The notes beneath the pieces were generated by a model. The model saw nothing but the letters and a program-made list of their open reading frames with translations, had not been told where the DNA came from and made no database searches. Below, one piece after another: positions 1 through 64,000 of a DNA stretch of 64,000 nucleotides. Every line of letters begins with the position of its first letter. Positions within the stretch are counted from its first letter, which is position 1. This DNA comes from Escherichia phage T4_ev151, in sequence record LR597660; one strand, given 5' to 3'. A program made the position numbers and the translations under genes.

Positions 1-1889
1 TACTTCATCATAAAATCTAGTTCAGGATACTTGATAATTTTATCAATATATCGTTGAGCTGAACTTGAATAACCTACATACTTATCATAATCTACATCAT
101 CAAAAGCATCTACATATAAATCACGCAAAGCTTCAAAAATACATTGGCACTGACCGAGTTCTTTTACCTTTTTCTGTAAAAGCGGACGAATAACATAAAA
201 TTCATTAATGCCAATAAGATTAGCCATACGAATCAAAATATTCATAGATGGATGACAAAGTGATGTAGTACCATCCATAGAGAAAATATCAGAACGATGC
301 ATATACGCTACATAACCAGTAATTTCATCTGCTTCTGACGTAAGTGTAAATAATTCCTCTTTTTCCCAACGCCCATCTTTAATTTCAAACTTAAATGCTG
401 TAGCAGCTTTAGGACGAGGAGCTTTACTTTTAACTACCTTTGGAATATAGCTTTTAACTAAAGCTTCAATTTCTGACAAATAATGAATGTTAACTTCATC
501 ACTTTCAAACATTGCCATAATATCAGGTAGTAAATCAATCTGCGATTCTACTTCCGGATTAATAAACAGAAGACGCTCATTGTGATGAATATTTAAAGTG
601 TTATTAAATTCACTATCATCTAGCGCATGTGCTAATCCACGGACAATATTAACACGATTTTTAATATTATCAATAACGATATTAATTTTTGTTGTATTAA
701 TACCAAACAGACGATAACTTGACGCAACGGCTGATGTTTCATGACTTTGCTTAATGCGCTTCAGTCGAGGGTCAAGATTTACTTCATACACAACTCCTGC
801 ATTACATAACTTACTGTCAGGTTCAAACATGCTCTGCATTTTCTTATATGACAGATTTTTAGTCGTGAATTTGACTGAATTACTAATCATATAATCTCGA
901 GCAGAATGCCCCATCTTCATCAATTCACGATATGTGTGACGAGGAGATGTAGATTCTTTAAATCGTTTTACATCTTCATTAAATGCTTTCTCACTAAACT
1001 CTTTAACTCGTTCAATAATATTTTTACGAGTGCGATCATCTAATGAAAGAGCTTCACGTGATGGAGCAATATCAAGTGAACCCATTGGAAACTTAATGTA
1101 ATTCACTTCATTGCGGATGCTTAGCCAGTTACGGTCTCTAATAACACCATCGATAGGATAAACAATACCGCCATAGATAGCATATAATCCACCACGATCA
1201 GGCCAGTATCTTTCTGGATTTACACCGTAATAGTCATCAAAATCTGGAAAATAATCAATTTCGCGGTCAAGACCATTAATGATAGCCAAATCTTTGAATG
1301 GTCGCATGATATAAGAAACTTCATAAGCAAAGTTTCTAAAGTCTTTTTCTTCAACTGGAACTACGATTTCAATACCAGTTTTATCATCTGGACCCATTTC
1401 TTTTACGAATGTAGGTTTAATTTGTGGACCATCGCCATCCATGTAAGCTACATAACCACGAATTTCACCTTTATGATACGAAGTAATACTAAATGTATCA
1501 GTATAACTAAACGGAGATTTAGAACCTAAACCAAATCCGCCAATGAAATCGTTAGATTCAGCCTTAGATGAACTGAAATATGAATTATACAGACCAGGAG
1601 AATTATCATCACCCTGAATATCAAAATCACTCATACCCGGACCAAAATCTCGGCAAACAAATCGTGGATCTAAACGTCTAGGAACTTGAATGATAAATTT
1701 TTCAGGATTTCCATTGAGAGCATGGGCATCAATCATGTTGGTAATCAATTCACGGACTACTGCGCGAATTTTGTTTGTATACAAATCAGATGACAGAATT
1801 TTAAATACTTTAGGAGATGCTGTGATGCTAAATGCTTTTGATTTAGAACCATTGCCAAGAATAGTTTCTTTTTCAGCGGTGATAATCAT
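1..1889 (-). CDS. rIIA: rIIA protein, N-terminal 629 codons (3' end lies beyond window start)
   Basis: ATG at 1889 preceded by GAGGAAA RBS; frame open to position 1 (hence absent from ORF track); N-term [20 protein letters not shown] with GHKL-ATPase-like ELITNMIDA motif; lies next to gene 39 as in T4. Confidence 0.8.
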
Positions 1890-1899
1890 AATTTCCTCA

Positions 1900-2103
1900 T
1901 TAATTCATATTGCGTTTAATAACTTCAGCAACTTCTAGTAGTTCGTCTTTAGTTGCGGTGTCGGATTGAATTTTATCTCTAATATCTTTAAAGCGGTTTT
2001 TAAATTCTTCGGCTTCTCCCATATCGAAAAAGCGTTGAATGATTCTATATTCTCGATGAACTGCTTTATCAAAAAGTTCTAAATTTACTTTATATGATTT
2101 CAT
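1900..2103 (-). CDS. small hypothetical protein (rIIA.1 position)
   Basis: 67-aa ORF immediately upstream of rIIA, downstream of early promoter at 2129-2158. Confidence 0.5.
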
Positions 2104-2128
2104 TCCAATATCCTCATTTGCCCAATTA

Positions 2129-2158
2129 ATTATACCACATCCTTGTGGTAAAGTAAAC
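2129..2158 (-). promoter_or_regulatory. sigma70-type early promoter (-35 GTTTAC, 18-bp spacer, extended -10 TGTGGTATAAT) for rIIA.1/rIIA
   Basis: plus-strand attata 2129-2134 and gtaaac 2153-2158; 30-nt near-identical copy at 46104-46133. Confidence 0.6.
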
Positions 2159-3978
2159 TACTGGCTCATCCATTCTTTGCGAAGGTCAGCATTATCTCCC
2201 ATGAGCATTTCAAAAAGCTCTTTCCAGTTCTCAGGAAGTTTAACAACATCATATACTGGATTTTGAATCATCTCACGATATTCAGATTTTTCCAAAGAGC
2301 CAAGTCCTTTAATATAACGGATGCTATGTTTAGGTAGAGCATCTTTGGCACTCTCATATTCAGCGACTGTATAAAACCATTCTTGTTTTTTACCGACCTG
2401 AGCGATGATTACAGGAGTTTTGACAAAGCGAATTCGTCCTTGCTCAAACAGTTCTGGCCAATTACTAAAAAATCCAAGAAGAGAAGGATAAATGCTTCCT
2501 AGACCATCATGGTCAGCATCAGTCATAATAGCAATATTATGATAATTCAAGTTTTCAGCTTTTTCACCAAGAACTAATCCAGTGATTGCGCAAATATCAA
2601 ATAGTTCTTTATTTTTAAGCATATCAGCATATGACATACCCCAACTGTTGAGAACTTTACCACGCAATGGATAACCACCATGAAGTTCTTTATCACGAAC
2701 ATCAATAAGATATCCGATAGCAGAATCACCCTCAGTCAAGAAAAGAGTAGTATCAGCATCTTTACCGCAAAGATTCGCTTTGATATGTTTATGAACTTTA
2801 GCTTTAGAAGCCTTTTTAGCTGCTTTAGTTTCAGCTGCTTTTTCTGCTGCCAATTTACGAGCTAGTGCAGCTTCAATAATCGGCATTAAAATTGCTTCAT
2901 TATTTAGAATAGCGCGTGAAATCTTTTTAGCATCAAGCTGAATATGACTACGAATTTCACCAAATGGAGAAGTCAAACGCTCTTTAGTCTGAGAATCAAA
3001 TCGCATGTTTTTCATATCACGAACAAACATAACGATAGTCAAACATTCTTTAACACGTGCTTTAGTTACATCAATTTTGAACTTGCGCTTGATTTGTGGA
3101 ATAAGGTCTTCACAAATATCATCCATAACGCAGTCAATGTGATGGCCACCATTCTTAGTATGAATGTTATTGACGTATGTTAATTGACGAAAACCATCTG
3201 GTGAACGACCAACCGCAATAGAACAATTTTCTTGTTCTTGAACAATAGCATGCTCATCATATTGGCGTGCATATTTCTTAAAATTACCCTGAACCTTTTT
3301 ACCATTAAAGGTAAATTGAATATCAGGATAAACTACTGCAAGTGTCTGGAGACGATCTAGTGTAATGTCAAGATAAACTTGAGATAGCTCATTAGTTTCA
3401 AATGACATAAAATCAGGAATGAAAGTAACGCGAGTTCCTTTCCATTTTCCAGGAATAGTTTCCCAGGATTTATTTTCCATGCCATTTGAACAACGAACTA
3501 CAATATTATTTTGACCATCGCCAGTTTCACCGACAAACATCACAGAAAAAATGTTAGTTAAACTAGAACCAACACCATTCATACCACCGGTGACACGTTC
3601 TTTATCATCACCAAAGTTACCACCCGCTTTTGGAATAGTCCAAGCAGCAACTGGACCAGGAATTTCTTCACCGGTAGGTGTTTTAACCATCGCTTGTGGA
3701 ATACCACGACCGTTATCTTCAACTGTTACTTGATTGTTTTTGATAGTAACATTAATTTTATTTGCGAATTTAAACTTAGTACGAATACCTTCATCTACTG
3801 AGTTATCGATAATTTCATCAATAAGCTTAACAAGACCAGGTACATACTGAACACTTTCCCATTTACCAAACAGAAAGCGCTCATGCATTTCATTAGCAGA
3901 AGAGCCAATATACATGCCGCTACGCTTTTTGATATGTTCAATATCGCTCAGAATTTTAATTTCATTCTTAATCATCAC
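2158..3978 (-). CDS. 39: DNA topoisomerase II large (ATPase) subunit, uninterrupted 39+60 fusion
   Basis: 606 aa; GHKL motif IDNSVDEG; C-terminal third (IAIMTDADHDGLGSIYPSLLGFFSNWPELF...) is the segment encoded separately by gene 60 in T4; single continuous frame. Confidence 0.9.
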   Translation of the reverse strand: MMIKNEIKILSDIEHIKKRSGMYIGSSANEMHERFLFGKWESVQYVPGLVKLIDEIIDNSVDEGIRTKFKFANKINVTIKNNQVTVEDNGRGIPQAMVKTPTGEEIPGPVAAWTIPKAGGNFGDDKERVTGGMNGVGSSLTNIFSVMFVGETGDGQNNIVVRCSNGMENKSWETIPGKWKGTRVTFIPDFMSFETNELSQVYLDITLDRLQTLAVVYPDIQFTFNGKKVQGNFKKYARQYDEHAIVQEQENCSIAVGRSPDGFRQLTYVNNIHTKNGGHHIDCVMDDICEDLIPQIKRKFKIDVTKARVKECLTIVMFVRDMKNMRFDSQTKERLTSPFGEIRSHIQLDAKKISRAILNNEAILMPIIEAALARKLAAEKAAETKAAKKASKAKVHKHIKANLCGKDADTTLFLTEGDSAIGYLIDVRDKELHGGYPLRGKVLNSWGMSYADMLKNKELFDICAITGLVLGEKAENLNYHNIAIMTDADHDGLGSIYPSLLGFFSNWPELFEQGRIRFVKTPVIIAQVGKKQEWFYTVAEYESAKDALPKHSIRYIKGLGSLEKSEYREMIQNPVYDVVKLPENWKELFEMLMGDNADLRKEWMSQ

Positions 3979-4027
3979 TTATCCTCGTTTGGTTTCGGGA
4001 ATATTATACTCCGGTAATCATAAAGCT

Positions 4028-4045
4028 AAAGGCCCGAAGGCCTTT
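4028..4045 (-). terminator. GC hairpin with UUCG loop between 39.1-position ORF and gene 39
   Basis: aaggcccgaaggcctttt inverted repeat. Confidence 0.45.
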
Positions 4046-4314
4046 TATTTAAAACGAATAGTTGAATCCTTAAAGAACAGCCCAGAACATACTGTTCCTT
4101 CTACTTTCTGCCCAGTAGGTCCAACAGCACGAAATCCAGTATGTTGGAAATCATTTTCAGAGCAACCGAACCAGTTATATCCAGTGATTTCAATATTCGT
4201 AAAACCACTTGATGATAAAATTTTAGTTGCATTATCAGCATCAGTGCATCCTACTAAAGATACTGCTAATACTAATGCTGCGATAGAACGATTAACATAT
4301 TTCATAATTTTCAC
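4045..4314 (-). CDS. putative lipoprotein
   Basis: 89 aa; signal peptide with lipobox LVGC. Confidence 0.5.
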   Translation of the reverse strand: MKIMKYVNRSIAALVLAVSLVGCTDADNATKILSSSGFTNIEITGYNWFGCSENDFQHTGFRAVGPTGQKVEGTVCSGLFFKDSTIRFK

Positions 4315-4682
4315 TTAAATTTAATGGCTTGAAGGAGACTAATAATTCTTAAACGGCTTCTTTCATCTTTAACTGTAAAAGAAAGAGGGTCGCCAGATTT
4401 CATAGTAATAGTGCATTCAAAATCAAAATCTTCTGTGACTTCTTCGAAGAAGTCAAATTCTTCATCATAAATTAGAACATTACTCTGACAACTATGAAGA
4501 ATTTTTCCATCATTTCCAGATGCTGTACTAATCATTATAACATTATGACCTTTCATATCTTCAACGATAAATTCACTAGTCAATATTACAGCATTAATAG
4601 AACTATTCCTATTACTAGCAGAAAGTAGATATTTCTGTTCTTCACCTTCACGAATGCAATATTTCTTACCGATTTTAAACAT
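4311..4682 (-). CDS. hypothetical protein
   Basis: 123-aa ORF, ATGA overlap with downstream gene. Confidence 0.45.
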   Translation of the reverse strand: MFKIGKKYCIREGEEQKYLLSASNRNSSINAVILTSEFIVEDMKGHNVIMISTASGNDGKILHSCQSNVLIYDEEFDFFEEVTEDFDFECTITMKSGDPLSFTVKDERSRLRIISLLQAIKFK

Positions 4683-4684
4683 AA

Positions 4685-4861
4685 TTACCCTTTAAGTAAG
4701 TCGTAAAAACCACCATTCACATGCTTAGGAGCAGAAGGCCGACGAGTAGACAAACGATGACATTTAGGGCAAACATCATTTTCTCGTTCAGAAATCTTTT
4801 TAATTTTTTCATATTCATGCCCGCAATCTTCGGATTGGCATTTATAATCATACATTGGCAT
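4685..4861 (-). CDS. small zinc-ribbon protein (CxxC...CxxC), below ORF-track size cut-off
   Basis: my translation MPMYDYKCQSEDCGHEYEKIKKISERENDVCPKCHRLSTRRPSAPKHVNGGFYDLLKG; fills gap between flanking genes. Confidence 0.45.
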   Translation of the reverse strand: MPMYDYKCQSEDCGHEYEKIKKISERENDVCPKCHRLSTRRPSAPKHVNGGFYDLLKG

Positions 4862-4863
4862 AA

Positions 4864-5289
4864 TTATTCCTTAAAGTGTGCTTTCAGCATTTGATACAAG
4901 GACCATGCCTGTTCATTATTTTCAATAGTAACTTTCATGACAGGAAATTCTGTGAAATCTTCTATTTGTTCTTGCTCTTTCTCTTCCTGCTCTTGCTCTT
5001 CAGCTGCCTGGTATGGATTTTCAACTTCATCAAAGAATTCAGCTTCGCTAGTAGAAAGCCAAATAAAATCTTCATCCAAAATATCTTTACCGGAGGATAA
5101 TGCCAATCTTCCAGTAGATGACATAATTTTAGTTGGACGACCAAGATAGTCAATATCTATAACTTTAAAAGGTTCCATACCTAAACGTCGTGCATAAATT
5201 CCGTTTTCAGTATGGTCTTTAATAAAAGCTTCTTGAGCTTGTTTATTTTTAAATTGATACCATTTATTAACTTCAAATCTAATAGCCAT
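4864..5289 (-). CDS. hypothetical acidic protein (goF position)
   Basis: 141-aa ORF, Glu-rich [12 protein letters not shown] segment. Confidence 0.45.
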
Positions 5290-5504
5290 TAATAAATTTC
5301 CTTCCAGTAAGTTGTACCGTCTTCAGTGATTTCACGGAATACACTGTAAATCGGTTGTTTATCACCAACCTTTTCATACACATAAACCGAAGTCAAGTGA
5401 GTAAACTTGATGGTGTGTTCCTTTTGAACTACTACCAAATTTGGATCGAATAATACATCTTCAAATTCGTCATTAGTGCAGTTCTGAACAATTTTACGTT
5501 TCAT
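5289..5504 (-). CDS. hypothetical protein (cef position)
   Basis: 71-aa ORF. Confidence 0.4.
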
Positions 5505-5517
5505 TACAATTTCCTCA

Positions 5518-5799
5518 TTAATTGAACAGTGGAGCGATGCGTTTCAGAAGAGTAGCAGCACCTTTGGCAAATTTTACATCATGAAAAACAGTTTCTTCTT
5601 CCGTTACAACACGAGCTTTAATGTTTTCACAATCCCAATTTTTGCGAACAATCTTCAAAAGCTGCAGTAAATCTTTACATTCAGCAATATCGATAACACA
5701 TCCACGAGAATCTTCCATTATTGCACGATAACCATAAGCCATACCATAATCATTGAAAGATTGCTCGATGATAATTAAGTTTTCCATTTTATTCTCCAA
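5518..5799 (-). CDS. hypothetical protein
   Basis: 93-aa ORF downstream of promoter/stem-loop cassette at 5806-5860. Confidence 0.4.
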   Translation of the reverse strand: MENKMENLIIIEQSFNDYGMAYGYRAIMEDSRGCVIDIAECKDLLQLLKIVRKNWDCENIKARVVTEEETVFHDVKFAKGAATLLKRIAPLFN

Positions 5800-5884
5800 G
5801 TTGTTTTCTGTATCAGTAGTTGATATTGATATAGTACCATAATCAACTACTGATGTATATAGTTTTATGAAAAAATTTTAAACT

Positions 5885-6376
5885 TTATGCATAACGAGCT
5901 TTGCTATAGTGTTTAATCCAGCTTTCAGGAATGACTTTGTATGTTCCTAAAAATACCGTGTTGTACAACTTAACACCGTCTTCTACCCATTGATCGGTAA
6001 TGTATGCACACATAGCGCGAGTACGGTTAACAACACCTTCCTCACCTTCAGTAAATTCAAACTCATAAGGAGCAACGAACTTGATAGCTTGACCGAGTTT
6101 CCACTTAAAGTCTACACCTACATGCGAAGTATCAATCGTTTCAATTCCTTTAGCGGGAACAGCTTTCAAAAACGCAGGCTCAAGAAATTTCCATCGAACA
6201 TAACCAAACTGAGGTTTAGACATTCCATCTTTAGGAATGATACGCACTTTTACTTCAGAATCTTCATCTTTAACACCATGTTTAAGCTGAATGCTTACGA
6301 CTTCAACCAATTTTCCTGCTGCCTTAGAACGGGATTTATCAGATACACGAGCAATTTCACCGATATTAATATTCAT
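5885..6376 (-). CDS. hypothetical protein, paralog of 6450-6884 (motB region)
   Basis: 163 aa; C-terminal ITDQWVEDGVKLYNTVFLGTYKVIPES resembles neighbour's VTDQWIEDGVELLNVVHAGEYSVVPRS. Confidence 0.5.
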   Translation of the reverse strand: MNINIGEIARVSDKSRSKAAGKLVEVVSIQLKHGVKDEDSEVKVRIIPKDGMSKPQFGYVRWKFLEPAFLKAVPAKGIETIDTSHVGVDFKWKLGQAIKFVAPYEFEFTEGEEGVVNRTRAMCAYITDQWVEDGVKLYNTVFLGTYKVIPESWIKHYSKARYA

Positions 6377-6418
6377 AATTATCTCTCACTTGTTAAAAAG
6401 ATTTTATACTCCACAGGA

Positions 6419-6448
6419 CCATTATACTCTGGTCCCAAGAGTTTGTAA
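6419..6448 (-). promoter_or_regulatory. early promoter (-35 GTTTAC / -10 TATAAT)
   Basis: plus-strand attata 6419-6424, gtaaac 6443-6448. Confidence 0.55.
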
Positions 6449-6449
6449 A

Positions 6450-6884
6450 CTAGCTTACACGAACATTAATCACTGCGCTACGAGGAACTACAGAGTATTC
6501 TCCAGCATGAACTACGTTCAGAAGTTCAACGCCATCTTCAATCCACTGGTCAGTTACCCAACCGCCGACCGGATTCGCGAATGGACGACGAATGTAAACC
6601 GCCTTACACAACAAATCAGTCGGATCTTCAGGTTTTTCAATTTCTGTCAATAGATTAAAATCTTCTTCATAGATGATGAATGATGATACCCTTCCATAAT
6701 AGTTTCTAATTTCCATGTACACTGTACCAATGAGAATTCCGCTATTAACACTAATAACAGTAAAAGGATATCCGCCAGTTGTACCAAGAAGTTCCCAAAA
6801 CTTGCTATCAGTCGTATTCGACATTGTCTGGAAATCAATTTCAGATGGTTTTTTCATTTGATACGTAGTATTAATTTTAATCAT
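6450..6884 (-). CDS. hypothetical protein, paralog of 5885-6376
   Basis: 144 aa; shared C-terminal motif. Confidence 0.5.
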   Translation of the reverse strand: MIKINTTYQMKKPSEIDFQTMSNTTDSKFWELLGTTGGYPFTVISVNSGILIGTVYMEIRNYYGRVSSFIIYEEDFNLLTEIEKPEDPTDLLCKAVYIRRPFANPVGGWVTDQWIEDGVELLNVVHAGEYSVVPRSAVINVRVS

Positions 6885-6894
6885 AATTTTCTCT

Positions 6895-7398
6895 TTAGTC
6901 TAAGGTAATAAAGCCTTTTAGTTCGGCATGAGATTTGCGGAACATTACTTGATGTCCTCCAATGATAACTTGGTCATCTGGCACTTCGTATACAGCAAGA
7001 TAAAATCCTTTAGAAGATAATTCTTCACGCTCTTCTCGGGTGAACCATCTCATCATATCATATTCACTAGCGAAAGCAAAATGATAAAGAGCTATAAACC
7101 ATCCTGGAATATAGTGATCTACGCCTACATATTCTTCTTTCTCAAAGTTAGTATTAATTGCTATATTAGCATTTTTAACTAATAATTTGTCTTCGCGCGG
7201 AAGAGGAATTCTTTTGTTATCATTACTATGATGCGTAAAATTAGGTCTATCATAACCTACGTGTAATAACCACTCTTCGCTCCATGAATCTATTATACTC
7301 CTGTATGGCGTTATTTGAACACAAAGATTTCGACGTATTGTTATAGCATCTTCACAATTAAGAATACTAAAAGATGACTCAACACGATAAATTTTCAT
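6895..7398 (-). CDS. hypothetical protein (start moved to internal Met MKIYRVESS with GAGGA RBS)
   Basis: track ORF 6895-7437 overlaps promoter at 7426-7455. Confidence 0.45.
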   Translation of the reverse strand: MKIYRVESSFSILNCEDAITIRRNLCVQITPYRSIIDSWSEEWLLHVGYDRPNFTHHSNDNKRIPLPREDKLLVKNANIAINTNFEKEEYVGVDHYIPGWFIALYHFAFASEYDMMRWFTREEREELSSKGFYLAVYEVPDDQVIIGGHQVMFRKSHAELKGFITLD

Positions 7399-7425
7399 TT
7401 TATTATCCTCAGTAGCTATGGTGTT

Positions 7426-7455
7426 ATAATACCACAACTAACCGAGGAAGTAAAC
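7426..7455 (-). promoter_or_regulatory. early promoter (-35 GTTTAC / -10 TATTAT with TG)
   Basis: plus-strand ataata 7426-7431, gtaaac 7450-7455. Confidence 0.5.
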
Positions 7456-7461
7456 AACTTT

Positions 7462-8145
7462 TTATCGTTTTGTTGGAAGAGATAGAGGATCGCACTCTTC
7501 CTCTGACGGAGCATCTTCAAGACCCATAGCATACCGCAAAGCATACTTCATCATCAGGATGTCTTTCGCACAATCGTGAATAGAATCATGTGCAACGAAT
7601 CCATCTAAAGTTCCATTTGGAAGAGGACATGTGGTCATATCACGAACAAGCAGAAGTGCTTCAATTCTGGTACGAATATCACGCTGATTCCAGAATTTAC
7701 AAGGTTCTAACTTAAACGTATCAAGCTCATTCTCGGAAACGCCGTTAAGACGTTGAATATCACGAATGAGATCAACTAAAATTGGAAAATCAAACGACAT
7801 TCCACGGCACCAGCCTTGAGATTTCCAAGGATCGATGTTATGTGCATTGATGTAATCATTAAATTTTGCAATACCATCGATAGTGCTTACATCTTCATCT
7901 GATGGCGCAATATTTTTTCGAGCTTCAGGAGATTGATTTTTCCACCATTCGATAGTGCTTTTAGTAAAAAGACGATGTCCTTTTTGGCTTTTTAAATCAA
8001 ACTTGATTTTAATGCCGCGTGAAACTAATTCATCAAATGTTTCAACTACTTCTGGATTAGGATCAAAGGCAATAACAGCCAAATCAATAACAGCTGCCTT
8101 TTCACCGCTTCCCATTGTTTCAAAATCTATAATAAAATCAAACAT
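7462..8145 (-). CDS. dexA: exonuclease A (DnaQ-like 3'-5' exonuclease)
   Basis: 227 aa, N-term MFDFIIDFETMGSG; size and position match T4 dexA. Confidence 0.8.
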   Translation of the reverse strand: MFDFIIDFETMGSGEKAAVIDLAVIAFDPNPEVVETFDELVSRGIKIKFDLKSQKGHRLFTKSTIEWWKNQSPEARKNIAPSDEDVSTIDGIAKFNDYINAHNIDPWKSQGWCRGMSFDFPILVDLIRDIQRLNGVSENELDTFKLEPCKFWNQRDIRTRIEALLLVRDMTTCPLPNGTLDGFVAHDSIHDCAKDILMMKYALRYAMGLEDAPSEEECDPLSLPTKR

Positions 8146-8387
8146 TAAATTTTCCTCGCTAAATCGCGAATTTGACCTACAGTATAATCTTGGATATAAA
8201 CTTTATTAATGGGCTCATCAATAAATTTTGCCATAGATTCAATATCTTTTTGTATCTCTTCAAGACTGTATACTATCTTTAAAGCTTTTTCGCGAATAGT
8301 AACATTATCAGGTCCTGAATTTTCTTGAATGACAGCTTTAACATTTGCCGTAAGAGATTTAAACTGATGCAAACTTAATTCAATCAT
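8145..8387 (-). CDS. small hypothetical protein
   Basis: track ORF 8145-8420 trimmed to Met with plausible RBS. Confidence 0.35.
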   Translation of the reverse strand: MIELSLHQFKSLTANVKAVIQENSGPDNVTIREKALKIVYSLEEIQKDIESMAKFIDEPINKVYIQDYTVGQIRDLARKI

Positions 8388-8640
8388 TAATAACCGCCTT
8401 ATAAAGATGGCTAATTTCACCTAAAACATAATCACTGATTGTAACAGTTTTCACTTCGCCGCAAAAGAATTCTAACGCAATCAAATCTCGTTCAATTTCT
8501 TCCAATTGAAGCATTAACTTGCCTGATTCAATTTTCACGTTTTTGCGATTTTTACTATAAGCTATTTCATAAATTTCGCTCACTTTATCTTGAAGCAGAT
8601 AAAACTGGTCTTTAGTTATTTCCACGAATAGCTTCCTCAA
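8380..8640 (-). CDS. small hypothetical protein
   Basis: 86-aa ORF. Confidence 0.35.
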   Translation of the reverse strand: MRKLFVEITKDQFYLLQDKVSEIYEIAYSKNRKNVKIESGKLMLQLEEIERDLIALEFFCGEVKTVTISDYVLGEISHLYKAVIND

Positions 8641-8872
8641 ATTTAATCAGCAACTTACAGACACTTTCATCTAATGTAATTACCGTATCTGTATTACTGT
8701 GATATGATTGTTTTTCAATTCGTTTAATTGCTAGTATAGTATCACTTATAAGATTAAGCTTATAAAGGAGCTCAGCTCCTGTTACCATAACACTGAGGTT
8801 ATCTTGCTTATCAGTGTGCTTCTTTATACCATCTATTAGACGATTTAAATATTTTGAATTGATGTTAATCAT
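8612..8872 (-). CDS. small hypothetical protein
   Basis: 86-aa ORF with GAGGA RBS. Confidence 0.4.
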   Translation of the reverse strand: MININSKYLNRLIDGIKKHTDKQDNLSVMVTGAELLYKLNLISDTILAIKRIEKQSYHSNTDTVITLDESVCKLLIKFEEAIRGNN

Positions 8873-8878
8873 ATATCC

Positions 8879-10198
8879 TCACACATAAAACACATCATAA
8901 CGACCACGAGTGACACCAACATAAAGAAGCTGCTGAGCCAATTCAGCATCTGCATAATGAATACAAGGCGTATAGATGAAAGCACGGTCTACAGACATGC
9001 CCTGAGCTTTGTGGAATGTTGATGCAGGAAGTGCTTTCACTTTACTAAACTGTGATTTAGCATCCCAAAAATCACTCCACGGAGCTTTTCCACCTTTATT
9101 CCAATTTTTATAAGTTTCTGCTGTTTTACCTAAAAATAGGTTAAACTTATACAGCTCTTCATCAGATGAAATTATTTTAATCTTTTCACGATAATATTCA
9201 TCATCGCCGTAAGTTTCTACTGTTAAATCCCAATGACGAATTAGATATTCTCCAGAAACACCACGAGCTTTAACAAATGTTGATGTATACTCTGCTTCTA
9301 TAATACGAACTAATTGTCCGTTATTAAAAATAATTTCTGACACAGGCTTTCCATCAATTTTATATGTTTTAATTAATGGTTCCTGCATTACAATAATTTC
9401 ACCAACGATAAAATCTTTATCAGTTTCAAAAATCTTTTTGCGAATAATGCTATTTAACTTATCAACAGATTTATTCGTAAATGCCATTACGCGATTTTCA
9501 AACAAATCGTCTAGTGATTTTACGATTGAAAAATAATTTACCATAAAATCGCGTAAAGCGGTATCACCAGTAAATCCACGTACTCCATGCCCGTCAACAA
9601 TTTTATCATAAATCCACTTACCATTACGAACATCAGTAGCTACATCAATAATAGGAGCATTACTGCGTTTAACTTCAGTGAGTTCACACTGATAAAAATC
9701 TTTATGTGTAAAGAATGGACTGATATAAGCAGTGTTTTCTCCTGGGTCAACAGGTCTAATTTGCTTATTATCGCCTATTCCAATTATAGTACACCATGGC
9801 GGGATAGTTGAAAGCAGAATTTTAAATAGCTTTCTATCATACATTGACACTTCGTCGCAGATTAATACTCTGCATTTAGCTAAATCCGGTACTTCTTTTT
9901 GTTCAAAAAGAACGTTTTCTTCATATGTTACCGGGTTAATTTTGAGAATACTGTGAATAGTACTCGCTTCTTTCCCTGACAGTTTTGAAAGAATCTTTTT
10001 AGCTGCATGAGTAGGAGCTGCTAAAATAATGCCAGTTTCGCCCGTAGATATTAAGGCTTCAATGATGAACTTAGTAAGAGTAGTCTTACCAGTACCAGCA
10101 GGTCCATTAATAGTTACATGATGTTTCTTTTCTTTAATAGCCCTCATAACGATGTTAAAGGCATTTTTCTGGCCTTCGGTCAAATCATCAAATGTCAT
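8879..10198 (-). CDS. dda: Dda SF1B DNA helicase
   Basis: 439 aa; Walker A GPAGTGKT; matches T4 Dda length and N-terminus. Confidence 0.9.
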   Translation of the reverse strand: MTFDDLTEGQKNAFNIVMRAIKEKKHHVTINGPAGTGKTTLTKFIIEALISTGETGIILAAPTHAAKKILSKLSGKEASTIHSILKINPVTYEENVLFEQKEVPDLAKCRVLICDEVSMYDRKLFKILLSTIPPWCTIIGIGDNKQIRPVDPGENTAYISPFFTHKDFYQCELTEVKRSNAPIIDVATDVRNGKWIYDKIVDGHGVRGFTGDTALRDFMVNYFSIVKSLDDLFENRVMAFTNKSVDKLNSIIRKKIFETDKDFIVGEIIVMQEPLIKTYKIDGKPVSEIIFNNGQLVRIIEAEYTSTFVKARGVSGEYLIRHWDLTVETYGDDEYYREKIKIISSDEELYKFNLFLGKTAETYKNWNKGGKAPWSDFWDAKSQFSKVKALPASTFHKAQGMSVDRAFIYTPCIHYADAELAQQLLYVGVTRGRYDVFYV

Positions 10199-10506
10199 CG
10201 TAAATTCCCTGCAATTGGTATACTAACAATACGCCCAGTATCTAAAATTCGCCGATATAATCTCTGTGTGTCTACATCAGGCTTAACATGTTTAACTTCT
10301 ATTTTATTAAACCAAAACTTGCGTGGAGTCTCAACTAATCTCGGAATTCCCATACCTAAAGCTAGTCGATACTGCTCTTTAAGAGTGGTAAATACTTTAT
10401 CAGCAATCTCCCTTTCAAAAAATACAGCAGGGCGATGTTCATCAAGCGGAACAGGCACTGCAAATCCATCTTTATCTCTATATACTATCGCATATACATA
10501 AAACAT
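10195..10506 (-). CDS. hypothetical protein
   Basis: 103-aa ORF, ATGA overlap with dda. Confidence 0.45.
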   Translation of the reverse strand: MFYVYAIVYRDKDGFAVPVPLDEHRPAVFFEREIADKVFTTLKEQYRLALGMGIPRLVETPRKFWFNKIEVKHVKPDVDTQRLYRRILDTGRIVSIPIAGNLR

Positions 10507-10507
10507 A

Positions 10508-11254
10508 TTATCCTCGGATAAGTTTAAAAATTGAACAATTTAGCGGGTATCCTCTTTTCAGTTTAAGTTTATCAATAAAAGACAAGTTTTGATACCGCTC
10601 TACACCTTGAATAATTTTATCACACATATCATATTGCATTTCTGCTTCTGACAACTTTTTCACGGTTTTCCAATCCGAGCCTTTAAGAAGAACGTTCAAT
10701 TTAACAACTTCAGCGCCTTCTGCTATACGAGAACCATCAATACGAGCTTTGAGTGCTATAATCGTTAGCTTAACGTCAGAAGTTTGTTTTGATTTAGAAA
10801 GCTGAGAAATGTGCTCAATTCGGTTTTCACGTTTTTTCTGTATAGCTTTAATTTGATTATAAGTCTTTTTGATTTTAGCCCATTTCTTTTCATCTAAATT
10901 TAGTTTATGAACTTTTTTCGCAGATGAACGACCAATTCGCAAAGCAAATAAATCACGCTTTTCAATCAACTCTTCTAAAGTATAATCAGAACGAAATGTA
11001 TTATACTTTTTCTTTACTGCAATAACATTCCCTTTAATGTATCCAACGTTATTATCAAAACGTTCTAATGATAATTTCTCTCCTTCAACACGATTATCAA
11101 AAGGTTCTCCCGAGTAAGCGCAAACTTTCTGATCTAAAATGTTCTTAATGTAATTGAAGTCTAAGTTAAAATCTTTAGAACGTCTTTTAGCAGATGCCTG
11201 AGTGTGCTCTAAACGACGTTTAATTTTACGAATTTGGTTATTAGACAGCTTCAT
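10508..11254 (-). CDS. hypothetical basic protein at srd position
   Basis: 248 aa; position between dda and modA as T4 srd; identity not verifiable. Confidence 0.45.
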   Translation of the reverse strand: MKLSNNQIRKIKRRLEHTQASAKRRSKDFNLDFNYIKNILDQKVCAYSGEPFDNRVEGEKLSLERFDNNVGYIKGNVIAVKKKYNTFRSDYTLEELIEKRDLFALRIGRSSAKKVHKLNLDEKKWAKIKKTYNQIKAIQKKRENRIEHISQLSKSKQTSDVKLTIIALKARIDGSRIAEGAEVVKLNVLLKGSDWKTVKKLSEAEMQYDMCDKIIQGVERYQNLSFIDKLKLKRGYPLNCSIFKLIRG

Positions 11255-11290
11255 ATTTTTCTCACATCTTACGGACGGTTAACTACTTAT

Positions 11291-11320
11291 ACTATAACAT
11301 TTTTACTTTAACTTGTAAAC
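11291..11320 (-). promoter_or_regulatory. early promoter (-35 GTTTAC / -10 TATAGT)
   Basis: plus-strand actata 11291-11296, gtaaac 11315-11320. Confidence 0.45.
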
Positions 11321-11377
11321 AACTTTATGTAAAAATGCTTTAAAAATTTCATGGTATAATGAATCTAAGTCCTTCCA

Positions 11378-11980
11378 TTATAGATTAAATCCTTCAAAAT
11401 CAAGAGTATAGATAGTGTATGTTGAATACTTTTTGTACTCATATCTATCTGCAATTCTAAATACACTTCCAGCTGGTATCATTACTTCTTGTTCATCTGA
11501 AACTAATTCCATATTACGATAGCGATGACTATCCGGAAACTTAAAGTTTGGATTGTATTCTTTACAGCGTAGAGCTTTTATAGCATACTCCTGGAAATTG
11601 AATACCATAGGAGCTTTGAATTCAAAAATAACCTGTGTGTTATACTCTAAACCGGAAGCAAAATGTAGAGCTATATTTTTATCATATGAAGCTGATACGA
11701 CTTTATCAAATGTAATAATATCAATTCCTTGATTTAATACTTGTTTAGTCTCAGCTGGAACACCTCTCCAAAGAGGTTTATCGTTTGGTTCCAAACGAGA
11801 TTTGATTATTTCATTTAACCAAGTATGGTCATCTGGTTTATTAGTAATACAATGAATTAAAAGTTCAATTTCAGATAAATTAAACCCTTCAGAAAGTAAT
11901 TCTTCACGAATAGAAGCACGCACCGATGCATCCATTGATTTTATTTTAAAATCTTTTAGTTGCATTACTGAGTATTTCAT
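11378..11980 (-). CDS. modA: ADP-ribosyltransferase ModA
   Basis: 200 aa; R-S-E type ART signature (LWRG...EQEVMIP); tandem paralog of upstream gene. Confidence 0.7.
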   Translation of the reverse strand: MKYSVMQLKDFKIKSMDASVRASIREELLSEGFNLSEIELLIHCITNKPDDHTWLNEIIKSRLEPNDKPLWRGVPAETKQVLNQGIDIITFDKVVSASYDKNIALHFASGLEYNTQVIFEFKAPMVFNFQEYAIKALRCKEYNPNFKFPDSHRYRNMELVSDEQEVMIPAGSVFRIADRYEYKKYSTYTIYTLDFEGFNL

Positions 11981-12612
11981 TCAACTACCTCAATATCATA
12001 AACTTTAAATGTTCCAAATGAATCGTGTAATTTTTCTTTTGAAATAGAAGTTATTCTATACTTTCCAATTGGAATCATCCATTCTTGTTCACGCACAATC
12101 ATCATTAAGTTATCAGTACGCTCTGAATCTAGCCCATCAGTATCTTCATACGTGTACTTAAACTCAGTATTAGGAGAAGAAAGTATAATATCGCTGATAT
12201 GGTCAGAGTAATTAAAAGCTTTATCAGTTTTTAAGCGAAATATTATTTCAGTGAAATACTCAACATAAGAAAAACCACATGCTGTGTGCAAACTAGTAGT
12301 AAATGAATCTACTCTGTTCGTTGAAAACACTTCTCCGACTTGTAAATCTTTAATGAGTTCTTTTGTCGATTTTGATATACCACGATATAGCTGATAAGGC
12401 GATTTAGTTAAATGCTTTTTAACGATTTTATTCAACTGTTGATGAAGAGCTTCATTCTTTTTGGCTTCCATACATTGCCAAAGAACTGACTGTTCAAAGT
12501 CAGTAAATTTTTCACAGACCTTTTTATACATATCATATTGAAAATCAACACTTTCAGCTTTTATAGATAATTGTTCAACATCTGCAAGATTAATAATCAT
12601 GATAGCCTCCAT
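11977..12612 (-). CDS. modB: ADP-ribosyltransferase ModB
   Basis: 211 aa; LYRG...EQEWMIP; ATGA overlap with modA. Confidence 0.7.
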   Translation of the reverse strand: MEAIMIINLADVEQLSIKAESVDFQYDMYKKVCEKFTDFEQSVLWQCMEAKKNEALHQQLNKIVKKHLTKSPYQLYRGISKSTKELIKDLQVGEVFSTNRVDSFTTSLHTACGFSYVEYFTEIIFRLKTDKAFNYSDHISDIILSSPNTEFKYTYEDTDGLDSERTDNLMMIVREQEWMIPIGKYRITSISKEKLHDSFGTFKVYDIEVVE

Positions 12613-12627
12613 ATACTTCAGAAGCTA

Positions 12628-12656
12628 TCATATCATTGTTAGGAAGGAAAGTAAAC
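12628..12656 (-). promoter_or_regulatory. early promoter (-35 GTTTAC, weaker -10 TATGAT)
   Basis: gtaaac 12651-12656. Confidence 0.35.
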
Positions 12657-12667
12657 AACTTTTTGAA

Positions 12668-12850
12668 TTATTTTGCCCAGGGAGCCCAGGGCGGAGGGTC
12701 AAGATGGTATGAAGCTAGTTCTTCTAGAAGAGCATCTGGGGCTTCAATTCCATAATTCTGTAATACTATACGGTACTCTTTCTTATAATCACTAGAATCA
12801 TTCTGGATATTCGTAGAATGATTATCTTCTAACATCTCAAATAAATCCAT
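12668..12850 (-). CDS. small hypothetical protein
   Basis: 60-aa ORF. Confidence 0.35.
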   Translation of the reverse strand: MDLFEMLEDNHSTNIQNDSSDYKKEYRIVLQNYGIEAPDALLEELASYHLDPPPWAPWAK

Positions 12851-12858
12851 ATTAATTC

Positions 12859-13329
12859 CTAGCGATAAAAACCAAATTGACGATTAGCTTCAATAATCTT
12901 TCTTTCTTCTTCGGACATTCTCCAGCGTAGTCCAACATCAAAATGAGCCCAGACCATCCTAACAAATGCATTTATATCTTTAATATCTTCAATAATGAAT
13001 GTTTTACTTTTAAAAGGTTGACTCGCTAATTTAACTTTATCGTCTTCAAACATGTCAAAAAGACCATATTCATGAGCTCTTTTATAGCCTTTAATAGTTA
13101 AAGCTTCGGAAGAAGAAAACGGTGAATCAGTATTCTGCAAAATATCTTCAGTATGCTTTATAATTAGAATAACATTTTCTGGATATTTTCTTTCTTTTAT
13201 ATCTTTAATTAAAAAATCCGGATTTTCTGCTAAAGGAATAATTAATGAGCATTTTTTATCAAGTGTATTTACTGATTTACCTTCTTTGGACATAAATTCT
13301 ATTGAATAATGTTTTGCTACTTCAATCAT
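12859..13329 (-). CDS. hypothetical protein
   Basis: 156-aa ORF. Confidence 0.45.
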
Positions 13330-13491
13330 GTGATTTCCTTTTGCCTACTAATGGACCGTCAGGAATTTTATTTTCCTGGATATATTTCTCATTTTCTTCC
13401 ATCATTTTACTGCCAATTTTAAGAAGCAAATCCATTGCTTCATTTGCTTTTGCTTTTGCTTTAGCCTCTTCCAATGTCATATCTTTGCTCA
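13326..13491 (-). CDS. small hypothetical protein (not in ORF track)
   Basis: my translation [56 protein letters not shown]; ATGA overlap with next gene. Confidence 0.35.
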
Positions 13492-13692
13492 TGATTTATC
13501 ACCATAGATGTCTCTCATCAATTTAAGCGCTGAGCGTTCTAATTTCTTTTCTTTCTCAGCACTAATCATTGATTTCATCCATTCTTCCGATTCGTTCTGC
13601 ATTTCTTTATTTGCTTGTTCAACCCAACCATCGTCAATATACATTGAGTTTGGTCTATTGAACCATTCAAGCATTTTCTTCAGAACTTTCAT
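13489..13692 (-). CDS. small hypothetical protein
   Basis: 67-aa ORF. Confidence 0.4.
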
Positions 13693-14164
13693 TTGTTTTA
13701 CCTAAAACAATAGTAGGAGCATCGTCAAATTCATGAATTTTTAGCAATTTTGGATTTAAATTATTCCATAAAGAGGTAATAAAATATGATAGCGCACTTT
13801 CGTCCGTAATTATAAATTTATTTCCTTTATCTATTTTCCAATCATATATTGAATCATATGAATAGAAGGATAACGGTTTATTATTATAATATGCTTCAGC
13901 AACATCAATATAGTTAGATTTAGTAAATGCTTGAATTGCCATAAATGGAGAATTTTGTACAGTTTCAATAATTCCGATCTTTTTAAGTTTTATTTCAACA
14001 TCTTCTGGAACTGGCATTGAAATAAAATCTTCTACTAGATACATGTCATTGTCATATCTTTTATCAATCATTACTGCTACTGTAATTGGAACATCCTTGA
14101 CAAACGCCATACTAATACTATTGATAGACATTTCAAACAAAATTGCTTCCATAATTTTCCTCAA
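13667..14164 (-). CDS. hypothetical protein
   Basis: 165-aa ORF. Confidence 0.45.
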
Positions 14165-14502
14165 TCACAAGATGTAGATGAACAACTAGAATCACAAGAA
14201 CTTCCACATGAATCGCCCGTCCATACATGAACAGGAACATTAGTATCATATGAATCAGAACTAGACTGTGTATTCTGTGCATTAGATGATGTAGTAGGTA
14301 CTGACCAGCGCCAAGGATTTTTATAATATTCTTGGGCTTCTTCATAAGTCATAGTAACTGCTTCTACTGTTCCATCTCCCATATAAACATACTCAACTAC
14401 AGTTAAAGGAAGATAGTCATTTGAAATAGGAACTACACCTTCCCCCGGAGTTGTAGAGAAAAAATCTGTAAAGAAATTTTTAAACCAATTAAAGATAAAC
14501 AT
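14161..14502 (-). CDS. hypothetical protein with Cys/Ser-rich C-terminal tail
   Basis: 113 aa ending [19 protein letters not shown]. Confidence 0.45.
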
Positions 14503-14708
14503 TACAAAAAGCCTCTTTTGAATTCGACTTGCTTCTCGCCATAATCATATCGAATCTCTGCATTAAATTCGACAGAACCATCTGCGTACATCATAAATGA
14601 ATGCACAACAACTTCTGTGGACCATGGCTGCAGTTCATATTTCTTCATTACATGCCGTGAAATGATAATATCTAAATCTTCATTTGGTTTAATCCAACGA
14701 TTTAACAT
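14502..14708 (-). CDS. small hypothetical protein
   Basis: 68-aa ORF downstream of promoter 14735-14764. Confidence 0.4.
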   Translation of the reverse strand: MLNRWIKPNEDLDIIISRHVMKKYELQPWSTEVVVHSFMMYADGSVEFNAEIRYDYGEKQVEFKRGFL

Positions 14709-14734
14709 AGTGCTCTCCTCTATAAGATAATTTT

Positions 14735-14764
14735 ATTATACCATACTCATTTTGGAAAGTAAAC
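14735..14764 (-). promoter_or_regulatory. early promoter (-35 GTTTAC / -10 GGTATAAT)
   Basis: plus-strand attata 14735-14740, gtaaac 14759-14764. Confidence 0.55.
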
Positions 14765-14780
14765 CGGTAAAATGAAAAAA

Positions 14781-14800
14781 GGACTCCCTAGGGAGTCCTT
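14781..14800 (-). terminator. rho-independent terminator after soc
   Basis: perfect palindrome ggactccctagggagtcc followed by T6 on minus strand. Confidence 0.65.
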
Positions 14801-14806
14801 GAATTA

Positions 14807-15043
14807 TTAACCACCTATTTCTGTAGGCGTAAACATTGCAGCATTCTTAGTTTTCCAAGTTGCTGCATCGGAAACTACATCAGAATAAGCTGCTTTTTCT
14901 GACGGAAAGATTTGATAATGAGAATCTGCAATACGATGCTCGTTAGAATAGATTTCAAACGGAACAGAAACTTCCATACCTTTAACTTCTTTGCCTTCAC
15001 CTGCTGGATGAGTAAAGGTCTTGATGTTAACGAAACCACCCAT
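14807..15043 (-). CDS. soc: small outer capsid protein Soc
   Basis: 78 aa; GFVNIKTF and FPSEKAAYS motifs; late promoter upstream and terminator downstream. Confidence 0.7.
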   Translation of the reverse strand: MGGFVNIKTFTHPAGEGKEVKGMEVSVPFEIYSNEHRIADSHYQIFPSEKAAYSDVVSDAATWKTKNAAMFTPTEIGG

Positions 15044-15075
15044 AATAAACTCCTTTATTGTTTAATTACAGGTGT

Positions 15076-15083
15076 ATTTATAA
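15076..15083 (-). promoter_or_regulatory. late promoter TATAAATA upstream of soc
   Basis: plus-strand tatttata 33 nt upstream of soc ATG. Confidence 0.55.
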
Positions 15084-15224
15084 CTTACAATTTAGCGGCT
15101 TTCCAGAGTTGTTCAATAATCTCTTGGTCTATTTCTTTAGTTATTTCATTACGTAATAAAGCAGTAAGGGCTTTCGCCCTTTTCTTATTCAACTTTTTGA
15201 GTTGACGTTTATTTAAACGAGACA

Positions 15225-15743
15225 TTAATAACCTCGGTCCTGACGAGCAAAGTTCTCGGCATTTTTCAGATAATAAAGTTTAAAGATTTCTTCTGCTGTA
15301 AGACCAAGACCTTGGAACATGTTCAGAACGAAATGGAGAATATCAATCATTTCAAACTTAATTTCCAGTTGGTCTTGTGGAGACAAATCAGTAATCAGAG
15401 TTTCACGACGTTCACCATGCTGCGACTTCCAAGGTTTCCATACAGCAGATGCGTCTTTTTCACCATTACTCATACCACCAAGAGAAGTCAGAAGTTCACG
15501 GAATTCATCATCAATATAATCTTTCTGATTGCGCAGCCAATCAACAACTTCACCTGCAGTAGCCAAATCATCAGGATGACGGTTATATTCAGGTTTATCT
15601 TTAGCTAAACGAACCTGTAAAGATTTCTGCATATCAAGCATAACTTGCAGCGGGTCTTTTTCATCACCGAGAATATCCCAATATTCATTTTGAGCTTTAT
15701 CAGCGCCTTCAATCAGTTGTGAACATTCGTTAAAGTAAGCCAT
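15225..15743 (-). CDS. 56: dCTP pyrophosphatase (MazG-like)
   Basis: 171 aa from MAYFNECSQL; track ORF extends upstream with no RBS; position between soc and 61. Confidence 0.75.
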   Translation of the reverse strand: MAYFNECSQLIEGADKAQNEYWDILGDEKDPLQVMLDMQKSLQVRLAKDKPEYNRHPDDLATAGEVVDWLRNQKDYIDDEFRELLTSLGGMSNGEKDASAVWKPWKSQHGERRETLITDLSPQDQLEIKFEMIDILHFVLNMFQGLGLTAEEIFKLYYLKNAENFARQDRGY

Positions 15744-15777
15744 TATTTTTCCTTTCAATTCATGGGTTAGTAGATTA

Positions 15778-15803
15778 ATTATACAATAAATATATAAAGC
15801 AAT
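15778..15803 (-). promoter_or_regulatory. possible MotA-dependent middle promoter for gene 56
   Basis: minus-strand ATTGCTTTA MotA-box-like element upstream of TATAAT. Confidence 0.3.
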
Positions 15804-15814
15804 AAGGAGGACAT

Positions 15815-16015
15815 ATGGTACAAAAATTAATGGCACTTATTAATGCCATAAAAGGTAATAAGAAACGTATAGCTTTTACTATTTCTGCTATGATAGGAAT
15901 TTTACTCTGGAACTTTATTTTATCACCTGTTGCAATTGCACATGGTATTAATATTCCAGTAGTTACTCTTGATACATTCGTAGATTTAGCATTTGCTTTA
16001 GTTGGGTTAATTTAA
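15815..16015 (+). CDS. small hydrophobic membrane protein, plus strand
   Basis: 66 aa; AGGAGG RBS 5 nt before ATG; two predicted TM helices; convergent with gene 61. Confidence 0.4.
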   Translation: MVQKLMALINAIKGNKKRIAFTISAMIGILLWNFILSPVAIAHGINIPVVTLDTFVDLAFALVGLI

Positions 16016-17040
16016 ATCTTAGCATATTTAGATAACCGCATTTTAGCCATCAACCCCTGGGCAATATTATTTTTCATATATTCCATAATTTGTTCAGGGG
16101 TTGCACCTTCCTTTCTAATCATATCATTGACGTCTTTTGATTTCCAGGGAGATTTATCCCAAAACATAACCCTTTCTCCTGCATCAACTAATTTAGTCAT
16201 TCGTTTGATAGTGTCAGGGTGACGAGGTTCATTATCTAAGACCCACACACGCCTATCTTTAAATGGAACAACTTCTAGGTCTAATTGACCACCCGTAATA
16301 GCTATACCATTTTCAATAAAAAGTGAATCTATAGGTCCTTCTAGAACATATACATCGCCATCTTTAACTCGTTCGACTCCATATATTTTTGTTGCCTCAG
16401 GATAAGCTTTAATGGTGATATATTTTTGAGGAGCATCTTTCTTTAATGCACGTCCTTGAAAAGACTCAGCTTTTCCATTAGCATTATAAATTGGAATAAC
16501 AAGACGAGGCTCAGAAATTTCCTTTTTGTATGTTCCCGGTGCTATGCTATTAACTAATTTAGGCCATTCGGTTGTAAACCAAAGATATTTCCATTTATCC
16601 TTTGGAATACAACGAGCTTTTACATATTTTATAATTGGATGGTCTTCCGCCAGTTTATCTAATCTAACACATGACGGAAGAGATTTAATTATTTTCTTCT
16701 CAGGTTGTTTAGGAAGTTCTTTAGGTTTTTCTACTGGACGACTTTTACCTTTTTCTTTTCTTATTTCAAAGATATACTCACGATATAAATCGGGTTCAAA
16801 CTCCTTTAAATATATTCCGATTGGTGCATGATAGTTACAGTTATAACAATGAATATTTCCTTCATTATTATCACCATAATACCATCCACGAGCTTTATTC
16901 TGATCGGTTTTTGAATCTCCACAAACAGGGCATCTAAACCGCAATTTAAAAGTTGAACTATTATTTACTTGTGTGAATTTAGGTAAATGAGCTAATGCAC
17001 GATACGCAAACTCATTATCAATCCAAGGTATTGATGACAT
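16012..17040 (-). CDS. 61: DNA primase
   Basis: 342 aa; N-terminal zinc ribbon CPVCGDS...CYNC and Toprim-like core. Confidence 0.9.
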   Translation of the reverse strand: MSSIPWIDNEFAYRALAHLPKFTQVNNSSTFKLRFRCPVCGDSKTDQNKARGWYYGDNNEGNIHCYNCNYHAPIGIYLKEFEPDLYREYIFEIRKEKGKSRPVEKPKELPKQPEKKIIKSLPSCVRLDKLAEDHPIIKYVKARCIPKDKWKYLWFTTEWPKLVNSIAPGTYKKEISEPRLVIPIYNANGKAESFQGRALKKDAPQKYITIKAYPEATKIYGVERVKDGDVYVLEGPIDSLFIENGIAITGGQLDLEVVPFKDRRVWVLDNEPRHPDTIKRMTKLVDAGERVMFWDKSPWKSKDVNDMIRKEGATPEQIMEYMKNNIAQGLMAKMRLSKYAKI

Positions 17041-17044
17041 TTTT

Positions 17045-17209
17045 ACTCTTCTTTTTCTTTAGATTCCTCTTTCTTCTTTTTAGGAATCTGTTCAGGACCT
17101 TTATTTACTACAGCGCCCGACGTTGTTCCAGTAGAGATATTTTCAGGATTACCACCTGAATCTCCAGCTACCATATCTTCTTTAATAAATTCTTTATATG
17201 TTTTCATAT
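17045..17209 (-). CDS. small hypothetical protein (not in ORF track)
   Basis: my translation MKTYKEFIKEDMVAGDSGGNPENISTGTTSGAVVNKGPEQIPKKKKEESKEKEE. Confidence 0.3.
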
Positions 17210-17565
17210 TAACCTCTATTCATAAAAGCATTAAAAATTTGGTCATCAATAGATGGAATAGCAACCTTTTCGGCATCATTTAGCAAATCATTAATTTCAT
17301 CAGATAGCATAACACATGTGCCTTTATTTCCTGTAATTGTTACTGCACAATTACGAACGTTTTCTTTATTAAATTTTAGGTTAATATTTTCGTAATGAAA
17401 ATCCTTTAATGCTGAATATATTTTTAAAATAAAATTGTCTTTTACTACAATAAACCCAACCTCACTATTAAAACGTGGTTCATGGAAACTGTAATAAACC
17501 TTTTCATCTATAAAATCGTATGAAATTTTTTCCATTTTTAAATATGAAAATTCAGAACTATACAT
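17209..17565 (-). CDS. hypothetical protein (61.1/61.2 region)
   Basis: 118-aa ORF. Confidence 0.45.
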   Translation of the reverse strand: MYSSEFSYLKMEKISYDFIDEKVYYSFHEPRFNSEVGFIVVKDNFILKIYSALKDFHYENINLKFNKENVRNCAVTITGNKGTCVMLSDEINDLLNDAEKVAIPSIDDQIFNAFMNRG

Positions 17566-17577
17566 ACTAACCTCTAA

Positions 17578-17871
17578 TTACTCACCTACCACTTCAGCGA
17601 TGATATTTTTATTATTAAAGTTTTTATCGCAATACAGAACATAATTATACTGCATTACACCACCAGATTTAAGTTGTTTTTGCACTTCAGCTTTCATTTC
17701 AGGACGATCACGTTCAACGATATTCATAATATCCGCTTCAATTTGAATTTCAACTTCAGTCTGATCTGCAGTCATAGACCATTCGCACAAATCTTTGTCA
17801 TAACCCGCCATAGCAGGCTGAGCAGCGCAAGAAGATAAAGCAAAAATTGCAGCAAAGATAAATTTTTTCAT
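17578..17871 (-). CDS. sp: periplasmic Spackle-like protein
   Basis: 97 aa; cleavable signal peptide MKKFIFAAIFALSSCAAQPAMA; size and position as T4 sp. Confidence 0.6.
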   Translation of the reverse strand: MKKFIFAAIFALSSCAAQPAMAGYDKDLCEWSMTADQTEVEIQIEADIMNIVERDRPEMKAEVQKQLKSGGVMQYNYVLYCDKNFNNKNIIAEVVGE

Positions 17872-17899
17872 GATAATCTCCTCAGTAGTTTATGTTTAT

Positions 17900-17929
17900 A
17901 TAGTATCTCAATTTCCAATAAAAGTAAAC
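17900..17929 (-). promoter_or_regulatory. early promoter (-35 GTTTAC / -10 TACTAT)
   Basis: gtaaac 17924-17929. Confidence 0.45.
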
Positions 17930-17931
17930 AG

Positions 17932-18189
17932 TTATTTTAAAACTTCTGCATAATCACATGTTACAAACTGTTTCTCTAACTTGGCGATTTTACGAAAGTA
18001 TCTTTTGCATTGACGAATCTGTCGCTTTGTAGGGCGCACAGCAAACTTAATAAATTCCACTCGACCAAATGGAGGGCTTTCTTCTGCCGGAATATCTAAT
18101 ACTAATTCCCACGTATCTGCAATAAGTGCTTTGAATTGAGTATTTTTCCTGACATTATACGGAGTAGGTTTAAATAAAACGATATGCAT
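17932..18189 (-). CDS. small basic protein at 61.4 position (start moved to MHIVLF with GAGGA RBS)
   Basis: 85 aa, Lys/Arg-rich. Confidence 0.45.
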   Translation of the reverse strand: MHIVLFKPTPYNVRKNTQFKALIADTWELVLDIPAEESPPFGRVEFIKFAVRPTKRQIRQCKRYFRKIAKLEKQFVTCDYAEVLK

Positions 18190-18190
18190 A

Positions 18191-18373
18191 TTATCCTCGG
18201 CAATCCACTTCACATACCTTCTTGTCATCAATGAAAGCTTTAACTAGTGCTTTATTAACTTCAGCATATTGAGTAGTAGCCCATTGAACGTCATCTTTCA
18301 TCATTGTGATCTCTTTAGTAAACATGCTTTCGTTCTTAAACCACCCCATAAAAACTACCTTTACCAATTCCAT
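18191..18373 (-). CDS. dmd: Dmd-like antitoxin (discriminator of mRNA degradation)
   Basis: 60 aa; immediately downstream of gene 41 as in T4. Confidence 0.55.
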   Translation of the reverse strand: MELVKVVFMGWFKNESMFTKEITMMKDDVQWATTQYAEVNKALVKAFIDDKKVCEVDCRG

Positions 18374-18402
18374 AACAATCTCCTCATTTAACCAACAAGA
18401 CT

Positions 18403-18432
18403 ACTATACCATAGTCTTGTCAGCTTGTAAAC
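18403..18432 (-). promoter_or_regulatory. early promoter (-35 GTTTAC / -10 TATAGT)
   Basis: gtaaac 18427-18432. Confidence 0.5.
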
Positions 18433-19859
18433 TAAAATTTTAATTCATTTGCCAAAGCATCTAACTGAGCTCGAGCGGATTCGTTTCTTTGATAGCGATT
18501 CTGTTCAGCCTGAATTTGCTGTGAACCTGCTACTTCGTTCACTTCAGTTGGAGTAGAATCTTGTTCAATTTCTACCCATTTCTGATTTCCTTTTTGAACA
18601 CCCATCAAAAACTTATTCCATTTATTCTTATCACCGTATCGTGATTTGATTTGCTTAATGAGTTGTTGTTCAGCAGCTGCTAGCTCCTCGGTTTCAATGA
18701 CCGCAAGCATAAAATCAGCTGTTGCTGGAAGACCGGCAGATTCTGCAATATCGCTCATGTTAACATCAGAAGAATCCCAAGCTTGTTTACCAACCTGTGC
18801 TGCAGTCCAAAGAACAGTTTCGGTTTCAACAGCAAGAGCACGTAATTCCTCTGCAATGGCTTTAACAGTTGTGTAACTATTTTCTGAGTAAACTCTAATG
18901 CGGCAAGATTTACAAATACCCAGATAGTCGACAATAATGATTGTTGGAACAAAATTCTTCTTGAGCTTTAATTCGTTTAAAAGCGATCGAAATGTATTAG
19001 CATCTGCTCCACCAGTAGGATACTGTTTAACTATTAAACGACCGAGAGTAGATTTCTCGCGCCATTTTTCCATTTTTCCTTTATACTCAGCGTAAGAAAT
19101 ATGCCCGTCATCAATGTCATCAAGAGAAACATCAAGCATATTAGCATCAATACGCTTAGCACAGACTTCTTCTGCCATTTCCATGGAAATGTAAAGAACA
19201 TTATGTCCGAGCTGCAAATAATCTGCTGCCAATGAACACAGACCTAATGACTTACCGACGTTAACACCAGCCATTAAAACGTTCAGTGTTCCAGTTTCAG
19301 CTCCACCTTTAGTAATTTTATTTAGAATTTTGAGTCTAAATGGAACCTTACGAGCTTTATTCATATAAGATAGCCAACGTGCTTCGTAGTCATCCATCCA
19401 ATCATGACCAACGTAACTATCAAATGAAATTGATAATGCTTGGCGCATGATGTCAGGAATAGCACCTACATCTGGCATTTTCTTATTTCGTTTTTCCGGA
19501 GGAAGCTCAGCATTAGTTTGAATTTCAATTATTTTAGACGTAGCATTAAACATCGCCCTTTGCTGAACATATTTTTCTGTTTCTTTTACTAACCAGCTAT
19601 GGTCTTCTGGAGAATCGGCTAGTTTCGAAATAAGTGTTTTTACACCAGAATATTCTGTTTCAGTAAATGAACTATTTTCTAATGCAACATTTAACGCATT
19701 AATAGATGGAACGCTATGGTACTCATTAACATGAGATTTAATTAATTTGAATGTATTTTTAGCTGGACCACTTTCAAAATATTCTGAATCCATATATGGC
19801 CAAACTTTTGAAAAATAAGCTTGATCAAATATGAGATGGGAAAGAATAATTTCTACCAC
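18432..19859 (-). CDS. 41: replicative DNA helicase (DnaB-like)
   Basis: 475 aa; Walker A GVNVGKS. Confidence 0.9.
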   Translation of the reverse strand: MVEIILSHLIFDQAYFSKVWPYMDSEYFESGPAKNTFKLIKSHVNEYHSVPSINALNVALENSSFTETEYSGVKTLISKLADSPEDHSWLVKETEKYVQQRAMFNATSKIIEIQTNAELPPEKRNKKMPDVGAIPDIMRQALSISFDSYVGHDWMDDYEARWLSYMNKARKVPFRLKILNKITKGGAETGTLNVLMAGVNVGKSLGLCSLAADYLQLGHNVLYISMEMAEEVCAKRIDANMLDVSLDDIDDGHISYAEYKGKMEKWREKSTLGRLIVKQYPTGGADANTFRSLLNELKLKKNFVPTIIIVDYLGICKSCRIRVYSENSYTTVKAIAEELRALAVETETVLWTAAQVGKQAWDSSDVNMSDIAESAGLPATADFMLAVIETEELAAAEQQLIKQIKSRYGDKNKWNKFLMGVQKGNQKWVEIEQDSTPTEVNEVAGSQQIQAEQNRYQRNESARAQLDALANELKF

Positions 19860-19868
19860 ACTTACTCC

Positions 19869-20231
19869 TTAAAAGAATTTAAATTTTTTCTTTGACCTTT
19901 TATTAAATGCATCTTGTAGTTGCATTGTAATACATTTTTCTACATGAGGAGCTAACTCAGCTTTTCTTTCTTGGTCAAGAACAGCAAAGTCCATTACGAC
20001 TTTTCCATCAACCCAATCTAATTTTGTCACATACACAATGTGTGTAGAACCGTCTTCTAGTTTAATGACAATCTCCTGGATAACATTTTCCATGGCAGAT
20101 TTAATTATCTTAAGAGATTCATTAAAAAGACGTTCTTTTCTTTCTTCTTCCCCCTCCGAAGAGGGGGATTCATCGATAATTTCTAGATCTAAGTCTAAAT
20201 CATCTTTATTCATTAAATTCTTCCATATCAC
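19869..20231 (-). CDS. 40: head vertex assembly protein gp40-like
   Basis: 120-aa ORF between 41 and uvsX. Confidence 0.55.
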   Translation of the reverse strand: MIWKNLMNKDDLDLDLEIIDESPSSEGEEERKERLFNESLKIIKSAMENVIQEIVIKLEDGSTHIVYVTKLDWVDGKVVMDFAVLDQERKAELAPHVEKCITMQLQDAFNKRSKKKFKFF

Positions 20232-21387
20232 TTAACTGATCTAGGTCAGTTTCTAAATCAGCTGCTGATTTACTTTTACTTTCTGGAGATTTAAATTTTT
20301 CAACCTTTGAGTTAATCAATTCATCAACTTCAGCTTCAACAATTTCATTACTATCAATAGCACCTAACTGATAAGCACGTTTAATAGCATCTCGGAATGG
20401 TTGATGCTTAAATAAAGGACCCCAGAATGTAGTGCAATTGGTATCTTTTGCACGCCAAGATTTTTCTTCGCGAATCATCTCGCCGGTTTCTTCATCAAGA
20501 AATTCACGAGCATACCAGCCATTTTTAGGTTTTACCACAAATCCTAATTCAAGAGCCATATCTAACAATCCAGAATAAGGATCGATGCCACCGTCAAATT
20601 TAACATCAATAAAGAATTTACTTTTTTCTTTAACGGTACGAGATTTTTCTACATTTAGAACAAATTGATACCCCTGAAGATCAGAACCATCTTTAATCTG
20701 GCGCTTACCGATAATGAATACAGTATCAGCCGAATACATTACGCCTGTACCACCTGTCATCACGGTTTTACTAAACATTTCAATTGTTTCAATTGTATGG
20801 TTAACCGCAACACATGGAATGTTTTTAATACTAAAATAAGGAGTAACAATACGGAATAATGACTTCAGTGATTTAGCACGAGTCATATCTGCCACAGATT
20901 TTTCATTCAAGGCATCTTCCGTTTCTTTCTTAGAAGCCATATTACCAATTGAGTCGATGAATACTATAACCTTTTCACCACGCTCAATAGCTTCAAGCTG
21001 ATTCACCATATCAATTTTCAGCTGTTCAACTGATTGAATTGGCGTATGAATTACACGTTCCGGGTCAACTCCCATGGATCGCAAATAAGCTGGAGTAATA
21101 CCAAATTCGCTATCATAGAATAGACAAACCGCGTCAGGATATTTGTTCAAATATGCCGCAACCATAGTCAAAGACATATTTGATTTAAAGTGTTTAGAAG
21201 GCCCTGCGAAAATAGTTAAACCAGACTGCATACCGCCATCAATCGCACCAGAAATAGCAATATTAAGCATTGGAATTTTTGTACGAATTACATCCTTTTC
21301 ATTAAAGAATTTAGATGTAGTCAGTTCAGCAGTCATTTTAGAAGTGGAAGCTTTAATCAAACGGGATTTTAAATCTGCAATAGACAT
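20206..21387 (-). CDS. uvsX: UvsX recombinase (RecA-like)
   Basis: 393 aa; Walker A GPSKHFKS; acidic C-terminal tail. Confidence 0.9.
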   Translation of the reverse strand: MSIADLKSRLIKASTSKMTAELTTSKFFNEKDVIRTKIPMLNIAISGAIDGGMQSGLTIFAGPSKHFKSNMSLTMVAAYLNKYPDAVCLFYDSEFGITPAYLRSMGVDPERVIHTPIQSVEQLKIDMVNQLEAIERGEKVIVFIDSIGNMASKKETEDALNEKSVADMTRAKSLKSLFRIVTPYFSIKNIPCVAVNHTIETIEMFSKTVMTGGTGVMYSADTVFIIGKRQIKDGSDLQGYQFVLNVEKSRTVKEKSKFFIDVKFDGGIDPYSGLLDMALELGFVVKPKNGWYAREFLDEETGEMIREEKSWRAKDTNCTTFWGPLFKHQPFRDAIKRAYQLGAIDSNEIVEAEVDELINSKVEKFKSPESKSKSAADLETDLDQLSDMEEFNE

Positions 21388-21464
21388 TCATTTTTTCCAT
21401 AGGCATCATTATATTTTCCTCACTGGTTAAAGATAGAGTAATTATAACACAATAAATTTAGGCA

Positions 21465-22313
21465 TTAATCAACTGCTATTGGATGAATAGCATTAAACTT
21501 ATGAAATGCTTCTGATTTTTCTTTACGCGAAACGCACATGCGAAGAACCTTTAATGGCTCGTCTTCTTCACCCAACGATTTTCGTTTTTCAATATTAGAA
21601 GTTTTCCAACGAGCTTGCTCTGGAAACTCTCTATTGATTTGCTCAAGCGCTCTATTATGTTTAGAATTACTACGAATTGAACTACACCCGCCAGGAGCTT
21701 GTGCTTTTCCAGATACAACTAGATATTTGAACAAGGCCAAATGCGGATAACCTTGATTAATTAAATTGAGAAATGCATACATATCTTCGCATAAATCAAT
21801 TTTTCCATACCCAATTTGTTCTGTCGTAAGTTTTCCGAGGTCATACCATGTATTCGTGAATCCATATGAATTTTCACGATAATTACCCCAAGATGAAGTA
21901 ATTTTAAAAATTGGTAGACGAGCATGGCCATGATAATATCCGCAATCCATGGCATCCTCAACATATTGAATCAATTCATAGAACTGTTCACGAGTTAATT
22001 GATTAATTTTATCTACGCGCCGTTTATCGTCTCTCTTTCGTATTGAACTCATACGGATAGTAGTATCATCGTCAATCATCCAGATTCGTTGACCTGCATA
22101 CATATCAGTAATTGCTTTACGAGTACCGGCAATTCCGTTTACATCATCAGGAATAGTTATAATTTTAGCTCTAGACCCATAGGCATCATAATAAGCTTTT
22201 TCTTCGTGTTCACGCACTACAATATGGGGTTCATAATCAGTCGGAAACATATCAAGGGCAGAAACTGCCCCTACACGTTGATAGCTTGGAATTACGAATT
22301 GAATCATTTCCAC
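21465..22313 (-). CDS. DxD-motif glycosyltransferase at the beta-gt locus
   Basis: 282 aa; WMIDDDTT DxD motif; sits between uvsX and 42; does not resemble T4 beta-gt N-terminus. Confidence 0.5.
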   Translation of the reverse strand: MEMIQFVIPSYQRVGAVSALDMFPTDYEPHIVVREHEEKAYYDAYGSRAKIITIPDDVNGIAGTRKAITDMYAGQRIWMIDDDTTIRMSSIRKRDDKRRVDKINQLTREQFYELIQYVEDAMDCGYYHGHARLPIFKITSSWGNYRENSYGFTNTWYDLGKLTTEQIGYGKIDLCEDMYAFLNLINQGYPHLALFKYLVVSGKAQAPGGCSSIRSNSKHNRALEQINREFPEQARWKTSNIEKRKSLGEEDEPLKVLRMCVSRKEKSEAFHKFNAIHPIAVD

Positions 22314-23044
22314 TCACCGTTATAATCTTTTTTCACAATATGAGTTTCACCAGTGTTCCACCAATGGTCAACTAAATAAAACTGATTTTCGTACACATGA
22401 AGACTTCCAACGTTCCATATAATAGAACCTGCTTTATATTGCCGCGATGGGTCGCCTGCATTCAAATCAGATACTAATTTATCTAGTACGTATTTTTGCC
22501 ATGCATAATCATTACGATAGCCTGCCCAGCAGTCATTGCTTCTCATATTAACAACTGCATTGACTTTCTTATCACGAATCAGGTACTGTACTGTATTAGT
22601 ACACATGAAATCTGACATACCATCTTTATTGTAGTCAAATTGCATGGATGGACGAGTATAAATCATGATACCACGTCGAGAATCAGGATTTTGACCAAGT
22701 TCAGCTAAACACATATCATACTGGGCATAGTTATCTTCTGACCAGATAGCCCAACCATAATTCGAGTTAATTTCACCTTTAGAAGATGCTACCTGCTGCC
22801 AAATCTTCGGTGTTTCACCTGGAATATCTTTAACAAACAGACTTTGAGACTTATACCATTCAAGTTCACGCTGAATGTATTCATCATTAAGAGCGCCAAA
22901 AATAAACGGTTCATCTGCTACAAATGATGCGCCAATAATTTCAATAGTTTTAACACCAGTTTTATCAATTACGAAATCTTTTTCCTTTAATGCAATTCCC
23001 AAATGAAGACGGATTTCTTCAACTGTCATAGAGTCACTAATCAT
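22304..23044 (-). CDS. 42: dCMP hydroxymethylase
   Basis: 246 aa; thymidylate-synthase-like fold. Confidence 0.9.
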   Translation of the reverse strand: MISDSMTVEEIRLHLGIALKEKDFVIDKTGVKTIEIIGASFVADEPFIFGALNDEYIQRELEWYKSQSLFVKDIPGETPKIWQQVASSKGEINSNYGWAIWSEDNYAQYDMCLAELGQNPDSRRGIMIYTRPSMQFDYNKDGMSDFMCTNTVQYLIRDKKVNAVVNMRSNDCWAGYRNDYAWQKYVLDKLVSDLNAGDPSRQYKAGSIIWNVGSLHVYENQFYLVDHWWNTGETHIVKKDYNGEWK

Positions 23045-23197
23045 TTAAACCTCAATTGATACATTCATATTTAACTTGTAACAGTAATAAACCCCAACCT
23101 AAAATAATAGTTGGAATCATAAGAGGAACCGTTACACTATAGTATATACTTATTATAATCATCAAGATTAAAAGCAACACTGTTATAATTTTGCTTT

Positions 23198-23449
23198 TCA
23201 TTCCTTCTCTCTGATGATAATTACCTGATTTGGTTGTGCAGACTTTTTAGTTTCACCCGCAATTGACCAAATAAATGTAATAAACCAACCAATAATTGAC
23301 CAGTTAAACAGTAAAGATGTGAAAAAGATTCCTACTGTCGATTTTGACCCACGCATCAAAGCAATAAACCATGGAAGCATGTATATAATAATAGCCAACA
23401 CACCTGAAACTAAAACCATAAAAATTGAACCTGCTACTAAAGTTTCCAT
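23198..23449 (-). CDS. imm: superinfection immunity membrane protein Imm
   Basis: 83 aa, two TM helices. Confidence 0.65.
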   Translation of the reverse strand: METLVAGSIFMVLVSGVLAIIIYMLPWFIALMRGSKSTVGIFFTSLLFNWSIIGWFITFIWSIAGETKKSAQPNQVIIIREKE

Positions 23450-23456
23450 ATTTTCC

Positions 23457-23837
23457 TCACTTAGTCAAATTTTTTACGCATGAATTATAAGAATTCACTA
23501 CATACTCCATCGGAGCATTTTTACCAGTACGCCATTGGTAATTATTGGCCCAATTAGCCCAAAGCTCGGCGCAGTAGTTTTCAATTTTTTCTTCGCGTGT
23601 AATTACATCCGAATTACGATATGCTTGAGCAGATTCATCTGGACGAATAGCTTCGTCAAAATTCGCCTGCATTTGTTCGACTGTTTGCTTTGGAGCTTCT
23701 TTATAACACTTGACATTAGGATTATAAAATTTGCTTGAACAGTTTACAATTTTTCCTGCATCAGACTGATTTACTACCGGTCCTTGAGCTACACAACCAG
23801 TAAGACCTAATGCAATAACCAAAATAGCGATTTTCAT
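23457..23837 (-). CDS. putative lipoprotein
   Basis: 126 aa; signal peptide with lipobox LTGC. Confidence 0.45.
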   Translation of the reverse strand: MKIAILVIALGLTGCVAQGPVVNQSDAGKIVNCSSKFYNPNVKCYKEAPKQTVEQMQANFDEAIRPDESAQAYRNSDVITREEKIENYCAELWANWANNYQWRTGKNAPMEYVVNSYNSCVKNLTK

Positions 23838-23847
23838 AATAATTTCC

Positions 23848-24096
23848 TCAAATGCAAGTAGTAATTACTCCAGTAGTGCTTATGCAGGTATTACCCATTT
23901 GCACACCTAAAGATCCATTTGTATTCACATGAAGATTATCATCAATTTTAACTGATATTTTACCATTAGTGTGAATAACAGTGCTAGATTCAATCACAGG
24001 TTGAGTATCATTTTCAACACTAACAAATGGAACTGCTGTTAATGCAACTAAACAAACTGCTAAGCATCCCATAACAATTTTCATTTTATTCTCCAA
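23848..24096 (-). CDS. small secreted protein
   Basis: 82 aa with signal peptide. Confidence 0.4.
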   Translation of the reverse strand: MENKMKIVMGCLAVCLVALTAVPFVSVENDTQPVIESSTVIHTNGKISVKIDDNLHVNTNGSLGVQMGNTCISTTGVITTCI

Positions 24097-24120
24097 ATCT
24101 GTATCAGTAGTTGATAGTTG

Positions 24121-24150
24121 TATAGTACCATGGAAGAACAGTCTTGTAAA
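24121..24150 (-). promoter_or_regulatory. early promoter with conserved stem-loop leader (PeSL-like cassette)
   Basis: gtaaac 24145-24150, -10 TACTAT; transcribed tatcagtagttgata inverted repeat at 24101-24115. Confidence 0.55.
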
Positions 24151-24238
24151 CAGTTTTGTGAAAATTTTTTAGGGAATTCTAAAGGTCCAGAATCATCTGT
24201 TTTTCATAAGTATAGATTTATATTACTTGTATGAAAAA

Positions 24239-24256
24239 GGGACCCGGAGGTCCCTA
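24239..24256 (-). terminator. rho-independent terminator after gene 43
   Basis: gggacccggaggtccc hairpin followed by T5 on minus strand. Confidence 0.6.
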
Positions 24257-24267
24257 GATTTATTCTA

Positions 24268-26964
24268 TCAGCCAAACAGGAAGTCTAACGAAGCTTTTTC
24301 TTCATAGTCCATACCAGCCGATTCACACATACCCGCAAGCGGTTTAACAAACGATTTTTGGAACAAAGTTGAGTAGTCAATCCAAGATAGTACATCAGAA
24401 CGAATTTCTTTTGGAAGTTCTGTGCCCGACGGCCAAGCAATGCACTTGTCACCAAATGGATTTCCTTCACGTAATGGAAGAACCATTACTTTATTTCCAT
24501 CCAAAATTGGAGCTACACCTAAACCGCTAACAGCTCGACGATAAGTTAGCACACCACGAATATGGAACGGACATTTAAATCCTGGCCAACCTTTATCATC
24601 ATATTTCGCTATATCGTTCGCAGTTTTTACTTCAGCAATAACTTTATAGTCAAGTTGACGATATTCTTTCTCGAAGTTCTTGTAATATTCTTGGACAGAC
24701 TCTTCACCTTCCTGAAGAATACGACGAATACTTTCTTCGAGAGCTTCTTGGACCGCTTTAGGCGTTGAACTCTGCTGAGTTTCCATACCCATGATTTTTA
24801 GATGTGGTTCAGCAAAACGCTTATCTTCCATATCATAAACGTTCAGAGCATAACGCTTTTTCGCTTTCCAAAATCCACCAACGCCCTTTGAACCAAGTGG
24901 AGGGCAAGAAATAGCTTCACGGTCCATATGCATCAGATGCTCGCGGTTATTCATATAATCACATAACTCACGATATGCAACATCAATCATAGGTTCCATC
25001 TTTTTCTTACCGAACTGATTCATGAATTCAACCAAATCGTTCTGCTCTTTGAATCGGTCAAGACCAACTTTTTCAATAACTTTATCTACACAAACATATA
25101 CTGAATCAGTATCACCTGCTGCAATGAAATCTTCACCATTAGTTCCGCATACTTTATTCAGATATTCATTAATTTTACGAGCAATCCACTGAATACCGAC
25201 TTGACCAAAAATTGTGATAGCAGTAGCATTTCGCAAATCATAGTAACGGAAATGAATATTACCAAGAGCACCGTAAAGACTGTTAATAAGAATTTTACGG
25301 TTCAGCTGATTTGTGTTAGCAAGTGTAGCTGCTTTTTCACATTCCTCAATCAGACTATTGAGAACAGATTCAGTATAATTCGATAGCTCATTTAAGAAAT
25401 CATCACTGAACTTAACATATCGTTCAACTTCTGGTTTAGTTGAACAGGACCCTGCGCCTTTCATAATAATCTTTTTAATAGCTTCGGCATTCATTTCTTC
25501 AGCGAACATTTTCTTTTTCCAATCTTTACGCTGGAAAAATACTTTAGCGATTTCCTTTGGAATGATACCTTCTTGATGCTTATCATACATCCATCCATTC
25601 GGAGAACAAGAATATTCATCACTCGGTTTAGGAGCTGTTCCTGCGATATATTCATGAATTGGATGAACTTTAAACTGACCACGAATAGTCTCAGGACTAA
25701 TGTTAACCTGACGAATAATGCTCGGATACAGAGACGTCAAGTCAAAACTCATAATATATCGACGAGCAATTGGTTTAGGTTCAAATACAAATGCACCCGG
25801 AAAACTTTGTTTAACGTGCGAACCTTGTTGAGGAATAACCTTATGTTCACCTTTCAGTGAGTTAAAAATAATAGCATCCCAAGTTTTAATAGGACTCATT
25901 ACACCAGAAAAAGGCATTTTAGCATAATAAGACATACTTAAAACTAGATCGATAAACCCGCGAATTTTATCAATTGCTTGAACTGATTCTACGTCAATGA
26001 TGTTATAACTAATGTATCGTTGATGATTAGTCTCACGAAGTTTATTAATAGGACCATCATACGGTAATTTACCTTTTTTGGTTTCATGTTGAGCAACTGA
26101 TTCCAAAGAGAATGACGGCAAATTAGTAAAAGCGAATTTCTTGTACAAATCTAAATAATCAAGAATAGATACGCCATCAATAGAATAAATTTCTTTGCTA
26201 CCGTACATATTTTGAATTAGTTTAGATTTTACTCGACCGATTGGAGAGAAGCGTTTCATACTACGTTCACCGAGAACCATTTTAACACGATTCATGATAT
26301 ACGGAACGTCAAATCCCTCAATATTCCAACCGGTAAAAATAGCAGGTCGTTTCTGTTCCCAGAGATTAATATATTCCATGAGCATATCACGCTCATTATC
26401 AAATGGCATATAAATTACTCGGTCAAGAATTTCTTGAGGAACTTCATCACCACCTTCACAGTCAAGCTTAGCAGCTAACTTTGCATCCCATTTTGATACT
26501 GAACCGTACATTGAATTCAAAAGGTCGAAAACATAAAAACGATCGTCAATTGAATCGTAATGAGTGATAGCATCAATTTCATATTCAGCTTTCATTGGGT
26601 CAGGAAATTTATCACCAGTAACCTCAATGTCACAGTTAGCTACACGAACAAATTTTCGGTCATAAACAATTTCTGAACCATATGTATCACTGATATAAGC
26701 GAGTTTAAAATCGTTCATACCGAGAGCTTCGAGACCGATGTCTTCCATTCGTTTCATCCAATCTCGAGCATCTTTCATTGATGGAAATTTTTGAGGAGCG
26801 CAGTTTTTACCATAGATGTCTTTGTACTTTGACTCTTCCTTACAATGCCTAAACATAGTCGGAAGATATTCTACTTCACGAGTACGTTCCTTTCCGTTTT
26901 CATCAATATAACGTTCAACAATGTTATTTCCGACTGTTTCAATAGAGATATAAAATTCTTTCAT
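24268..26964 (-). CDS. 43: DNA polymerase (family B)
   Basis: 898 aa; exonuclease and polymerase motifs. Confidence 0.95.
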   Translation of the reverse strand: MKEFYISIETVGNNIVERYIDENGKERTREVEYLPTMFRHCKEESKYKDIYGKNCAPQKFPSMKDARDWMKRMEDIGLEALGMNDFKLAYISDTYGSEIVYDRKFVRVANCDIEVTGDKFPDPMKAEYEIDAITHYDSIDDRFYVFDLLNSMYGSVSKWDAKLAAKLDCEGGDEVPQEILDRVIYMPFDNERDMLMEYINLWEQKRPAIFTGWNIEGFDVPYIMNRVKMVLGERSMKRFSPIGRVKSKLIQNMYGSKEIYSIDGVSILDYLDLYKKFAFTNLPSFSLESVAQHETKKGKLPYDGPINKLRETNHQRYISYNIIDVESVQAIDKIRGFIDLVLSMSYYAKMPFSGVMSPIKTWDAIIFNSLKGEHKVIPQQGSHVKQSFPGAFVFEPKPIARRYIMSFDLTSLYPSIIRQVNISPETIRGQFKVHPIHEYIAGTAPKPSDEYSCSPNGWMYDKHQEGIIPKEIAKVFFQRKDWKKKMFAEEMNAEAIKKIIMKGAGSCSTKPEVERYVKFSDDFLNELSNYTESVLNSLIEECEKAATLANTNQLNRKILINSLYGALGNIHFRYYDLRNATAITIFGQVGIQWIARKINEYLNKVCGTNGEDFIAAGDTDSVYVCVDKVIEKVGLDRFKEQNDLVEFMNQFGKKKMEPMIDVAYRELCDYMNNREHLMHMDREAISCPPLGSKGVGGFWKAKKRYALNVYDMEDKRFAEPHLKIMGMETQQSSTPKAVQEALEESIRRILQEGEESVQEYYKNFEKEYRQLDYKVIAEVKTANDIAKYDDKGWPGFKCPFHIRGVLTYRRAVSGLGVAPILDGNKVMVLPLREGNPFGDKCIAWPSGTELPKEIRSDVLSWIDYSTLFQKSFVKPLAGMCESAGMDYEEKASLDFLFG

Positions 26965-27004
26965 AGATATTCCTTAGTTTATAGCCCGAGTTATTAGGCT
27001 CTTG
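26965..27004 (-). promoter_or_regulatory. gene 43 translational operator (RNA hairpin plus RBS)
   Basis: minus-strand GAGCCUAAUAACUCGGGCUAUAAACUAAGGAAUAUCUAUG directly upstream of the gene 43 AUG. Confidence 0.55.
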
Positions 27005-27020
27005 ATATATTATACTCCAA

Positions 27021-27036
27021 ATAAGGGGCCGAAGCC
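27021..27036 (-). terminator. GC hairpin (UUCG loop) upstream of gene 43
   Basis: aaggggccgaagcccctt. Confidence 0.4.
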
Positions 27037-27042
27037 CCTTGC

Positions 27043-27264
27043 TTAAATTAGTACTATTTGTCGGTGAAAAATTGTCATTCCATCTGCATTAATTGATTTA
27101 ACGACTGCGGTAAAGTGTTTTTGTTCTGGATGAATTAATTTTTGAAATTCTACCTGAAATTTTAGTTGAAGGTTTTCTGGTAAATCAAAAAGTGTTTCTG
27201 TTGCAGAAAGATTATATTTTTCTTTAAGAGACGCCATGTATTCTTGCGGAGTTATAGCAGTCAT
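27043..27264 (-). CDS. small hypothetical protein
   Basis: track ORF 27043-27306 overlaps regA; likely starts at internal Met. Confidence 0.3.
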   Translation of the reverse strand: MTAITPQEYMASLKEKYNLSATETLFDLPENLQLKFQVEFQKLIHPEQKHFTAVVKSINADGMTIFHRQIVLI

Positions 27265-27265
27265 A

Positions 27266-27634
27266 TTAATTACCAATCGTATATTTAGGAACGAGTTTCC
27301 ATTCATGTTTTTGTTTAAAAGAAATAACTCGGAAGTTATTAGTTAAATCTTTCATAAAAGTTCTTTGACCAGGAACGATTTCAATCAGTCCCCAATCTTC
27401 TAACAACCATGCAATCGAATCACGACGAACTTCATCTTCTTCTGTCATTTCAACTTGGCGACCATCCATACGAAGCATTTCTTTAAAATGGACGATATAG
27501 TATAGTCCTTTTTTCTGAAGAATATGACAGGACTGATACAGAACTTTATCTTTATTATTAGCAATTCCCATACGAGTCAAAGTTTCTTTTACTTTCAGAA
27601 AATCTTCAGGTTTTTTAAGAGTAATTTCAATCAT
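27266..27634 (-). CDS. regA: translational repressor RegA
   Basis: 122 aa. Confidence 0.85.
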   Translation of the reverse strand: MIEITLKKPEDFLKVKETLTRMGIANNKDKVLYQSCHILQKKGLYYIVHFKEMLRMDGRQVEMTEEDEVRRDSIAWLLEDWGLIEIVPGQRTFMKDLTNNFRVISFKQKHEWKLVPKYTIGN

Positions 27635-27635
27635 T

Positions 27636-28199
27636 TTACCATTCCAATGTTAGTTTTTTGAGTTGTTTCTGTTCTTTTACGTTCTTAGTCACTTCTTTCA
27701 AAAAATCATCCGTGACTAAACCTTTTAGTTCTTTTAATACTAAAGGAAGTTTTCCATTTTTAGTAAGAATTGATTTATAGTTAATTGCATCATTTGTATT
27801 AACTTGATACCGCTTAGCAAGTAACTTAATAATCAATACTTCGGTGGAATCTTCAACCAGTTTTGCCCATTTACCATATCTTTTACCACGAGGAACTGCA
27901 GCCATTAGATAATTAAAATGAGCTTCATCACTTAAGCCTGATCCAATTAAATTCATAGCATATACAGCTGGCATGCACTCTGGAAATTGTGATAATGCAT
28001 TTTCAACCATGAATTTTGAATAATCTTTTTGAGCAATAGAGCATTTAGTTTTATTATTAATAGCTCCAATTATTTCAAAAAATTCATTTTCAGCTTTTTC
28101 TTTAAAAGTATCAGCAGCAGATTGGACAGCTGTCCAATCTTTAGAATACCAAGCAACTTGATGCTCGTTTAATTGAATATCATCTTCAAATAAGCTCAT
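27636..28199 (-). CDS. 62: clamp loader small subunit
   Basis: 187 aa. Confidence 0.85.
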
Positions 28200-28200
28200 A

Positions 28201-29160
28201 TCACTTCCACTGCATTTCGCATGCTAATTGAATGAAAAGATAAGCTAAATGCAATTCAGTATTAGCTGCAATACCATGATACTGATTATTTTCGCCGACA
28301 ATTTCGTACATACGAATAATACTCTGTGGTGTTACACGTGAATAGATTTCTTCGGCAAGTTTACCCACGAACCACGAATAATCAGCCGCATATTTTGGTG
28401 CTAAAGCTCTGAGTTGTTTAACATCTTTATTTTTGAGAGACTCAAGAACATCATCAATAGCACCACGATCGTTAGTAACCAGTGATAAAATACCAGCATC
28501 CAAAACACCTTTAGATGAATAACTATCGAGCTCGCCAATAGTTTTACGAAAATCAGGAAAATTCTTTTTAACCAAAGCTGCTACAACTTTCATATCAGCT
28601 ATAGCAATTCCTTCATGCTTACAGATTTCAGTCAATCGACGAATCATCTGCTTCATCATTTCAATTTTATCTTCATCGGTCGGTTGACCGAATGTAATAA
28701 CTCGGCAGCGTGACTGAAGAGGTTTAATAATACCATCAATATTGTTAGCAGTAATAATAATACTACAGTTTGAACTATAAGCTTCCATAAAGGAACGAAG
28801 ATGTCGCTGAGACTCTGCTAATCCTGAACGGTCAAATTCATCAATAACGATTACTTTTTGACGACCATCAAATGAAGCTGCACTGGCAAAATTAGTCAAA
28901 GGACCACGAACGAAATCAATTTTACAGTCTGATCCATTCACAAACATCATATCAGCATTTACATCATGACACAATGCTTTTGCTACAGTTGTTTTACCTG
29001 TTCCTGGAGAAGGAGAATGAAGAATAATATGTGGAATCTTACCTTTACTTGTAATAGATTTAAAGGTTTCTTTATCAAAGGCGGGAAGAATACATTCATC
29101 GATAGTAGATGGACGATATTTCTGTTCAAGAATGTGTTCTTTTTCATTTACGGTAATCAT
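28201..29160 (-). CDS. 44: clamp loader ATPase subunit
   Basis: Walker A SPGTGKT; start at MITVNEKEH. Confidence 0.9.
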
Positions 29161-29195
29161 AATTTCCTCATTCAAGTTTTAGTGTAAATTATAAA

Positions 29196-29208
29196 GGGCC
29201 GAAGCCCT
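29196..29208 (-). terminator. intercistronic hairpin between 45 and 44
   Basis: agggccgaagccct (UUCG loop). Confidence 0.4.
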
Positions 29209-29211
29209 CTA

Positions 29212-29898
29212 TTAAAAATCGTGGGTAGAATCAGCTTCAAGAGCTACTACATAATTCGCGTGTTCACCTTCAAATTTAGCAGCACCTTGTTTACCTTTTG
29301 CCCAGAGCAGAAGTTTATAATTTCCTGGTTGCATTTTCATATTTGCCATATTGATAATGAAATTAAATGTATTTTCACCATCATAATCACCAAGAGTCAA
29401 AGAATATTTAACACGGGTCAGAGCAGAATCTTCTACTTTATTAAAACCGTTAATTACGATTTTACCTTCTTTTACCGTGATAGCAATTGTATCAATCTGC
29501 AGACCACGAGATACACGCAACAGTTGTTGAAGGTCTTCAGCTTTAATTTCAGTAACAACAGATGCTACCGGGAATGGAATTGGTTTATTAGGAGCAACTA
29601 CTGTACTCGGATCGGCTGCTGGCCAAAAAATTGTTGAACGAGCATCAGCAATTTTAATATTTCCATCTTCTGACTGGGAAATTTCTGCATCATCATTAAC
29701 TAGAGACAGAATACCGAGAAAACCGTTCAAATCGTAAATTGCTACATCAAAATCAATAACGTCAGAAATATTTGCTTCCGCATAAGTTGTACCATTAACT
29801 GCGCGAGTCATAATAAATTGACCTGATTTAAGCATAATACCAGAGTTAATAGTAGCGAAATTTTTAAGCAGAGCAGTAGTATCTTTAGACAGTTTCAT
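29212..29898 (-). CDS. 45: sliding clamp
   Basis: 228 aa. Confidence 0.9.
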   Translation of the reverse strand: MKLSKDTTALLKNFATINSGIMLKSGQFIMTRAVNGTTYAEANISDVIDFDVAIYDLNGFLGILSLVNDDAEISQSEDGNIKIADARSTIFWPAADPSTVVAPNKPIPFPVASVVTEIKAEDLQQLLRVSRGLQIDTIAITVKEGKIVINGFNKVEDSALTRVKYSLTLGDYDGENTFNFIINMANMKMQPGNYKLLLWAKGKQGAAKFEGEHANYVVALEADSTHDF

Positions 29899-29953
29899 GT
29901 AATTTCCTTCAATTCAAATGAGATTTAATTTTATAACTAATTTAATAAAGCAA

Positions 29954-30343
29954 TTAACGATTAAAATCAGCCGCAATTGTTTCCGCAACAATTTGAGCAG
30001 CAACAATTAGACGTTCATCTGCATTACCACAATAATCATCTTCAAGACGTTCACCACATGAAGTCATAATAAATTTAGCACCGGCGTTTAGGGATTCTGT
30101 AGTATGTTTGCGCATTAGTTCAATCCATTTATTACTTACTTCACGATCGATAGCTTCATAATACGCATGACGAGCAGGTGCAGATTTAATTTTGTTCTGA
30201 ATAACTTCCATTGCGTTATCAGAAAGAGACAAAACCCATGCTCGACGAATTTTATTTTGGTTTTGTGGATTTGATTCAGAACGCACGTGTTTTGGCTGAA
30301 TATCTTTTACATCAACAGTATAATTCACAGTAATTTTAGTCAT
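29954..30343 (-). CDS. rpbA: RNA polymerase-binding protein RpbA-like
   Basis: 129 aa, position between 45 and 46. Confidence 0.55.
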
Positions 30344-30352
30344 AATACACCT

Positions 30353-30541
30353 TTAGTCATAATAATCAGTAACAGTCCAAGCTTCATTTCTATTGGACAT
30401 TATTTTTGTATATTCTGCTTTAAATGCATTCCTAAGCATAGATTCAGTAACTATATGCTCTTCATTAGAAAAATTATTTCTCAGAATATATCGTTTTATT
30501 TCAGGAAAAGTTAATAAATGCTGTCCAGTTGAATATTCCAT
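30353..30541 (-). CDS. small hypothetical protein (45.2 position)
   Basis: 62-aa ORF. Confidence 0.4.
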   Translation of the reverse strand: MEYSTGQHLLTFPEIKRYILRNNFSNEEHIVTESMLRNAFKAEYTKIMSNRNEAWTVTDYYD

Positions 30542-30596
30542 GTTTTTCCTCCATAGAGATTATACTCTAATAAATTAAAGCATAATCTCTTATAAA

Positions 30597-32279
30597 TTAA
30601 ACCATTACAGTAAATCGACCAACTTTCTTCATTTGAAGATGCTGACCGTATGCTTGTGGGTCATGGTCTCTATGCGAAATAACAAAAACATTAGTATTTT
30701 TTAAACTATCTAAAATAGTTGAAATAGCTTTTACACCTTCAACGTCGGTCGCTGAATCAAAAACTTCATCAAGAATTAGTGTGTTTATTTTAACACCTGA
30801 AACTTTTTCAGCAATATCACGCCAAGTAAATAAAAGAGCAATATCAATTCGCGCTTTTTCACCTTGACTGAATGAAGCATAACTAAAATCTTCACGACCA
30901 CGGGATTTAATTGTCTCATTAAATTCTTCATCTAATGTAAACACATAATCCGCTTCCATTATTTTAAGATAATGGTTAATCTGCTTATTAAATAATGGAA
31001 TGTACTTTTTAATAATAGCACCTTTAATACCAGAATCTTTGAGCATATCAGTCAAAATTCCTCTGTGGTATTTTTCCATTACTAAATTAGTTTTTGTCTT
31101 AACAATTTTATCAAGTTCTTCTTGAAGCAGTGCTATTTCATCAGCATGGTCAATAAACTCGGATGATGCTTTTTCTATAGCTGCTTTAACTTTTTTAGCT
31201 TTATCTACTGTCGTGATTAGAGATTGCTTTTTATTGCGAATATCATTTGCCAACGACTGCTGGGTTTTAATATTATCTCGGTATTCATCAACAAGAACTT
31301 TTAAATTATCACGGTGTGTTGAAAGCTGTTCAAACGAATGCGTGCATTCAGAAACTTTATCTTTAATTTTAGAAACAACTTTATCACCGGAACTCAATTG
31401 TGACAAACAGGTTGGACATAATCCACCTTCGTGATACATATTAATGACTTTATTATACGAGTCAATTTTTGATTTAATTAAAACTGCTTCTTGACCGATT
31501 TTATTAAATGCATCAGTCGGGTCTTCATCTAAAACAATATTAACTAATCTTTCATTAGCTTCTTCTATTTCAGATTTTAGCGTTCTAGCTTCTTTTGCCA
31601 AATCATCATACATATTTTGCAGACGAGTAAGGTTGTCACCCGTTAATTTTTTCTGGCGTTCAACGTTATCATTATATATTTTAATTTGTTGGATAATACT
31701 ATCTTTTTTAACATCAAGCACTTGGTTCTGCGAATTTAATTCACGTATTAGTGCTTTATTAAGCTTATCCATTTCAGCTAATGTTCCTACCTCAAGCAGG
31801 TCTTCCACAAGCTTTCTTCGTGCAGGGGTCGACAAACCCATGAAAGGGGTATACCCTGCTGTACCAAGGACAACAATCTGCTTGAAACTGGCATATGACA
31901 TTCCGATAAGCTGTTCAAATTCTGCTTGGAAATCTTTACTGCTGGCAGATTCATTAAGACGTGTACCGTTAACGGTGATTTCGAAAACGTTTGGTTTTTG
32001 TCCTCTTTTGATATAGTATTTTTTCTCATCATATTCCATCCACAGTTCAACTAAAAGTTCTTTCTTATTTGTGCTGTTTATTAATTGACCTTTCTTTACA
32101 TCACGAAATGGCTTGCCAAAAAGCCCAAATGTGATGGCTTCTAGCATAGTAGACTTACCACCGCCATTTCGTCCAGTAATAAGAGTTTTTTGAACCTTAT
32201 CTAATTGAATGTCAATCCCATTTTGACCAACTGACATTATATTTTTATATTTTACTCTATTAAGTTTAAAATTCTTCAC
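30597..32279 (-). CDS. 46: recombination endonuclease subunit (Rad50/SbcC-like)
   Basis: 560 aa; Walker A GRNGGGKST; coiled coil with CxxC hook; Walker B LILDEVFD. Confidence 0.9.
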   Translation of the reverse strand: MKNFKLNRVKYKNIMSVGQNGIDIQLDKVQKTLITGRNGGGKSTMLEAITFGLFGKPFRDVKKGQLINSTNKKELLVELWMEYDEKKYYIKRGQKPNVFEITVNGTRLNESASSKDFQAEFEQLIGMSYASFKQIVVLGTAGYTPFMGLSTPARRKLVEDLLEVGTLAEMDKLNKALIRELNSQNQVLDVKKDSIIQQIKIYNDNVERQKKLTGDNLTRLQNMYDDLAKEARTLKSEIEEANERLVNIVLDEDPTDAFNKIGQEAVLIKSKIDSYNKVINMYHEGGLCPTCLSQLSSGDKVVSKIKDKVSECTHSFEQLSTHRDNLKVLVDEYRDNIKTQQSLANDIRNKKQSLITTVDKAKKVKAAIEKASSEFIDHADEIALLQEELDKIVKTKTNLVMEKYHRGILTDMLKDSGIKGAIIKKYIPLFNKQINHYLKIMEADYVFTLDEEFNETIKSRGREDFSYASFSQGEKARIDIALLFTWRDIAEKVSGVKINTLILDEVFDSATDVEGVKAISTILDSLKNTNVFVISHRDHDPQAYGQHLQMKKVGRFTVMV

Positions 32280-32488
32280 AAAAGATTCCTTTTAATGTAT
32301 CTTTTAGACCATTCTATCATATCATCATAATCTAAAAAGTATTCATCAAATTCAGCCATGCAAACAACGCCTTGTGCTGTTTTTGATGTAATATAAATTA
32401 TTCCAACATATCTAGAATCTTCTTCGGTATAATCAATGTTTGCTATGAATTCATCATTAATGTCAAATGTCGAAAACTTCACAGTATG
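32276..32488 (-). CDS. small hypothetical protein
   Basis: ORF trimmed to internal Met with AAGGA RBS. Confidence 0.3.
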   Translation of the reverse strand, partial: HTVKFSTFDINDEFIANIDYTEEDSRYVGIIYITSKTAQGVVCMAEFDEYFLDYDDMIEWSKRYIKRNLL

Positions 32489-32726
32489 CATCCTTAATAC
32501 AAGATACGGCCATATCTCGTAATGATTTAGGTGTGTCATTATCTAAAATGTTGAAGTTAAAGGATACAGCCCAGTCAGTGCAGACCGTAACCTTTTTAAT
32601 ACAATTATCTTCAACCTCTAGCGGTTCAAACCAATATTCAATAATTTCTTTATGCCCAATATCATCTTTTACTTCGCATTCAAAATGCTGACTCATCATA
32701 ACATTTTTAAATTCATCAAAAGTCAT
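32463..32726 (-). CDS. small hypothetical protein
   Basis: 87-aa ORF, ATGA overlap with gene 47. Confidence 0.35.
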   Translation of the reverse strand: MTFDEFKNVMMSQHFECEVKDDIGHKEIIEYWFEPLEVEDNCIKKVTVCTDWAVSFNFNILDNDTPKSLRDMAVSCIKDAYCEVFDI

Positions 32727-33742
32727 TGTGTTGCCTCTACATATAGCTGATTTGCATATTGAATAAGTGCTTCACGGTCAGAATCGGTGATGTCTGGAAT
32801 TGCATTAATGTATTCTTCCATCAACGTCTGAAGAGATTGAACTTCAACCTCTTCGCTGTCATCTGACTCGACAGAGTTATCAATCTTTGACACAACTCGT
32901 AATGAATGCACAACTTTCTCTAGTTCAGATTCGAACTTCGTCAGATTTTTGTCTACTTCAGTTACTATAACACGTACTGATAGATTTGTAAAATCTTTAT
33001 AGTCAATTTTTCCTTTAAATGGATAATGAATTCTACGATGCCAGGTAGTATTATTTGGAATAAATTCCATTCGTTCTGTTTCTGTATCAAACATCCAGAA
33101 CCCACGAGGGTCATTCTCGTCACCTGCTGTTAGTGTCCATGGTGTCCCAATATATCTGACGTTAGCAGCCTCAGAAATAGTATGGAAGTGACCAGACCAC
33201 ACTTCTTTATAAGTCTTAAGGAAATCAGGTTCAAGACCATGAGATTTCATTCCTTTATAAAAATAAAATCCATTCAGTTCCCAGTGACCAACACAAAAAG
33301 AAGCAGATGAAGTTTTGATATGCTCAAGAATTTCACCAGTATTTTCTTCACACATCCAAGGAATTAAATCAATTAAACATCCTTCAAAATCTACTGTAGT
33401 AGGCTTATCATATACTTTAACATTAGGATATTTAGCCAAAAGCTCAGTAGAGGCATTTGGATGCATTACATTTTTATAGTGGAGATCGTGATTTCCTACA
33501 ATAGTATGTAATGTGATTCCAGCACCATCAAGCATTTGAACTATTTCACGGGCAAACTCCATAGTTTTATGCGTGATTGCTTTTCGCACATCAAAAATAT
33601 CACCATATTGAATCCATACAGTAATTCCATTTTTCTTAGAATATTCTATCGCTTGTTTAATTCCATCAATTTGAATACCGCGAATCCACTCATCATCAGC
33701 TTTAACGCCTAAATGCCAATCACCTAAATTTAAAATTTTCAT
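32723..33742 (-). CDS. 47: recombination nuclease subunit (Mre11/SbcD-like)
   Basis: 339 aa; calcineurin-like phosphoesterase motifs. Confidence 0.9.
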   Translation of the reverse strand: MKILNLGDWHLGVKADDEWIRGIQIDGIKQAIEYSKKNGITVWIQYGDIFDVRKAITHKTMEFAREIVQMLDGAGITLHTIVGNHDLHYKNVMHPNASTELLAKYPNVKVYDKPTTVDFEGCLIDLIPWMCEENTGEILEHIKTSSASFCVGHWELNGFYFYKGMKSHGLEPDFLKTYKEVWSGHFHTISEAANVRYIGTPWTLTAGDENDPRGFWMFDTETERMEFIPNNTTWHRRIHYPFKGKIDYKDFTNLSVRVIVTEVDKNLTKFESELEKVVHSLRVVSKIDNSVESDDSEEVEVQSLQTLMEEYINAIPDITDSDREALIQYANQLYVEATQ

Positions 33743-33744
33743 AT

Positions 33745-33885
33745 ATCAAGAACCGTCATTGAAATGCAAAATAAAATTATTGAAATAAACCCATCTGGTG
33801 TGCTAAAGAAACCAATCCAGCATGCTCTAGTGAATAGATAAAATGCAAGAAAAAGTATCACATATCCAAGAAATATCATTATATC
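33745..33885 (-). CDS. small hydrophobic membrane peptide (not in ORF track)
   Basis: my translation MIFLGYVILFLAFYLFTRACWIGFFSTPDGFISIILFCISMTVLDI. Confidence 0.3.
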
Positions 33886-33903
33886 AAACTCCGTATAAAG
33901 CTA

Positions 33904-33920
33904 AAGGGCCGAAGCCCTTT
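33904..33920 (-). terminator. GC hairpin (UUCG loop) at agt stop codon
   Basis: aaagggccgaagcccttt. Confidence 0.45.
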
Positions 33921-35121
33921 ATTTTGTAATAATGTCAAACTGTTCTTTAAAGCAGAAGCTTGAATCTTGATGCTGATACAAAAATTCATATGCTTTTTCT
34001 CGCTCACGGTCATAAAGAGCTCGGTCAGATGACAGTTCTTTAATACGTTCAAATGTTGATTCCATATCATTTTCATCAAACCAAATGATACCGCTATCAT
34101 GCGAGGTCAAAGGAGTATTATCAACACGGAATTTTAAATTTTCGCCAGTAGATTTCCAAAATACCGGAATTGTTCCACATGCACCAAGCTCGAGATGAGT
34201 ATATTCTAAAGAGCGCTGTAGATATTTTTTATCCAACTTACTCAGCTGATAACCAAATCCGGATTTACTCATGCGTTCAAGCATTTCGCTATTTACATAA
34301 CGGTCAAGAATTTGCGTTGGCAAATTAGGAGCAATTTTAATTTGGTCTACTTGATGAAGACGATAATACTCATATGGAATTCCTTTTTCTTTAATAGGAA
34401 TGAACGCTGGAGAACGTTCCAGACCTTCCATAATAGTACTTAGTCCTGCAGGTTTAAGATGTTTTTCGTGAAAATCAAACATCTGATAAAAACCTTTCCA
34501 TGTAGTCGTACGACCAATCCAACGGTTGATATTCATGTTAATTTCAGAAACATCTTTCCAGTAGGTTGATCGAACCTTCGCAATATCCATAGGAGGCTGA
34601 AAGTTATATACGGTCGGTGCTTCTTCAATATCATCAAACAGAGAAACAGTTTCCGGATACCATTCTTTCATCAGAACTTTATTAAAATCACCATTATCAG
34701 AATGGCTAAAAATAACATCAGCTCGACGAACAGTTTCTTCTAATCCCAAATTTCGACGCAAAGAAAGAGAAGAATGGTCATGTTGATAAACTACAACACG
34801 AACCGAAGGTTTAATGTTATCAATAATTTTTTTATAGTTATTAATAGTGTCTTCTTCAACCGAAGTAGCAGGAACTGAATTGATAATTAGAATATCACAA
34901 TCATTTACCAGCTTAAGTGTTTTATCATATTCTTTTGCCAATAAAACCGGAATTGAAAATGATTTATAATCATGCGCGCAATTACGAGTAAATGATTTAT
35001 CTTTAGCATAAACCAAAGTTACTTCATGACCATTCTTAATAAACCAATCACGTTGCTCAAGAGAAAATTTAGTTACACCACAACCTTCAAGACCTCGAGC
35101 CATAAAAATACATACTTTCAT
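33919..35121 (-). CDS. agt: DNA alpha-glucosyltransferase
   Basis: 400 aa; N-term MKVCIFMARGLEGCGVTKFSLEQRDWFIKNGHEV. Confidence 0.85.
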   Translation of the reverse strand: MKVCIFMARGLEGCGVTKFSLEQRDWFIKNGHEVTLVYAKDKSFTRNCAHDYKSFSIPVLLAKEYDKTLKLVNDCDILIINSVPATSVEEDTINNYKKIIDNIKPSVRVVVYQHDHSSLSLRRNLGLEETVRRADVIFSHSDNGDFNKVLMKEWYPETVSLFDDIEEAPTVYNFQPPMDIAKVRSTYWKDVSEINMNINRWIGRTTTWKGFYQMFDFHEKHLKPAGLSTIMEGLERSPAFIPIKEKGIPYEYYRLHQVDQIKIAPNLPTQILDRYVNSEMLERMSKSGFGYQLSKLDKKYLQRSLEYTHLELGACGTIPVFWKSTGENLKFRVDNTPLTSHDSGIIWFDENDMESTFERIKELSSDRALYDREREKAYEFLYQHQDSSFCFKEQFDIITK

Positions 35122-35171
35122 TTAATATCCTCTTTGTTTTGGTTTATTTTACCAAAAATTTATAAAGCAAT

Positions 35172-35190
35172 ATAGGAGCCGAAGCTCCTA
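35172..35190 (-). terminator. GC hairpin (UUCG loop) upstream of agt
   Basis: taggagccgaagctccta. Confidence 0.45.
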
Positions 35191-35364
35191 TCCACATAAT
35201 ACGCCATACAGAGGCTCGTTAGAACTTTTAAATTTTATGCGCTTATATTTTATAGTTCCTTCTGCTTTAGCTTTATCATGAGACGCTTTAAAGAGTCTCA
35301 TCATTTCCTCTTTAGAGGAACGAATTTTATTATAATCTATTTCAGAAGTCTGGGTGTTCATCTT

Positions 35365-35571
35365 TCACAGTTGCCACCATTTTTTGACTTGATAAGAATC
35401 AACCCACACTTTCATATTAGGGTCTGCTCTTACAATAGGAGGATTAACTTCTTTAATTGAACTATCATGGTATTCTTTTTCAGAAATTTTCACACAAAGA
35501 TGACCATTCAAAGATTCAGTAAATCCTGCATTAATTTTAAGACGCTTGAATTTTACGTGTGTAAGCATCAA
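35365..35571 (-). CDS. small hypothetical protein
   Basis: 68-aa ORF. Confidence 0.35.
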   Translation of the reverse strand: MMLTHVKFKRLKINAGFTESLNGHLCVKISEKEYHDSSIKEVNPPIVRADPNMKVWVDSYQVKKWWQL

Positions 35572-35854
35572 TCATATCCTCAATTTGCGATCTAGTAGTC
35601 TTCCAAAGAATACTGATGAGTTCATCGTTATATGGCTGTTTTAGAATATCCCGACTTTTCTTGATAGCATATTCGTATTGAGCAAAATTATTGTTTTCAG
35701 CTGCAATCTGAGCGTGCTTATAAAGACGATTCAGTTCGCGTTTGTTTTTAGACAATAACTTATTTGCTTTTCTTTCTGCTTCAAGACGGTTCTTTTCTTC
35801 AATAGAAGAAATAAGCTTTTCCACTTCATCATTAATTTCGGGTTTATCAGTCAT
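35537..35854 (-). CDS. hypothetical coiled-coil protein
   Basis: 105-aa ORF. Confidence 0.4.
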   Translation of the reverse strand: MTDKPEINDEVEKLISSIEEKNRLEAERKANKLLSKNKRELNRLYKHAQIAAENNNFAQYEYAIKKSRDILKQPYNDELISILWKTTRSQIEDMIDAYTRKIQAS

Positions 35855-35855
35855 A

Positions 35856-36074
35856 TTATTTCTCTAATATAAAATAAAAATCATCATCTGTTAAATGATA
35901 CCGATAGTTTAATTCTACACCATTAGATTTAAAAGCGGTATCATACGGATTTTCTGGATCAATATCAATGTCAAGAGCTAAAACTTCCCTGAGATACATT
36001 TTAAGTAAATAGGGAATAGCTTCAACTTCAGGTATTTCTTCCAAGAATCCGGAGAGGTTAATCGTTAGCCTCAT
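35856..36074 (-). CDS. small hypothetical protein
   Basis: 72-aa ORF. Confidence 0.4.
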
Positions 36075-36615
36075 ATAAAAAATCCAAACTAGGAGAATCG
36101 TCTACAACACTTTTCTTTTCAGCCCCCGGTGTTCTATAGGTTGATTCTTCGTAATGCGTCATTTTATCGTAGATGTCTTGAATAAAAGTTTCATCTACTA
36201 ACGCAACCATATCGTCGTCACGGCTGTCATAGACATTGTGAACGAAGTAACTATATTTCTTTGCAACTTCCTTACGTTCTTTTTTAATACGTTGGACGAA
36301 TGCATTAAAACAAGCTTGAGTTATATATGCATGTGGGTTTTTATATTTCGTTTCATCAAAATTATGAAGCCCCTTAATAGAAGCTTCTATACCATCTGCA
36401 ATCATTTCTTGTTTCCAAGACTGGGTGTATCCTGAAAAGTTGAAACGTTTAGATAAGCCTTCTGCAATAAGCATAATGGCTAATCCGATAGTATCATTCT
36501 GACGAACTACTTTATTTGGGTCTTTATTATTTGCTAATTCTGTTTTCCAATCAATAATAGCTTGTAAAAGCTCTTTATTGTTTACGTAATTATATTTAGG
36601 CTTAGTTTCTGACAT
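36058..36615 (-). CDS. 55: late sigma factor
   Basis: [24 protein letters not shown]; 185 aa from second Met. Confidence 0.85.
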
Positions 36616-36693
36616 TTTCACCTCTTAGCTCAATTCATAGATCTATTATATCATAATATTTGAAGATCTATCTTAAAGCATAGAGGATATCAG

Positions 36694-36963
36694 TTATCTA
36701 AGTAAACAGTATGCTTGGAATACTTTTTCCATCATCTTTTTAAATTCATGAATATCTATATAATGACTAGTTAAATCAGCATGATATAAAAAGTCTAAAA
36801 ACTTTTCATGTGTATTAACATATTCACTTTCATTTAATTCAGAAACATGGCTTTCCCAATATCCAACACCAGTCTTATTTGGGAAAAATGAAATTTTCAT
36901 GTATTGGTCAACATAGAAAATGCCATAATTTTCAATAGTAATAGAAATATTAATAAATTTCAT
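36694..36963 (-). CDS. hypothetical protein
   Basis: 89-aa ORF. Confidence 0.4.
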   Translation of the reverse strand: MKFINISITIENYGIFYVDQYMKISFFPNKTGVGYWESHVSELNESEYVNTHEKFLDFLYHADLTSHYIDIHEFKKMMEKVFQAYCLLR

Positions 36964-37175
36964 ACATTCATCAACTTAGCCGCTTCAAGAGCTGCATCTA
37001 GTGAATCAAATTGGTCAACATATTCAATCAATTCGCCATAATTGGCATATAACCACCATTGGCTAAATTCATACTCAAGGATGAATCCGTTTCCTTCAAT
37101 TTGAGTTAAACCAATGCCATTTGTATTTACTTCATATCCAGCAAGACGTAAATCGTTAATAAGAGCTTCGTTCAT
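36960..37175 (-). CDS. small hypothetical protein
   Basis: 71-aa ORF. Confidence 0.4.
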   Translation of the reverse strand: MNEALINDLRLAGYEVNTNGIGLTQIEGNGFILEYEFSQWWLYANYGELIEYVDQFDSLDAALEAAKLMNV

Positions 37176-37177
37176 AA

Positions 37178-37504
37178 TTATACCTTAGTAATTTTCAGGT
37201 CTGCAAATTTTTTCTTACGTTGATTTTTCATGCGACGAATAGTTTTATCGGAAATTTCATGCTTTTGATAAGCTTTAGATTCTACACCAAAAGCTTTAAC
37301 ATCAAATTCTGACAAGATATATTGAACCAGCAATTCACGGATAGTATTGCGTCCAATCTTCTGATCATTCTGTTTCATCGTCTGATGAAGCTCTTTTTCC
37401 CATTTATCCAAAATTTGAGGAGTTACAATATCGCCTTTTTCTAGCAAAGAAACTACTTTATCATATGCGTAAGAATTAATGACGTTTTTAATTTGAATAG
37501 TCAT
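37178..37504 (-). CDS. hypothetical protein
   Basis: 108-aa ORF. Confidence 0.4.
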   Translation of the reverse strand: MTIQIKNVINSYAYDKVVSLLEKGDIVTPQILDKWEKELHQTMKQNDQKIGRNTIRELLVQYILSEFDVKAFGVESKAYQKHEISDKTIRRMKNQRKKKFADLKITKV

Positions 37505-37542
37505 ACATTATCCTCAATTACGTTAAAATTTTATTATCCAAA

Positions 37543-37558
37543 AAGGGCCGAAGCCCTT
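37543..37558 (-). terminator. rho-independent terminator
   Basis: aagggccgaagccctt hairpin followed by T5 on minus strand. Confidence 0.55.
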
Positions 37559-37757
37559 AGCTAAACTTTTTGGCACCCTTCCAGCCTTCATACATCATTG
37601 CGACTGATATTAATATTGCTCCTGAGCAACTTGAATATTTGTGGTTCCAAAACCAGTTTAGAAAAACTTCGTCATCAATACCTTGGGCTATCATATTTTC
37701 AAAGAACTGACGACGAGCTTCGGCAATTCGCTGCGATAATTTAGATTCAGGATTCAT
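37557..37757 (-). CDS. small hypothetical protein
   Basis: 66-aa ORF. Confidence 0.4.
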   Translation of the reverse strand: MNPESKLSQRIAEARRQFFENMIAQGIDDEVFLNWFWNHKYSSCSGAILISVAMMYEGWKGAKKFS

Positions 37758-37973
37758 TTAAATTTCCCAATTACCATTTTCATCAATAAATTTAATCCAG
37801 TCATTTACTGACCACTTAGTTGTATCGCCTTTTGGAGTAGCATTTAAAGTATATAGCCCTTGCTTAAAAAGCATTCGTTTGATATTCATATTTTCCTCAG
37901 CTGTAACGATAACACTCGTTTGATTTGCGTTTAGCAACTCGTTGAGAAATATTATAATCAAAATCATCGTCAA
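37758..37973 (-). CDS. small hypothetical protein
   Basis: 71-aa ORF. Confidence 0.35.
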   Translation of the reverse strand: MTMILIIIFLNELLNANQTSVIVTAEENMNIKRMLFKQGLYTLNATPKGDTTKWSVNDWIKFIDENGNWEI

Positions 37974-38229
37974 TGTAAACTGATTTTTTCAACTTTCTTA
38001 CTTCACCACGTAATTGGTGGTTCAATTCATTCTTAACCTCTGAATCAACACCTCGCATACGTCGCCATTTATCTGAGCGAAAAATGTTTTCAACCATATC
38101 TTTATGACTTACACCGTCTGGAGCTTTACGCTTTCCGAAATAGTCATAATCACGCACTTTTAAGTCTTTACGACGATACGTTTTACCCATGGAGTTTAAT
38201 TTCCTTAGCAACTGAACTAAATGTAGCAC
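37897..38229 (-). CDS. hypothetical basic protein
   Basis: 110-aa ORF; real start possibly internal. Confidence 0.35.
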   Translation of the reverse strand: MLHLVQLLRKLNSMGKTYRRKDLKVRDYDYFGKRKAPDGVSHKDMVENIFRSDKWRRMRGVDSEVKNELNHQLRGEVRKLKKSVYIDDDFDYNISQRVAKRKSNECYRYS

Positions 38230-38396
38230 GATCGCAAATCATGCGTTTATGTAACTTGAGTAATAATATAGCAAACTTCAAAACTATTTACATGAGTAAC
38301 ACGAACAGCATTACCATTAATAAAATAATATTGTCCCTTTTTAATTTCTTTATCAACCACAACCATATTAATTCCTCAAAGGCAATTCATATGTTA

Positions 38397-38426
38397 ATAA
38401 TACCACAGTTTGAACTTGTTGTAAAC
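38397..38426 (-). promoter_or_regulatory. early promoter (-35 GTTTACA / -10 TGTGGTATTAT)
   Basis: gtaaac 38421-38426. Confidence 0.55.
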
Positions 38427-38507
38427 AACTTTGTGAAAAATATTTTAGGGAATGATAAGAAAGGAACGATAGCTTAGAATGGTAATATACAGAATGTGAG
38501 AAAGAAA

Positions 38508-38522
38508 GGCCCAGAGGGCCCG
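38508..38522 (-). terminator. terminator hairpin after nrdH
   Basis: ggcccagagggcc followed by T-rich tract on minus strand. Confidence 0.5.
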
Positions 38523-38524
38523 TC

Positions 38525-38833
38525 TTAATCTTCTATGATATCTCTATCATATCCAAGTGAAATGAGAGTTTCTTTGAAGTGTTTAATGTTCTTTTGTCTA
38601 GAATCATTAATGAAAATGACTGGATAACGAATGTTAAGAGATGTGAATCCAGCGCGTTTAGCAAGAGATACAATCAGCGGACGATCATACTCAATCTTAC
38701 CATTATTTGTAAGAACTTTATAGAAAGTAAAAGGAGCATTAAGCTCCTTTAGAAGTTTTGTAACTGATTGACATCCAGGACAACGACCTACTTCATCTGG
38801 AATTCCATAGACTTCAATCTTATTTTGTTTCAC
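38525..38833 (-). CDS. nrdH: glutaredoxin-like protein NrdH
   Basis: 102 aa; CPGC redox motif. Confidence 0.65.
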   Translation of the reverse strand: MKQNKIEVYGIPDEVGRCPGCQSVTKLLKELNAPFTFYKVLTNNGKIEYDRPLIVSLAKRAGFTSLNIRYPVIFINDSRQKNIKHFKETLISLGYDRDIIED

Positions 38834-38835
38834 AA

Positions 38836-39048
38836 CTATTCCTTACTAAGAGCAGCATTCAGCTTGTTAGTAATTTTATCCAGACGCTCATTGAACTCAC
38901 TGGAAGATAAGCCCTTTTCTGGAGAAATTAAACTAATCACGAAAAATATAGCAATAAAAGGAATAAGGAAAATAGCTCCAACTGCCATAAACAGAAAGAA
39001 TGTTACAGTTGTAAGAAAATCAGCCAAACCTTTACGAAATTTATACAT
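38836..39048 (-). CDS. small membrane protein
   Basis: 70 aa, hydrophobic core. Confidence 0.4.
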   Translation of the reverse strand: MYKFRKGLADFLTTVTFFLFMAVGAIFLIPFIAIFFVISLISPEKGLSSSEFNERLDKITNKLNAALSKE

Positions 39049-39163
39049 ATTTTACCCTTAATTGATTAACCAAGCATTGATAAGCACTAAACTATACTGC
39101 GAATAAAATTCTGGACCAAAATGAAAAATCATATCATTTATAGTATCCATAATGTAATTCAAT

Positions 39164-39634
39164 TTAATCATGTTTCCACACCCCATCGGTATTTGACCAA
39201 AGTCGCTGATTATCTGATCCTCGCCACAGCTTTTTAGTCGGAAGATTTTTCTCATACTTCCCATCAATAATAACATCAACATATTTAAGCATTTCTAGTT
39301 GTTTAATATCTTCAAACTTATATCCTGTCCACAACCAAATGCTTTTATTGGGATAAAGATTTTTTACTGTTTGAACAATGCAATGAATAACATCTCGATT
39401 GTCAGGATAGAGAGGGTCTCCTCCAGTTATAGTCAATCCTTCTATATAATCATTATTCAAACATTCAATTAATTGCTCTAGTGTTTCGCCAGTGAATGGA
39501 ATACCATTTCTAGCATTCCATGTTGATTTATTATAACACCCTTCACATTTATGCAAACAACCTGTAACGAAAAGAACGACCCTGCAACCAGGGCCATTCA
39601 CAAAATCGCAAGGATAAAATCTATCATAATTCAT
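39164..39634 (-). CDS. nrdG: anaerobic ribonucleotide reductase activating protein (radical SAM)
   Basis: 156 aa; Cys cluster CLHKCEGC. Confidence 0.85.
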   Translation of the reverse strand: MNYDRFYPCDFVNGPGCRVVLFVTGCLHKCEGCYNKSTWNARNGIPFTGETLEQLIECLNNDYIEGLTITGGDPLYPDNRDVIHCIVQTVKNLYPNKSIWLWTGYKFEDIKQLEMLKYVDVIIDGKYEKNLPTKKLWRGSDNQRLWSNTDGVWKHD

Positions 39635-41448
39635 TGGTGTTTAACCCTATGCATGATTTCTTTGTTTTTACCGAGATTAAATCCGCGTTCGTTCGGATTT
39701 CCCAAATAACCACATGTTCTTCTTATGGTATTCATCTTTTTAGGATCAGTTTCTCCACAAATAGAACAAACAAATCCGTTTTCAGTAGGAGTCATTTCAT
39801 GGGTACTTCCACATGTAAAACATTTATCTACCGGCATGTTAACACCAAAATAATCTAAATGTTGTGCAGCATAATCCCATACGGCCTCAAGGCCTTTTAA
39901 GTTATTTTTCATATCAGGAAGTTCAACATAAGAAATGTGACCACCTGTCGCAATGAAATGATATGGCGCTTCACGAGAAATCTTTTCAAACGGAGTAATA
40001 TTTTCTTCTACTGAAACATGGAAACTGTTAGTGTACCAACCTTTATCGGTAACATCTTTTACGCTTCCATATTTTTCTGTATCTAGTTTACAGAAGCGAT
40101 AACAAAGGTTTTCAGCAGGAGTCGAATATAAACTAAAAGCAAATCCGGTTCTTTCAGTCCACTGTTTAAGATGAGCATTCATTTTAGTTAAAATTTCCTG
40201 TCCAATATCACGACCGACAAGAATATTCAATTCGTGAATACCAATGTATCCTAAAGACACTGAACTTCTGCCGTTTTTAAATAACTCAATTATATCGTCA
40301 TCAGGTTTAAGACGAACCCCGAATGCACCTTCTTGGTAAAGAATAGGAGCAACAGTCGCTTTAACTCCTTTTAAGGAACTAATTCTACACATCAAAGCTT
40401 CAAAACATAAATCCATTCGTTCATTGAACAATTCAACAAATTTCTGTTCATTGAACTGTGTTCCAATATAAGAATCTAACGCGATGCGAGGAAGATTCAG
40501 TGTTACAACACCAAGATTATTACGTCCATCAAGAATTTCATTACCAGTCGAATCTTTCCATACGCTCAAGAAACTACGGCAACCCATTGGAGAAACAGGA
40601 ACAGATGAACCAGTGATAGCTTTATTGTTCTTAGCTGAAATAATATCAGGATACATCCTTTTGCTTGCACACTCTAGAGCAAGCTGCTTAATATCATAGT
40701 TCGGATCGTCTTTGTAAAGATTAACGCCTTCTTCGACGAACATAACAAGCTTAGGAAAAATAGGAGTTATCCCATCACGACCGAGACCTTTAATACGATT
40801 TTTCAGAATTGCTTTCTGAATCATTCGTTCAGTCCAGTCAGTTCCCGTACCAAATGTAATTGTTACAAAAGGAGTTTGTCCGTTTGAACTAAAGAGAGTA
40901 TTTACTTCATATTCATAAGCTTGGAATGCATCGTATACGTCTTTTTCTGTTTTAGATTGAGCATAATTCAACGCATCGGCGATTTGCCATTTTTCTGCAT
41001 CCTCAATATGTTTTGCATAGGTGCGTTTAACATAAGGAGAAAGTACTTTATCTACATTAGCAAAAGTCGTTCCGCCATATTGGTGAGAAGCAACCTGTGC
41101 AGTAATTTGTGCCATAATTGCAGTAGCAACACCGATTGATTTAGGAGTTTCAATCTGCGCATTACCAAGCTTAAATCCGTTCTCAAGCATTCCTTTTAAA
41201 TCTACTAAACAGCAATTAGTAAATGGAAGAGCAGGGGAATAATCAATATCATGGAAATGGATAATTCCGCTTTCATGCGCTTTCATAATAAAAGACGGGA
41301 CCATATTTTTGGCAATGTGTTTAGACACAATACCAGCCATAAGGTCCCGTTGAGTTGGAAAAACACGAGAATCTTTATTAGCATTCTCGTTTAAAAGGTC
41401 TTTATTAGTTTTATGAATCAATCCTTCAATTTCTTTTTCAATTGTCAT
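39631..41448 (-). CDS. nrdD: anaerobic ribonucleoside-triphosphate reductase
   Basis: 605 aa; C-terminal glycyl radical motif RTCGYLG and Zn ribbon CFTCG...CSICG; continuous frame. Confidence 0.9.
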   Translation of the reverse strand: MTIEKEIEGLIHKTNKDLLNENANKDSRVFPTQRDLMAGIVSKHIAKNMVPSFIMKAHESGIIHFHDIDYSPALPFTNCCLVDLKGMLENGFKLGNAQIETPKSIGVATAIMAQITAQVASHQYGGTTFANVDKVLSPYVKRTYAKHIEDAEKWQIADALNYAQSKTEKDVYDAFQAYEYEVNTLFSSNGQTPFVTITFGTGTDWTERMIQKAILKNRIKGLGRDGITPIFPKLVMFVEEGVNLYKDDPNYDIKQLALECASKRMYPDIISAKNNKAITGSSVPVSPMGCRSFLSVWKDSTGNEILDGRNNLGVVTLNLPRIALDSYIGTQFNEQKFVELFNERMDLCFEALMCRISSLKGVKATVAPILYQEGAFGVRLKPDDDIIELFKNGRSSVSLGYIGIHELNILVGRDIGQEILTKMNAHLKQWTERTGFAFSLYSTPAENLCYRFCKLDTEKYGSVKDVTDKGWYTNSFHVSVEENITPFEKISREAPYHFIATGGHISYVELPDMKNNLKGLEAVWDYAAQHLDYFGVNMPVDKCFTCGSTHEMTPTENGFVCSICGETDPKKMNTIRRTCGYLGNPNERGFNLGKNKEIMHRVKHQ

Positions 41449-41918
41449 TTTAAACTCTTTCTAAGCTGCTTCTTAAATGAAGCTATTAACTGTGTTTTGG
41501 TGTCAGATTCATTATATTCAAATCCTCTTTGAAGCATCTCGGCCATCATTTCCTCTTTTCCTAAACGAGAAAATTCCTTTGATTTATCTCCAACAAAGTT
41601 AGGGTGAATATTATTTTGGGTGTAATCGGATTTTAAGTAAGTAAGTAAATTTTCTAACCATTCAAGATAATCAACACCCTGTCCCTTTAAGCCAGAACGA
41701 TTAAATTTATGCTTCATTTGACCTTCTGCGGCATTGCAGAGATTACAAAGCAATCCACGTACCTTTCCTGCTTTTGGTCCATTTAATTCATGGTCATGAT
41801 CAAGGTGATTAGCTTGAACATCAGGATTTAGTTCTCGTTGGCAAATTAAGCATTTACCGTTTTGTGCATCATAAAATTTCTGTTTTTCTTCTTTATATAA
41901 TTTGCCAGTCAATAACAT
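41445..41918 (-). CDS. 49: endonuclease VII (Holliday junction resolvase)
   Basis: 157 aa; Zn-binding CLIC...CNLC and HxH motifs. Confidence 0.85.
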   Translation of the reverse strand: MLLTGKLYKEEKQKFYDAQNGKCLICQRELNPDVQANHLDHDHELNGPKAGKVRGLLCNLCNAAEGQMKHKFNRSGLKGQGVDYLEWLENLLTYLKSDYTQNNIHPNFVGDKSKEFSRLGKEEMMAEMLQRGFEYNESDTKTQLIASFKKQLRKSLK

Positions 41919-41959
41919 AATAAACCCTTACCTTAAATAGATAAGGGTATTTATTATTT

Positions 41960-42463
41960 TCAAGTATTGTAAAACATTTGATTCAATCGCTTATATTGCC
42001 GAATCTTTTGGTCAGAAAAAGAAATTTGGGTTTCAAGCCATTCAATATATTCTGCCGCAGCTTGCATCAAATTTCCTTCATAGCCATCGTTATTTTCTTG
42101 TGCAGCTAATTTAGCTAATGCGTATGAAATACGTTCACCTTGAAAATCGGCTTTAGGCTTCTGAACAACTTGATTAGTTCGCTCTACAACTTCTTCAATT
42201 TCGCCATTTTCAACGGATTCAGTATTCCATAAGCACCAATACGTAATTGGCTTATCATAGATATTAATAATCTTTCCGTCGGAAAGTTCAATTTCAATAA
42301 TTCCAGTATCAGGTTCTATATCATCTTCACATTCTTTTGCAAGTTCACGAACTTTAAAGACAGTACCTGCACTAAGTTCCGGCCAGTAATTACACAGCCC
42401 TGTATCAACACGATTAATTCTAAACCACTTATCTACTGTAATCATGTCCCATCTCCATATCAA
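41960..42463 (-). CDS. hypothetical protein at pin position
   Basis: 167-aa ORF upstream of gene 49. Confidence 0.4.
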   Translation of the reverse strand: MIWRWDMITVDKWFRINRVDTGLCNYWPELSAGTVFKVRELAKECEDDIEPDTGIIEIELSDGKIINIYDKPITYWCLWNTESVENGEIEEVVERTNQVVQKPKADFQGERISYALAKLAAQENNDGYEGNLMQAAAEYIEWLETQISFSDQKIRQYKRLNQMFYNT

Positions 42464-42568
42464 TTAAGTCATTTATCGTTGGTTCATTATATACTGTTTC
42501 TTCATCAGTGTAAACCGGTTCTTCCGGCTCTGGCTCTACAGTTTCCCATCTAGCCGCCCACCAAGGTT

Positions 42569-42889
42569 TTATAGCGTAATCCATTCTCGTACTATCTGAG
42601 TTACTACACGTTCTCGAAGCTCAACCAGTTCAACGGTAGGAACTGCATAATACCAGTCAGAATGGTAAGAACCTGAGCGAGATTCATTTACAGCCACATG
42701 TACATTATGTTTTGGACTAAAATAAACACACTGACGATATTGGCATTTACCATCTTGCACCCAGTCTTCTATTTCGATAGGTTTAAGATAGTCGGAAAAA
42801 TCGAAATCATAGTTTTCCGAAAATGCATCATGGTCTTCGATGATTTCACTCAGAACTGCATCAACATCTAATTTATTTTCAATAGTCAT
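42569..42889 (-). CDS. hypothetical protein
   Basis: 106-aa ORF. Confidence 0.4.
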   Translation of the reverse strand: MTIENKLDVDAVLSEIIEDHDAFSENYDFDFSDYLKPIEIEDWVQDGKCQYRQCVYFSPKHNVHVAVNESRSGSYHSDWYYAVPTVELVELRERVVTQIVREWITL

Positions 42890-42900
42890 TTTTTCACCAA

Positions 42901-43110
42901 TTAATTTCGCAATTTATTAAGTTCTTCATAATCAATCCAGGATTCTAATCCTGATGGCAAATCAGATTCAATTTCCCACAGAAGTTCTTCAATTTTATGA
43001 AGACGATCTAATTCTTCAACAGGAATAGTAACCATTGATGGAGCTCTTGCTGCACTAATATCGTATATCATATTTACCCCAGTTTGACCATGCAATCGCC
43101 GTATTTCCAC
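42901..43110 (-). CDS. small hypothetical protein
   Basis: 69-aa ORF. Confidence 0.4.
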   Translation of the reverse strand: MEIRRLHGQTGVNMIYDISAARAPSMVTIPVEELDRLHKIEELLWEIESDLPSGLESWIDYEELNKLRN

Positions 43111-43289
43111 TTAGAAATAGACTTTTCACCATTAGAATAATAAACTTCGAGTTTAGCACGATTATTTTTAATTTGAATAACCTTGGCTGTCATCAAAGTT
43201 CCATACCCATAATAAACTGCAACCTCATCACCTACATATACCGCGCTTCCGCGGTAATCATGGATATAATCAGTTCCTTCGAGAATCAT
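43074..43289 (-). CDS. small hypothetical protein
   Basis: 71-aa ORF. Confidence 0.4.
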   Translation of the reverse strand: MILEGTDYIHDYRGSAVYVGDEVAVYYGYGTLMTAKVIQIKNNRAKLEVYYSNGEKSISKWKYGDCMVKLG

Positions 43290-43549
43290 TTAAAGTATTC
43301 TCGCAATTGGTCAAATCCACCAATATGACTTCCATCAGGAGCAAATACCTGAGGCATTGTTAAGCCGATTTGAGTATCACGACCTAGTTTCGTCAGAAGC
43401 TCAGCGATTTTCTCATCATCAAAAACACCTTTTTCCGGCATAATATTGATAAATTCAAACGGTTGTTTCTTAACAGTCAAAAGACGTTTTGCATTATCGC
43501 AATACACACATTTGTGGATGTTGCTATCATAACCATATACTTTAAACAT
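43286..43549 (-). CDS. nrdC: thioredoxin/glutaredoxin NrdC
   Basis: 87 aa; CVYC active site. Confidence 0.8.
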   Translation of the reverse strand: MFKVYGYDSNIHKCVYCDNAKRLLTVKKQPFEFINIMPEKGVFDDEKIAELLTKLGRDTQIGLTMPQVFAPDGSHIGGFDQLREYFK

Positions 43550-43550
43550 A

Positions 43551-43808
43551 TTATTCCTTAATTCCTAGTACTTGTTTAAAAGTCTCGTCGTAATCAAGAC
43601 TTTGGCCCGTTTGTTCTTTATGTTTGTATATAATATCACTTACTTCTGATAGCATATTTTTATATGAACGAGTTAAAGCAGATTTAAGCACGCTGTATCT
43701 ATCAGGAAATTTACCATGTTCATTATAATAAGCTATTGCTAATTCACGGACTGCCTTTTCAGCAGTCTCCATATATTCTTTACGCTTTGTCATTTTCTTC
43801 TCGGTCAA
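43551..43808 (-). CDS. hypothetical protein
   Basis: 85-aa ORF. Confidence 0.4.
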
Positions 43809-44094
43809 ATCGGTGTTTACAATGGCGACATTTATAACGAAGAATACTAGTCTGCCAATGAATCAATTGAACCTGTTCAGTTCCACATTCAGGGCAATTA
43901 GGAACGTTTTTAGAAGCCCTTTCACGACGTTCAACCATGACCATTACAGAATCCCAATTAACAGGAGGGCTATAATCATCACAACCATAAATCTTTCCAC
44001 GCATTTCCAAATTGTCTTCTTCACCAGCCATAATAATTTTAATTAGACTAGAATTACTTGAAGCTACAATGTCTTCTAATAGACGCTTTTTCAT
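43780..44094 (-). CDS. zinc-ribbon protein
   Basis: 104 aa; CPECG...CRHCKHRF. Confidence 0.45.
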
Positions 44095-45020
44095 TTCAAT
44101 ACCTCAATAGCATTGCGTAAACCATTTGCTTTTGCATTAAGAGCTTTTAACAATTTGGTGTGTTCTGCAATTTGGGCTTCAACTTCAATCAAACGAGCAT
44201 TGAGATATTCGCGTTCTTCGCTCAAGTTATCAACCTTTTCTACTTTAGGCTCTTTTACAACTGTCTTATATGTATTAGGGTTCTTCAGTTTAATTAGAAT
44301 GCGTGAACTGTATAACATTGAACCATTATCTTCGGTTTCGTCATACATTTCCACTACGTCCATCATCTCCACCATCGTGCAGAGTTTATAAGACAACGAA
44401 CGAATAATTTTGTTGTGCTTATTAATTTCTCTAGCTGTCATGGTGCCGAGATTACGTGAGTAATAATAAGGAACCTGGATATTAATTAATACTGATGAAC
44501 CACCTGGCTTGTGTGTTACTTCATCAGCAATAACCCAATCCTTAACATGAACTGTATTTGTACGGTCATCGCCCGCGGTAAATAGTTTACGAGCATGCTT
44601 AAAAAGCATATTCACTTGGTCATTGAATTGACAAGCGAATTTATCAGCAAATTTAGTTTCGGGAATGGTAGATAACCAATCAGCCAAATGGGTCTTTTTA
44701 ACATCGTTAACAATAGTAAATTCAACCAAATCGGTTATAGATGTCGCAGTTTTAATGAATCTCGGCTTCATAAAGTTTTTAATGTTATCGCGAGCTACAG
44801 TAGAAGATAACATACGAGAACGTTTAAACCATTCAAGTAAATTGCCTAACGAATGAGAATAAGCGTTCTGAGTATCTTTACAGATATGATTTTCCTGGCC
44901 AACATACTGAAGGAAATCACGAAGAATATTATTGATTACTGCTCTGTGTCCTATCTGATAATCACGATGTTTAGTAATAAGACTGTCAAAATAATCAATA
45001 TAATGTTTACGAGTTTTCAT
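44091..45020 (-). CDS. coiled-coil-tailed paralog family member 1
   Basis: 309 aa; C-terminal heptad-like [33 protein letters not shown]. Confidence 0.5.
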   Translation of the reverse strand: MKTRKHYIDYFDSLITKHRDYQIGHRAVINNILRDFLQYVGQENHICKDTQNAYSHSLGNLLEWFKRSRMLSSTVARDNIKNFMKPRFIKTATSITDLVEFTIVNDVKKTHLADWLSTIPETKFADKFACQFNDQVNMLFKHARKLFTAGDDRTNTVHVKDWVIADEVTHKPGGSSVLINIQVPYYYSRNLGTMTAREINKHNKIIRSLSYKLCTMVEMMDVVEMYDETEDNGSMLYSSRILIKLKNPNTYKTVVKEPKVEKVDNLSEEREYLNARLIEVEAQIAEHTKLLKALNAKANGLRNAIEVLK

Positions 45021-45074
45021 GTTCTTCTCACTTGGTTAATGGTTTATACTCCGAGCCATCCTTGGCTTTAAATT

Positions 45075-46076
45075 TTACTTAATTAACTGTAAAGCTTGTT
45101 CAAGACGATCCAGGCGATTAACAGATTCTTCCCAAATCCTTTTAGCCTGCTCATATTCTTTCTGTGCTTTATTAGAAATTTCTAGAACTTCTTTATAAGC
45201 TTTTTCTAATGCAATAACTTCTGGACGAATTTCTACCGGTTCAGGTGAATCATCAAGATTATCCATTAGTTCCTCAAGGGTAGTTTCTTCTTTAGGAGTA
45301 TTCACAATTTCATCACATTTTTGTTGGTAAATTTCTTTATCAGTCGGTGAGTACGCACACTTTACTTCACGAAGACTAACTACAATTTTATATCCTTCCC
45401 AACCGCATATATTCTTAAAAGGATAAGTATGAATATTTTCTACCGTTTCCATACAAAGTAATGCAGTCTCTAACTGACGAGTTGTATCACTAGCAATTGA
45501 GAAAAATTTATTAATGTTCTTTTGATTAGCTTCTGGTGTAAAAAATTCGTAATTCACAAAAACAGCTGCTTTATTTTTATCAAGTTCATATTCTTTTATG
45601 ATAATCATATCAGAAGCCAAAGGATGAATTTGACGATAATCGCCATAACATAATTTAGAAGCTGATTTTAGAATTTGCTTCTTGAAAAGTCTAAAATTAC
45701 TAATCCAACGACGAGTAAAAATATTCTCAGGGTCTTCTTTATTATTAAGATGATAAGAATTAACATCACCGAACCAACTGTATCCTACTACATCTTTGGT
45801 TCGTTTAATTTCTTTCCCAAAATTACTAAGAATATCTTGATTAACTAAATATGAAAGAAGACGAGACCCTTTAAAGGTTTCCTTAATATCATCTTTATCT
45901 ACACGACTAGAAATTTTATGAACTTCATGAATAAATTTGCTGGAAGAAACAATACTTGCATCAGTATTGTTGAGCCACTGATTGATAATAGAAAGAACAC
46001 TATTCTGACTAGACATAGGTTTAACTTTATCATCAATAACGCTATTGAATGATTTGATATATTCGTTACGAGTCAT
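45075..46076 (-). CDS. coiled-coil-tailed paralog family member 2
   Basis: start MTRNEY with GAGGA RBS (track start overlaps promoter); RRWISNFRLFKKQILKSASKL shared with member 3. Confidence 0.5.
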   Translation of the reverse strand: MTRNEYIKSFNSVIDDKVKPMSSQNSVLSIINQWLNNTDASIVSSSKFIHEVHKISSRVDKDDIKETFKGSRLLSYLVNQDILSNFGKEIKRTKDVVGYSWFGDVNSYHLNNKEDPENIFTRRWISNFRLFKKQILKSASKLCYGDYRQIHPLASDMIIIKEYELDKNKAAVFVNYEFFTPEANQKNINKFFSIASDTTRQLETALLCMETVENIHTYPFKNICGWEGYKIVVSLREVKCAYSPTDKEIYQQKCDEIVNTPKEETTLEELMDNLDDSPEPVEIRPEVIALEKAYKEVLEISNKAQKEYEQAKRIWEESVNRLDRLEQALQLIK

Positions 46077-46103
46077 ATTAATCTCCTCAGTAGAAAGTAA
46101 GAA

Positions 46104-46133
46104 CATTATACCACATCCTTGTGGCAAAGTAAA
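46104..46133 (-). promoter_or_regulatory. early promoter, near-identical copy of the 2129-2158 promoter
   Basis: attataccacatccttgtggcaaagtaaac. Confidence 0.55.
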
Positions 46134-47156
46134 CTAGTTCAGTGCATTTAGTGCATTGTTCAATTTAGAACGTTGCTTCGTGAGATTTTTGACTTTTTCT
46201 TGAGCTTTTTCTAGCATCTTTTCAGCTTCTAGCACTTCATTAGTTGCTTTAACGAGTTCATCATCTACTGCCTTGATAGACTTCTCAATCGCATCCGCGT
46301 GCCATTTTTCAACAGGTTTAAGACTCGGATTTTCAGTAGGAAGAAAATTCACTTTATTGAATTTCCATGCATCTTTATTACCTGAGCTATACATCCAAAA
46401 TTTAGGATCGTTTGATGAGCAATTAGATAAATTTAAGTTATCTTGCACTTCCTGCTTTTTCTCTTGCGGGACTTCATCCTTTCTCAAAAAATCGTATTTA
46501 AATGAAACGATCATATCAAGTTCATACGTTGTTGTATGTTCCCAATTTCGCTCAAAATGAGGTAAAATCTTAGACTGAACAGCGGCAACAACATCCATAT
46601 ACTTAAATGCTTCTGTCAACTGTGATTTAAGGCATTCACAAATTGAAAGAGAATTTTTTGTATTAGGTTTAAAGCTAATTCGTGCAGTTCTATTATTTTC
46701 TTTTAATGGTCTTACTTCCATCTGAAGAGTATAACCATCAAATTTCAGGTTCTTTAAGTTAATATCAGAGCCTTTTAATCGACTAGCAGTAGACAAAATT
46801 TGCTTTAATTGTCTACGGAACAGAGCAATAAATCTCCATTCAATACGATAATGATTTGGATTGAAAAATCCAGATGATAAATCGACCTTACTTTGACCAA
46901 CGCCTTGAACAAATAGAGGATTTTTATAATCAATAGTTTTACAGAAATCGGTGAGCTGCTCACGAGCAGTCATTTGTGTAATATACCCTGCTTCATTAAA
47001 ATTACGCACCCATTCACTGCTATTCTTATACTTAAAGTGATGAATAGCATGATTAACTTTACCAAGGTCTAAATTATTTTCACACAAAAATGTCATAACA
47101 TCACGAGTATAGCTGGCATTACGAACCATATCTTCAATTTGAGAACGAGTTTTCAT
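46134..47156 (-). CDS. coiled-coil-tailed paralog family member 3
   Basis: 340 aa; RIEWRFIALFRRQLKQILSTASRL; C-terminal coiled coil. Confidence 0.5.
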   Translation of the reverse strand: MKTRSQIEDMVRNASYTRDVMTFLCENNLDLGKVNHAIHHFKYKNSSEWVRNFNEAGYITQMTAREQLTDFCKTIDYKNPLFVQGVGQSKVDLSSGFFNPNHYRIEWRFIALFRRQLKQILSTASRLKGSDINLKNLKFDGYTLQMEVRPLKENNRTARISFKPNTKNSLSICECLKSQLTEAFKYMDVVAAVQSKILPHFERNWEHTTTYELDMIVSFKYDFLRKDEVPQEKKQEVQDNLNLSNCSSNDPKFWMYSSGNKDAWKFNKVNFLPTENPSLKPVEKWHADAIEKSIKAVDDELVKATNEVLEAEKMLEKAQEKVKNLTKQRSKLNNALNALN

Positions 47157-47164
47157 GGTGTTCC

Positions 47165-48067
47165 TTAAGATTTAAGTAAATCAACAATTTTAATTAACTT
47201 TTCACGCTCAGATTTAGCTTTACTACTCAGTCCAGATAGTCTGAAAATTTCATCATCATATTGTTGAATAGAAATATTCAGCTCTTCAATTTGCTTATTA
47301 AAATAATCAATTTGCTCAGAATGTTTTTCATTACTACGAACTGGTACAGGTTTTGTAGGCAATTTAGTTGAACTGGATTCATCCGGGCGATAAATTAAAA
47401 TACAACTTGAACCAATAGGGCATTTTGCACCAGATGAATATTCTAATGTTCCGGATTCTTTTAAAACTTCAAAAGCTAAACAGAGATGATGCCCCATATT
47501 AACATAATCTGTAGAGTGAGCTCTGATATAATAATCATCGCCACGAATACTAAATTTAAAGCATTTAAGGTCTTCTGTATTATTGGTCTTAAAAATCATT
47601 TGTTTATCTAGACCTTTAGCTAATCGAGCGCCTAATGCTAATAATCGTCGTTGATTTTCCCACAAATCTGCGATCATTTGGTCAAATGATAATTTCGGCA
47701 TTAGTCGACCATAAAGGTCATATCCTTTATTATAATTGCGAAGGATTTCACTCGCATTAATACGAGACAACGCTCCAATTTTATTAAGGGCTTTCATGAT
47801 GCGATTAGATAAACCCATTCCAGACCCATTTGTTCGTTGTAAATGTTTTTCTAATCCAAATCCAATATCAACTTTAAATTTATCTAAAATTTCAGCATGA
47901 ACATCTCTGTCAATAACATTCAAATCCAAAGTTGGGTTAAATCTATGAAAAAATTTATCTGGCTCTCCACGACGAAGTACAGTCCATTCATTTAATTTTT
48001 TATTAACTAAAGATTTAATTACTGCATTGACATTATTAATTACTACTGACATATTTTTCTCACTCAA
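47165..48067 (-). CDS. coiled-coil-tailed paralog family member 4
   Basis: 300 aa; WENQRRLLALGARLAKG and C-terminal coiled coil. Confidence 0.45.
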   Translation of the reverse strand: MSEKNMSVVINNVNAVIKSLVNKKLNEWTVLRRGEPDKFFHRFNPTLDLNVIDRDVHAEILDKFKVDIGFGLEKHLQRTNGSGMGLSNRIMKALNKIGALSRINASEILRNYNKGYDLYGRLMPKLSFDQMIADLWENQRRLLALGARLAKGLDKQMIFKTNNTEDLKCFKFSIRGDDYYIRAHSTDYVNMGHHLCLAFEVLKESGTLEYSSGAKCPIGSSCILIYRPDESSSTKLPTKPVPVRSNEKHSEQIDYFNKQIEELNISIQQYDDEIFRLSGLSSKAKSEREKLIKIVDLLKS

Positions 48068-48468
48068 TTTTCAATTTTACTAAATACACAGAATATGATG
48101 GAAAAGACTATATAAGCACCGCATACAGATTGAACTAATACCATTCCAAAGAACCAAACAATATTATCAAACAATGTCTGTTTTACGTCGAAAGGACGTA
48201 AACTTACAGTAATATTATCGCCTTTTTCTATTGATGAATACATCTCTGGTGAAATATATTCACTAAATCTATAACCGTCTTTGAGTTCATATACAGCAAT
48301 AAACGATAAACTAGACCCCTTTCCTTGAGTTCCTGTAAAGGTATTAACTACAGTAACATCATAATCTTTATAATGCATATAATCATTAATAGCATAATAA
48401 CCATATGCAATTATTATACATAAACAACATATCAATAAATTCAATCTTTTAATTATCAACTGTTTCAT
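48064..48468 (-). CDS. membrane protein
   Basis: 134 aa; N- and C-terminal TM helices. Confidence 0.45.
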   Translation of the reverse strand: MKQLIIKRLNLLICCLCIIIAYGYYAINDYMHYKDYDVTVVNTFTGTQGKGSSLSFIAVYELKDGYRFSEYISPEMYSSIEKGDNITVSLRPFDVKQTLFDNIVWFFGMVLVQSVCGAYIVFSIIFCVFSKIEN

Positions 48469-48523
48469 AATAATCTCAATTAAAAGGGCTTAGAACCATT
48501 ATACCATCCTTGGTATAAAGCGG

Positions 48524-49051
48524 TTATGCGAGTACCGTCTTTAACCGTTCTTCAAACTTCCGAAGAGTATTTTGGCGTTCAGCTCTTTGCTTTTTGTAAG
48601 TTTCAATACGCTCTGAAATGAGAGTGTATCGTTCATTTACTGATTCTTTCATAAAATCAGGAATTTCACGAGAAGCTTTAATCTCGTCAAATTTATCAAT
48701 AACAGCTTGCTCTTCAGCAATTAAGTTATCATACATCAAAATATCTTTCTTGATGAACTCAATATCTTCTTGAGTTACACGAGATAATTTAGATGCTTTA
48801 TCCTTTTTGTACTGTTCGTTAGTATCACGAGACCAGTGTAATGTACGATTTTTATTCGTATTTTTGTAAATTTCTACAATACCAATCTCATCGATAATAA
48901 CGATCCAATTCCAACGAGATTTGTAAATTTGTCCTCCATCAACCGTGATTTCACCTCCGATTGAGATGTCATTAAAGAACTTGCTTTGTGCTTCTGATTT
49001 AAATTTACCATCATTGTAATTTACCAGGTTGAAAATATCTTTAGCGTTCAT
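48524..49051 (-). CDS. hypothetical protein (start at MNAKDIF, downstream of promoter)
   Basis: 175 aa. Confidence 0.45.
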   Translation of the reverse strand: MNAKDIFNLVNYNDGKFKSEAQSKFFNDISIGGEITVDGGQIYKSRWNWIVIIDEIGIVEIYKNTNKNRTLHWSRDTNEQYKKDKASKLSRVTQEDIEFIKKDILMYDNLIAEEQAVIDKFDEIKASREIPDFMKESVNERYTLISERIETYKKQRAERQNTLRKFEERLKTVLA

Positions 49052-49079
49052 TTTCTGTTCCTCCGTAGTTGATAGTTGT

Positions 49080-49109
49080 ATAGTACCACAGAGGAACGGT
49101 CTTGTAAAC
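49080..49109 (-). promoter_or_regulatory. early promoter with stem-loop leader (PeSL-like)
   Basis: gtaaac 49104-49109, -10 TACTAT, leader gtagttgatagttgtatag. Confidence 0.5.
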
Positions 49110-49111
49110 AA

Positions 49112-49426
49112 CTAAAAGAAACTTCTTTCACAATTTTTTCCACTGAACCACGCGCTCACTGCTTTCTTAGTCTCAGGAGCAGTGTTATCCATAAACCATT
49201 CAAAGGCAGCCTTTTTATGATTCTGGAGGGCTTCTCGGGCTTTAATCTGCTCACGGTCTATTAACACTAACATATGAGCCTTTCTTGTCACCATGGGCTT
49301 CTTATGATTCTTGGAGTATTCCCAGTCATTTGTCCAACGCATTGTCGTTGCGAACTGATGAACCGCGTCTTTAATTTTAGTTTCGTAAATTTCACGAGCC
49401 TTTGAGTATAACATCATTACCTCCAT
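49112..49426 (-). CDS. hypothetical protein
   Basis: 104-aa ORF. Confidence 0.4.
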   Translation of the reverse strand: MEVMMLYSKAREIYETKIKDAVHQFATTMRWTNDWEYSKNHKKPMVTRKAHMLVLIDREQIKAREALQNHKKAAFEWFMDNTAPETKKAVSAWFSGKNCERSFF

Positions 49427-49496
49427 TTACCAGTTTAATTCTAGTCATCTTTTTGATGGCAGTCCATATAATCTATTTCTGAACTGCCTTTTTGTC

Positions 49497-50216
49497 TTAG
49501 GATTCTTCTAAATGTCTTTTCTGAAAAGTTGATACCATACTACGATACGGTTCATTTGGATACCCGTGTTTTATAGCTTCCTTTGTAAATTTTCTCCATC
49601 CATATTTAGTTTCTTTCCAAAGCTCGAATAATTCATCTTCATATTGCCATATAGTTAAATGAGAACGCTTTGCAGCTTTAATTCCATTAATATGCTTTTC
49701 TTTTACTACAGGATTGCTTAGTTTCTTTTTAATAATATTACTAACTTTTCTAACAAAAACTGGGTCCTTATATCGTTGCGAAGTTTTTATTGAAGTGTTT
49801 AATTTAGCTTCCGGCGTGGATGTGACCTCTTTCATCTTTTTCTTCATATGCTGTATATGATTAGGATTTTTCCATAAATTTATAGAATGCTTTTTGCATT
49901 TTATCCTAGTTTCATCTGCAACCTTTCCTCCTTCACCCCCGTATGACAGGTTAACACAGTTTTTTCCATATTTCAATTTACCTGCCATGATATATAATAT
50001 TTCAGCTTGTACCATTTTATCATAATTATCAAAAACTTCTAAAACCGTTTTTGATAATATGTGGTCATTTGACACTTTTACACGTTCTATATAATTTCCA
50101 CTACCAACATACGAATCATTGATGTTATTAGTTATATGTCGACCATAATAATATTTCTTAATACCTGTCTTTAAATTTAATATTTCAGTTTTATAGATAG
50201 TAAAATATTTTTTCAT
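49497..50216 (-). CDS. possible free-standing GIY-YIG-like homing endonuclease
   Basis: 239 aa; N-terminal TIY...YYYGRH...YVGSG; basic C-terminal repeats resembling DNA-binding modules. Confidence 0.4.
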   Translation of the reverse strand: MKKYFTIYKTEILNLKTGIKKYYYGRHITNNINDSYVGSGNYIERVKVSNDHILSKTVLEVFDNYDKMVQAEILYIMAGKLKYGKNCVNLSYGGEGGKVADETRIKCKKHSINLWKNPNHIQHMKKKMKEVTSTPEAKLNTSIKTSQRYKDPVFVRKVSNIIKKKLSNPVVKEKHINGIKAAKRSHLTIWQYEDELFELWKETKYGWRKFTKEAIKHGYPNEPYRSMVSTFQKRHLEES

Positions 50217-51193
50217 TTTAATAATACCGTTTCAGCGATTTCTTCCCAACCGTTTTTGTCGGTCATAATAAAGTCAGCAAGATAAAGAGCAGTACGCAGT
50301 GAAACATTACGTAAACGATTAACATTGACTTTCATCCATGATAATGCTTTATAAGTTTCTTCATCAGAAAGACCGCGCTTTTGCATCATGTCAGTTGAAA
50401 GAATAACATCTTCAACCCTGACCATAATTTCTTCATTAGTGTGAACACCCAAATCCAAATAAACTGAGCGGGACACTAATGCTTGTAAATGTGGAGCAAG
50501 TTTAGTACCACGGTCTAATTCGCGGTCAATGTCAACGTTTGTGATAAAAACAATCGTTCCTTTAAATTCAAACTCACGCTCAATGCCTTTTTCTTCTAAG
50601 TAAGAAGATGCGGTGCTCCAGCAGACTTTACGGGTCTCTCCAGTGTCCAGAGCAGCTTTCAGAAGATTAAGAATGTCCATATCAGAGAAAACATCCACAT
50701 CATCAATCAAAAGGACAGAATTCTCTTCACGATTATTCCAAAGCTGCTCATAAAGACCAATACCAGAGATTTTACCATTAATGCTTTTATACTCAATGTA
50801 TCCAATATCATTTGCTTTATTTAAAGCTTTATCTAAAGAATACGTTTTACCAATACCCGCCGCACCAGAGATAATTAATGAACGAATATTTCCGTTAATA
50901 ATACCGTTCGTCATCATTCCCATAACATTAAATCTTTTATTAATGCGGGTTTTCATATCTTCATATGATTCTTTAACTTCTTCAACTTTTACACCATCAT
51001 ATGAAATGTCTGATTTGTAAACCCAAACACCGCGACGCTTACCGTCAATTTCAACAAAAACTTTACCATCTCCTTGTGCATCTATCGGAGCATTATCTGG
51101 GAACCATTCGCCCAAGAGTTCAAAAGTTCCAGAGATTTCTTTACCGAAGTAGATACCCTTATTGATAGTTACAGTTTTCATTTTATTCTCCAA
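50213..51193 (-). CDS. AAA+/P-loop ATPase with ~100-aa N-terminal domain
   Basis: 326 aa; Walker A GAAGIGKT, Walker B VLLIDDVD. Confidence 0.6.
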   Translation of the reverse strand: MENKMKTVTINKGIYFGKEISGTFELLGEWFPDNAPIDAQGDGKVFVEIDGKRRGVWVYKSDISYDGVKVEEVKESYEDMKTRINKRFNVMGMMTNGIINGNIRSLIISGAAGIGKTYSLDKALNKANDIGYIEYKSINGKISGIGLYEQLWNNREENSVLLIDDVDVFSDMDILNLLKAALDTGETRKVCWSTASSYLEEKGIEREFEFKGTIVFITNVDIDRELDRGTKLAPHLQALVSRSVYLDLGVHTNEEIMVRVEDVILSTDMMQKRGLSDEETYKALSWMKVNVNRLRNVSLRTALYLADFIMTDKNGWEEIAETVLLK

Positions 51194-51215
51194 ATCCGTA
51201 TCAGTTGATAGTTGT

Positions 51216-51245
51216 ATAGTACCATAAAGCTTTATGCTTGTAAAC
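51216..51245 (-). promoter_or_regulatory. early promoter with stem-loop leader (PeSL-like)
   Basis: gtaaac 51240-51245, -10 TACTAT, leader gtatcagttgatagttgtatag. Confidence 0.55.
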
Positions 51246-51274
51246 AGTTTTGTGAAAAATTTTTGAAATAAAAA

Positions 51275-51297
51275 AGGAAGCCCGAAGGCTCCCTATC
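51275..51297 (-). terminator. rho-independent terminator (strand-specific)
   Basis: minus-strand RNA AGGGAGCCUUCGGGCUUCCU with G-U pair, followed by U6. Confidence 0.6.
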
Positions 51298-52309
51298 ATT
51301 TATAATAACTTCGGTGGTTTTCAAGATAGACCTTCTCAAGGAAGTCATCCCAGAAACTCATGTCTACTTTTTGCTGCATACCGTTCTTAGAAGCTTCAGT
51401 AGATGCTGCTTCTACTTGATCGACCACATCTTCCAAAAACTCTTGAACCGTTTTAAATGGATGTTTACCCAACTTCACGTCGAGAATAAATGGAGCATCT
51501 TGGAGTGGATAAACCAAGTCACCAGTTTTGTAAATTTCCAATAGTTGGAGTCCACCACGACAAGCATGACTCTGTGCTTTCCAGTCAATGCCCTCATTCG
51601 CTTCAGCCTTACGAGCGCGTTCACCGTATTCAGCATCTAATTTGTTCAGTGACTGCTTAAGCTCAATAAGAGAAAGCGTTGTCTGATATTTACGACCCAA
51701 CACTGTGTAAAACGTTTGTGGGCCTGTTTTCTCATGATTATGGAACACCCATTCACAGAATTCGTTTTCTGGAAGACGATGCTTAATATCTTCAACTTTA
51801 GTGCGACGCTGCTTAATAGAACCATCTTCTTGGTAATCAACCCATTGCTCGGGGATTTGATTAACTACTTTCAATACATCACGTAATGCAGCCAAACGAG
51901 AACCCTTGACACCGTATTTAGAAGCTTGCTTGCGGACATATCCTAAATAGGATTTCATGTTAGTCGTATAAAAACGAGAACGATTGTCTTGAATAAACTT
52001 CCACACATCAGGCAAATCAGATTTAACCACTAACTCAGGTGGAGTATGAAGCATATCTAATGCTACGGTTTCACCATCTGCTGCTAATTTAAAGAAATAC
52101 TTAAGACTGTATAGTTCATGGTCAATATCATCTTTAGTGTTTTTAGATGATGTGTTGTTGGTGTTTTTACTCATGTGCTCTTTGACGTTTCCGATAAGAA
52201 TATCGCGAGCAGGAGGAACAAAGATTTCTTTAAAATCTACATCAGATTCTGGGGTAGAAGTTCCATAAAGATGACTACCAAAATAGCTTTTCATTACTGT
52301 TTTCATCAT
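51296..52309 (-). CDS. Pol-beta-superfamily nucleotidyltransferase-domain protein
   Basis: 337 aa; N-terminal FGSHLYGTSTPESDVDF fits the GS-x(9-13)-DxD signature; ~230-aa helical C-terminal extension. Confidence 0.55.
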   Translation of the reverse strand: MMKTVMKSYFGSHLYGTSTPESDVDFKEIFVPPARDILIGNVKEHMSKNTNNTSSKNTKDDIDHELYSLKYFFKLAADGETVALDMLHTPPELVVKSDLPDVWKFIQDNRSRFYTTNMKSYLGYVRKQASKYGVKGSRLAALRDVLKVVNQIPEQWVDYQEDGSIKQRRTKVEDIKHRLPENEFCEWVFHNHEKTGPQTFYTVLGRKYQTTLSLIELKQSLNKLDAEYGERARKAEANEGIDWKAQSHACRGGLQLLEIYKTGDLVYPLQDAPFILDVKLGKHPFKTVQEFLEDVVDQVEAASTEASKNGMQQKVDMSFWDDFLEKVYLENHRSYYK

Positions 52310-52767
52310 TCAACCTTATATTCAATAACAGGACATACTTTAGCTTTACGAGCTTTTAAAAATTCAACAATAATCGATTTCTTGGGTTGAATAGGAGGTA
52401 AACCTTTATACGCCCTATCAATATTTTCTACGTGTAAAGCATAATCCTTTTTCCATTTATAATCTTTATATTTTTCACGCAAATGTGCAGGAATAACAAA
52501 TGAACCGATAATAAGTAAAACAACCAAAAGCGCAAGTATAAATGCCGATGGAAGAAGAGTCCATAAACTACCGAAAATAAGCCAACGTTGTAGGCTTTCT
52601 GCACAAATAATTGTTAGCCCTACGAGTATAGCACACCCAAAAATAGAAACGAAAAATGTAGGAATGGCAATAGACCAAAAATATGCGCATAGTGTCTTAG
52701 GTCGTTGCCATTCATCGTTAAACAATTTGAATAATTTATAGTGCCAAGAGTTTTCATTAATAATCAT
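52306..52767 (-). CDS. membrane protein
   Basis: 153 aa; 2-3 TM helices; ATGA overlap with nucleotidyltransferase gene. Confidence 0.5.
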   Translation of the reverse strand: MIINENSWHYKLFKLFNDEWQRPKTLCAYFWSIAIPTFFVSIFGCAILVGLTIICAESLQRWLIFGSLWTLLPSAFILALLVVLLIIGSFVIPAHLREKYKDYKWKKDYALHVENIDRAYKGLPPIQPKKSIIVEFLKARKAKVCPVIEYKVE

Positions 52768-52769
52768 AA

Positions 52770-53291
52770 CTATCCTTTCATTGAAGGCGTAACAGTTGTT
52801 AAATACTTAATCATAGCTTCAGCTTCTGATTTTGATAGTGAAATTTCTCCATTGTTTTGACGAATAGAAATAAAATCCGGATGACGGTCACCACCAGCTT
52901 TTAAAACACACATATAAGTATCAGTTTCATCTTCAATATCTGAAATGATTGAAGCAGTTCCACATGAATGTGGTTTTTGATAAATCAATACAGCTTTTCT
53001 TCCACCGTTTGACTGTTCATAAACTTTTAACACATCAAACAAATCACTTCTTTTATCAATAGCTAAAATGTTATTTTCATCTTCAATGTTAAATCCTTCG
53101 GATACTTCATAAAGTGTCACCCATAAATCGCCAATATCAATAACAGCGTTCACTTTTCCATGACTTTCAAGAGAATGACAAATTTTCTTGATTTCGTCAT
53201 AACTCATTTTAATAATATCATCTCCTTGAATAAGAAAGATGTCATTTTTAAATTCAACACGAATTAAACCACTTCCACTTGAAATAAACAT
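52770..53291 (-). CDS. hypothetical protein, paralog of 53298-53855
   Basis: 173 aa; C-terminal LSKSEAEAMIKYLTTVTPSM. Confidence 0.45.
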   Translation of the reverse strand: MFISSGSGLIRVEFKNDIFLIQGDDIIKMSYDEIKKICHSLESHGKVNAVIDIGDLWVTLYEVSEGFNIEDENNILAIDKRSDLFDVLKVYEQSNGGRKAVLIYQKPHSCGTASIISDIEDETDTYMCVLKAGGDRHPDFISIRQNNGEISLSKSEAEAMIKYLTTVTPSMKG

Positions 53292-53297
53292 ATTTCC

Positions 53298-53855
53298 TCA
53301 CTTTGAAATCATAGTTGGAATGACAGAATCAAGATAAGTCTTTAGCGCAATAGCTTCGTCTTTGGTAAATGTGACAATATGTGATCGAAAATCGTCGATT
53401 TGGCGAATAGTTAAGACATCTCCCTCTTCATAACATTTTGATACATTTAAAAGAGTTTCATCATTCTGATTGCAAGAGTTAGTAATAATAGCATTGCAAT
53501 TTTTGAGCCATTTTAAACTATGTTTTCTTTCATTAGAATAATAAAAATATTTAATCTTAGCTATAAAACTATCCCAATGGATAACTGATAAACACATTGA
53601 CTCACTTTGAATATTAAATCCTGGGCATGAAGAATAAAAATGAATTTTGTGCTCATCATTGATGCTTACTATTTTATCAGTATAAGGATATTCAATTTGG
53701 GTTAAATGAATGATTTCACTAGGCGTAAAATATAGCATATCGTCTTCTTGCGTCAAACGATACATGTTATTTACTTTTTCTATAGCCAATTCACCAAAAA
53801 GCGGACTAACTTCTAATACTAATCGTTTCATATTGATTCTCTTCGACTCACTCAC
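53298..53855 (-). CDS. hypothetical protein, paralog of 52770-53291
   Basis: 185 aa; C-terminal FTKDEAIALKTYLDSVIPTM. Confidence 0.45.
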   Translation of the reverse strand: MSESKRINMKRLVLEVSPLFGELAIEKVNNMYRLTQEDDMLYFTPSEIIHLTQIEYPYTDKIVSINDEHKIHFYSSCPGFNIQSESMCLSVIHWDSFIAKIKYFYYSNERKHSLKWLKNCNAIITNSCNQNDETLLNVSKCYEEGDVLTIRQIDDFRSHIVTFTKDEAIALKTYLDSVIPTMISK

Positions 53856-53990
53856 AATTACATACTCCTTTGAATAATATCAATAATGTTGTTCACCAGA
53901 TTATAAGTAAACATTGGGTAATTATATTGAATCATTACATACACAACAAACAAAACTTTCATTCTCTTCTCCTTGACAGTTGACAAGATT

Positions 53991-54020
53991 ACTATACCAT
54001 AACCTTGCCAACTTGTAAAC
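53991..54020 (-). promoter_or_regulatory. early promoter (-35 GTTTAC / -10 TATAGT)
   Basis: gtaaac 54015-54020. Confidence 0.5.
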
Positions 54021-54021
54021 C

Positions 54022-54198
54022 GTTAAATGTTGTTTTCAATAAAATTTTGAAGCTTTGTGTGAGCATCAACCATGATTTTCATTTCTTCTTTGGCGAAAGC
54101 TGTACCTCTTTCCCGAGCAGAATACTCATAGTCAGAAACTGCATTAGCATATTCTTCAATTAGCTTCATTAAAAACATCTGCTTTTCAGTTTTCATTA
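54022..54198 (-). CDS. small hypothetical protein (not in ORF track)
   Basis: my translation MKTEKQMFLMKLIEEYANAVSDYEYSARERGTAFAKEEMKIMVDAHTKLQNFIENNI. Confidence 0.3.
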
Positions 54199-54380
54199 TT
54201 CCACCTAATCATTTCAAGATATTGAACTAACTTAGCTTTAGATTTATCCAAATCCCTTTTAGCTGATTCTATACCATCGTATGAATATCCTTCACAATGC
54301 TCAACTGCTAATTGGTATGAATCTATTTCAATATCATGCGCTAATTTAATGATTTTTTCAAACTGTTCGCGTGTTAGCAT
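54186..54380 (-). CDS. small hypothetical protein
   Basis: 64-aa ORF. Confidence 0.35.
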   Translation of the reverse strand: MLTREQFEKIIKLAHDIEIDSYQLAVEHCEGYSYDGIESAKRDLDKSKAKLVQYLEMIRWNNEN

Positions 54381-54382
54381 AA

Positions 54383-54622
54383 TTAAACTCTCGTATTATG
54401 ATCGATAATTTCATCAAGAAACATATCTAACGCTTCTAAAGCATTATCAACTTTAGTTTCAAGTTCATCAATGCCTTTATTTGCAATGCCTGATGAAAAC
54501 CAAGCAAAGTCACTAAGTTCCTCGTCTGCTTTACGAATTAAAGCTACCAATTCCTTAATTTTATCAGCTTGTTCGATACTAATCATTATTCCACCACATA
54601 TGAAAGAGAGAATATTGCACAC
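54383..54622 (-). CDS. small hypothetical protein
   Basis: 79-aa ORF. Confidence 0.35.
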
Positions 54623-54774
54623 GCCATGTGAGTTGCAGCTTCATCACACATATTATAACGTTTCTTAAGAAATTCTACAAGTTCTTCACTAGTAACTTCA
54701 TCCATGTCGACGAAAAAATCACCATTAATGATGACGTAGATATTTCCTTCTTGATTGAGTGCTTCAATTTTCAT
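54586..54774 (-). CDS. small hypothetical protein (start [10 protein letters not shown] with GAGGAG RBS)
   Basis: track ORF start overlaps promoter. Confidence 0.35.
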
Positions 54775-54802
54775 GATGTTCTCCTCTTTATCCGATAGTT
54801 GT

Positions 54803-54832
54803 ATAGTACCACAGCTCAAACGTAAAGTAAAC
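54803..54832 (-). promoter_or_regulatory. early promoter with leader repeat (PeSL-like)
   Basis: gtaaac 54827-54832, -10 TACTAT. Confidence 0.5.
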
Positions 54833-54847
54833 CGGTAAAATGAAAAA

Positions 54848-54865
54848 AGTCTCCCGAAGGAGACT
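54848..54865 (-). terminator. rho-independent terminator
   Basis: agtctcccgaaggagact followed by T6 on minus strand. Confidence 0.65.
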
Positions 54866-54869
54866 AACG

Positions 54870-55256
54870 TTATTCGAGGGAAAGAAGATATTTACTCTGG
54901 TAAAACATCCCAGTAATATCATCTATCGTGCTTTGAATGGCTGGAGGCATTTCTTTATAAATGCTGTTAGATTGGTCTAGTATGCGATCAATCATTTTAA
55001 TTGTGTCGGTAGGAAGTTTACTGGCATCTGGAATAGAAGGCGTGTATTTTCTACCAGAATACCCCAAATATTGCTCACCAAATTTATCAATCAAATCTGG
55101 CAACTCAGAGAAAATAAAATCGTATGCTTTGTGTCTAGCATAACTTTTAGTTTCAAAATGCGCAGAATGAAAATAAGCTTGTGCAGCCATTAATAAACCT
55201 AAGTATTCATCTGCCTTTGAAGGTTTTCCACTTTGTGAAAAGTCGCTGAATTTCAT
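54870..55256 (-). CDS. hypothetical protein (rI.-1 position)
   Basis: 128-aa ORF. Confidence 0.45.
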
Positions 55257-55546
55257 TCAGTCTCCAATTTAATGTTCATAATTCTAGCGTATGATTGTGC
55301 CATCTCCGCGCCTCGTTCTATACATTCAAAATCAGAAGAGCACGGGTCATTTTTATAGGTCGTTCTCATAAAACTATAGAACTGTTCAGACGATTCTACG
55401 CTTTTATTTTCAAAAAGCATATAAACGTGCCTAATACCAGATTCCATAAATTTATCAAAATGAGGATCGACATTCGCTTCAATCGATGGAGATAAAACAA
55501 ACGACAATCCTAGCATGGCAAATAGTGCCGTTGCTTTTAAGGCCAT
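55253..55546 (-). CDS. rI: lysis inhibition regulator RI (signal-anchor periplasmic protein)
   Basis: 97 aa; N-terminal hydrophobic MALKATALFAMLGLSFVLSPSIEA; adjacent to tk as in T4. Confidence 0.65.
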   Translation of the reverse strand: MALKATALFAMLGLSFVLSPSIEANVDPHFDKFMESGIRHVYMLFENKSVESSEQFYSFMRTTYKNDPCSSDFECIERGAEMAQSYARIMNIKLETE

Positions 55547-55558
55547 AAAGGCCTCCTA

Positions 55559-55771
55559 TCATTTTTGTCCTGTATTTACTTTATGCCGATGCACGGCCTT
55601 AACTTTATCAAGGTATTTTTCAAAATTTCGCAATCTAGTATAGTCTGCCGGAGATTGGTTGAGTGATACTTCTCGACGCAAAGCTGAAATGATATTTCCA
55701 ACTTCCCTACGAATTTCATCTAATTGAAGCACAGTAAGATTGCGAAGTTGCTTTTCAGTTAATTGTAGCAT
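55559..55771 (-). CDS. small hypothetical protein
   Basis: 70-aa ORF. Confidence 0.4.
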
Positions 55772-55813
55772 ATATACCCCTTTAGTTAGATAAACCTATT
55801 TATAACTTTTGCA

Positions 55814-56395
55814 CTAACCGAGCTTTTTAGTTAATTCGTTCCAATGTTTTCTACACAAAGAAACATAAATTTCATCACCAATACAGATTTGATTACCTTC
55901 TTTAACTGGTGTTCCATCTTCCATTAATCGAGCTGTCATAATAGCTTTTTTACCACAATGACAAACTGCCTTTAGTTCAATAAGTTTATCTGCAATCGCC
56001 AAAAGTTCTTTAGAACCTTCAAATAATTTTCCAGCGAAATCAGTCCTTAGCCCATAAGCCATAACAGGAACATTATATGTATCAACAATTCGACTTAATT
56101 GATGCACCTGTTCAGTTTTTAAAAACTGAGCTTCATCTACAAATACACAATGAATATCTTTTTGTGCTTCAGCCCATTTATAGAACTCAAAAATATCCAT
56201 ATCATCCGTAATAATATTCGCTTCCTGCTTAATTCCAATGCGAGAAACGACTTCACAGACAGAATCGCGAGTATCAATAGCAGGCTTAAGAACTAATACA
56301 CCCATTCCGCGTTCTTTATAATTATGTGCAGCAGTCAAAAGAGAAGCAGATTTTCCAGCATTCATTGCTGCGTAAGTAAAAATTAAACTCGCCAT
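55814..56395 (-). CDS. tk: thymidine kinase
   Basis: 193 aa; P-loop AAMNAGKS; Zn-binding CHCGKK...C..C. Confidence 0.85.
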   Translation of the reverse strand: MASLIFTYAAMNAGKSASLLTAAHNYKERGMGVLVLKPAIDTRDSVCEVVSRIGIKQEANIITDDMDIFEFYKWAEAQKDIHCVFVDEAQFLKTEQVHQLSRIVDTYNVPVMAYGLRTDFAGKLFEGSKELLAIADKLIELKAVCHCGKKAIMTARLMEDGTPVKEGNQICIGDEIYVSLCRKHWNELTKKLG

Positions 56396-56404
56396 ATCAC
56401 CTTC

Positions 56405-56590
56405 TTAAAGCATATTCACATAAGCTATTAATTCGTTTTCTTTCTTATCAAACCGATCAGCAAATTCTTCTTGCTGTTCTGGAGATAGCGGGCCGTATTC
56501 ATCATAAAAGGTGTTTGCTTCTGTATGCTCATCTAGAAGTTCATGGATAAGCTCAAACAATTTATCTTTTTGTTCTTTACTCAGACTCAT
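56405..56590 (-). CDS. small acidic protein
   Basis: 61-aa ORF. Confidence 0.4.
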   Translation of the reverse strand: MSLSKEQKDKLFELIHELLDEHTEANTFYDEYGPLSPEQQEEFADRFDKKENELIAYVNML

Positions 56591-56760
56591 ATATTAATTT
56601 CCAGGAGTTTTAAAATAATTCGCTTTTGCTTAAATATTTCCATAGTTAAATGACCAGTATCTTTTTGACCGATTCCAATGGCAAAACCTTTATTGACAGC
56701 GAGTTCAATTAAATTATCAAGCTCACGTAACACTTCATACTGTAACTCAAAACTATTCAT
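56587..56760 (-). CDS. small hypothetical protein (not in ORF track)
   Basis: my translation MNSFELQYEVLRELDNLIELAVNKGFAIGIGQKDTGHLTMEIFKQKRIILKLLEINI. Confidence 0.3.
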   Translation of the reverse strand: MNSFELQYEVLRELDNLIELAVNKGFAIGIGQKDTGHLTMEIFKQKRIILKLLEINI

Positions 56761-56969
56761 TTCGGTTTACCTTCTTTAACGAAATCTGGATAAGGATAAA
56801 ATCCCGAATAAAATCCTTCACCTTTATGATTGATGCATCCTTTATTAGAACAATAGCACCAATAATCGAAATCACAAGCCATTTCATCGTTGCATAAAGC
56901 AAAAACAACTGGCCATTTACACTTTTCACAATGGGCATTTTTAAGAATACTAGTTTGGCTCATAACCAT
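56757..56969 (-). CDS. Cys-rich small protein (putative zinc-binding)
   Basis: 70 aa with 8 Cys. Confidence 0.45.
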   Translation of the reverse strand: MVMSQTSILKNAHCEKCKWPVVFALCNDEMACDFDYWCYCSNKGCINHKGEGFYSGFYPYPDFVKEGKPK

Positions 56970-57187
56970 GTAACCTTTAAGCAGTATTCTTCTACATGCT
57001 GTTTACGACCTTTCTTATCAATAAAGGTATATTCAACGAATGTTCCAATGTAGTCTTTATCTACATCATGCGGACTATTAATTGGACATTTAGTACGGCA
57101 AATGCGTTCCCATTGACGAATAATTACTGCCTTATTCTTTGGGTCATATGGATGTGGATAATGTATATTCATAATAACGGTTCCCAA
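56960..57187 (-). CDS. small hypothetical protein
   Basis: 75-aa ORF. Confidence 0.4.
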   Translation of the reverse strand: MGTVIMNIHYPHPYDPKNKAVIIRQWERICRTKCPINSPHDVDKDYIGTFVEYTFIDKKGRKQHVEEYCLKVTWL

Positions 57188-57636
57188 TCAACAATCACAA
57201 TTTCTAATTTAGAGGAATATGTATCTAAAATCCCCTCAATAATATCCCAGTTCCCTTTACCTATGCCTGCACCAATCCTAGGCATATAGATTGTAGGTTT
57301 AATCAGTTTATTTTCACCAAACTCATTTAATTCTAACATACAATTCATTAAAGCGGAATACTCAAAATTTGGCCCTGGTTGAAATTGAGTATAAAGGTTG
57401 AAGCAATACGCTTTATGAGTCCTAAAGTATTTTTCATAGACTGAGTAAGAACCGAGTTTAGTTACATCACCCCATTCAGTCTGTAATTTATCAGCTTCCA
57501 AAATTTTAGGGAAAGCTTTGGTTAATTGACCCGCTACGCCTGAACCCATAGTATGAAAACAATTGCATCCATGCGCAATAATATTACCTTGAAGAAATAG
57601 GGCGACAATATCGCCCTTGATATATTTTACAATCAT
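57169..57636 (-). CDS. macro-domain protein (ADP-ribose binding/hydrolase fold)
   Basis: 155 aa; N-terminal GDIVALFLQGNIIAHGCNCFHTMGSGVAGQL matches the macro-domain signature. Confidence 0.55.
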   Translation of the reverse strand: MIVKYIKGDIVALFLQGNIIAHGCNCFHTMGSGVAGQLTKAFPKILEADKLQTEWGDVTKLGSYSVYEKYFRTHKAYCFNLYTQFQPGPNFEYSALMNCMLELNEFGENKLIKPTIYMPRIGAGIGKGNWDIIEGILDTYSSKLEIVIVDWEPLL

Positions 57637-57974
57637 CTAGTACTCAATCCTCGATTATAAGAATCTACCAAACGGTCAACCATTGAATGACAAGCGGCTT
57701 TATCTTTCTCCTCCGCAACTGAACATTCTAAGGTATTCCACTTTTTAGCATATCGTTTTAACAATGTATCATTTTTGTATCTGCTTGATTTATCTCTTTC
57801 TCCGTCTTTATATGCATATATTAATTTCTGCGCAAATTCAGCTTGGCATGCTTTATTTTTCCCGCAATAATCCGCTGCAGTACGGTTTACATACTCTCTA
57901 ATTTCAGTATATGATGTATCTGCTAACGCAGAAAATGAAATTAATCCTATACATAAAACCAAAATTTTAGTCAT
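57633..57974 (-). CDS. secreted/periplasmic protein
   Basis: 113 aa, signal peptide, 4 Cys. Confidence 0.45.
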   Translation of the reverse strand: MTKILVLCIGLISFSALADTSYTEIREYVNRTAADYCGKNKACQAEFAQKLIYAYKDGERDKSSRYKNDTLLKRYAKKWNTLECSVAEEKDKAACHSMVDRLVDSYNRGLSTR

Positions 57975-58512
57975 TTACTATTTCCAAAAGTTTATTATTT
58001 TTAAGGTAATTAGCCTTTTCTAGGACTTCAGAAGCATATTTAGAACCTGCTTTAACATTCCATCCCGAATTATAAGAGGATATTGCTTTTCTTATATCGC
58101 CCTTATGTATATTTAACCAATAAGAAAGTTCAATGTACGCCCAGGAAGCTGAATTGGATCGTTTATTCAACATTCTTTTTATTTCAGCATCGGTCATATT
58201 ATAACCAAGTTCCTTAACTCTTGCTCGCATAGTAGGCAAATAATTTTGGAACATTCCATAAGCGTGATGCTTTGGTTTAGATTTTAAATTAACTCCGCCA
58301 GAGCTTTCTTGCCATAAAATGGCTGCCATTATATGGCCTAATCCGCTCTTGTGGATGTTTTTGTGTGTTTTATATTTTCCATCCTTAGAAAATTGTTCCC
58401 CGAATTGATACGCGTAACGCATGTTATCGAGTTGGACATTACTGAAAGTATGCTCGGAGCTATGTGCCATCATTGAAATGGCCAATAGACCAGCGAGTAG
58501 TGCTTTTCTCAT
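57967..58512 (-). CDS. periplasmic protein with lytic-transglycosylase-like motif
   Basis: 181 aa; signal peptide; AAILWQESSGG. Confidence 0.4.
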   Translation of the reverse strand: MRKALLAGLLAISMMAHSSEHTFSNVQLDNMRYAYQFGEQFSKDGKYKTHKNIHKSGLGHIMAAILWQESSGGVNLKSKPKHHAYGMFQNYLPTMRARVKELGYNMTDAEIKRMLNKRSNSASWAYIELSYWLNIHKGDIRKAISSYNSGWNVKAGSKYASEVLEKANYLKNNKLLEIVND

Positions 58513-58519
58513 GCTTACC

Positions 58520-58981
58520 TCATTGAGTTTTAATTACTGCTTTAGAAGCCTTTCCTGGTAAACGACGACTGTTGATAATTGCCATCCTGCATTGAAGTGA
58601 CGGGTTTTTGAACTTCTCATTAGGCTTACAAACCGTAAATCCAAGCCAAAGATTTCCATCTGTGATTTCTAAACGTCCAGGACGATATTCAACCCCATCA
58701 ATAAAATCCTCGTCAATGTCAGGACGCGGAGGCATACTCAGGAATTCATTAACTTCTAAAACATGGTCTTTTATTTTATGGAATAATTCAAAAACATATG
58801 TCTCATCAATCTCCCGTTGAATTGCACGATCAAGAAGATGTTGAGAATATTTTAGATGAAACGATGAGACTCCTGCTGCTTTTGATGCCTCACGAATCTC
58901 ATTGTTAATTTGACGAAACTCCGACTCAAAATGACGACGAAGCTTATTTCGACGGATAAAAACTTCTGTATTGATAGTCAT
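58520..58981 (-). CDS. regB: RegB endoribonuclease
   Basis: 153 aa; position downstream of tk region as in T4. Confidence 0.6.
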   Translation of the reverse strand: MTINTEVFIRRNKLRRHFESEFRQINNEIREASKAAGVSSFHLKYSQHLLDRAIQREIDETYVFELFHKIKDHVLEVNEFLSMPPRPDIDEDFIDGVEYRPGRLEITDGNLWLGFTVCKPNEKFKNPSLQCRMAIINSRRLPGKASKAVIKTQ

Positions 58982-59008
58982 GTTGTTCTCCTCTTAACTG
59001 ATAGAAAA

Positions 59009-59038
59009 ATTATACCACAGTCAAGAGGAAAAGTAAAC
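59009..59038 (-). promoter_or_regulatory. early promoter (-35 GTTTAC / -10 TGTGGTATAAT)
   Basis: attata 59009-59014, gtaaac 59033-59038. Confidence 0.55.
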
Positions 59039-59040
59039 AG

Positions 59041-59316
59041 TTATTCTTTAAATCTAATCAATTTATTCATAGACTTTGAAACTTCTGCACGGACCTCATG
59101 TAGATTTTTGAGCTGTTCAAGACGCTGCGTATAGTAAGCAATTTCATCTTCTTCGAGACAGTCCTGCGAATCTTCTTTAAGATAACGTGCATAGTCCTGG
59201 AAAGCGTTACGGACTACTTCCTGGAAGTCATCAAGACTTTGAATTTTCTTAGGAGCAGTAGATACACGACGAGGGGCAGTATAATACTCATAACCAAACC
59301 CTGCGCTTAATTGAGC
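59041..59316 (-). CDS. small hypothetical protein (vs.3/vs.4 region)
   Basis: 91 aa from [13 protein letters not shown]. Confidence 0.4.
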
Positions 59317-59318
59317 CA

Positions 59319-59585
59319 TTAGTATTTTTCCTCTGGTTGGAACACTGCGCGACAAGCCCACATACTGGCTTCTTTGAGTTTCGTTTTAGCAATAGTTAAC
59401 TGATCGAGGCTTTCAGCATAATTCTTCGCGAATTCACAGTCTTCGCAATTATCTAGTGCTTCCCAGAATTCATCGTATAAAGCATCAAAGATAAGTCCTA
59501 AACGAACTTCAGCGTCTTTGATAGCATTCACTTTACCGATTTTCTCTTCAGTATGCGGCTTATAACCTTTAATGTCTTCAATCAT
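59319..59585 (-). CDS. small hypothetical protein
   Basis: start MIEDIKGYK with GAGGAAG RBS. Confidence 0.4.
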
Positions 59586-59799
59586 ATTTGACTTCCTCAC
59601 CAGTACATAAATCATATTCAACTAAACGAATAGGTTCATGAATGCCATATCCCTGAACAGAAATTTCTGTCGTAGGATAAATTCCACTAATATCACCCAT
59701 ATTCCACGCTTCATTAAATTGCTGTTCGCCTGAATTACTAAACCATTCTGCGAAAGCATTTAGCACATCTTTAGAACCTTCAATAATTATCTTTGCCAT
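59578..59799 (-). CDS. small hypothetical protein
   Basis: 73-aa ORF. Confidence 0.4.
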   Translation of the reverse strand: MAKIIIEGSKDVLNAFAEWFSNSGEQQFNEAWNMGDISGIYPTTEISVQGYGIHEPIRLVEYDLCTGEEVKYD

Positions 59800-60161
59800 T
59801 ACAGACTCTCAGTAAAGGTACGAGCGATAACGTCGCGCTGCTGTTCCGGAGTCAGAGAGTTAAAGCGAACTGCATAACCTGATACACGGATGGTCAGCTG
59901 CGGATATTTTTCCGGATGCTTAACTGCATCTTCCAGAGTTTCACGACGCAGAACGTTAACGTTCAGGTGCTGACCACCTTCAATTTTAACTGTAGGTTGT
60001 GGCTCAATTTCAATTTCACGGGCATGCAAACCATAGAAAATTTCTGGGTCTACAAAAGAGTCCTCTTTAAAGGTTTTAGAAACAATAATTCGTGCTTGAA
60101 TACCATCTTCAAAATAAATAGTACCTTTATGCGTGCCTTCAAGAATTTGATATGCTTTCAT
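59799..60161 (-). CDS. autonomous glycyl radical cofactor (GrcA/YfiD-like)
   Basis: 120 aa; C-terminal [59 protein letters not shown] is the pyruvate formate-lyase glycyl-radical module. Confidence 0.8.
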
Positions 60162-60168
60162 ATAAACC

Positions 60169-60498
60169 TCAATTAGAAAATAAATTTATCCAAGATTGTT
60201 CTTTAATTAAAAATGGCTCAGAATCATATGCCATTAAACTTTGCGTAATTAATCCTTTAAAAGGTCCATCAATAAATTCCATGGTAAAATATGGAATTTT
60301 ATTCATTAGCCGTGCATTAGGAGCAGTGCACAAAACTCTGCATCCTTTGAATACACCTTTTTGTAATTTGTATTGCTTGGGATAAAATTCGCTTAAAATG
60401 TTGTTATTTGCCAAAATTTCAAAATGATTCACCAATTTATTTTTAATAGTTTTTGGCGAAAAATAAAGATATTCGAAAAGCTGAGTGTCTGTCATCAT
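60169..60498 (-). CDS. hypothetical protein
   Basis: ORF trimmed at ATGA overlap. Confidence 0.35.
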
Positions 60499-61031
60499 TG
60501 CATTCCGATTACGAAAAACTGTGGACGAGTAATACCACCAATACAACATTTAATATTACAGCAGTAGTGTACAGTGTCAATATGGACGCTATAAATCTTA
60601 TCCATATCAGGAGATTTGACAGGCTCATCAATTATATACAAAATTCGCGAAAGCGATAAACCTCTGAACTTGCTTCCTTTATTACCAATAAAACTGCGCA
60701 CAGAATCAGTAAATAAACGAAAACGTATATCATTAGAATAACGCGAAAATTCCTTTTTAATGTTATTTGCAGAAATTTTAGCGTAAGCTGAAGTATTAGA
60801 AAGAACAATAACTGTTCCGCCATCATACAACCAATTAGCGGCAAAATTAGTTACTGCGGTTGATTTACCGGATTGACGTCCACCATCTAGTCGAAGTGTG
60901 CAATACTGCTTAAGTAAGTCTTCAAATGGTGGGATATATTCGTTTTTACAAATTTCTTCTACTCTAGCATCAGAATGGTGTGTAAAAGCATTCATCAGGG
61001 ATAGATAAGGACCAGTTAAAAATGTTCTCAT
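60495..61031 (-). CDS. small P-loop NTPase
   Basis: Walker A GGRQSGKST, Walker B ILYIIDEP; start approximate. Confidence 0.45.
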   Translation of the reverse strand: MRTFLTGPYLSLMNAFTHHSDARVEEICKNEYIPPFEDLLKQYCTLRLDGGRQSGKSTAVTNFAANWLYDGGTVIVLSNTSAYAKISANNIKKEFSRYSNDIRFRLFTDSVRSFIGNKGSKFRGLSLSRILYIIDEPVKSPDMDKIYSVHIDTVHYCCNIKCCIGGITRPQFFVIGMQ

Positions 61032-61184
61032 TTTATTCTCTCTAAATTTGGGCCATTCCATGGCGCATGAATTGTCCATTTCTGTATTTACCCATTACCG
61101 CACTTGGGCTCGACCTTATTACAGGTTGGCGGGAATCCCTCATAGAATCATGAGGTCCAGCTTGTTCCCATATTTCTTATTTGC

Positions 61185-61658
61185 TTATTTGAATGATTTG
61201 ACGTACTGAATAGAGCCTTTGCTATTCACAAAGGCAATTTTACCATTTTTATTATACATGGTAGCAGTACGCTGATAACCATAAGTTTGTTTACCAGATT
61301 GATAACCAACTAATGCAAAATTATCTTCGCCCATTTTATTCTGTTTAGCGCGGATGCGTTCATGGCCATGTGCCATAAGAACCTTAGCATCACCAGTTGC
61401 AATGGATCGACGAGTTTTTTCATCTTCAACTGTATTAACAAAGTCGTCAAATGAATCAAATTTAGCATGAGATTTATTATACAGTTTTCCATCTACTGCA
61501 TAATTATATCCCTGTACATCCATCTCAACTTCTGTACCATCATCCAATACAGCAGTGATTTTTTGACCTTTTTTAAATTTCAAAAGATCAGTAAAAGATT
61601 CAGCAATAATTTGAGAATTAATAGCTGCTTCAGTAATAAATTCTTGATATGTTTTCAT
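61185..61658 (-). CDS. hypothetical protein
   Basis: 157-aa ORF. Confidence 0.45.
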   Translation of the reverse strand: MKTYQEFITEAAINSQIIAESFTDLLKFKKGQKITAVLDDGTEVEMDVQGYNYAVDGKLYNKSHAKFDSFDDFVNTVEDEKTRRSIATGDAKVLMAHGHERIRAKQNKMGEDNFALVGYQSGKQTYGYQRTATMYNKNGKIAFVNSKGSIQYVKSFK

Positions 61659-61667
61659 ATGTTTCCT

Positions 61668-62084
61668 TTAAATGTAAATATTTTTGCCGTAATACTTGTA
61701 CCAGTGTGGCTTCATTAAAATTTTTTCATCAAGTCGTTGTTGACTCAATTTAATAGCTGATTTGCATGGATTATAATCATTTTTCCATTCTGCTGGAATA
61801 TCGCTGATGTCAGGAACTTCAGTATCTTTTATACTGAACCCGCGTTTTAAGCATTCCGTTATAATGTCTGATTGACGCTTTCGCAAAAATTCTAACTTAT
61901 CGTAAAAGAAAGTAACATGACCAGAACCTAAAATAAACTCGGAAGATATTTTAAAATCTTTAACCCGCTTACCATTTGCAACATGTTTACGAACTATACC
62001 AAAAACACGCGGCAATTCACGGTATTCTGCGATTAAATGTTGATCAGCAAGTTCAGATACTAAAGTCAAATTAATACGAGTCAT
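61668..62084 (-). CDS. denV: endonuclease V (pyrimidine dimer DNA glycosylase)
   Basis: 138 aa; [17 protein letters not shown]...YKYYGK. Confidence 0.9.
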
Positions 62085-62109
62085 TTTATCCCTCCAAGTA
62101 ACTGTGAAT

Positions 62110-62139
62110 ATACTATCACAATTCTAGGAGAAAGTAAAC
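62110..62139 (-). promoter_or_regulatory. early promoter for denV
   Basis: gtaaac 62134-62139, -10 TAGTAT. Confidence 0.45.
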
Positions 62140-62143
62140 AACT

Positions 62144-62674
<531 letters not shown>

Positions 62675-63130
62675 TTAAAAGAGGTTGTTCATTATTCGGT
62701 AAAGTGAAGGACCCATCACATATTGCCACTGAGTACGAGGAATAAGAGCAAAAGCATCCATCTCTGGAATCATAACGCCATCTTTATTTTCAAAATAAGA
62801 CTCACAATAGCAATTTCTGAACATCTCATGCTCTACTGGAATCGTATAATAAAATAACTGTAAGTCTTTATTACTAGAATATTTAAATACACCTAGGTCT
62901 TCTAGAAGGTCTGGATTATAATTGCTAAAACCAGTCTCTTCTAAGCATTCTCTTCGTGCTGCATCTAGTGCGCTTAAATCAGAATTTTCTACACGGCCCT
63001 TTGGAATATCCCAGCGATGTGCCATCATTCCAGGCTTACGAGAACCAGTAACACGACCCATAAATAAATCTTTATCTTCTGTCATAAAGATAATACCAGC
63101 TGATAGTGTTTTCATTTTAATTTCCTGCAA
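62675..63130 (-). CDS. nudE: Nudix hydrolase
   Basis: 151 aa; Nudix box GRVENSDLSALDAARRECLEETG. Confidence 0.85.
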   Translation of the reverse strand: MQEIKMKTLSAGIIFMTEDKDLFMGRVTGSRKPGMMAHRWDIPKGRVENSDLSALDAARRECLEETGFSNYNPDLLEDLGVFKYSSNKDLQLFYYTIPVEHEMFRNCYCESYFENKDGVMIPEMDAFALIPRTQWQYVMGPSLYRIMNNLF

Positions 63131-63474
63131 TCACTCACAAACTCTTTCATTGACTCATTTTCAATATAAGACATGTAGCTATTATATTCCTTTAATTGTA
63201 TTTTGTAATCCTTTTTTCTTTGCCAATTTATTTTAAAATTATCATAATGAAAATATAAAATGATACCAAAGAATGAAAACAATGAAATAATTTTAGTATA
63301 ACAAAGCTCACTCCAAACTTCTGTTATATTTACTGTGCCGTCGATGTTTAAAATAAGACAGTCAATTAACAATCCAAAAAGACTACCCGCAAGAGCTGCA
63401 GCCAACGCCACAGCAAAAATTAAAAATGACTCAGGAAACGAATATTTGACTTTATTTAGTTTTGGCTTTTGCAT
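63112..63474 (-). CDS. small membrane protein (tandem family, C-terminal EFVSDCRK)
   Basis: 120 aa, 2 TM helices. Confidence 0.45.
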   Translation of the reverse strand: MQKPKLNKVKYSFPESFLIFAVALAAALAGSLFGLLIDCLILNIDGTVNITEVWSELCYTKIISLFSFFGIILYFHYDNFKINWQRKKDYKIQLKEYNSYMSYIENESMKEFVSDCRKLK

Positions 63475-63848
63475 CGTGATTCCTTAACAAATTTCATAAT
63501 TTCATTAAATTCATACGCAGCAAGTTTAAGCTGATGTTCCTTTTTAATCTTTTTACACTGAGCTTTCCATTCGCGTACGCGTTTACGATAGTGTCTTCCT
63601 TGATACCAGTATCCTACCCAATTTACAGGTACTAATAAAAATGGAACTACTAATGGAAGAATTAATACTAACAGAAATACTGCGTCTGATTCAATATCAG
63701 TAGTAACATCTATAACTATTCCAATAATCATTAGGATTATAAATGATACAGCTGTCACAGGACCTACTAATACATCAGTAGGAATTAGCTGGCGCTTTAA
63801 TTCATACTTCAACGGTTTACTTGGAAGGTATAGTGATGGTTTTGACAT
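63456..63848 (-). CDS. small membrane protein (tandem family, C-terminal KFVKESRC)
   Basis: track ORF uses non-ATG start; ATG at 63848 (MSKPSLYL) preferred. Confidence 0.45.
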   Translation of the reverse strand: MSKPSLYLPSKPLKYELKRQLIPTDVLVGPVTAVSFIILMIIGIVIDVTTDIESDAVFLLVLILPLVVPFLLVPVNWVGYWYQGRHYRKRVREWKAQCKKIKKEHQLKLAAYEFNEIMKFVKESRCKSQN

Positions 63849-64000
63849 ATTCTCTACATTCCTTAACAAATTTTTCTAGTAATAAATCGCTTTCAAAATT
63901 GGGATTTTCTACGAATTTATCAAAAAGATCATCAACAATAGTTAAGATATTCTTTTTACTAAGAATACGTTTATTTTCATGCTTCGTTTCAGAATCAACT
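63818..64000 (-). CDS. partial ORF, C-terminal end (5' end beyond window); same family (ends KFVKECREYVKTITIPSK)
   Basis: open frame from window edge to stop at 63818-63820. Confidence 0.35.

Follow-up and report, generated by a model that had tools for sequence, protein, structure and literature searches.

It has been established for decades that phages T2 and T6 carry gene 39 in one piece, and the phage enzyme of which its product forms part relaxes DNA and does not supercoil it. The topoisomerases of T2 and T6 are composed of two subunits, that of T4 of three (Nat Commun 2024, PMC11461880). Several structures of the T6 topoisomerase II are available, including 8ylu and 8yo1, and 8ylu_C corresponds to T6 gp39 (Nat Commun 2024, PMC11461880).

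Insertion of the MobA element (approximately 1.1 kb) deletes 64 nt and brings in a diverged copy of this segment (67–81% identical) together with a 50-nt bypass cassette; the element of the T4 clade covers 9 further nt past the gap (bioRxiv 10.1101/2022.08.31.505936). The T4 element of 1117 nt comprises a 43-aa tail of gp39, the mobA pseudogene, a head of gp60 of approximately 30 aa, a recoded copy of the target, and the GGA-UAG take-off with its hairpin and the 50-nt gap. A 2010 review lists mobA among the free-standing HNH endonucleases and names gene 39 as the target. Nicking of T2 by MobA has been demonstrated, as has the transfer of the cassette into T2, and 'parental' genomes that are free of MobA were found beside every clade that carries the element (bioRxiv 10.1101/2022.08.31.505936).

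We analyzed a 64,000-nt stretch (the window) of the genome of Escherichia phage T4_ev151 (LR597660), which spans the equivalent of T4 positions 301 to about 68,800. Gene 52 of T4 maps near the opposite end of the genome, beyond the window. Our analysis leaves very little doubt that the window carries an ordinary one-piece Tequatrovirus gene 39, encoding the 605-aa ATPase/TOPRIM subunit of a type IIA topoisomerase, and that the MobA element either never settled in it or was replaced without a trace. No sequence evidence against a one-piece gene 39 was found, and as a full-length orthologue in a Tequatrovirus genome the frame is no product of chance.

Reading frame, start and neighbours of gene 39

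The listing of open reading frames identified an uninterrupted frame on the minus strand (2158..3978), with 606 codons when counted from a GTG and no internal stops. This in-frame GTG (3976..3978, minus strand) lies one codon 5' of an ATG (3975..3973), and a Shine-Dalgarno-like GAGG (3983..3986, minus strand) is found 7 nt before the ATG and 4 nt before the GTG. As T4 gp39 and the annotated proteins of T2, T6 and phage teqdroes all begin at the ATG (MIKNEIK...), gene 39 almost certainly starts at position 3975 with a predicted product of 605 aa, and the GTG is probably not the start codon. The annotated genes of T2, T6 and teqdroes each measure 1818 nt (605 aa and the stop codon), and over the 50 nt that precede the gene 39 start the window and T4 do not differ. 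The original prediction of a 606-aa frame that runs through the T4 junction was therefore right about the uninterrupted frame and wrong about the length, as 606 is the length of the longest possible frame. The annotation to use is gene 39, topoisomerase II large subunit (GyrB/ParE-like), at 2158..3975 on the minus strand, with an ATG start and 605 aa.

The downstream neighbour is rIIA.1 (1900..2103, minus strand, 67 aa), in the gene order of T4, T2 and T6, and the upstream neighbour is a homologue of gene 39.1 (4045..4314, minus strand), an 89-codon open reading frame assigned to phrog_902. Around gene 39 the window has the T-even order rIIA, rIIA.1, 39, 39.1, 39.2, goF, cef, motB, dexA. The gene 39.1 homologue is annotated with 86 aa in teqdroes, T2 and T6, compared to 65 aa in T4, and by eye its N-terminus (…LAVSLVGC…) resembles the signal peptide of a lipoprotein, including a lipobox cysteine. 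Between 39.1 and 39.2 a 123-aa open reading frame is present (4311-4682, minus strand), which belongs to phrog_622 (function unknown) and shows weak similarity to goF-type families. T4 lacks a counterpart and has a spacer of approximately 106 nt instead; at this site T6 carries a 123-aa and T2 a 105-aa open reading frame.

Directly 3' of the gene 39 stop codon, and pointing to rIIA.1 and rIIA, we observed a sigma-70-like candidate promoter (2129-2157, minus strand) with TTTACT, a 17-nt spacer and TATAAT preceded by TG, which matches at 10 of 12 positions and is the best in the region. Promoter and terminator counts in 1850-4400 did not exceed those in shuffled sequence, and this site is a lead only.

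The T4 split point and the 64-nt segment

Alignment of the open reading frame with the T4 proteins (blastp) is gap-free on both sides of the split. Residues 1–473 of T4 gp39 correspond to residues 2–474 (98.3% identity), and residues 27–160 of T4 gp60 to residues 473–606 (95.5% identity), both in the 606-codon numbering; the final 43 residues of T4 gp39 and the initial ~30 of gp60 are unmatched in the window. At the DNA level (blastn), window positions 4097-2558 align with T4 5450-3911 (96.2% identity) and 2493-1900 with T4 2793-2200 (98.1%). Between these segments the window contains only 64 nt (2557-2494) in place of the 1117 nt of T4 (3910-2794). The frame of the window runs through the T4 junction continuously, with no stop, frameshift or gap.

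The 64-nt segment (2494..2557, minus strand; boundaries from blastn) is the 'empty site', the parental segment that is replaced by the MobA element in T4. It encodes ENLNYHNIAIMTDADHDGLGS, so that the junction is read in a single frame as ...GEKA ENLNYHNIAIMTDADHDG LGSIYPS..., and it is identical to the corresponding segment of T2 at 64 of 64 positions. The insert of T4 contains an internal 46-nt stretch (2899-2854) similar to window positions 2549-2504, with an identity of only 76%. The one-piece gene is parental and ancestral, and T4 the derived form: the T4 insert brought along a 76%-identical copy of the nucleotides that were replaced, and other type IIA topoisomerases, too, align with the predicted protein over this stretch as a single chain. 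The gene had been described beforehand as a 39+60 fusion, a label that we abandon, since the split in T4 derives from the insertion of the MobA element. The uninserted state that had been proposed with it is borne out by the contiguous frame, the exact 64-nt site and the absence of parts of the element.

At the position where the ribosome takes off in T4, the window reads GGT-CTA (2500..2505, minus strand), encoding Gly491-Leu492 in the 605-aa numbering, and T4 has GGA, the 50-nt gap and TTA. In T4, GAT GGA is followed by a gap of 50 nt that opens with UAG CCUUCGGGCUAUC and then by UUA GGU, whereas GAT GGT CTA GGA AGC is contiguous and in frame in the window. Just past the gap T4 has the 9 nt TTAGGTTCT, for which CTAGGAAGC stands in the window. 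Gene 39 of the window contains nine GGA codons, one of which lies two codons past the take-off glycine; this codon (Gly493 in the 605-aa numbering) is read as a normal glycine, and no stop, gap or hairpin adjoins it. The expectation that both the take-off and landing GGA codons and the hop hairpin would be missing was thus correct for the hairpin and for the take-off glycine, which is GGT, but has to allow for this one ordinary GGA.

The local 25-nt fold at the take-off position has a predicted energy of −2.6 kcal/mol, compared to −14.0 kcal/mol for the T4 take-off hairpin, and none of the 25-nt windows across the whole of gene 39 folds below −9.5 kcal/mol, which leaves no cryptic junction hairpin within the gene. 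An exact match to the take-off stem-loop (GGAUAGCCUUCGGGCUAUC) was not found on either strand of the 64 kb. Searches of the window with the 50-nt gap and its flanks (blastn, best E 0.22), with the intact MobA of T4T (272 aa; tblastn, best E 0.81), with the gp39 tail and the gp60 head (tblastn, best E 2.6 and 2.4, respectively) and with the whole T4 element (blastn) all returned matches at chance level only. Both absences that were originally predicted hold. The bypass element is missing, as there is no stop at the junction and no 50-nt gap or take-off hairpin there or elsewhere in the 64 kb, and so is mobA, for which tblastn gave no match beyond chance and the 64 nt leave no room where T4 has 1117 nt.

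The site at which MobA nicks is placed within the 64-nt segment, approximately 20 nt upstream of the point of gap insertion, roughly at window position 2523 (cited second-hand in bioRxiv 10.1101/2022.08.31.505936). From the T2-identical 64-nt site we predict that MobA could nick this genome, which would then act as the recipient in homing, if the phage met one with an intact mobA in a mixed infection. With its intact, T2-identical target the phage might be used as a naive recipient in experiments on homing or the evolution of bypassing. Taken alone the locus is of little importance, as earlier work has characterized the MobA cassette and catalogued 'parental' genomes.

Homing elements of T4 are scarce in this genome beyond gene 39 as well. 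None of segF, segA, mobB, mobC, mobD and I-TevII of T4 was detected at its T4 site (tblastn; intervals 14813-15262, 21376-22321, 35112-35137, 39614-39634, 40910-40913 and 52317-53273). The nrdD gene is intron-less, and neither a group I intron nor any other Rfam match or tRNA was found in the window.

Elsewhere in the window we observed a gene for a Seg-like homing endonuclease (49497..50216, minus strand, 239 aa), assigned to phrog_314 'homing endonuclease' (1.8e-30) and similar to T4 SegA (3e-10) and SegF (4e-07) in tblastn, with no Pfam match at E ≤ 0.01. It lies in an insertion of approximately 730 nt between the homologues of nrdC.9 and nrdC.10, where T4 has a short spacer only; this free-standing gene is absent from the same site in T4. 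Between uvsX and gene 42, a 282-aa open reading frame (21465..22313, minus strand) matches beta-glucosyl-HMC-alpha-glucosyltransferase (phrog_842, 5e-89; Pfam TAGT 3.3e-10). T4 carries segA and the beta-glucosyltransferase gene at this location, whereas the window carries a glucosyltransferase of the T2/T6 type. The b-gt gene of T4 is not detectable in the window and a-gt is present (33922-35121), which suggests a T2/T6-type (gentiobiosyl) glucosylation of the DNA.

Domains and predicted function of gp39

The predicted gp39 is 99.7% identical to that of T2 and 99.8% identical to that of T6, with no gaps. It differs from the T2 protein by two substitutions (F70L and T173D) and from the T6 protein by one (Q526H). 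The 1818-nt genes align without gaps at 96.4% DNA identity to T2 (65 differences) and 96.8% to T6 (58 differences), and the differences are mostly synonymous. No scars of an insertion were found in gene 39, with 0 gaps and 0 extra residues relative to T2 and T6. As 58–65 nucleotide differences translate into only one or two amino acid differences, the comparison indicates strong purifying selection on a gene that is probably active. It is scarcely conceivable that the frame is that of a pseudogene, open but encoding an inactive topoisomerase: this pattern of substitution contradicts it, every catalytic motif is intact, the ribosome-binding site and the upstream region are identical to those of T4, and no point in its support was found.

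Within the N-terminal part of the protein, Pfam identified HATPase_c (residues 48–150, 1.9e-09), followed by DNA_gyraseB (residues 251–385, 1.5e-13), and TOPRIM_C was found at the C-terminus (residues 520–605, 4.2e-07). The Pfam Toprim model gave no match at E ≤ 0.001. A motif search located the motifs of the GHKL (Bergerat) ATPase, EIIDNSVDE (54), DNGRGIP (87) and GGMNGVG (130), and the QTK loop of the transducer, QTKERL at residue 329. Both motifs of the TOPRIM fold were also located by motif search, EGDSA (aa 415–419; 2719..2733, minus strand) upstream of the T4 split point, and the acidic motif DADHDG (aa 486–491; 2503..2520, minus strand). The split in T4 falls within TOPRIM between these two motifs and leaves DADHDG on a separate polypeptide, the product of gene 60, and in the gp39 of the window EGDSA and DADHDG share one chain. 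The protein is thereby predicted to contain a complete TOPRIM on a single chain, where the core is assigned from the two motifs together with the end-to-end alignment to the structure of T6 gp39.

Immediately before the QTK loop, the gp39 of the T4 reference sequence (NC_000866) reads MRLIRQTKERL, compared to MRFDSQTKERL in the window, T2 and T4T. The change from FDS to LIR at codons 326–328 of T4 gene 39 corresponds to a 1-base deletion and a 1-base insertion in the T4 reference, 8 nt apart (CGATTGATTCGTCAA vs CGATTTGATTCTCAA; window about 2992-3000). An old sequencing error most likely accounts for this compensated −1/+1 frameshift pair in the T4 reference.

The best structural match is 8ylu_C, which aligns over residues 1–605 of both proteins (1388 bits). 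It is followed by the engineered T4 gp39-gp60 fusion 8yo3_C and then by eukaryotic topoisomerase II, ParE and GyrB. PHROGs assigned the protein to phrog_543 'DNA topoisomerase II large subunit' (1.6e-295). These matches place the predicted protein among the T-even topoisomerase II large subunits of the one-piece T2/T6 type (type IIA B subunit). Bacterial GyrB and ParE and the N-terminal half of eukaryotic topoisomerase II have the same one-chain order of GHKL ATPase, transducer, TOPRIM and C-terminal tail, but are distant in sequence, with matches over residues 5–603 at E values of 1e-36 to 1e-59.

ATP-dependent DNA relaxation has been demonstrated for the near-identical T6 enzyme (PMC11461880). 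For the present phage we infer the enzymatic activity, the pairing with gp52 and the sensitivity to MobA. By homology, the large subunit would assemble with gp52, the cleavage-religation subunit, into an A2B2 tetramer like those of T2 and T6, as compared to the hexamer of T4. The N-terminal GHKL domain would bind and hydrolyze ATP, its ATP-driven dimerization would capture a DNA segment, and the transducer with the QTK loop would couple ATP hydrolysis to the opening of the DNA gate. The Mg2+ ions used in cleavage by the gp52 tyrosine would be bound by the acidic residues of TOPRIM (EGDSA and DxDxD). As no MobA element is present, both TOPRIM motifs reside on the one chain and the gene would be translated without ribosomal bypassing.

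Distribution of the uninserted state and comparison with described phages

With a 124-nt probe across the junction, the contiguous arrangement was identified as a single match in 447 phage records. The T4 insert was found in 43 records, most of which are stocks or very near relatives of T4, so that the uninserted state is shared by approximately 91% of the sequenced relatives. The probe is 100% identical in Yersinia phage PYPS2T and Escherichia phage 303Ecol101PP. The region 1500-4700 matched 707 phage records, 490 of which at ≥ 95% identity; the latter are nearly all Tequatrovirus of Escherichia, Shigella, Yersinia, Salmonella and Citrobacter. At the locus the closest is Escherichia phage teqdroes, with a 99.0% identity that is even across 3.2 kb, and over the first 25 kb the best phage record is 96.3% identical. 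By its sequence the isolate appears to be a distinct T4-like phage that matches no record of the phage collection exactly. The uninserted gene 39 is already known and ordinary, and it is the commonest state in the genus: it is the rule, and the T4 split with its ribosome hop the exception.

The contiguous junction could in principle result from the assembly, either by collapse of a T4-type insertion or through a chimeric window. This is a generic possibility for which nothing specific speaks, and its chance is negligible, as the junction is found base-for-base in hundreds of independently sequenced phages, the identity to teqdroes is uniform over the 3.2 kb, and the correct 64-nt parental segment is beyond the invention of any assembler.

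In a secondary fusion ('hit and run'), the lineage would have passed through a T4-like state, with the MobA element and separate genes 39 and 60, before the element was lost and the two genes were rejoined. Such a history has a precedent in the re-fused genes that are documented in Aeromonas phages (bioRxiv 10.1101/2022.08.31.505936), and given the free recombination among T-even phages an exact swap for an uninvaded allele would leave no trace. The documented re-fusions, however, retain tail and head sequences of the element, neither of which was detected in the window (E > 2); in the re-fused Topo2L of Aeromonas clade 7 (2022 preprint) an insert derived from the extension is kept at the MobA site, and this insert is absent from the gp39 of the window. 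Moreover, the gene has no gaps relative to T2 and T6, its 64-nt site is that of T2, unlike the 76% copy of T4, the uninserted allele is the majority form, and the best matches (teqdroes, PYPS2T and Ozark) suggest a placement among uninserted genomes. We consider a secondary fusion extremely unlikely.

It is also very unlikely that the locus went through a full cycle of gain and loss, in which the MobA/bypass cassette invaded and the parental gene was then precisely restored by recombination with an uninvaded phage. If true, the clean empty site would be the record of a cycle of the homing element instead of a state that was never invaded, but no observation favours such a cycle over simple ancestry.

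We therefore return to the ordinary one-piece gene 39, at which the MobA element would never have settled or would have been replaced without a trace. Genes 39 and 60 of T4 encode the same enzyme as the gp39 described here, with flanks of 96–98% DNA identity. Gene 39 of T2 and T6 has the same length and start and the same order rIIA, rIIA.1, 39, 39.1, and the 64-nt target is identical to that of T2. The locus fits the 'parental' clade 1 Topo2L genomes exactly (bioRxiv 10.1101/2022.08.31.505936): it shows 96–99% identity to element-bearing relatives and has kept the 64-nt segment that is lost on insertion. The divergence of the 9 nt past the gap is likewise as described for these genomes, and no substantive difference from them was observed.

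What the first reader, a model, noticed from the sequence alone, without database searches (positions are those of the whole stretch)
5885..6884. Tandem paralogs upstream of dexA with shared C-terminal domain
The 163-aa and 144-aa proteins share the motif [IV]TDQW[VI]EDGV.L.N.V..G.Y.V[IV]P. The downstream copy has its own early promoter (6419-6448). The position corresponds to the T4 motB region.
Basis: partly seen in the sequence, partly recalled or inferred. Interest (0 to 1): 0.35.

Follow-up and report, generated by a model that had tools for sequence, protein, structure and literature searches.

The report
T4 MotB and MotB.1 partial paralogs
The two neighbouring genes are the known phage T4 early genes motB and motB.1, which share a small, highly conserved C-terminal module behind unrelated N-terminal domains; this relationship was published in 2021, so the finding is real but ordinary.

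Summary
The window is a T4-like phage (Tequatrovirus). ORF 5885-6376(-) is MotB (Pfam PF17613, 1e-96). ORF 6450-6884(-) is MotB.1 (phrog_2333, 9e-69).

The two share a C-terminal module. BLASTP gives 16/29 identical residues (E 8e-10). Family profiles align over 51 columns (98.2%, E 3.7e-14): MotB 93-157 with MotB.1 91-142, with a 13-residue insertion in MotB. The N-terminal halves do not match. MotB has a basic KOW-like barrel. MotB.1 has an acidic barrel weakly similar to GoF.

A near-consensus promoter (TTTACA-17-TATAAT, 6449-6421, minus strand) lies in the 73-bp gap before motB and is identical in T4.

The shared C-terminal domain and the duplication idea were published by Son et al. 2021 (PMC7827196), and the GoF-like N-terminal domain of MotB.1 by Kim et al. 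2025 (PMC12152347). The finding is therefore already known.

- The module is rare (about 30 representative proteins among 1.84 billion) and always C-terminal.
- Two remote T4-like contigs carry one KOW-plus-module gene at the same position.
- The legacy T4 reference alone has an extra G that truncates MotB.1 to 119 aa inside the motif. Thirteen other T4, RB55 and RB59 records lack that G; the two whose annotation I opened encode 143 aa.

The module's function is unknown.

The parts
5885..6376 (-). motB coding sequence (163 aa), the downstream copy
   Evidence: Pfam PF17613 motB 1.1e-96 over residues 1-163; phrog_1671, annotated as a MotB-like transcriptional regulator, 3.7e-76; colinear with T4 MotB.
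6450..6884 (-). motB.1 coding sequence (144 aa), the upstream copy
   Evidence: phrog_2333 9.3e-69; 96% identical to T4 MotB.1 over the part that the T4 reference encodes; 99% identical full-length homologues of 144 aa in other phages.
5906..6100 (-). shared C-terminal module in MotB (residues 93-157), including a 13-residue insertion that MotB.1 lacks
   Evidence: hhalign of the two family alignments, 98.2%, E 3.7e-14. The AlphaFold2 model shows five strands with pLDDT 80-94. Coordinates.
6459..6614 (-). shared C-terminal module in MotB.1 (residues 91-142)
   Evidence: hhalign; Pfam motB hit at residues 103-138, 32.8 bits against a cut-off of 25. The model shows four strands with pLDDT 64-71, lower at the tail.
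5927..6001 (-). motif core ITDQWVEDGVKLYNTVFLGTYKVIP in MotB
6483..6557 (-). motif core VTDQWIEDGVELLNVVHAGEYSVVP in MotB.1
6421..6449 (-). sigma-70 / T4 early-type promoter in the 73-bp gap between motB.1 and motB (TTTACA-17-TATAAT)
   Evidence: 11 of 12 consensus match, the best site in 5200-8300. The sequence is identical in T4. The equivalent site in phage Kha5h is annotated as similar to the consensus host promoter. Activity was not tested.
6173..6376 (-). MotB N-terminal domain (residues 1-68): basic small beta-barrel, called KOW-like in the literature
   Evidence: Model strands at 8-11, 23-30, 41-46, 56-61 and 65-67, pLDDT 80-91. pI 9.6, charge +3.6. The KOW assignment comes from HHpred in PMC7827196. 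Pfam KOW did not hit here.
6630..6884 (-). MotB.1 N-terminal domain (residues 1-85): acidic barrel, GoF-like, called LSm-like in the literature
   Evidence: Model pLDDT about 89. pI 4.7. Weak hit to phrog_622, E 5.9e-4 and 1.4e-3; window GoF hits the same family at 8.8e-40. Foldseek match to a GoF model, E 1.9e-2. The relationship is published in PMC12152347.
4864..5289 (-). goF (141 aa), a neighbouring gene whose N-terminal domain is the reported relative of the MotB.1 N-terminal domain
   Evidence: phrog_622 8.8e-40 and PHROG families annotated as goF; position matches T4 goF.
6895..7398 (-). motB.2 (about 167 aa counted from the ATG at 7398). It lies directly upstream of motB.1 with a 10-bp gap, so the two are probably co-transcribed
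   Evidence: phrog_1106 5e-56. T4 motB.2 occupies the same position at 166 aa. The 180-aa ORF starts at an upstream TTG. P0243 and the T4 homologue support the start MKIYRVESS.

Best explanation
These are the T4 early genes motB and motB.1 in a T4-like phage. They are partial paralogs. Both end in the same small all-beta module of about 52-65 residues (core G-[WYF]-[VI]-[TS]-D-Q-W-[VI]-E-D-G-V-x-L-x-N-x-V), but they carry different N-terminal barrels. MotB has a basic KOW-like domain. MotB.1 has an acidic domain related to that of GoF, whose gene lies close by.

The most likely history (inferred) starts from a single KOW-plus-module gene at this position between motB.2 and cef. That gene was duplicated in the T4 lineage, and the upstream copy then exchanged its KOW domain for a GoF-type domain.

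Expression (inferred from sequence): motB.1 is read through from motB.2 and dexA. motB also has its own strong early-type promoter in the 73-bp gap. That fits published reports that MotB is made early and abundantly.

Mechanism (inferred, about 35% confidence): published work shows that MotB binds DNA tightly and without sequence specificity, alters H-NS footprints, is toxic to the host and doubles burst size. Here the positive charge sits in the KOW domain, while the shared module is neutral in MotB and acidic in MotB.1. I therefore favour this division of labour: the KOW domain supplies non-specific DNA binding, and the shared module is a conserved docking or self-association surface. Through it, MotB would spread cooperatively or contact a common partner. 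Acidic MotB.1 would be brought to the same partner or complex, or to MotB itself, carrying a different N-terminal domain with it.
For: Identity: Pfam motB 1.1e-96 for the 163-aa protein and a partial Pfam motB hit above the curated cut-off for the 144-aa protein; PHROG families; synteny and near-identity with T4.

Shared module: BLASTP E 8e-10; hhalign 98.2%, E 3.7e-14, with no N-terminal match.

Old divergence rather than recent copying: the 75-nt motif core is only 57% identical at DNA level, the longest exact run is 5 nt, and only 7 of 15 identical-residue codons share their third base.

Constant module, variable N-terminus: in the MotB.1 family, mean pairwise identity is 79% (minimum 64%) in the C-terminal part and 49% (minimum 13%) in the N-terminal part. 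Architectures include a different N-terminal class, an added N-terminal extension, and doubled N-terminal domains.

Ancestral form: distant representatives combine a KOW-like N-terminus with a MotB.1-type or intermediate module. Two remote T4-like contigs have a single such gene followed by cef; in L006 it is also preceded by a motB.2-family gene, whereas the upstream gene in L007 touches the contig end and has no family call.

GoF link: MotB.1 N-terminal domain against phrog_622, E about 1e-3, and GoF against phrog_622, 8.8e-40; Foldseek GoF match; PMC12152347.

Charge: MotB pI 9.0 with +3.6 in residues 1-68 and -0.2 in 93-163; MotB.1 pI 4.7 with -3.1 in its module.

Promoter.

MotB biochemistry: PMC6070864 and PMC7827196.
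Against: The function of the shared module has not been shown anywhere. Son et al. 2021 assigned the MotB C-terminal domain to an OB-fold related to cold-shock DNA-binding domains by HHpred, and noted that either domain could bind DNA. That is a direct alternative to my docking-module reading.

My fold evidence is weak. The Foldseek PDB hits (tandem Tudor, UHRF1, Agenet, eIF5A, Spt5 KOW) have E values of only 3e-3 to 1e-2 and TM-scores of 0.25-0.35. They show two small beta-barrels in tandem and nothing more specific.

The MotB.1 module is modelled with only moderate confidence, pLDDT 64-71 and below 50 at the tail.

The GoF relationship is marginal by sequence: hhalign against the single GoF sequence gave E 0.1, probability 0.6%.

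Net charge is a crude proxy for DNA binding.

Published T4 motB.1 knock-outs show no phenotype in burst size or plating.

The inference of a single ancestral copy rests on two short metagenomic contigs.
Confidence: 0.8

Rival explanations
1. The shared C-terminal module is itself the nucleic-acid-binding element, an OB-fold as Son et al. 2021 proposed. On this reading both MotB and MotB.1 are nucleic-acid binders, and their different N-terminal barrels set the specificity: KOW for DNA and the nucleoid, LSm-like for RNA.
For: HHpred assignment of MotB residues 69-149 to a cold-shock-like OB-fold, with closest hits the archaeal eIF5A structures 1BKB and 2EIF (PMC7827196). eIF5A also appears among my Foldseek hits for the MotB model (8put_F, E 1e-2). 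The module is all-beta with 4-5 strands. Conserved aromatic residues (W, Y/F) in the motif could stack on bases; this last point is my inference.
Against: The module is net neutral in MotB and net acidic in MotB.1 (-3.1), and its invariant core, D-Q-W-x-E-D-G, is acidic. MotB.1 as a whole has pI 4.7. Kim et al. found no effect of MotB.1 in their RNA reporter assay, although they probably used the truncated 119-aa form. A profile of the module found no match to any PDB sequence at E below 0.7.
Confidence: 0.3
2. The whole gene was duplicated and no domain was exchanged. Both N-terminal domains would descend from one ancestral SH3-like barrel and have simply diverged beyond recognition by sequence.
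For: Both N-terminal domains are small five-stranded barrels of roughly equal size. Both whole-protein models retrieve the same tandem-Tudor and tandem-barrel structures. KOW and LSm-like folds both belong to the broad class of SH3-like small barrels (textbook knowledge).
Against: hhalign finds no N-terminal match between the two families, although the C-terminal parts align at E 3.7e-14. The MotB.1 N-terminal domain does hit the GoF family profile, while the MotB N-terminal domain hits only MotB families. Proteins with a KOW-like N-terminus joined to a MotB.1-type module exist, so the module lineage and the N-terminal type are uncoupled.
Confidence: 0.1
3. The similarity reflects recent gene conversion or recombination between the two neighbouring genes, not ancient shared ancestry maintained by selection.
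For: The genes are adjacent. Deletion and fusion remnants exist at this locus: the 43-aa protein P0243 joins the MotB.2 N-terminus to the MotB.1 C-terminus, and a 29-aa RB69 peptide is reported in PMC7827196.
Against: DNA identity in the motif core is only 57%, with no exact run longer than 5 nt and with third codon positions largely different. The MotB-type signature (KLYN.VF) and the MotB.1-type signature (ELLNVVH) are each conserved across their own family.
Confidence: 0.03
4. The shared motif is a chance or convergent match between unrelated proteins.
For: The BLASTP alignment covers only 29 residues.
Against: E 8e-10 pairwise; Pfam hit above the curated cut-off; profile-profile E 3.7e-14 over 51 columns with matching strand order in both models; same C-terminal position in every family member.
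Confidence: 0.01

Closest known systems
Bacteriophage T4 MotB (Pfam PF17613; Patterson-West et al. 2018, PMC6070864; Son et al. 2021, PMC7827196)
   Same: The 163-aa protein is a full-length orthologue: Pfam 1.1e-96 over the whole model, the same position between motB.1 and cef, and the same promoter sequence upstream.
   Different: There are only allelic differences from T4 MotB, chiefly in the variable hairpin at residues 105-118. This window also has an extra 93-aa ORF between cef and motB that T4 lacks.
Bacteriophage T4 MotB.1 (phrog_2333; 'Category 2' of Son et al. 2021; LSm-like family of Kim et al. 2025, PMC12152347)
   Same: The 144-aa protein is the orthologue: 96-99% identity in the N-terminal 115 residues, same position, same 10-bp spacing after motB.2.
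   Different: The T4 reference protein has 119 aa because one extra G falls inside the motif. The window allele is full length, like the 143-aa form annotated in the two re-sequenced T4 records I opened. Its last six residues (INVRVS) differ from the common VAILN tail.
T4 GoF and Frd.2 (LSm-like / SH3-like N-terminal domain family, Kim et al. 2025)
   Same: The MotB.1 N-terminal domain resembles the GoF N-terminal domain: a phrog_622 hit, a colinear though non-significant hhalign alignment, and a Foldseek match to a GoF model.
   Different: GoF lacks the MotB-type C-terminal module. The motif search of the window found it only in MotB and MotB.1.
eIF5A, Spt5/NusG KOW proteins and tandem Tudor/Agenet readers (two small beta-barrels in tandem)
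   Same: The overall architecture of two small barrels joined by a linker is shared. These are the top Foldseek PDB matches for both models, and HHpred links to KOW and eIF5A are published.
   Different: There is no significant sequence similarity. TM-scores are only 0.25-0.35 and E values 3e-3 or weaker. Nothing indicates hypusine, methyl-lysine reading or transcription-elongation functions. This is a resemblance of architecture, not family membership.

Membership tests
MotB (Pfam PF17613) | Full-length match to the family model above the curated gathering score | tested here: met
   163-aa protein: 321.6 bits against a cut-off of 25, residues 1-163 on model positions 1-162.
MotB (Pfam PF17613) | The same criterion applied to the 144-aa protein | tested here: not met
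   Only residues 103-138 match model positions 118-153. The score of 32.8 bits is above the cut-off but covers the C-terminal quarter only. The protein shares a module with MotB; it is not a MotB orthologue.
MotB (functional definition) | Tight, sequence-nonspecific DNA binding, co-purification with H-NS/StpA, and toxicity on expression | not testable with these tools
   These properties are known for T4 MotB from PMC6070864 and PMC7827196. Only the basic pI of 9.0 could be checked here.
MotB.1 (phrog_2333) | Full-length profile match, and a position immediately downstream of motB.2 and upstream of motB | tested here: met
   9.3e-69 over residues 1-143; synteny with T4.
GoF / MotB.1 / Frd.2 LSm-like fold family (Kim et al. 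2025) | N-terminal five-stranded bent antiparallel beta-sheet homologous to the GoF N-terminal domain | tested here: inconclusive
   The model shows strands at 7-10, 41-48, 54-60, 66-72 and 79-82 plus a helix at 23-36, with pLDDT about 89. The phrog_622 (GoF family) hit has E 5.9e-4 and 1.4e-3. hhalign against the single GoF sequence gave E 0.1. The Foldseek GoF match has E 1.9e-2 and TM 0.37/0.43. This is consistent with the published claim but marginal on its own.
KOW domain (Pfam PF00467) | Match of the MotB N-terminal domain to the KOW model | tested here: not met
   No KOW hit at E up to 1 for the window protein. The assignment rests on published HHpred results, on weak Foldseek hits to Spt5 and DSIF KOW domains, and on a precomputed faint KOW hit in the distant relative P0241.
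OB-fold (cold-shock-like), as assigned to the MotB C-terminal domain by Son et al. 2021 | Five-stranded closed beta-barrel with OB topology, and similarity to known OB domains | tested here: inconclusive
   The MotB model has five strands in residues 97-157, but the MotB.1 module has only four. No PDB sequence hit was found. The Foldseek matches include both eIF5A (an OB-containing protein) and tandem Tudor domains (SH3-like), all weak. I had no access to the model coordinates, so topology could not be checked.
T4 early (sigma-70) promoter | Close match to TTGACA / 17 nt / TATAAT upstream of an early gene | tested here: met
   TTTACA-17-TATAAT, 11 of 12, at 6449..6421 on the minus strand. It is identical in T4 and annotated as promoter-like in phage Kha5h. 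Transcription start and activity are not testable here.

The most novel reading that the evidence does not exclude
The conserved C-terminal module could be a shared docking or heterodimerisation surface. Through it, acidic MotB.1 would associate with basic, toxic MotB or with MotB's partner on the nucleoid and modulate it, making the two genes a functional pair. This would have been missed so far because the T4 reference ORF, and probably the synthesised constructs based on it, encode a MotB.1 that stops in the middle of the module.
Probability: 0.12. Interest if true: 0.5.

Novelty: already known. Interest (0 to 1): 0.15.

Why it matters
As a discovery it matters little. MotB, MotB.1, their shared C-terminal domain and the duplication hypothesis are all in the literature (PMC7827196), and so is the GoF-like N-terminal domain of MotB.1 (PMC12152347).

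Two by-products may be useful to people working on T4 host takeover.

1. The module common to both proteins is neutral or acidic and far better conserved than the N-terminal domains. That argues for testing it as an interaction surface and not assuming it is the DNA-binding OB-fold.

2. Among 15 T4, RB55 and RB59 records, only the legacy T4 reference has a 1-nt insertion that truncates MotB.1 inside the module. Negative results obtained with the 13.8-kDa form may therefore not apply to the natural 143/144-aa protein.

Tried and rejected
1. Additional copies of the module in the window. A fuzzy regular expression on the six-frame translation found only MotB and MotB.1, plus one irrelevant 7-residue hit at 42203-42223.

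2. Relatives of the module outside phages. A module profile run against 1.84 billion representatives gave 36 hits. The long multi-repeat proteins among them (P0242, Ig-like repeats; P0244, MucBP-like repeats; others of 570-1393 aa) match only through a short beta-hairpin-like stretch repeated 4-7 times, and I rejected them as spurious.

3. A solved structure for the module. None was found by sequence (best E 0.7, a glutathione transferase, meaningless).

4. Fold assignment by Foldseek against the PDB. Only weak matches to tandem small-barrel proteins were found. This is not enough to decide between OB and SH3-like for the module.

5. Direct profile comparison of the MotB.1 family with the single GoF sequence. 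It was not significant. I ran no further search on building a GoF profile, because the relationship is already published.

6. A terminator between motB.1 and motB. None was found, so read-through from upstream is assumed.

7. Recent gene conversion as the source of the similarity. Rejected on DNA identity.

Full report
**What is there.** The window is a T4-like myovirus. A 3-kb stretch around the finding is 97.4% identical to Yersinia phage phiD1 and 93-97% identical to hundreds of Tequatrovirus genomes. The minus-strand gene order is dda - dexA.2 - dexA.1 - dexA - motB.2 - motB.1 - motB - (extra 93-aa ORF) - cef - goF. Apart from the extra ORF, this is the T4 order.

The 163-aa ORF (5885-6376) matches the Pfam motB model end to end at 1.1e-96. 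The 144-aa ORF (6450-6884) matches phrog_2333 at 9.3e-69 and is the orthologue of T4 MotB.1.

**The observation.** The evidence that this is not chance:
- BLASTP of the two proteins gives 16/29 identities, E 8e-10.
- The 144-aa protein hits the Pfam motB model with residues 103-138 at 32.8 bits, above the curated 25-bit cut-off.
- I aligned 53 MotB-family and 54 MotB.1-family proteins collected. Profile-profile comparison gives 98.2% probability and E 3.7e-14 over 51 columns. MotB 93-157 aligns to MotB.1 91-142, with a 13-residue insertion in MotB.
- No other part of the two families aligns.
- A six-frame motif search found no third copy in the 64-kb window.

**The promoter.** The 73-bp gap between motB.1 and motB contains TTTACA-17 nt-TATAAT on the minus strand (6449..6421). 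It matches 11 of 12 consensus positions and is the best site in 5200-8300. It is identical in T4 and is annotated as host-promoter-like in phage Kha5h. No terminator-like hairpin separates the genes. So motB can be transcribed both by read-through from upstream and from its own promoter. motB.1 follows motB.2 after 10 bp and has no obvious promoter of its own.

**Anatomy of the two proteins.** AlphaFold2 models built from the family alignments show two domains in each protein.
- MotB (mean pLDDT 80.5) has an N-terminal barrel (residues 8-67), a disordered linker (70-85, pLDDT below 50) and a five-strand C-terminal domain (97-157, pLDDT 80-94).
- MotB.1 (mean pLDDT 77.5) has a confident N-terminal barrel with one helix (7-82, pLDDT about 89) and a four-strand C-terminal module (95-140, pLDDT 64-71, lower at the tail).
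- The shared motif covers the long central strand, the E-D-G turn and the next two strands in both models.

Foldseek against the PDB gave only weak matches for both models (E 3e-3 to 1e-2, TM 0.25-0.35). The hits are proteins built from two small barrels: 53BP1 and UHRF1 tandem Tudor domains, Agenet domains, eIF5A and Spt5 KOW pairs. That supports an architecture of two small beta-barrels in tandem and nothing more specific. No PDB sequence matches a profile of the module.

Foldseek against predicted viral structures retrieved MotB.1-family proteins, then MotB-family proteins through the C-terminal part, and a GoF model at E 1.9e-2.

**N-terminal domains.** The MotB N-terminus hits only MotB families. 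The MotB.1 N-terminus hits its own family and, weakly, phrog_622 (E 5.9e-4 full length; 1.4e-3 for residues 1-86). The window's GoF matches phrog_622 at 8.8e-40. A direct hhalign of the MotB.1 family against the single GoF sequence is colinear but not significant (E 0.1). My sequence evidence is therefore marginal. It agrees with Kim et al. [quoted passage not shown]

**Distribution and history.** A profile of the module alone was searched against 1.84 billion representative proteins. It found 36 proteins at E up to 1e-3 and 23 at E up to 1e-10. After discarding long repeat proteins that match only by a short hairpin, about 30 remain. All are 100-250 aa, and all carry the module at the C-terminus. 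Scoring them with separate domain HMMs gives these classes:
- KOW-like N-terminus plus MotB-type module.
- GoF-like N-terminus (one or two copies) plus MotB.1-type module.
- KOW-like N-terminus plus MotB.1-type module (P0231, P0232, P0237, P0238, P0240).
- KOW-like N-terminus plus an intermediate module that has both the MotB.1 'DPTDLL' start and the MotB hairpin insertion (P0230, P0233, P0234).
- More remote proteins (P0241, P0246, P0252, P0253). Their sequences begin with KOW-like motifs by eye, and P0241 has a precomputed faint Pfam KOW hit, but none of them scored against my KOW HMM.

Two contigs encoding members of the last three classes have a single motB-like gene followed by cef, a 132-142-aa gene and the 39.2 zinc-ribbon gene. 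In L006 that gene is also preceded by a motB.2-family gene. In L007 the upstream gene touches the contig end and has no family call.

From this I infer three steps. KOW-plus-module was the ancestral single-copy state. The tandem pair arose by duplication within the T4 lineage. The upstream copy later acquired a GoF-type N-terminal domain.

The divergence is old. The 75-nt motif core is 57% identical between the two genes, with no exact run longer than 5 nt. That excludes recent gene conversion.

Within the MotB.1 family the module is much better conserved than the N-terminal part: 79% mean pairwise identity (minimum 64%) against 49% (minimum 13%).

**How it probably works.**

*Shown by others for T4.* MotB is an abundant early protein. 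It binds modified and unmodified DNA tightly without sequence specificity. [quoted passage not shown] It up-regulates some H-NS-repressed host genes when over-produced, is toxic to E. coli, and doubles the burst size. Knock-outs of motB.1 show no phenotype, and its function is unknown.

*Computed here.* MotB has pI 9.0, with the net positive charge in residues 1-68 (+3.6). The shared module is neutral in MotB (-0.2) and acidic in MotB.1 (-3.1). MotB.1 as a whole has pI 4.7.

*Inferred.* The basic KOW-like domain is the better candidate for non-specific DNA binding. The shared, strongly conserved and partly acidic module is more likely a protein-contact surface. It could mediate self-association during cooperative spreading, contact with a common host or phage partner, or MotB-MotB.1 pairing. 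I give this about 35%. The published alternative, that the module is an OB-fold nucleic-acid binder, gets about 30%. The rest is unknown. Neither reading can be decided with the tools available here.

**Comparison with what is known.** Son et al. [quoted passage not shown] Kim et al. 2025 (PMC12152347) describe the N-terminal domain of MotB.1. Pfam and PHROGs already encode the relationship. A full-text search for 'motB.1' found only these two papers. The finding is therefore real but already known.

**Side observation of practical interest.** The legacy T4 reference (AF158101.6 = NC_000866.4) has one extra G inside the motif...CAATGGATTGGAAGATGG, where the window has ...CAGTGGATT-GAAGATGG. 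Its MotB.1 therefore ends ...TDQWIGRWR at 119 aa. The rest of the module is still readable in the shifted frame.

A 60-nt probe carrying the extra G matched only those two records at 100%. Thirteen other T4, T4T, RB55 and RB59 records match over 59 nt. MT984581 and HM137666 annotate a 432-nt, 143-aa MotB.1. In the protein collection the 143-aa form is on 256 contigs and the 119-aa form on 2.

The 119-aa '13.8 kDa' protein is thus most likely a legacy sequencing error or a stock-specific frameshift. Kim et al. report MotB.1 as 13.8 kDa. Their amber-mutant inserts are given in NC_000866.4 coordinates, and gene synthesis and plasmid construction were done by GenScript. So the protein they tested probably lacked most of the shared module.

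**Verdict.** Novelty: already known. Interest is low, with a small practical note on the T4 reference allele.

Noticed in passing
window 6538-6546 (minus strand, inside the motB.1 motif); L001 (NC_000866.4) motB.1 at locus 2792-3151: The legacy T4 reference has one extra G here that truncates MotB.1 to 119 aa (...TDQWIGRWR*). Thirteen other T4, T4T, RB55 and RB59 records and this window lack it; the two records I opened annotate 143 aa and the window encodes 144 aa. The 143-aa form is on 256 contigs and the 119-aa form on 2. The published MotB.1 experiments report a 13.8-kDa protein, cite NC_000866.4 coordinates for the amber constructs and had plasmids made by GenScript gene synthesis, so they probably tested the truncated form.
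   Followed up: partly
window 5518-5799 (minus strand): A 93-aa ORF (phrog_3720, 1.3e-46, unknown function) sits between cef and motB. T4 has only a 170-bp gap there. It is a lineage-variable insertion in the dispensable region, annotated elsewhere as a hypothetical protein similar to one of phage e11/2.
   Followed up: no
P0243 (43 aa; metagenomic relative): Its sequence, MKIYRVESSFSILDYEDGVELLNVVHAGDFSVVPRSAVVAILN, joins the first 13 or so residues of MotB.2 to the last 29 or so residues of MotB.1. It is a deletion remnant that removes most of both genes. It is probably the same kind of object as the 29-aa RB69 peptide, 'Category 3' of Son et al. 2021.
   Followed up: no
P0054, P0046, P0105 and similar proteins (244-252 aa): Some MotB.1-family proteins carry two GoF-like N-terminal domains in tandem before the single C-terminal module. 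Others (180 aa, for example P0098) carry a 39-residue N-terminal extension. The N-terminal part is modular while the C-terminal module stays nearly constant.
   Followed up: partly
L006 730-1203 and L007 461-892: Remote T4-like metagenomic contigs have a single motB-like gene (KOW-like N-terminus plus MotB.1-type or remote module) followed by cef. In L006 it is also preceded by a motB.2-family gene. This suggests the tandem pair is specific to the T4 lineage.
   Followed up: partly
window 6450-6470 (minus strand; last 6 codons of motB.1): The C-terminal tail of this allele (INVRVS) differs from the common T4-type tail (VAILN). The DNA alignment with T4 breaks down over about 20 nt just before the fully conserved promoter. 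This looks like a small mosaic junction at the gene end.
   Followed up: no
window 7426-7454 (minus strand): A second promoter-like site (TTTACT-17-TATTAT with an upstream TG, 9 of 12) lies in the gap between the dexA stop (7462) and the likely motB.2 start (ATG at 7398). It could drive motB.2 and motB.1. The 180-aa ORF listed for motB.2 starts at an upstream TTG and is probably over-extended.
   Followed up: no

Follow-up and report, generated by a model that had tools for sequence, protein, structure and literature searches.

What occupies the interval between gene 56 and gene 61 in a T-even-type phage that lacks dam there? In the 64-kb stretch of DNA analyzed here (the window), gene 56 (dCTPase/dUTPase; 15225-15743, minus strand) and gene 61 (DNA primase; 16012-17040, minus strand) lie to the left and right of a small open reading frame (ORF) on the opposite strand. 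A preliminary description had placed this ORF "where T4 carries 69/dam". The locus therefore raises the questions of whether the small ORF is a gene, how it is related to dam, and what its product might do.

The window belongs to a Tequatrovirus (T4-like phage). A megablast search with positions 15200-16100 matched 733 phage records, the top ones all Tequatrovirus, and the closest were Escherichia phage wV7 and O157 typing phage 7 (99.1% identity over this segment). As a whole, the window corresponds approximately to positions 290-65,700 of wV7. Because its far end is only 90%-96% identical, we regard the phage as a mosaic relative of wV7 and not as wV7 itself.

Conservation of a small plus-strand ORF next to the primase gene

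The small ORF runs from 15815 to 16015 on the plus strand (66 codons plus a stop; product MVQKLMALINAIKGNKKRIAFTISAMIGILLWNFILSPVAIAHGINIPVVTLDTFVDLAFALVGLI) and was identified from the ORF list and from the annotation of relatives as a small membrane protein of PHROG 2024. A Shine-Dalgarno sequence, AAGGAGG (15804-15810, plus strand), can be read 4 nt before its ATG. At the other end, its stop codon and that of gene 61, on the minus strand, overlap by 4 nt in a TTAA palindrome (16012-16015), and the same overlap is found in T4, Mosigvirus, and Moonvirus. The preliminary description, which had reported a 66-aa hydrophobic ORF with a strong AGGAGG ribosome-binding site, convergent with gene 61 and the only coding potential in the interval, was accurate in these respects: there is no other credible ORF between genes 56 and 61, and we agree that this is a plausible gene for a small membrane protein. 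A listed 203-aa minus-strand ORF (15225-15836) was rejected as a separate gene, being merely an in-frame upstream extension of gene 56. The length of the small ORF is by itself not beyond chance in DNA of 34% G+C, in which many antisense ORFs of similar size are listed; hence, the case for a gene rests on conservation across genomes.

Using the peptide as a tblastn query, we found matches in 692 phage records, approximately 502 with a Tequatrovirus-type copy (at least 80% identity) and approximately 190 more distant. The small ORF adjoins the primase gene in nearly all of the records inspected, and the layout (a plus-strand ORF on the gene 56 side of the primase gene, its 3' end facing that of the primase gene) is the same in T4, T2, T6, Mosigvirus, Gaprivervirus, Moonvirus, and Jiaodavirus. 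Copies within Tequatrovirus are 88%-98% identical, whereas five Tevenvirinae genera share the position and orientation of the ORF at 25%-58% amino-acid identity, and (A)AGGAG(G) upstream of the ATG is kept in all lineages examined. The window's peptide matches the PHROG 2024 profile with E = 1.5e-31 (residues 2-66 against profile positions 1-65 of 65), and the syntenic Moonvirus and Jiaodavirus members, as well as a tandem paralog in Gaprivervirus, match it at 1e-24 to 1e-28. Equivalents are annotated as F412_gp242 in wV7 and as RB32ORF030w, described there as "similar to RB69ORF029w". These belong, together with RB69ORF029w itself and T2 CDS0175, to PHROG 2024 (also VOG1982), a family without an assigned function whose members have 63-66 aa and the same position and orientation. 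The window's ORF shows no material difference from them and is an ordinary member.

Beyond this family, a phmmer search of 1.84 billion representatives retrieved only the peptides of these phages, apart from three spurious hits, and an IMG/VR scan added only 8 further loci. The three hits, long repeat proteins (P0032, P0036, and P0037), were discarded as compositional or repeat artefacts on reading their sequences. The peptide had no match in Pfam (E ≤ 1), NCBIfam (E ≤ 10), or PADLOC.

We then compared the ORF codon by codon. Of the six frames, the sense frame is the one with the lowest pN/pS; between genera, pN is 0.30-0.40 against a pS of 0.57-0.81, at which synonymous sites are saturated. 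Twelve distinct Tequatrovirus sequences vary at 10, 3, and 13 sites in the first, second, and third codon position, respectively, and 8 of the 12 codons with amino-acid variation are I/V swaps. Between the window and T4 alone there are four non-synonymous and no synonymous changes, which are small numbers, and all four are conservative. In length, the genera differ by no more than one whole codon (65 versus 66 aa). In an alignment of eight sequences from five genera, M1, W32, N33, P38, G44, P48, and G64 are invariant, and the core W-N-[FYL]-x3-P-x4-[HQY]-G-x3-P is present in the window's ORF. Nor is the ORF disrupted where it is separated from the primase gene, by an HNH endonuclease in DK-13 and by a tandem paralog in UPEC01 and the extracted loci L014 and L015.

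Two variations on this layout were seen. In some Gapriverviruses (L009, 1701-1901, plus strand; L014; L015), the small ORF is followed, before the primase gene, by a tandem 66-aa paralog (PHROG 2024, 23% identity), which is frameshifted or truncated in DK-13, TH40, and L017. The T6 record (AP018814; L021, 1501-1503) has ATT in place of the ATG that is present in all other Tequatrovirus copies, and its next in-frame ATG is codon 6, which has no ribosome-binding site.

The T4 counterpart and the dam insert

T4 has the same 66-codon ORF (NC_000866, 17738-17938, plus strand) between dam and gene 61. It is 94% identical to that of the window, from which it differs by four substitutions (I9V, A25T, I27V, and I45V), and it keeps both AAGGAGG and the TTAA stop overlap with gene 61. 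The ORF is unannotated in the reference records AF158101.6 and NC_000866.4; the gene order in NC_000866 is 56, oriA, dam (16846-17625), a 309-bp "empty" gap, and gene 61, and the ORF fills this gap. Because T4 carries both, with dam between the ORF and gene 56, the small ORF is no substitute for dam, and its placement in the preliminary description has to be abandoned. The same description stated that T4 has additional genes here. This is so for dam, which does lie between genes 56 and 61, but not for the homing endonuclease gene 69, now segF, whose actual place in T4 is the interval from soc to gene 56. In the window, this interval lacks segF and has instead a 46-aa minus-strand ORF (15085-15225), which corresponds to the hypothetical protein F412_gp244 of wV7.

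The proposed absence of Dam from the gene 56-61 locus was borne out. A tblastn search found no Dam homologue in the 64-kb window (best E = 0.32) and none in the remaining 102 kb of wV7, whereas the T4 and T2 positive controls were found at 1e-175 or better. T4-type dam is an accessory insert of approximately 880 bp between the small ORF and gene 56, and T4-type Dam (at least 90% identity) occurs in only ~182 records as against ~502 with the Tequatrovirus-type ORF (~36%); the state without dam at this site is thus the commoner one in Tequatrovirus. The interval between the ATG codons of gene 56 and of the small ORF is 71 nt in the window and 952 nt in T4. The short interval of the window consists of the counterparts of the 56-proximal middle promoter of T4 and of the ORF-proximal ATAAATAT...AAGGAGG segment of T4, and comparison with T4 puts the approximate insertion site of the extra DNA of dam-bearing phages at 15784-15803.

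Other phages fill this site differently or leave it empty. The stretch from gene 56 to the small ORF is without dam in T6, pSs-1, teqskov, HMD-9, Mosigvirus, Gaprivervirus, and Moonvirus; at such dam-less sites, gene 56 mostly adjoins the ORF directly, but in Moonvirus CF1 two other small ORFs intervene. In T2, dam is accompanied by an additional 181-aa ORF, and Jiaodavirus has a homing endonuclease or other ORFs. Hence, the cassette for the T4 Dam protein (a GATC N6-adenine methyltransferase), which in T4 and T2 fills the interval but occurs neither in the window nor in the remainder of wV7, is an optional insert and no allele of the small ORF. The initial reading is in this sense reversed: it is dam that is movable, and the small ORF is the old, fixed neighbor beside the primase gene. 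The interval is an insertion hotspot for dam, for dam with a restriction-enzyme-like ORF, for homing endonucleases, and for other ORFs, and GATC methylation is therefore patchy among T-even phages.

The restriction-enzyme-like ORF of T2 (PV648363; 181 aa, PHROG 8706; 865-1410, minus strand, of the extracted locus L022) lies between dam and the small ORF. It is also present in many dam-bearing Tequatroviruses and is absent from the window and from T4. Its similarity to type II restriction enzymes is weak: Pfam DpnII matched at E = 0.0096, which does not reach the curated cut-off, and PADLOC REase_II at E = 1.1e-4. A sequence search of the PDB gave no match. This ORF and dam may be what remains of a GATC restriction-modification cassette.

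A viable T4 derivative bears on whether the small ORF is needed. In the CRISPR genome-reduced T4_583L (MZ375356; L031, 1480-1570), a 2-nt deletion in codon 22/23 shifts the frame of the ORF, a further 4-nt deletion lies between its ribosome-binding site and ATG, and most of dam is lost. T4_583L still forms plaques and has a burst size of 109 versus 120 for the wild type (PMC9825161). Judged from this genome, whose indels could in principle be sequencing errors, the small ORF appears to be dispensable in the laboratory.

Candidate late promoter and predicted membrane topology

In T4, early and middle transcripts all run counter-clockwise, which is the minus strand here, and only late transcripts use either strand (PMC2988020). 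Upstream of the plus-strand ORF, we found a candidate gp55-type late promoter, AATAAATA (15785-15792, plus strand), with the ATG starting 23 nt after the motif. It matches the late-promoter octamer at 7 of 8 positions and is not perfect, representing the A(-13) variant of TATAAATA; among the 50 listed T4 late sites, A(-13) is the commonest variant (9 sites; PMC2988020). Its ATAAATA core is kept 16-22 nt upstream of the ATG in 4 of the 5 genera, i.e., Tequatrovirus, Mosigvirus, Gaprivervirus, and Jiaodavirus, the upstream region of Moonvirus having only ATTAAATA. Within Tequatrovirus, dam-less and dam-bearing phages alike retain it despite their differing flanks.

ATAAATA is five-fold depleted in the window (8 copies versus 40.4 ± 6.5 expected), at positions 15075, 15786, 41948, 55797, 60114, 62652, 62665, and 63060. 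In six cases, an ATG-initiated ORF follows on the same strand at a distance of 14-32 nt, mostly with a recognizable Shine-Dalgarno sequence; these ORFs are soc, the small ORF, gene 49, a 70-aa ORF, and, twice, the lysozyme gene e. The small ORF thus resembles the T4 late genes in early regions (soc, gene 49, and e) in having a TATAAATA-type motif 14-32 nt before its ATG and a short leader, and soc, two genes away, is likewise set among early and middle genes. It differs from them in using the A(-13) variant and in having its motif on the opposite strand inside the spacer of a MotA-dependent middle promoter. The latter is the gene 56 promoter, the counterpart of T4 P(M)16.53, of which comparison with T4 (mot-box and -10 annotated in X01416) suggests a MotA box, TTGCTTTA, at 15795-15802 and a -10 hexamer, TATAAT, at 15778-15783, both on the minus strand; the plus-strand late motif falls within the 11-nt spacer between the two. 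A literature search returned no direct evidence for transcription, translation, or membrane location of the small ORF, and nothing on it in work on the RB69 and RB32 counterparts, on T4 ribosome profiling and small ORFs, or in T4 transcription-start maps.

A consensus scan also placed a terminator-like hairpin, ATGGCATTAATAAGTGCCAT followed by TAATTTTTGT, on the minus strand at 15820-15849, antisense to codons 2-12 of the ORF, as a possible end point for transcripts of gene 61. Minimum-energy and centroid folds both contain the hairpin, and its stem sequence is kept in T4. Mosigvirus lacks the hairpin, yet the peptide sequence is kept there. The 216-nt minus-strand fold as a whole is not unusually stable (z = -1.46), and an Rfam scan of 15000-17200 gave just one sub-threshold miRNA match. 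On the plus strand, there are no terminator-like sites for 2.5 kb downstream of the small ORF. In Jiaodavirus (Klebsiella phage KpV477; L029, 1960-1985), the small ORF and the primase gene are separated by a G+C-rich hairpin, AAGGGGCTTTGGCCCCT, which looks like a bidirectional terminator, in contrast to the 4-nt gene overlap of Tequatrovirus at the same point.

The product has a GRAVY of 1.26. All five of its lysines and arginines are within residues 4-18, its sole acidic residues are D53 and D57, and the C-terminus (...DLAFALVGLI) closes a segment that is free of K and R from residue 19 on. A 19-residue Kyte-Doolittle window reaches ~2.0 over residues 19-42. AlphaFold2, run on a 15-sequence alignment, predicted helices at 2-12, 16-42, and 52-63 and a loop at 43-51 (pLDDT 81). 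After the loop, the Moonvirus and Jiaodavirus proteins have just 12-14 residues, too short a segment for a membrane crossing, and we therefore favor a predicted topology with the N-terminus inside, one transmembrane helix, and the C-terminus outside. The motif W32-N33-x4-P38-x4-[H/Q/Y]43-G44-x3-P48, followed by an acidic residue at 53, would on this model cover the helix's outer end together with the loop. A Foldseek search of BFVD returned the family itself at significant scores and next, as its two best matches outside it, uncharacterised 63-aa phage proteins (E = 0.06 and 0.12, prob 1.00); further matches, including a "Holin" at E = 5.7, were noise, as was everything retrieved from the PDB. 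The BFVD match at rank 2 comes from a T4-like Enterobacter phage and is possibly a distant family member.

Alternative explanations and the possible role of the protein

We conclude that the small ORF is probably a genuine, conserved, dispensable late gene of T-even-type phages that encodes a 66-aa inner-membrane protein of PHROG 2024. On this account, gp55-RNA polymerase would transcribe the gene late from AATAAATA at 15785-15792, with a plus-strand start expected near 15798-15800, ~6-8 nt past AATAAATA/GATAAATA, and translation would start from AAGGAGG. Changing AATAAATA to AACAGATA would be expected to kill the late promoter while keeping the gene 56 promoter. The basic N-terminal amphipathic helix with its five K/R would remain cytoplasmic, a transmembrane helix of approximately residues 16-42 would follow, and a short tail, lysine- and arginine-free and with two Asp, would lie outside. 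Most likely, the conserved W32...P48 motif would dock the peptide onto a partner membrane or periplasmic protein. As to what this would achieve, no homology or fold search gave a match that lends the small ORF a function, and our guess was therefore drawn only from topology and timing: tentatively, and with the chances against it, the protein may be an accessory modulator of a late envelope process, e.g., lysis timing or envelope integrity.

Three other explanations have to be weighed against a late membrane-protein gene. The 4-nt overlap of the stop codons, the 2.5 kb of downstream plus strand without a terminator-like site, and the hairpin inside the ORF (15849-15830), which would leave gene 61 mRNA overlapping the ORF transcript by ~165-195 nt, are what one would expect if the locus acted mainly through RNA, a late plus-strand transcript antisense to the 3' end of gene 61 mRNA silencing primase late, with the peptide secondary. 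We consider this improbable: constraint at the protein level is clear, the 216-nt fold is unexceptional by its z score and has no Rfam match, Jiaodavirus interposes its hairpin between ORF and primase gene, and DK-13 and UPEC01 have another gene there and still an intact ORF. Given the Jiaodavirus hairpin and the intervening genes of other genera, an antisense effect on primase is not the conserved function, although such a late effect is possible as an addition to the role of the protein. A dual-purpose late switch, in which one gp55-driven RNA encodes a membrane micro-protein that tunes a late envelope event and, as antisense, helps to shut off primase as T-even replication passes from the origin- and primase-dependent to the recombination-dependent mode, is a combination to which we would give little credence. 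Its weaker form, in which a conserved and expressed T4 gene has simply been left out of the reference annotation, is probably true. It is more doubtful still that the ORF has no translated product and owes its conservation to the 3' UTR or terminator of gene 61, to the gene 56 promoters, or to a read-through extension of gp61; this we find extremely improbable. True, the minus-strand frame that continues gene 61 in phase has no further stop for 78 codons past that of the gene (15780-16011) and is open in both Tequatrovirus and Mosigvirus, the terminator-like hairpin lies inside the small ORF, and the T6 record lacks the ATG. But it is the sense frame that is most constrained by pN/pS, the hairpin is lost in Mosigvirus while the peptide persists, and the ribosome-binding site, ATG, length, and hydrophobic pattern are all kept across five genera at 25%-58% identity. 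The antisense frame has no start codon giving at least 30 aa, is poorly conserved, and contains a stop in Gaprivervirus, on which grounds we rejected a gp61 read-through extension; its openness is probably a by-product of the codon composition of the sense strand.

The remaining explanation is that the product is a holin or a pinholin-like lysis protein, as it is labelled in UniProt for phage OE5505 and in a Klebsiella phage KP1079 record. It is small, hydrophobic, and predicted to be late and to have at least one transmembrane domain, and class II/III holins and pinholins (S21 68 and T4 gp t) are also small or membrane-embedded phage proteins made late. However, these "Holin" and "putative holin" labels appear to be automatic: no holin family of Pfam or NCBIfam matches at permissive thresholds, the nearest folds outside the family are the uncharacterised 63-aa proteins and the BFVD "Holin" is noise, and the predicted single membrane helix is followed by a short hydrophobic tail instead of the charged cytoplasmic C-terminus typical of holins. 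Furthermore, wV7 already has a canonical T-type holin gene t and spanins elsewhere, and the T4 frameshift mutant lyses with a near-normal burst, which sets the dispensable ORF apart from gp t. That the product is itself a holin is thus unlikely, and we rate the whole lysis-protein explanation as very improbable.

The finding is an ordinary one in that the family is already catalogued. What is mildly new is that reference T4 omits a conserved gene that, as read from its sequence, bears every hallmark of a late gene. With the omission from AF158101 and NC_000866, studies restricted to annotated T4 genes miss a gene whose conservation extends to at least five Tevenvirinae genera; neither this gap nor the insertion hotspot changes the current understanding of T4 biology. 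By description, the small ORF product can also be compared to the superinfection exclusion proteins Imm and Sp of T4, which are likewise small, envelope-targeted accessory proteins of T-even phages. The sp gene is in the same gene block as the small ORF. Imm and Sp are early and encoded on the counter-clockwise strand, in contrast to the small ORF, which is on the strand used only by late transcripts.

Follow-up and report, generated by a model that had tools for sequence, protein, structure and literature searches.

The cluster of small genes between helicase gene 41 and primase gene 61 of T4-like phages raises the question of whether it forms a single antidefense island or a slot in which genes of different function are collected. 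This locus was examined in a 64,000-nucleotide stretch of Escherichia phage T4_ev151 (sequence record LR597660), the whole of which is referred to here as the window. A preliminary description made from the sequence had placed five small genes between the two replication genes, and this was confirmed, with sizes of 60, 85, 97, 118, and 54 aa. The start given for the block, 17045, falls 2 nt inside the 61.1 stop codon; the true block, 17043 to 18373, is occupied by five minus-strand genes, with T4-type genes 41 and 61 lying outside it, as follows.

18432-19859, minus strand: gene 41, replicative helicase, upstream flank (Pfam DnaB_C, 63 bits; 472/475 aa identical to T4 gp41)
18191-18373, minus strand: dmd (61.5), 60 aa
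17932-18189, minus strand: tifA (61.4), 85 aa counted from the ATG
17578-17871, minus strand: sp (61.3), Spackle, 97 aa
17209-17565, minus strand: gene for a 118-aa protein (T2 type, "RB32ORF033c")
17043-17207, minus strand: 61.1, 54 aa
16012-17040, minus strand: gene 61, DNA primase, downstream flank (340/342 identical to T4 gp61)

These five ORFs are real genes and not chance reading frames, because Pfam families were matched above the curated cutoffs by four of the proteins and PHROG families over the full length by all five, because the 1.6-kb stretch containing the block was present in 509 phage records (Escherichia and Shigella phages predominating), and because the genes are tightly coupled, with gaps of 1 to 2 nt between stop and next start at dmd/tifA, 118-aa gene/61.1, and 61.1/61 and a Shine-Dalgarno sequence at each. 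The PADLOC and NCBIfam libraries yielded no match for any of the five proteins; PADLOC holds models of defense systems and not of counterdefense proteins, so that a null result there weighs little either way. Rfam had no match anywhere in the block. In the ORF list, tifA was given as a 99-aa version with a TTG start.

Comparison with T4 was informative for four of the genes. The T4 cluster dmd-61.4-sp-61.2-61.1, named the "anti-TA island" (Srikant et al. 2022, eLife 11:e79549), resembles that of the window in position between 41 and 61, gene order, strand, and early promoter region. The preliminary description was correct in stating that known counterdefense factors lie in this T4 block, as activities of Dmd against RnlA, TifA (61.4) against ToxN, and AdfA (61.2) against DarT have all been published. 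Its view that the ORFs could not be assigned from sequence alone proved wrong, since four of the five proteins are 96 to 100% identical to their T4 counterparts. The alignment with T4 61.1 to 61.5 that it had proposed gave these four matches in syntenic order, but the 118-aa ORF is not T4 gp61.2: the fourth slot of T4 holds the 208-aa adfA gene, whereas that of the window holds a 118-aa short paralog and a 12-nt spacer after sp. The T2 locus equals the window in content and spacing (41, dmd, 61.4, sp, 118-aa gene, 61.1, 61, and a 66-aa convergent ORF), with point differences only. The block is very probably a hyperplastic accessory slot between 41 and 61 of Tequatrovirus, in the T2 arrangement and with the gene functions assigned below, all by near-identity to T4 and T2. 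As a whole it is already known from the 2022 publication of the anti-TA island; it confirms the window as a T2-like Tequatrovirus with a published antitoxin island and adds little beyond that.

Dmd was identical to T4 Dmd at 60/60 positions, bearing out the earlier Dmd-like label, and matched Pfam PF17587 (156.9 bits; cutoff, 27) and PDB entry 5hy3_B, "Antitoxin Dmd" (E = 1.8e-37), in both cases over residues 1 to 60 of 60. By this identity it is an antitoxin mimic that inhibits the endoribonuclease toxins RnlA/LsoA by binding to them, a function established for the T4 protein. Three putative regulatory features were located around dmd and tifA.

18403-18431, minus strand: promoter-like site, early (sigma-70 type), upstream of dmd, TTTACA-17-TATAGT with extended TG
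18390-18425, minus strand: 15-bp hairpin in the 41-dmd spacer, overlapping the promoter (RNA fold ΔG, -18.9 kcal/mol; z, -3.5 versus shuffles)
17900-17929, minus strand: weak, putative promoter-like site in the 60-nt tifA-sp spacer, GTTTACT-17-TACTAT, by direct reading

The site upstream of dmd headed the consensus scan with 10/12 matches, and in T4 an early promoter at this location drives dmd-tifA (Srikant et al. 2022, eLife 11:e79549); the block would share the early transcription of the replication genes. The site in the tifA-sp spacer had 8/12 matches, which is under the scan threshold. The hairpin probably represents the 3' end or a stabilizer of the gene 41 transcript.

The tifA gene, as 61.4 was renamed (Srikant et al. 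2022, eLife 11:e79549), lies directly downstream of dmd, with 1 nt between stop and start, and is translationally coupled to it. TifA was identical to T4 gp61.4 at 83/85 positions and matched DUF7279 (PF23945) at 72.7 bits (cutoff, 24.5). Direct reading of the sequence detected the central basic cluster K55, R56, and R59, which is required for RNA binding, and a Phe at interface residue 41 (F41), the weaker T4-type allele (PMC10853763). Judged by the 98%-identical T4 protein, for which the mechanism is established, TifA binds both ToxN and RNA, sequestering the toxin in a ribonucleoprotein complex that is inactive. No relative of TifA or of AdfA was found in the PDB.

The third gene had been labeled Spackle, rightly: the product is identical to T4 Spackle at 93/97 positions, two of the four changes falling within the signal peptide, and it matched Pfam T4_Spackle (PF25676) at 150.9 bits. 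Structures of Spackle are available in the PDB (6x6o, 6xc0, 6xc1, 7cn6, and 7cn7), and comparison with PMC7677548 indicated that Cys29, Cys81, and the contact residues S32, M33, T34, A35, Q37, and N76 are all retained. On this basis it inhibits, in the periplasm, the gp5 tail lysozyme of superinfecting T-even phages and excludes them, as established for T4.

The preliminary description had also spoken of an anti-DarTG factor. Full-length adfA (61.2) is absent from the window, and tblastn with T4 gp61.2 found no other copy of adfA in it; the gene in its place encodes a half-size paralog, as in T2. The 118-aa protein matched the Pfam AdfA family (PF23813) at 34.4 bits (cutoff, 27) over profile positions 113 to 211 of 211 only, and hhalign against full AdfA aligned residues 23 to 118 with 111 to 208 (98% probability; E = 2.4e-13). 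PF23813 was also present in precomputed matches for homolog clusters of this protein. AdfA (anti-DarT factor A; PF23813; RB69/T4 gp61.2) and the 118-aa protein have in common a homologous C-terminal domain, at approximately 30 to 35% identity, an identical tail, IDDQIFNAFMNRG, and the same slot. Unlike AdfA, the 118-aa protein is missing the N-terminal half (approximately 95 to 110 residues in the alignment) and has an Asn at the His/Arg164 position. HMMER, run exhaustively against 1.8 billion representatives, recovered no more than three real relatives of the 118-aa protein and failed to extend to full-length AdfA; a further two matches, both to long repetitive proteins, were rejected as compositional noise. 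A tblastn extension of the AdfA homology upstream of the 118-aa start was also rejected as spurious, as it crosses the sp stop codon into the in-frame sp C terminus. By these comparisons the 118-aa protein is a remote paralog of the C-terminal half of AdfA only. T2 has been described as lacking an adfA homolog; profile comparison identified the T2 gene, whose product is 94.9% identical to that of the window, as a half-size AdfA relative. Phages called adfA-less, T2 included, thus do carry this half-size paralog, which is found in approximately 300 sequenced phages. The AF2 model of the protein was a compact domain (pLDDT, 83; pTM, 0.72) with a structural match in BFVD to a 212-aa phage protein.

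Two short features delimit the gene.

17566-17577, minus strand: 12-nt spacer TTAGAGGTTAGT after sp, giving the Shine-Dalgarno sequence of the 118-aa gene
17212-17253, minus strand: C-terminal tail codons SIDDQIFNAFMNRG of the 118-aa gene, common to full-length AdfA, the last codons forming the Shine-Dalgarno sequence of 61.1

The tail hardly varies among AdfA, the 118-aa family, and relatives of 41 to 47% identity, the only changes being I/V, N/K, or R/K. At the DNA level it forms a direct repeat of approximately 48 bp in phages with both adfA and the 118-aa gene, and in the AF2 model it forms a low-confidence helix at residues 106 to 115. Its resemblance to gp45 clamp-binding tails (compare gp43 SLDFLFG and gp55 SLDFLY) was too weak for it to be assigned as one.

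With regard to function, both MAFFT and hhalign aligned Asn72 of the 118-aa protein with RB69 AdfA residue 164, the position of the His/Arg164 specificity switch, at which His is needed for DarT1 binding. Relatives of the 118-aa protein have His (P0005) or Asp (P0006 and P0007) at position 72. A T2 phage without adfN that keeps the 95%-identical 118-aa gene shows a four-log loss on DarTG1, and T4 AdfA at the native level gives no phenotype either. The published T2 genetics argue, indirectly, against the 118-aa protein stopping DarT1. It could be a binder or inhibitor of a host defense protein other than the tested DarT1; one candidate role is that of an AdfA C-terminal module standing on its own, which might be tuned toward a DarT-like or other toxin through position 72, where N, H, or D occurs. 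The protein would then be a candidate inhibitor of a host defense, and the approximately half of the ~300 carriers in which the 118-aa gene stands beside full-length adfA constitute a natural experiment on the functions of the parts of AdfA.

The last gene of the block had been counted as part of the antidefense island. Its product is identical to T4 gp61.1 at 52/54 positions and matched PHROG 1823 over the full length, and Pfam yielded nothing for it even at an E value of 10. Two segments of the protein resemble capsid components.

17178-17207, minus strand: 61.1 codons 1 to 10, MKTYKEFIKE, capsid-targeting-sequence (CTS)-like, ending in the gp21 protease motif I-K-E
17094-17177, minus strand: 61.1 codons 11 to 38, DMVAGDSGGNPENISTGTTSGAVVNKGP, copy of the N-terminal N-fist of gp23*, the mature major capsid protein, by BLASTP and family HMM

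The first segment is identical at 8/10 positions to MKTYQEFIAE, with which T4 IPII and IPIII start. All four functionally mapped CTS positions (Y4, F7, I8, and E10) are kept in gp61.1; positions 4 and 7 act in targeting and positions 8 and 10 in gp21 processing (PMC9026906). A hydrophobic-x-E pattern was present in 15/15 gp61.1 homologs. The only other ORF of the window with such a start encodes an internal virion protein (61185 to 61658). In the RB69 homolog of gp61.1, a 35-residue N-terminal extension is present, and the CTS-like stretch is consequently not terminal there. IPII and IPIII of T4 and gp61.1 are alike in the N-terminal CTS and the L/I-x-E gp21 cleavage motif; gp61.1 differs in being far smaller, with 44 residues after the predicted cut, in lying in a replication-gene cluster instead of the ip locus, and in being a candidate only for packaging.

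For the second segment, BLASTP of gp61.1 against residues 57 to 93 of T4 gp23 gave 16/37 identity (E = 1e-8), and an HMM of the 61.1 family, built without gp23, detected gp23 residues 58 to 94 among 603 segments with 27.9 bits (E = 5e-8). The N-fist comprises gp23 residues 66 to 91. In the alignment of gp61.1 residues 2 to 38 with gp23 residues 57 to 93, the cleavage Glu, G-D, I, G, G, and G-P were invariant. Unlike gp23, gp61.1 is free-standing and lacks the HK97-fold body, the segment being followed by a lysine/glutamate-rich tail. No similarity of gp61.1 to the vertex protein gp24 was detected. Some database records label gp61.1 homologs "major capsid domain-containing protein."

These features of gp61.1 point to a capsid role rather than to antidefense. 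The protein would consist of four parts, namely the capsid-targeting sequence, the site of gp21 cleavage, the copied N-fist of gp23, and a tail rich in lysine, and it might enter the prohead and be cleaved there behind Glu10. We tentatively suggest that gp61.1 is an unrecognized prohead-targeted peptide and not an antitoxin, directed to the scaffolding core by its IP-type CTS and cleaved by gp21 after Glu10; this is possible rather than probable. If so, the released 44-residue peptide would begin with the copy of the gp23 N-fist and could fill empty N-fist sites beside the gp24 vertices or the portal or, alternatively, could mimic capsid protein after injection alongside the DNA. A literature search found no report of gp61.1 in virions and none linking 61.1 to a CTS, and the combination of CTS and gp23 N-fist was in no paper found. 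The gene lies in an early replication operon, and no late promoter motif was visible in the sequence. In a conserved T4 ORF, a CTS together with a capsid cleavage site and N-fist provides a directly testable hypothesis.

Two of the alternatives deny a function to the encoded protein. It is highly improbable that decay of adfA has left the 118-aa ORF as a remnant, in the form of a truncated pseudogene without a function of its own. That view would account for the match to the C-terminal half of AdfA only, for the shared 3' DNA repeat and 14 C-terminal residues, and for the description of T2 as being without adfA. Against it, the 118 aa are intact in approximately 300 phage records, with or without an adjoining full-length adfA; intact homologs at 75%, 47%, and 41% identity share a conserved core; the pN/pS of the gene is 0.23 to 0.40; the gene has its own Shine-Dalgarno sequence and ATG; and the model with a pLDDT of 83 is compact. 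Furthermore, a body only ~30% identical to AdfA indicates an old, diverged paralog and not a recent truncation, and because the 118-aa gene and adfA often adjoin (159 records), the former is a separate gene and not an adfA allele. For 61.1, the corresponding proposal is a mere translational-coupling leader ORF for gene 61, whose peptide sequence would be irrelevant. The 61.1 stop codon does lie 2 nt ahead of the gene 61 start, the peptide is short and looks disordered in composition, and the T6-type form (P0011) has a different lysine-rich tail. However, 28 core residues are nearly invariant in 15 homologs, and the dN/dS against RB69 is 0.09 over a 36-codon core in which synonymous sites are near saturation. 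We regard a leader function of this kind as extremely improbable.

The remaining alternatives are concerned with defense. A decoy gene, with 61.1 countering a defense system by mimicry, would be consistent with the significant homology to gp23 residues 58 to 94 under strong purifying selection, with the proven counterdefense genes that 61.1 adjoins, and with the known ability of capsid proteins to trigger defense, as in Gol-Lit, where the Gol peptide begins just past residue ~93. Against it, the segment copied in gp61.1 is the N-fist with the cleavage site, whereas the Gol core is not included; why a decoy should require a capsid-targeting decapeptide is not obvious, and no experimental hint of mimicry was found. 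This makes the decoy decidedly unlikely. The broader proposal that all five genes form one antidefense island, each countering a host toxin or defense system, is also unlikely. It draws on Dmd and TifA, on the binding of DarT1 by AdfA of T4 and RB69, on the Pfam score that places the 118-aa protein in the AdfA family, and on the proposal of the anti-TA island itself, in which the remaining genes were rated attractive candidates (Srikant 2022). The target of Spackle, in contrast, is the lysozyme of another phage and not host immunity, full-length adfA is absent, T2 without adfN is DarTG1 sensitive despite the retained 118-aa gene, gp61.1 resembles capsid components, and none of the five proteins matched a PADLOC model, a result of little weight given that library's content of defense systems. 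The island of the preliminary description consequently holds for Dmd and TifA, which are the only proven antitoxin factors in the block, but not for Spackle, a gp5 lysozyme inhibitor, or for gp61.1, with its capsid-like sequence features: of the five genes, two are established in antidefense and a third is a candidate for it, whereas a fourth has no such role and the fifth points elsewhere.

The accessory slot itself was present in three arrangements, adfA only (T4), adfA with the 118-aa gene (R5505), and the 118-aa gene only (T2 and the window), and the cassette junctions were visible in a DNA alignment of the window, T4, R5505, and T2. In this alignment, TTAGAGGTTAGT and the following ATG agreed at 13/14 positions with the adfA 3' end and the start codon after it (TAGAGGTTAATATG), and the 12-nt spacer was probably left behind by deletion of adfA. 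A simple microhomology deletion at GAATA did not exactly reproduce the sp/118-aa junction. The slot would evolve through gain and loss of cassettes, for which recombination at the repeated gene-end/gene-start junction (…AATAGAGGTTAATATG) is a likely route, because this repeated junction sits at the cassette boundaries. In the phage collection, sp adjoined the 118-aa gene in 140 records and adfA adjoined the 118-aa gene in 159, and full-length adfA was present in 487.

At positions 17043-18373 of the window, the minus strand encodes a run of five ORFs (60, 85, 97, 118 and 54 aa), flanked by genes for a DnaB-type helicase (18432-19859) and a primase (16012-17040). The preliminary description had placed this block at 17045-18373, which was correct to within 2 nt, and had held that the ORFs could not be assigned from sequence alone; alignment with T4, whose locus is annotated as 41, dmd, 61.4, sp, 61.2, 61.1, 61, settled the assignments. 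The 85-aa gene (61.4) starts at the ATG at 18189; a mechanical ORF list ran it up to an upstream TTG. Stop/start gaps of 1 to 2 nt were present at the dmd/61.4, 118-aa gene/61.1 and 61.1/61 junctions, and a Shine-Dalgarno sequence preceded each start. The 1.6-kb stretch containing the block was detected in 509 phage records, most of them from phages of Escherichia and Shigella; the top matches were 99.7% identical.

Window ORFs and their T4 counterparts
60-aa ORF: T4 Dmd (61.5), 60/60 identical
85-aa ORF: T4 gp61.4, 83/85 identical
97-aa ORF: T4 Spackle (61.3), 93/97 identical
54-aa ORF: T4 gp61.1, 52/54 identical
Helicase: T4 gp41, 472/475 identical
Primase: T4 gp61, 340/342 identical

Pfam scores were 156.9 bits for Dmd, 72.7 bits for DUF7279 (61.4) and 150.9 bits for T4_Spackle, and structures have been solved for Dmd (5hy3, 5i8j) and for Spackle (6x6o, 6xc0, 6xc1, 7cn6, 7cn7). 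The counter-defense factors named for the T4 block are borne out by the literature: Dmd inhibits RnlA, 61.4 (renamed tifA) inhibits ToxN, and 61.2 (adfA) is the anti-DarT factor (Srikant et al. 2022). TifA binds both ToxN and RNA, trapping the toxin in a ribonucleoprotein complex (PMC10853763); read directly against that study, the window protein has the weaker, T4-type F at residue 41 and retains K55, R56 and R59. Spackle acts in the periplasm, where it inhibits the gp5 tail lysozyme and so mediates superinfection exclusion; it is not an anti-defense protein. Both cysteines and every named contact residue are conserved in the window copy (compared with PMC7677548). Thus, the block itself was confirmed, and its reading as an anti-defense island was supported in part: dmd and tifA are its two proven anti-toxin factors, but sp is a superinfection exclusion factor, adfA is replaced by a short paralogue and 61.1 looks capsid related. 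As an "anti-TA island" was explicitly proposed for the dmd-61 region by Srikant et al. (2022) and phage T2 has this arrangement, the finding as given was not new. Two modest, testable observations were not found in the literature searched: the half-size AdfA paralogue and the combination of capsid-targeting and N-fist sequences in gp61.1. The 41-61 slot gathers exclusion genes besides anti-toxin genes, since the superinfection immunity genes imm and imm.1 adjoin sp in the 11-gene RB69 slot (locus L005, 2318-5899), which further includes four ORFs specific to RB69, and 61.1 in a 92-aa form.

The fourth gene (17209-17565, minus strand) encodes 118 aa, compared to 208 aa for T4 AdfA, and the two proteins have in common the last 14 residues, with only weak similarity beyond them. 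The Pfam AdfA model scored 34.4 bits (cut-off, 27) but covered only profile positions 113-211 of 211, and the 118-aa protein was covered end to end by its own separate PHROG family. Profile-profile comparison of this family with full-length AdfA (T4, RB69 and the comparison phage R5505) aligned residues 23-118 with AdfA 111-208 at 98% probability (E = 2.4e-13). An apparent continuation of AdfA homology upstream of the gene was spurious, as it reads through the sp stop codon, and no further AdfA-like sequence was detected elsewhere in the window. The fourth gene is thus not T4 61.2 but a short AdfA paralogue standing in for the real anti-DarT gene. Gene by gene, the T2 locus corresponds to that of the window, with a 94.9% identical gene in this place. 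T2 was described as naturally lacking an adfA homologue (Johannesman et al.); more exactly, T2 and the window phage carry a half-size paralogue.

This is a separate gene rather than an adfA allele, because in R5505 and many other phages the interval from sp to 61.1 contains both, with the 118-aa gene in tandem with an adfA of 212 aa. Junction-spanning queries detected sp directly adjoining the 118-aa gene, as in the window and T2, in 140 records and adfA adjoining it in 159; full-length adfA was present in 487 records in all. DNA alignment indicated that the 3' ends of the two genes form a direct repeat of ∼48 bp, coding SIDDQIFNAFMNRG and extending through the stop codon to the Shine-Dalgarno sequence and ATG of the next gene. 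The T4 arrangement looks like the tandem form without the body of the 118-aa gene, and that of the window looks like the tandem form without adfA, with a 12-nt spacer as the probable remnant; taken with the following ATG, this spacer agrees with the 3' junction of adfA in 13 of 14 positions.

Several results say that the 118-aa gene is functional: it is intact in ∼300 records, has intact relatives (75%, 47% and 41% identity) that share a conserved core, shows a pN/pS of 0.23 to 0.40, and is predicted by AlphaFold to encode a compact domain of five strands and two helices (pLDDT, 83; pTM, 0.72), with the invariant C-terminal tail as a separate, low-confidence helix. In BFVD, the matches were its own family plus a phage protein of 212 aa, about the size of AdfA; PDB searches with the protein gave nothing informative. 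DarT1 binding by AdfA is decided at RB69 R164, where His is required (Johannesman et al.), and two independent alignments placed this position at Asn72 of the window protein, with His or Asp in more distant relatives. As T2 deleted for adfN drops four logs on DarTG1 with the 118-aa gene still present, the protein probably does not neutralize that DarT1 at native levels. Our best guess, by analogy to AdfA, is that it may bind some other defense protein. The invariant tail is common to AdfA, the 118-aa family and a 145-aa PHROG family, which suggests a common docking partner, and it may be a portable docking motif of several small phage proteins. The tail (17212-17253, minus strand) matched the last 23 positions of that 145-aa family, PHROG 8539 (E = 0.002), and BFVD matches of 145 and 157 aa pointed in the same direction.

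No published function for the 54-aa gp61.1 was found in the literature searched. As some database records name its homologues "major capsid domain-containing protein," gp61.1 was compared with T4 gp23. Residues 2-38 aligned with gp23 57-93 (16/37 identity; E = 1e-8), and an HMM of 15 homologues, built without gp23, matched gp23 58-94 among 603 translated segments (27.9 bits; E = 5e-8); similarity to gp24 was absent. The matched segment spans the last part of the propeptide (65 residues), the gp21 cleavage site (L-T-E|A) and the whole N-fist (66-91), which after head expansion binds four neighboring subunits and contributes to the binding sites for Soc. The first ten residues, MKTYKEFIKE, are identical at 8/10 positions to the capsid-targeting sequence (CTS) of the T4 internal proteins IPII and IPIII, MKTYQEFIAE. 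Mullaney and Black mapped targeting to CTS positions 4 and 7 and processing to positions 8 and 10 (PMC9026906), all of which are kept in gp61.1; all homologues retain a hydrophobic-x-Glu motif. In the 64-kb window, the sole other ORF with a CTS-like start is an internal virion protein (61185-61658). The gp61.1 core is under strong purifying selection (dN/dS of 0.09 versus RB69, with synonymous sites near saturation). From these likenesses and this selection, we infer that gp61.1 would go to the prohead, where gp21 would cut after Glu10 and free an N-fist-like peptide. However, the gene belongs to an early replication operon, the literature searched yielded no account of the peptide in virions, and the homologue in RB69 is extended by 35 residues at the N terminus. 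In T6-type gp61.1 (P0011 and P0013, retrieved homologues of 62 aa), the lysine-rich tail (KKKKRNLKKKKSKNVINTLD) differs in sequence and length from that encoded at 17043-17090, which looks like a frameshift in the A-rich run; conservation is confined to the CTS and N-fist-like core.

The best sigma-70-type site of the region (TTTACA-17-TATAGT with an upstream TG; 18431-18403) lies just upstream of dmd, and this prediction agrees with the early promoter published for the dmd-tifA operon (Srikant et al. 2022). A perfect 15-bp hairpin in the 41-dmd spacer (18390-18425, minus strand; dG, -18.9 kcal/mol; z, -3.5) overlaps the spacer and -10 element of this promoter and would form solely in read-through transcripts from gene 41. 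A weaker promoter-like site was present in the tifA-sp spacer; intrinsic terminators were absent from the region, and Rfam gave no matches in the block.

Other differences from T4 were observed in the window. In T4, a dam methyltransferase gene lies between the dCTPase gene 56 and primase gene 61, whereas the corresponding interval (15744-16015) held only a 66-aa plus-strand ORF (15815-16015; PHROG 2024). The 3' end of this ORF and the end of gene 61 share 4 nt. When the last 208 aa of T4 Dam were used as a tblastn query, no match was obtained anywhere in the window. Directly after uvsX, where T4 has segA and beta-glucosyltransferase, a beta-glucosyl-HMC-alpha-glucosyltransferase gene was detected (21465-22307, minus strand; PHROG 842; E = 1.5e-88), from which we infer that the phage would make T2/T6-type gentiobiosyl-HMC DNA, consistent with its T2-like dmd-61 block. 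In T4, the topoisomerase II large-subunit gene is split between genes 39 and 60, a T4-specific feature that brings with it the mobA insertion and the 50-nt translational bypass. This split is absent from the window, since gene 39 (2158-3975, minus strand) is a single 605-aa ORF whose residues 452-605 also match the gp60-type PHROG. Between denV (61668-62084) and lysozyme gene e (62144-62638), where T4 has ipII and ipIII, the 157-aa internal virion protein gene (61185-61658, minus strand; PHROG 3155, DUF7412), starting with the CTS MKTYQEFITE, is a different cassette at the hypervariable ip locus.
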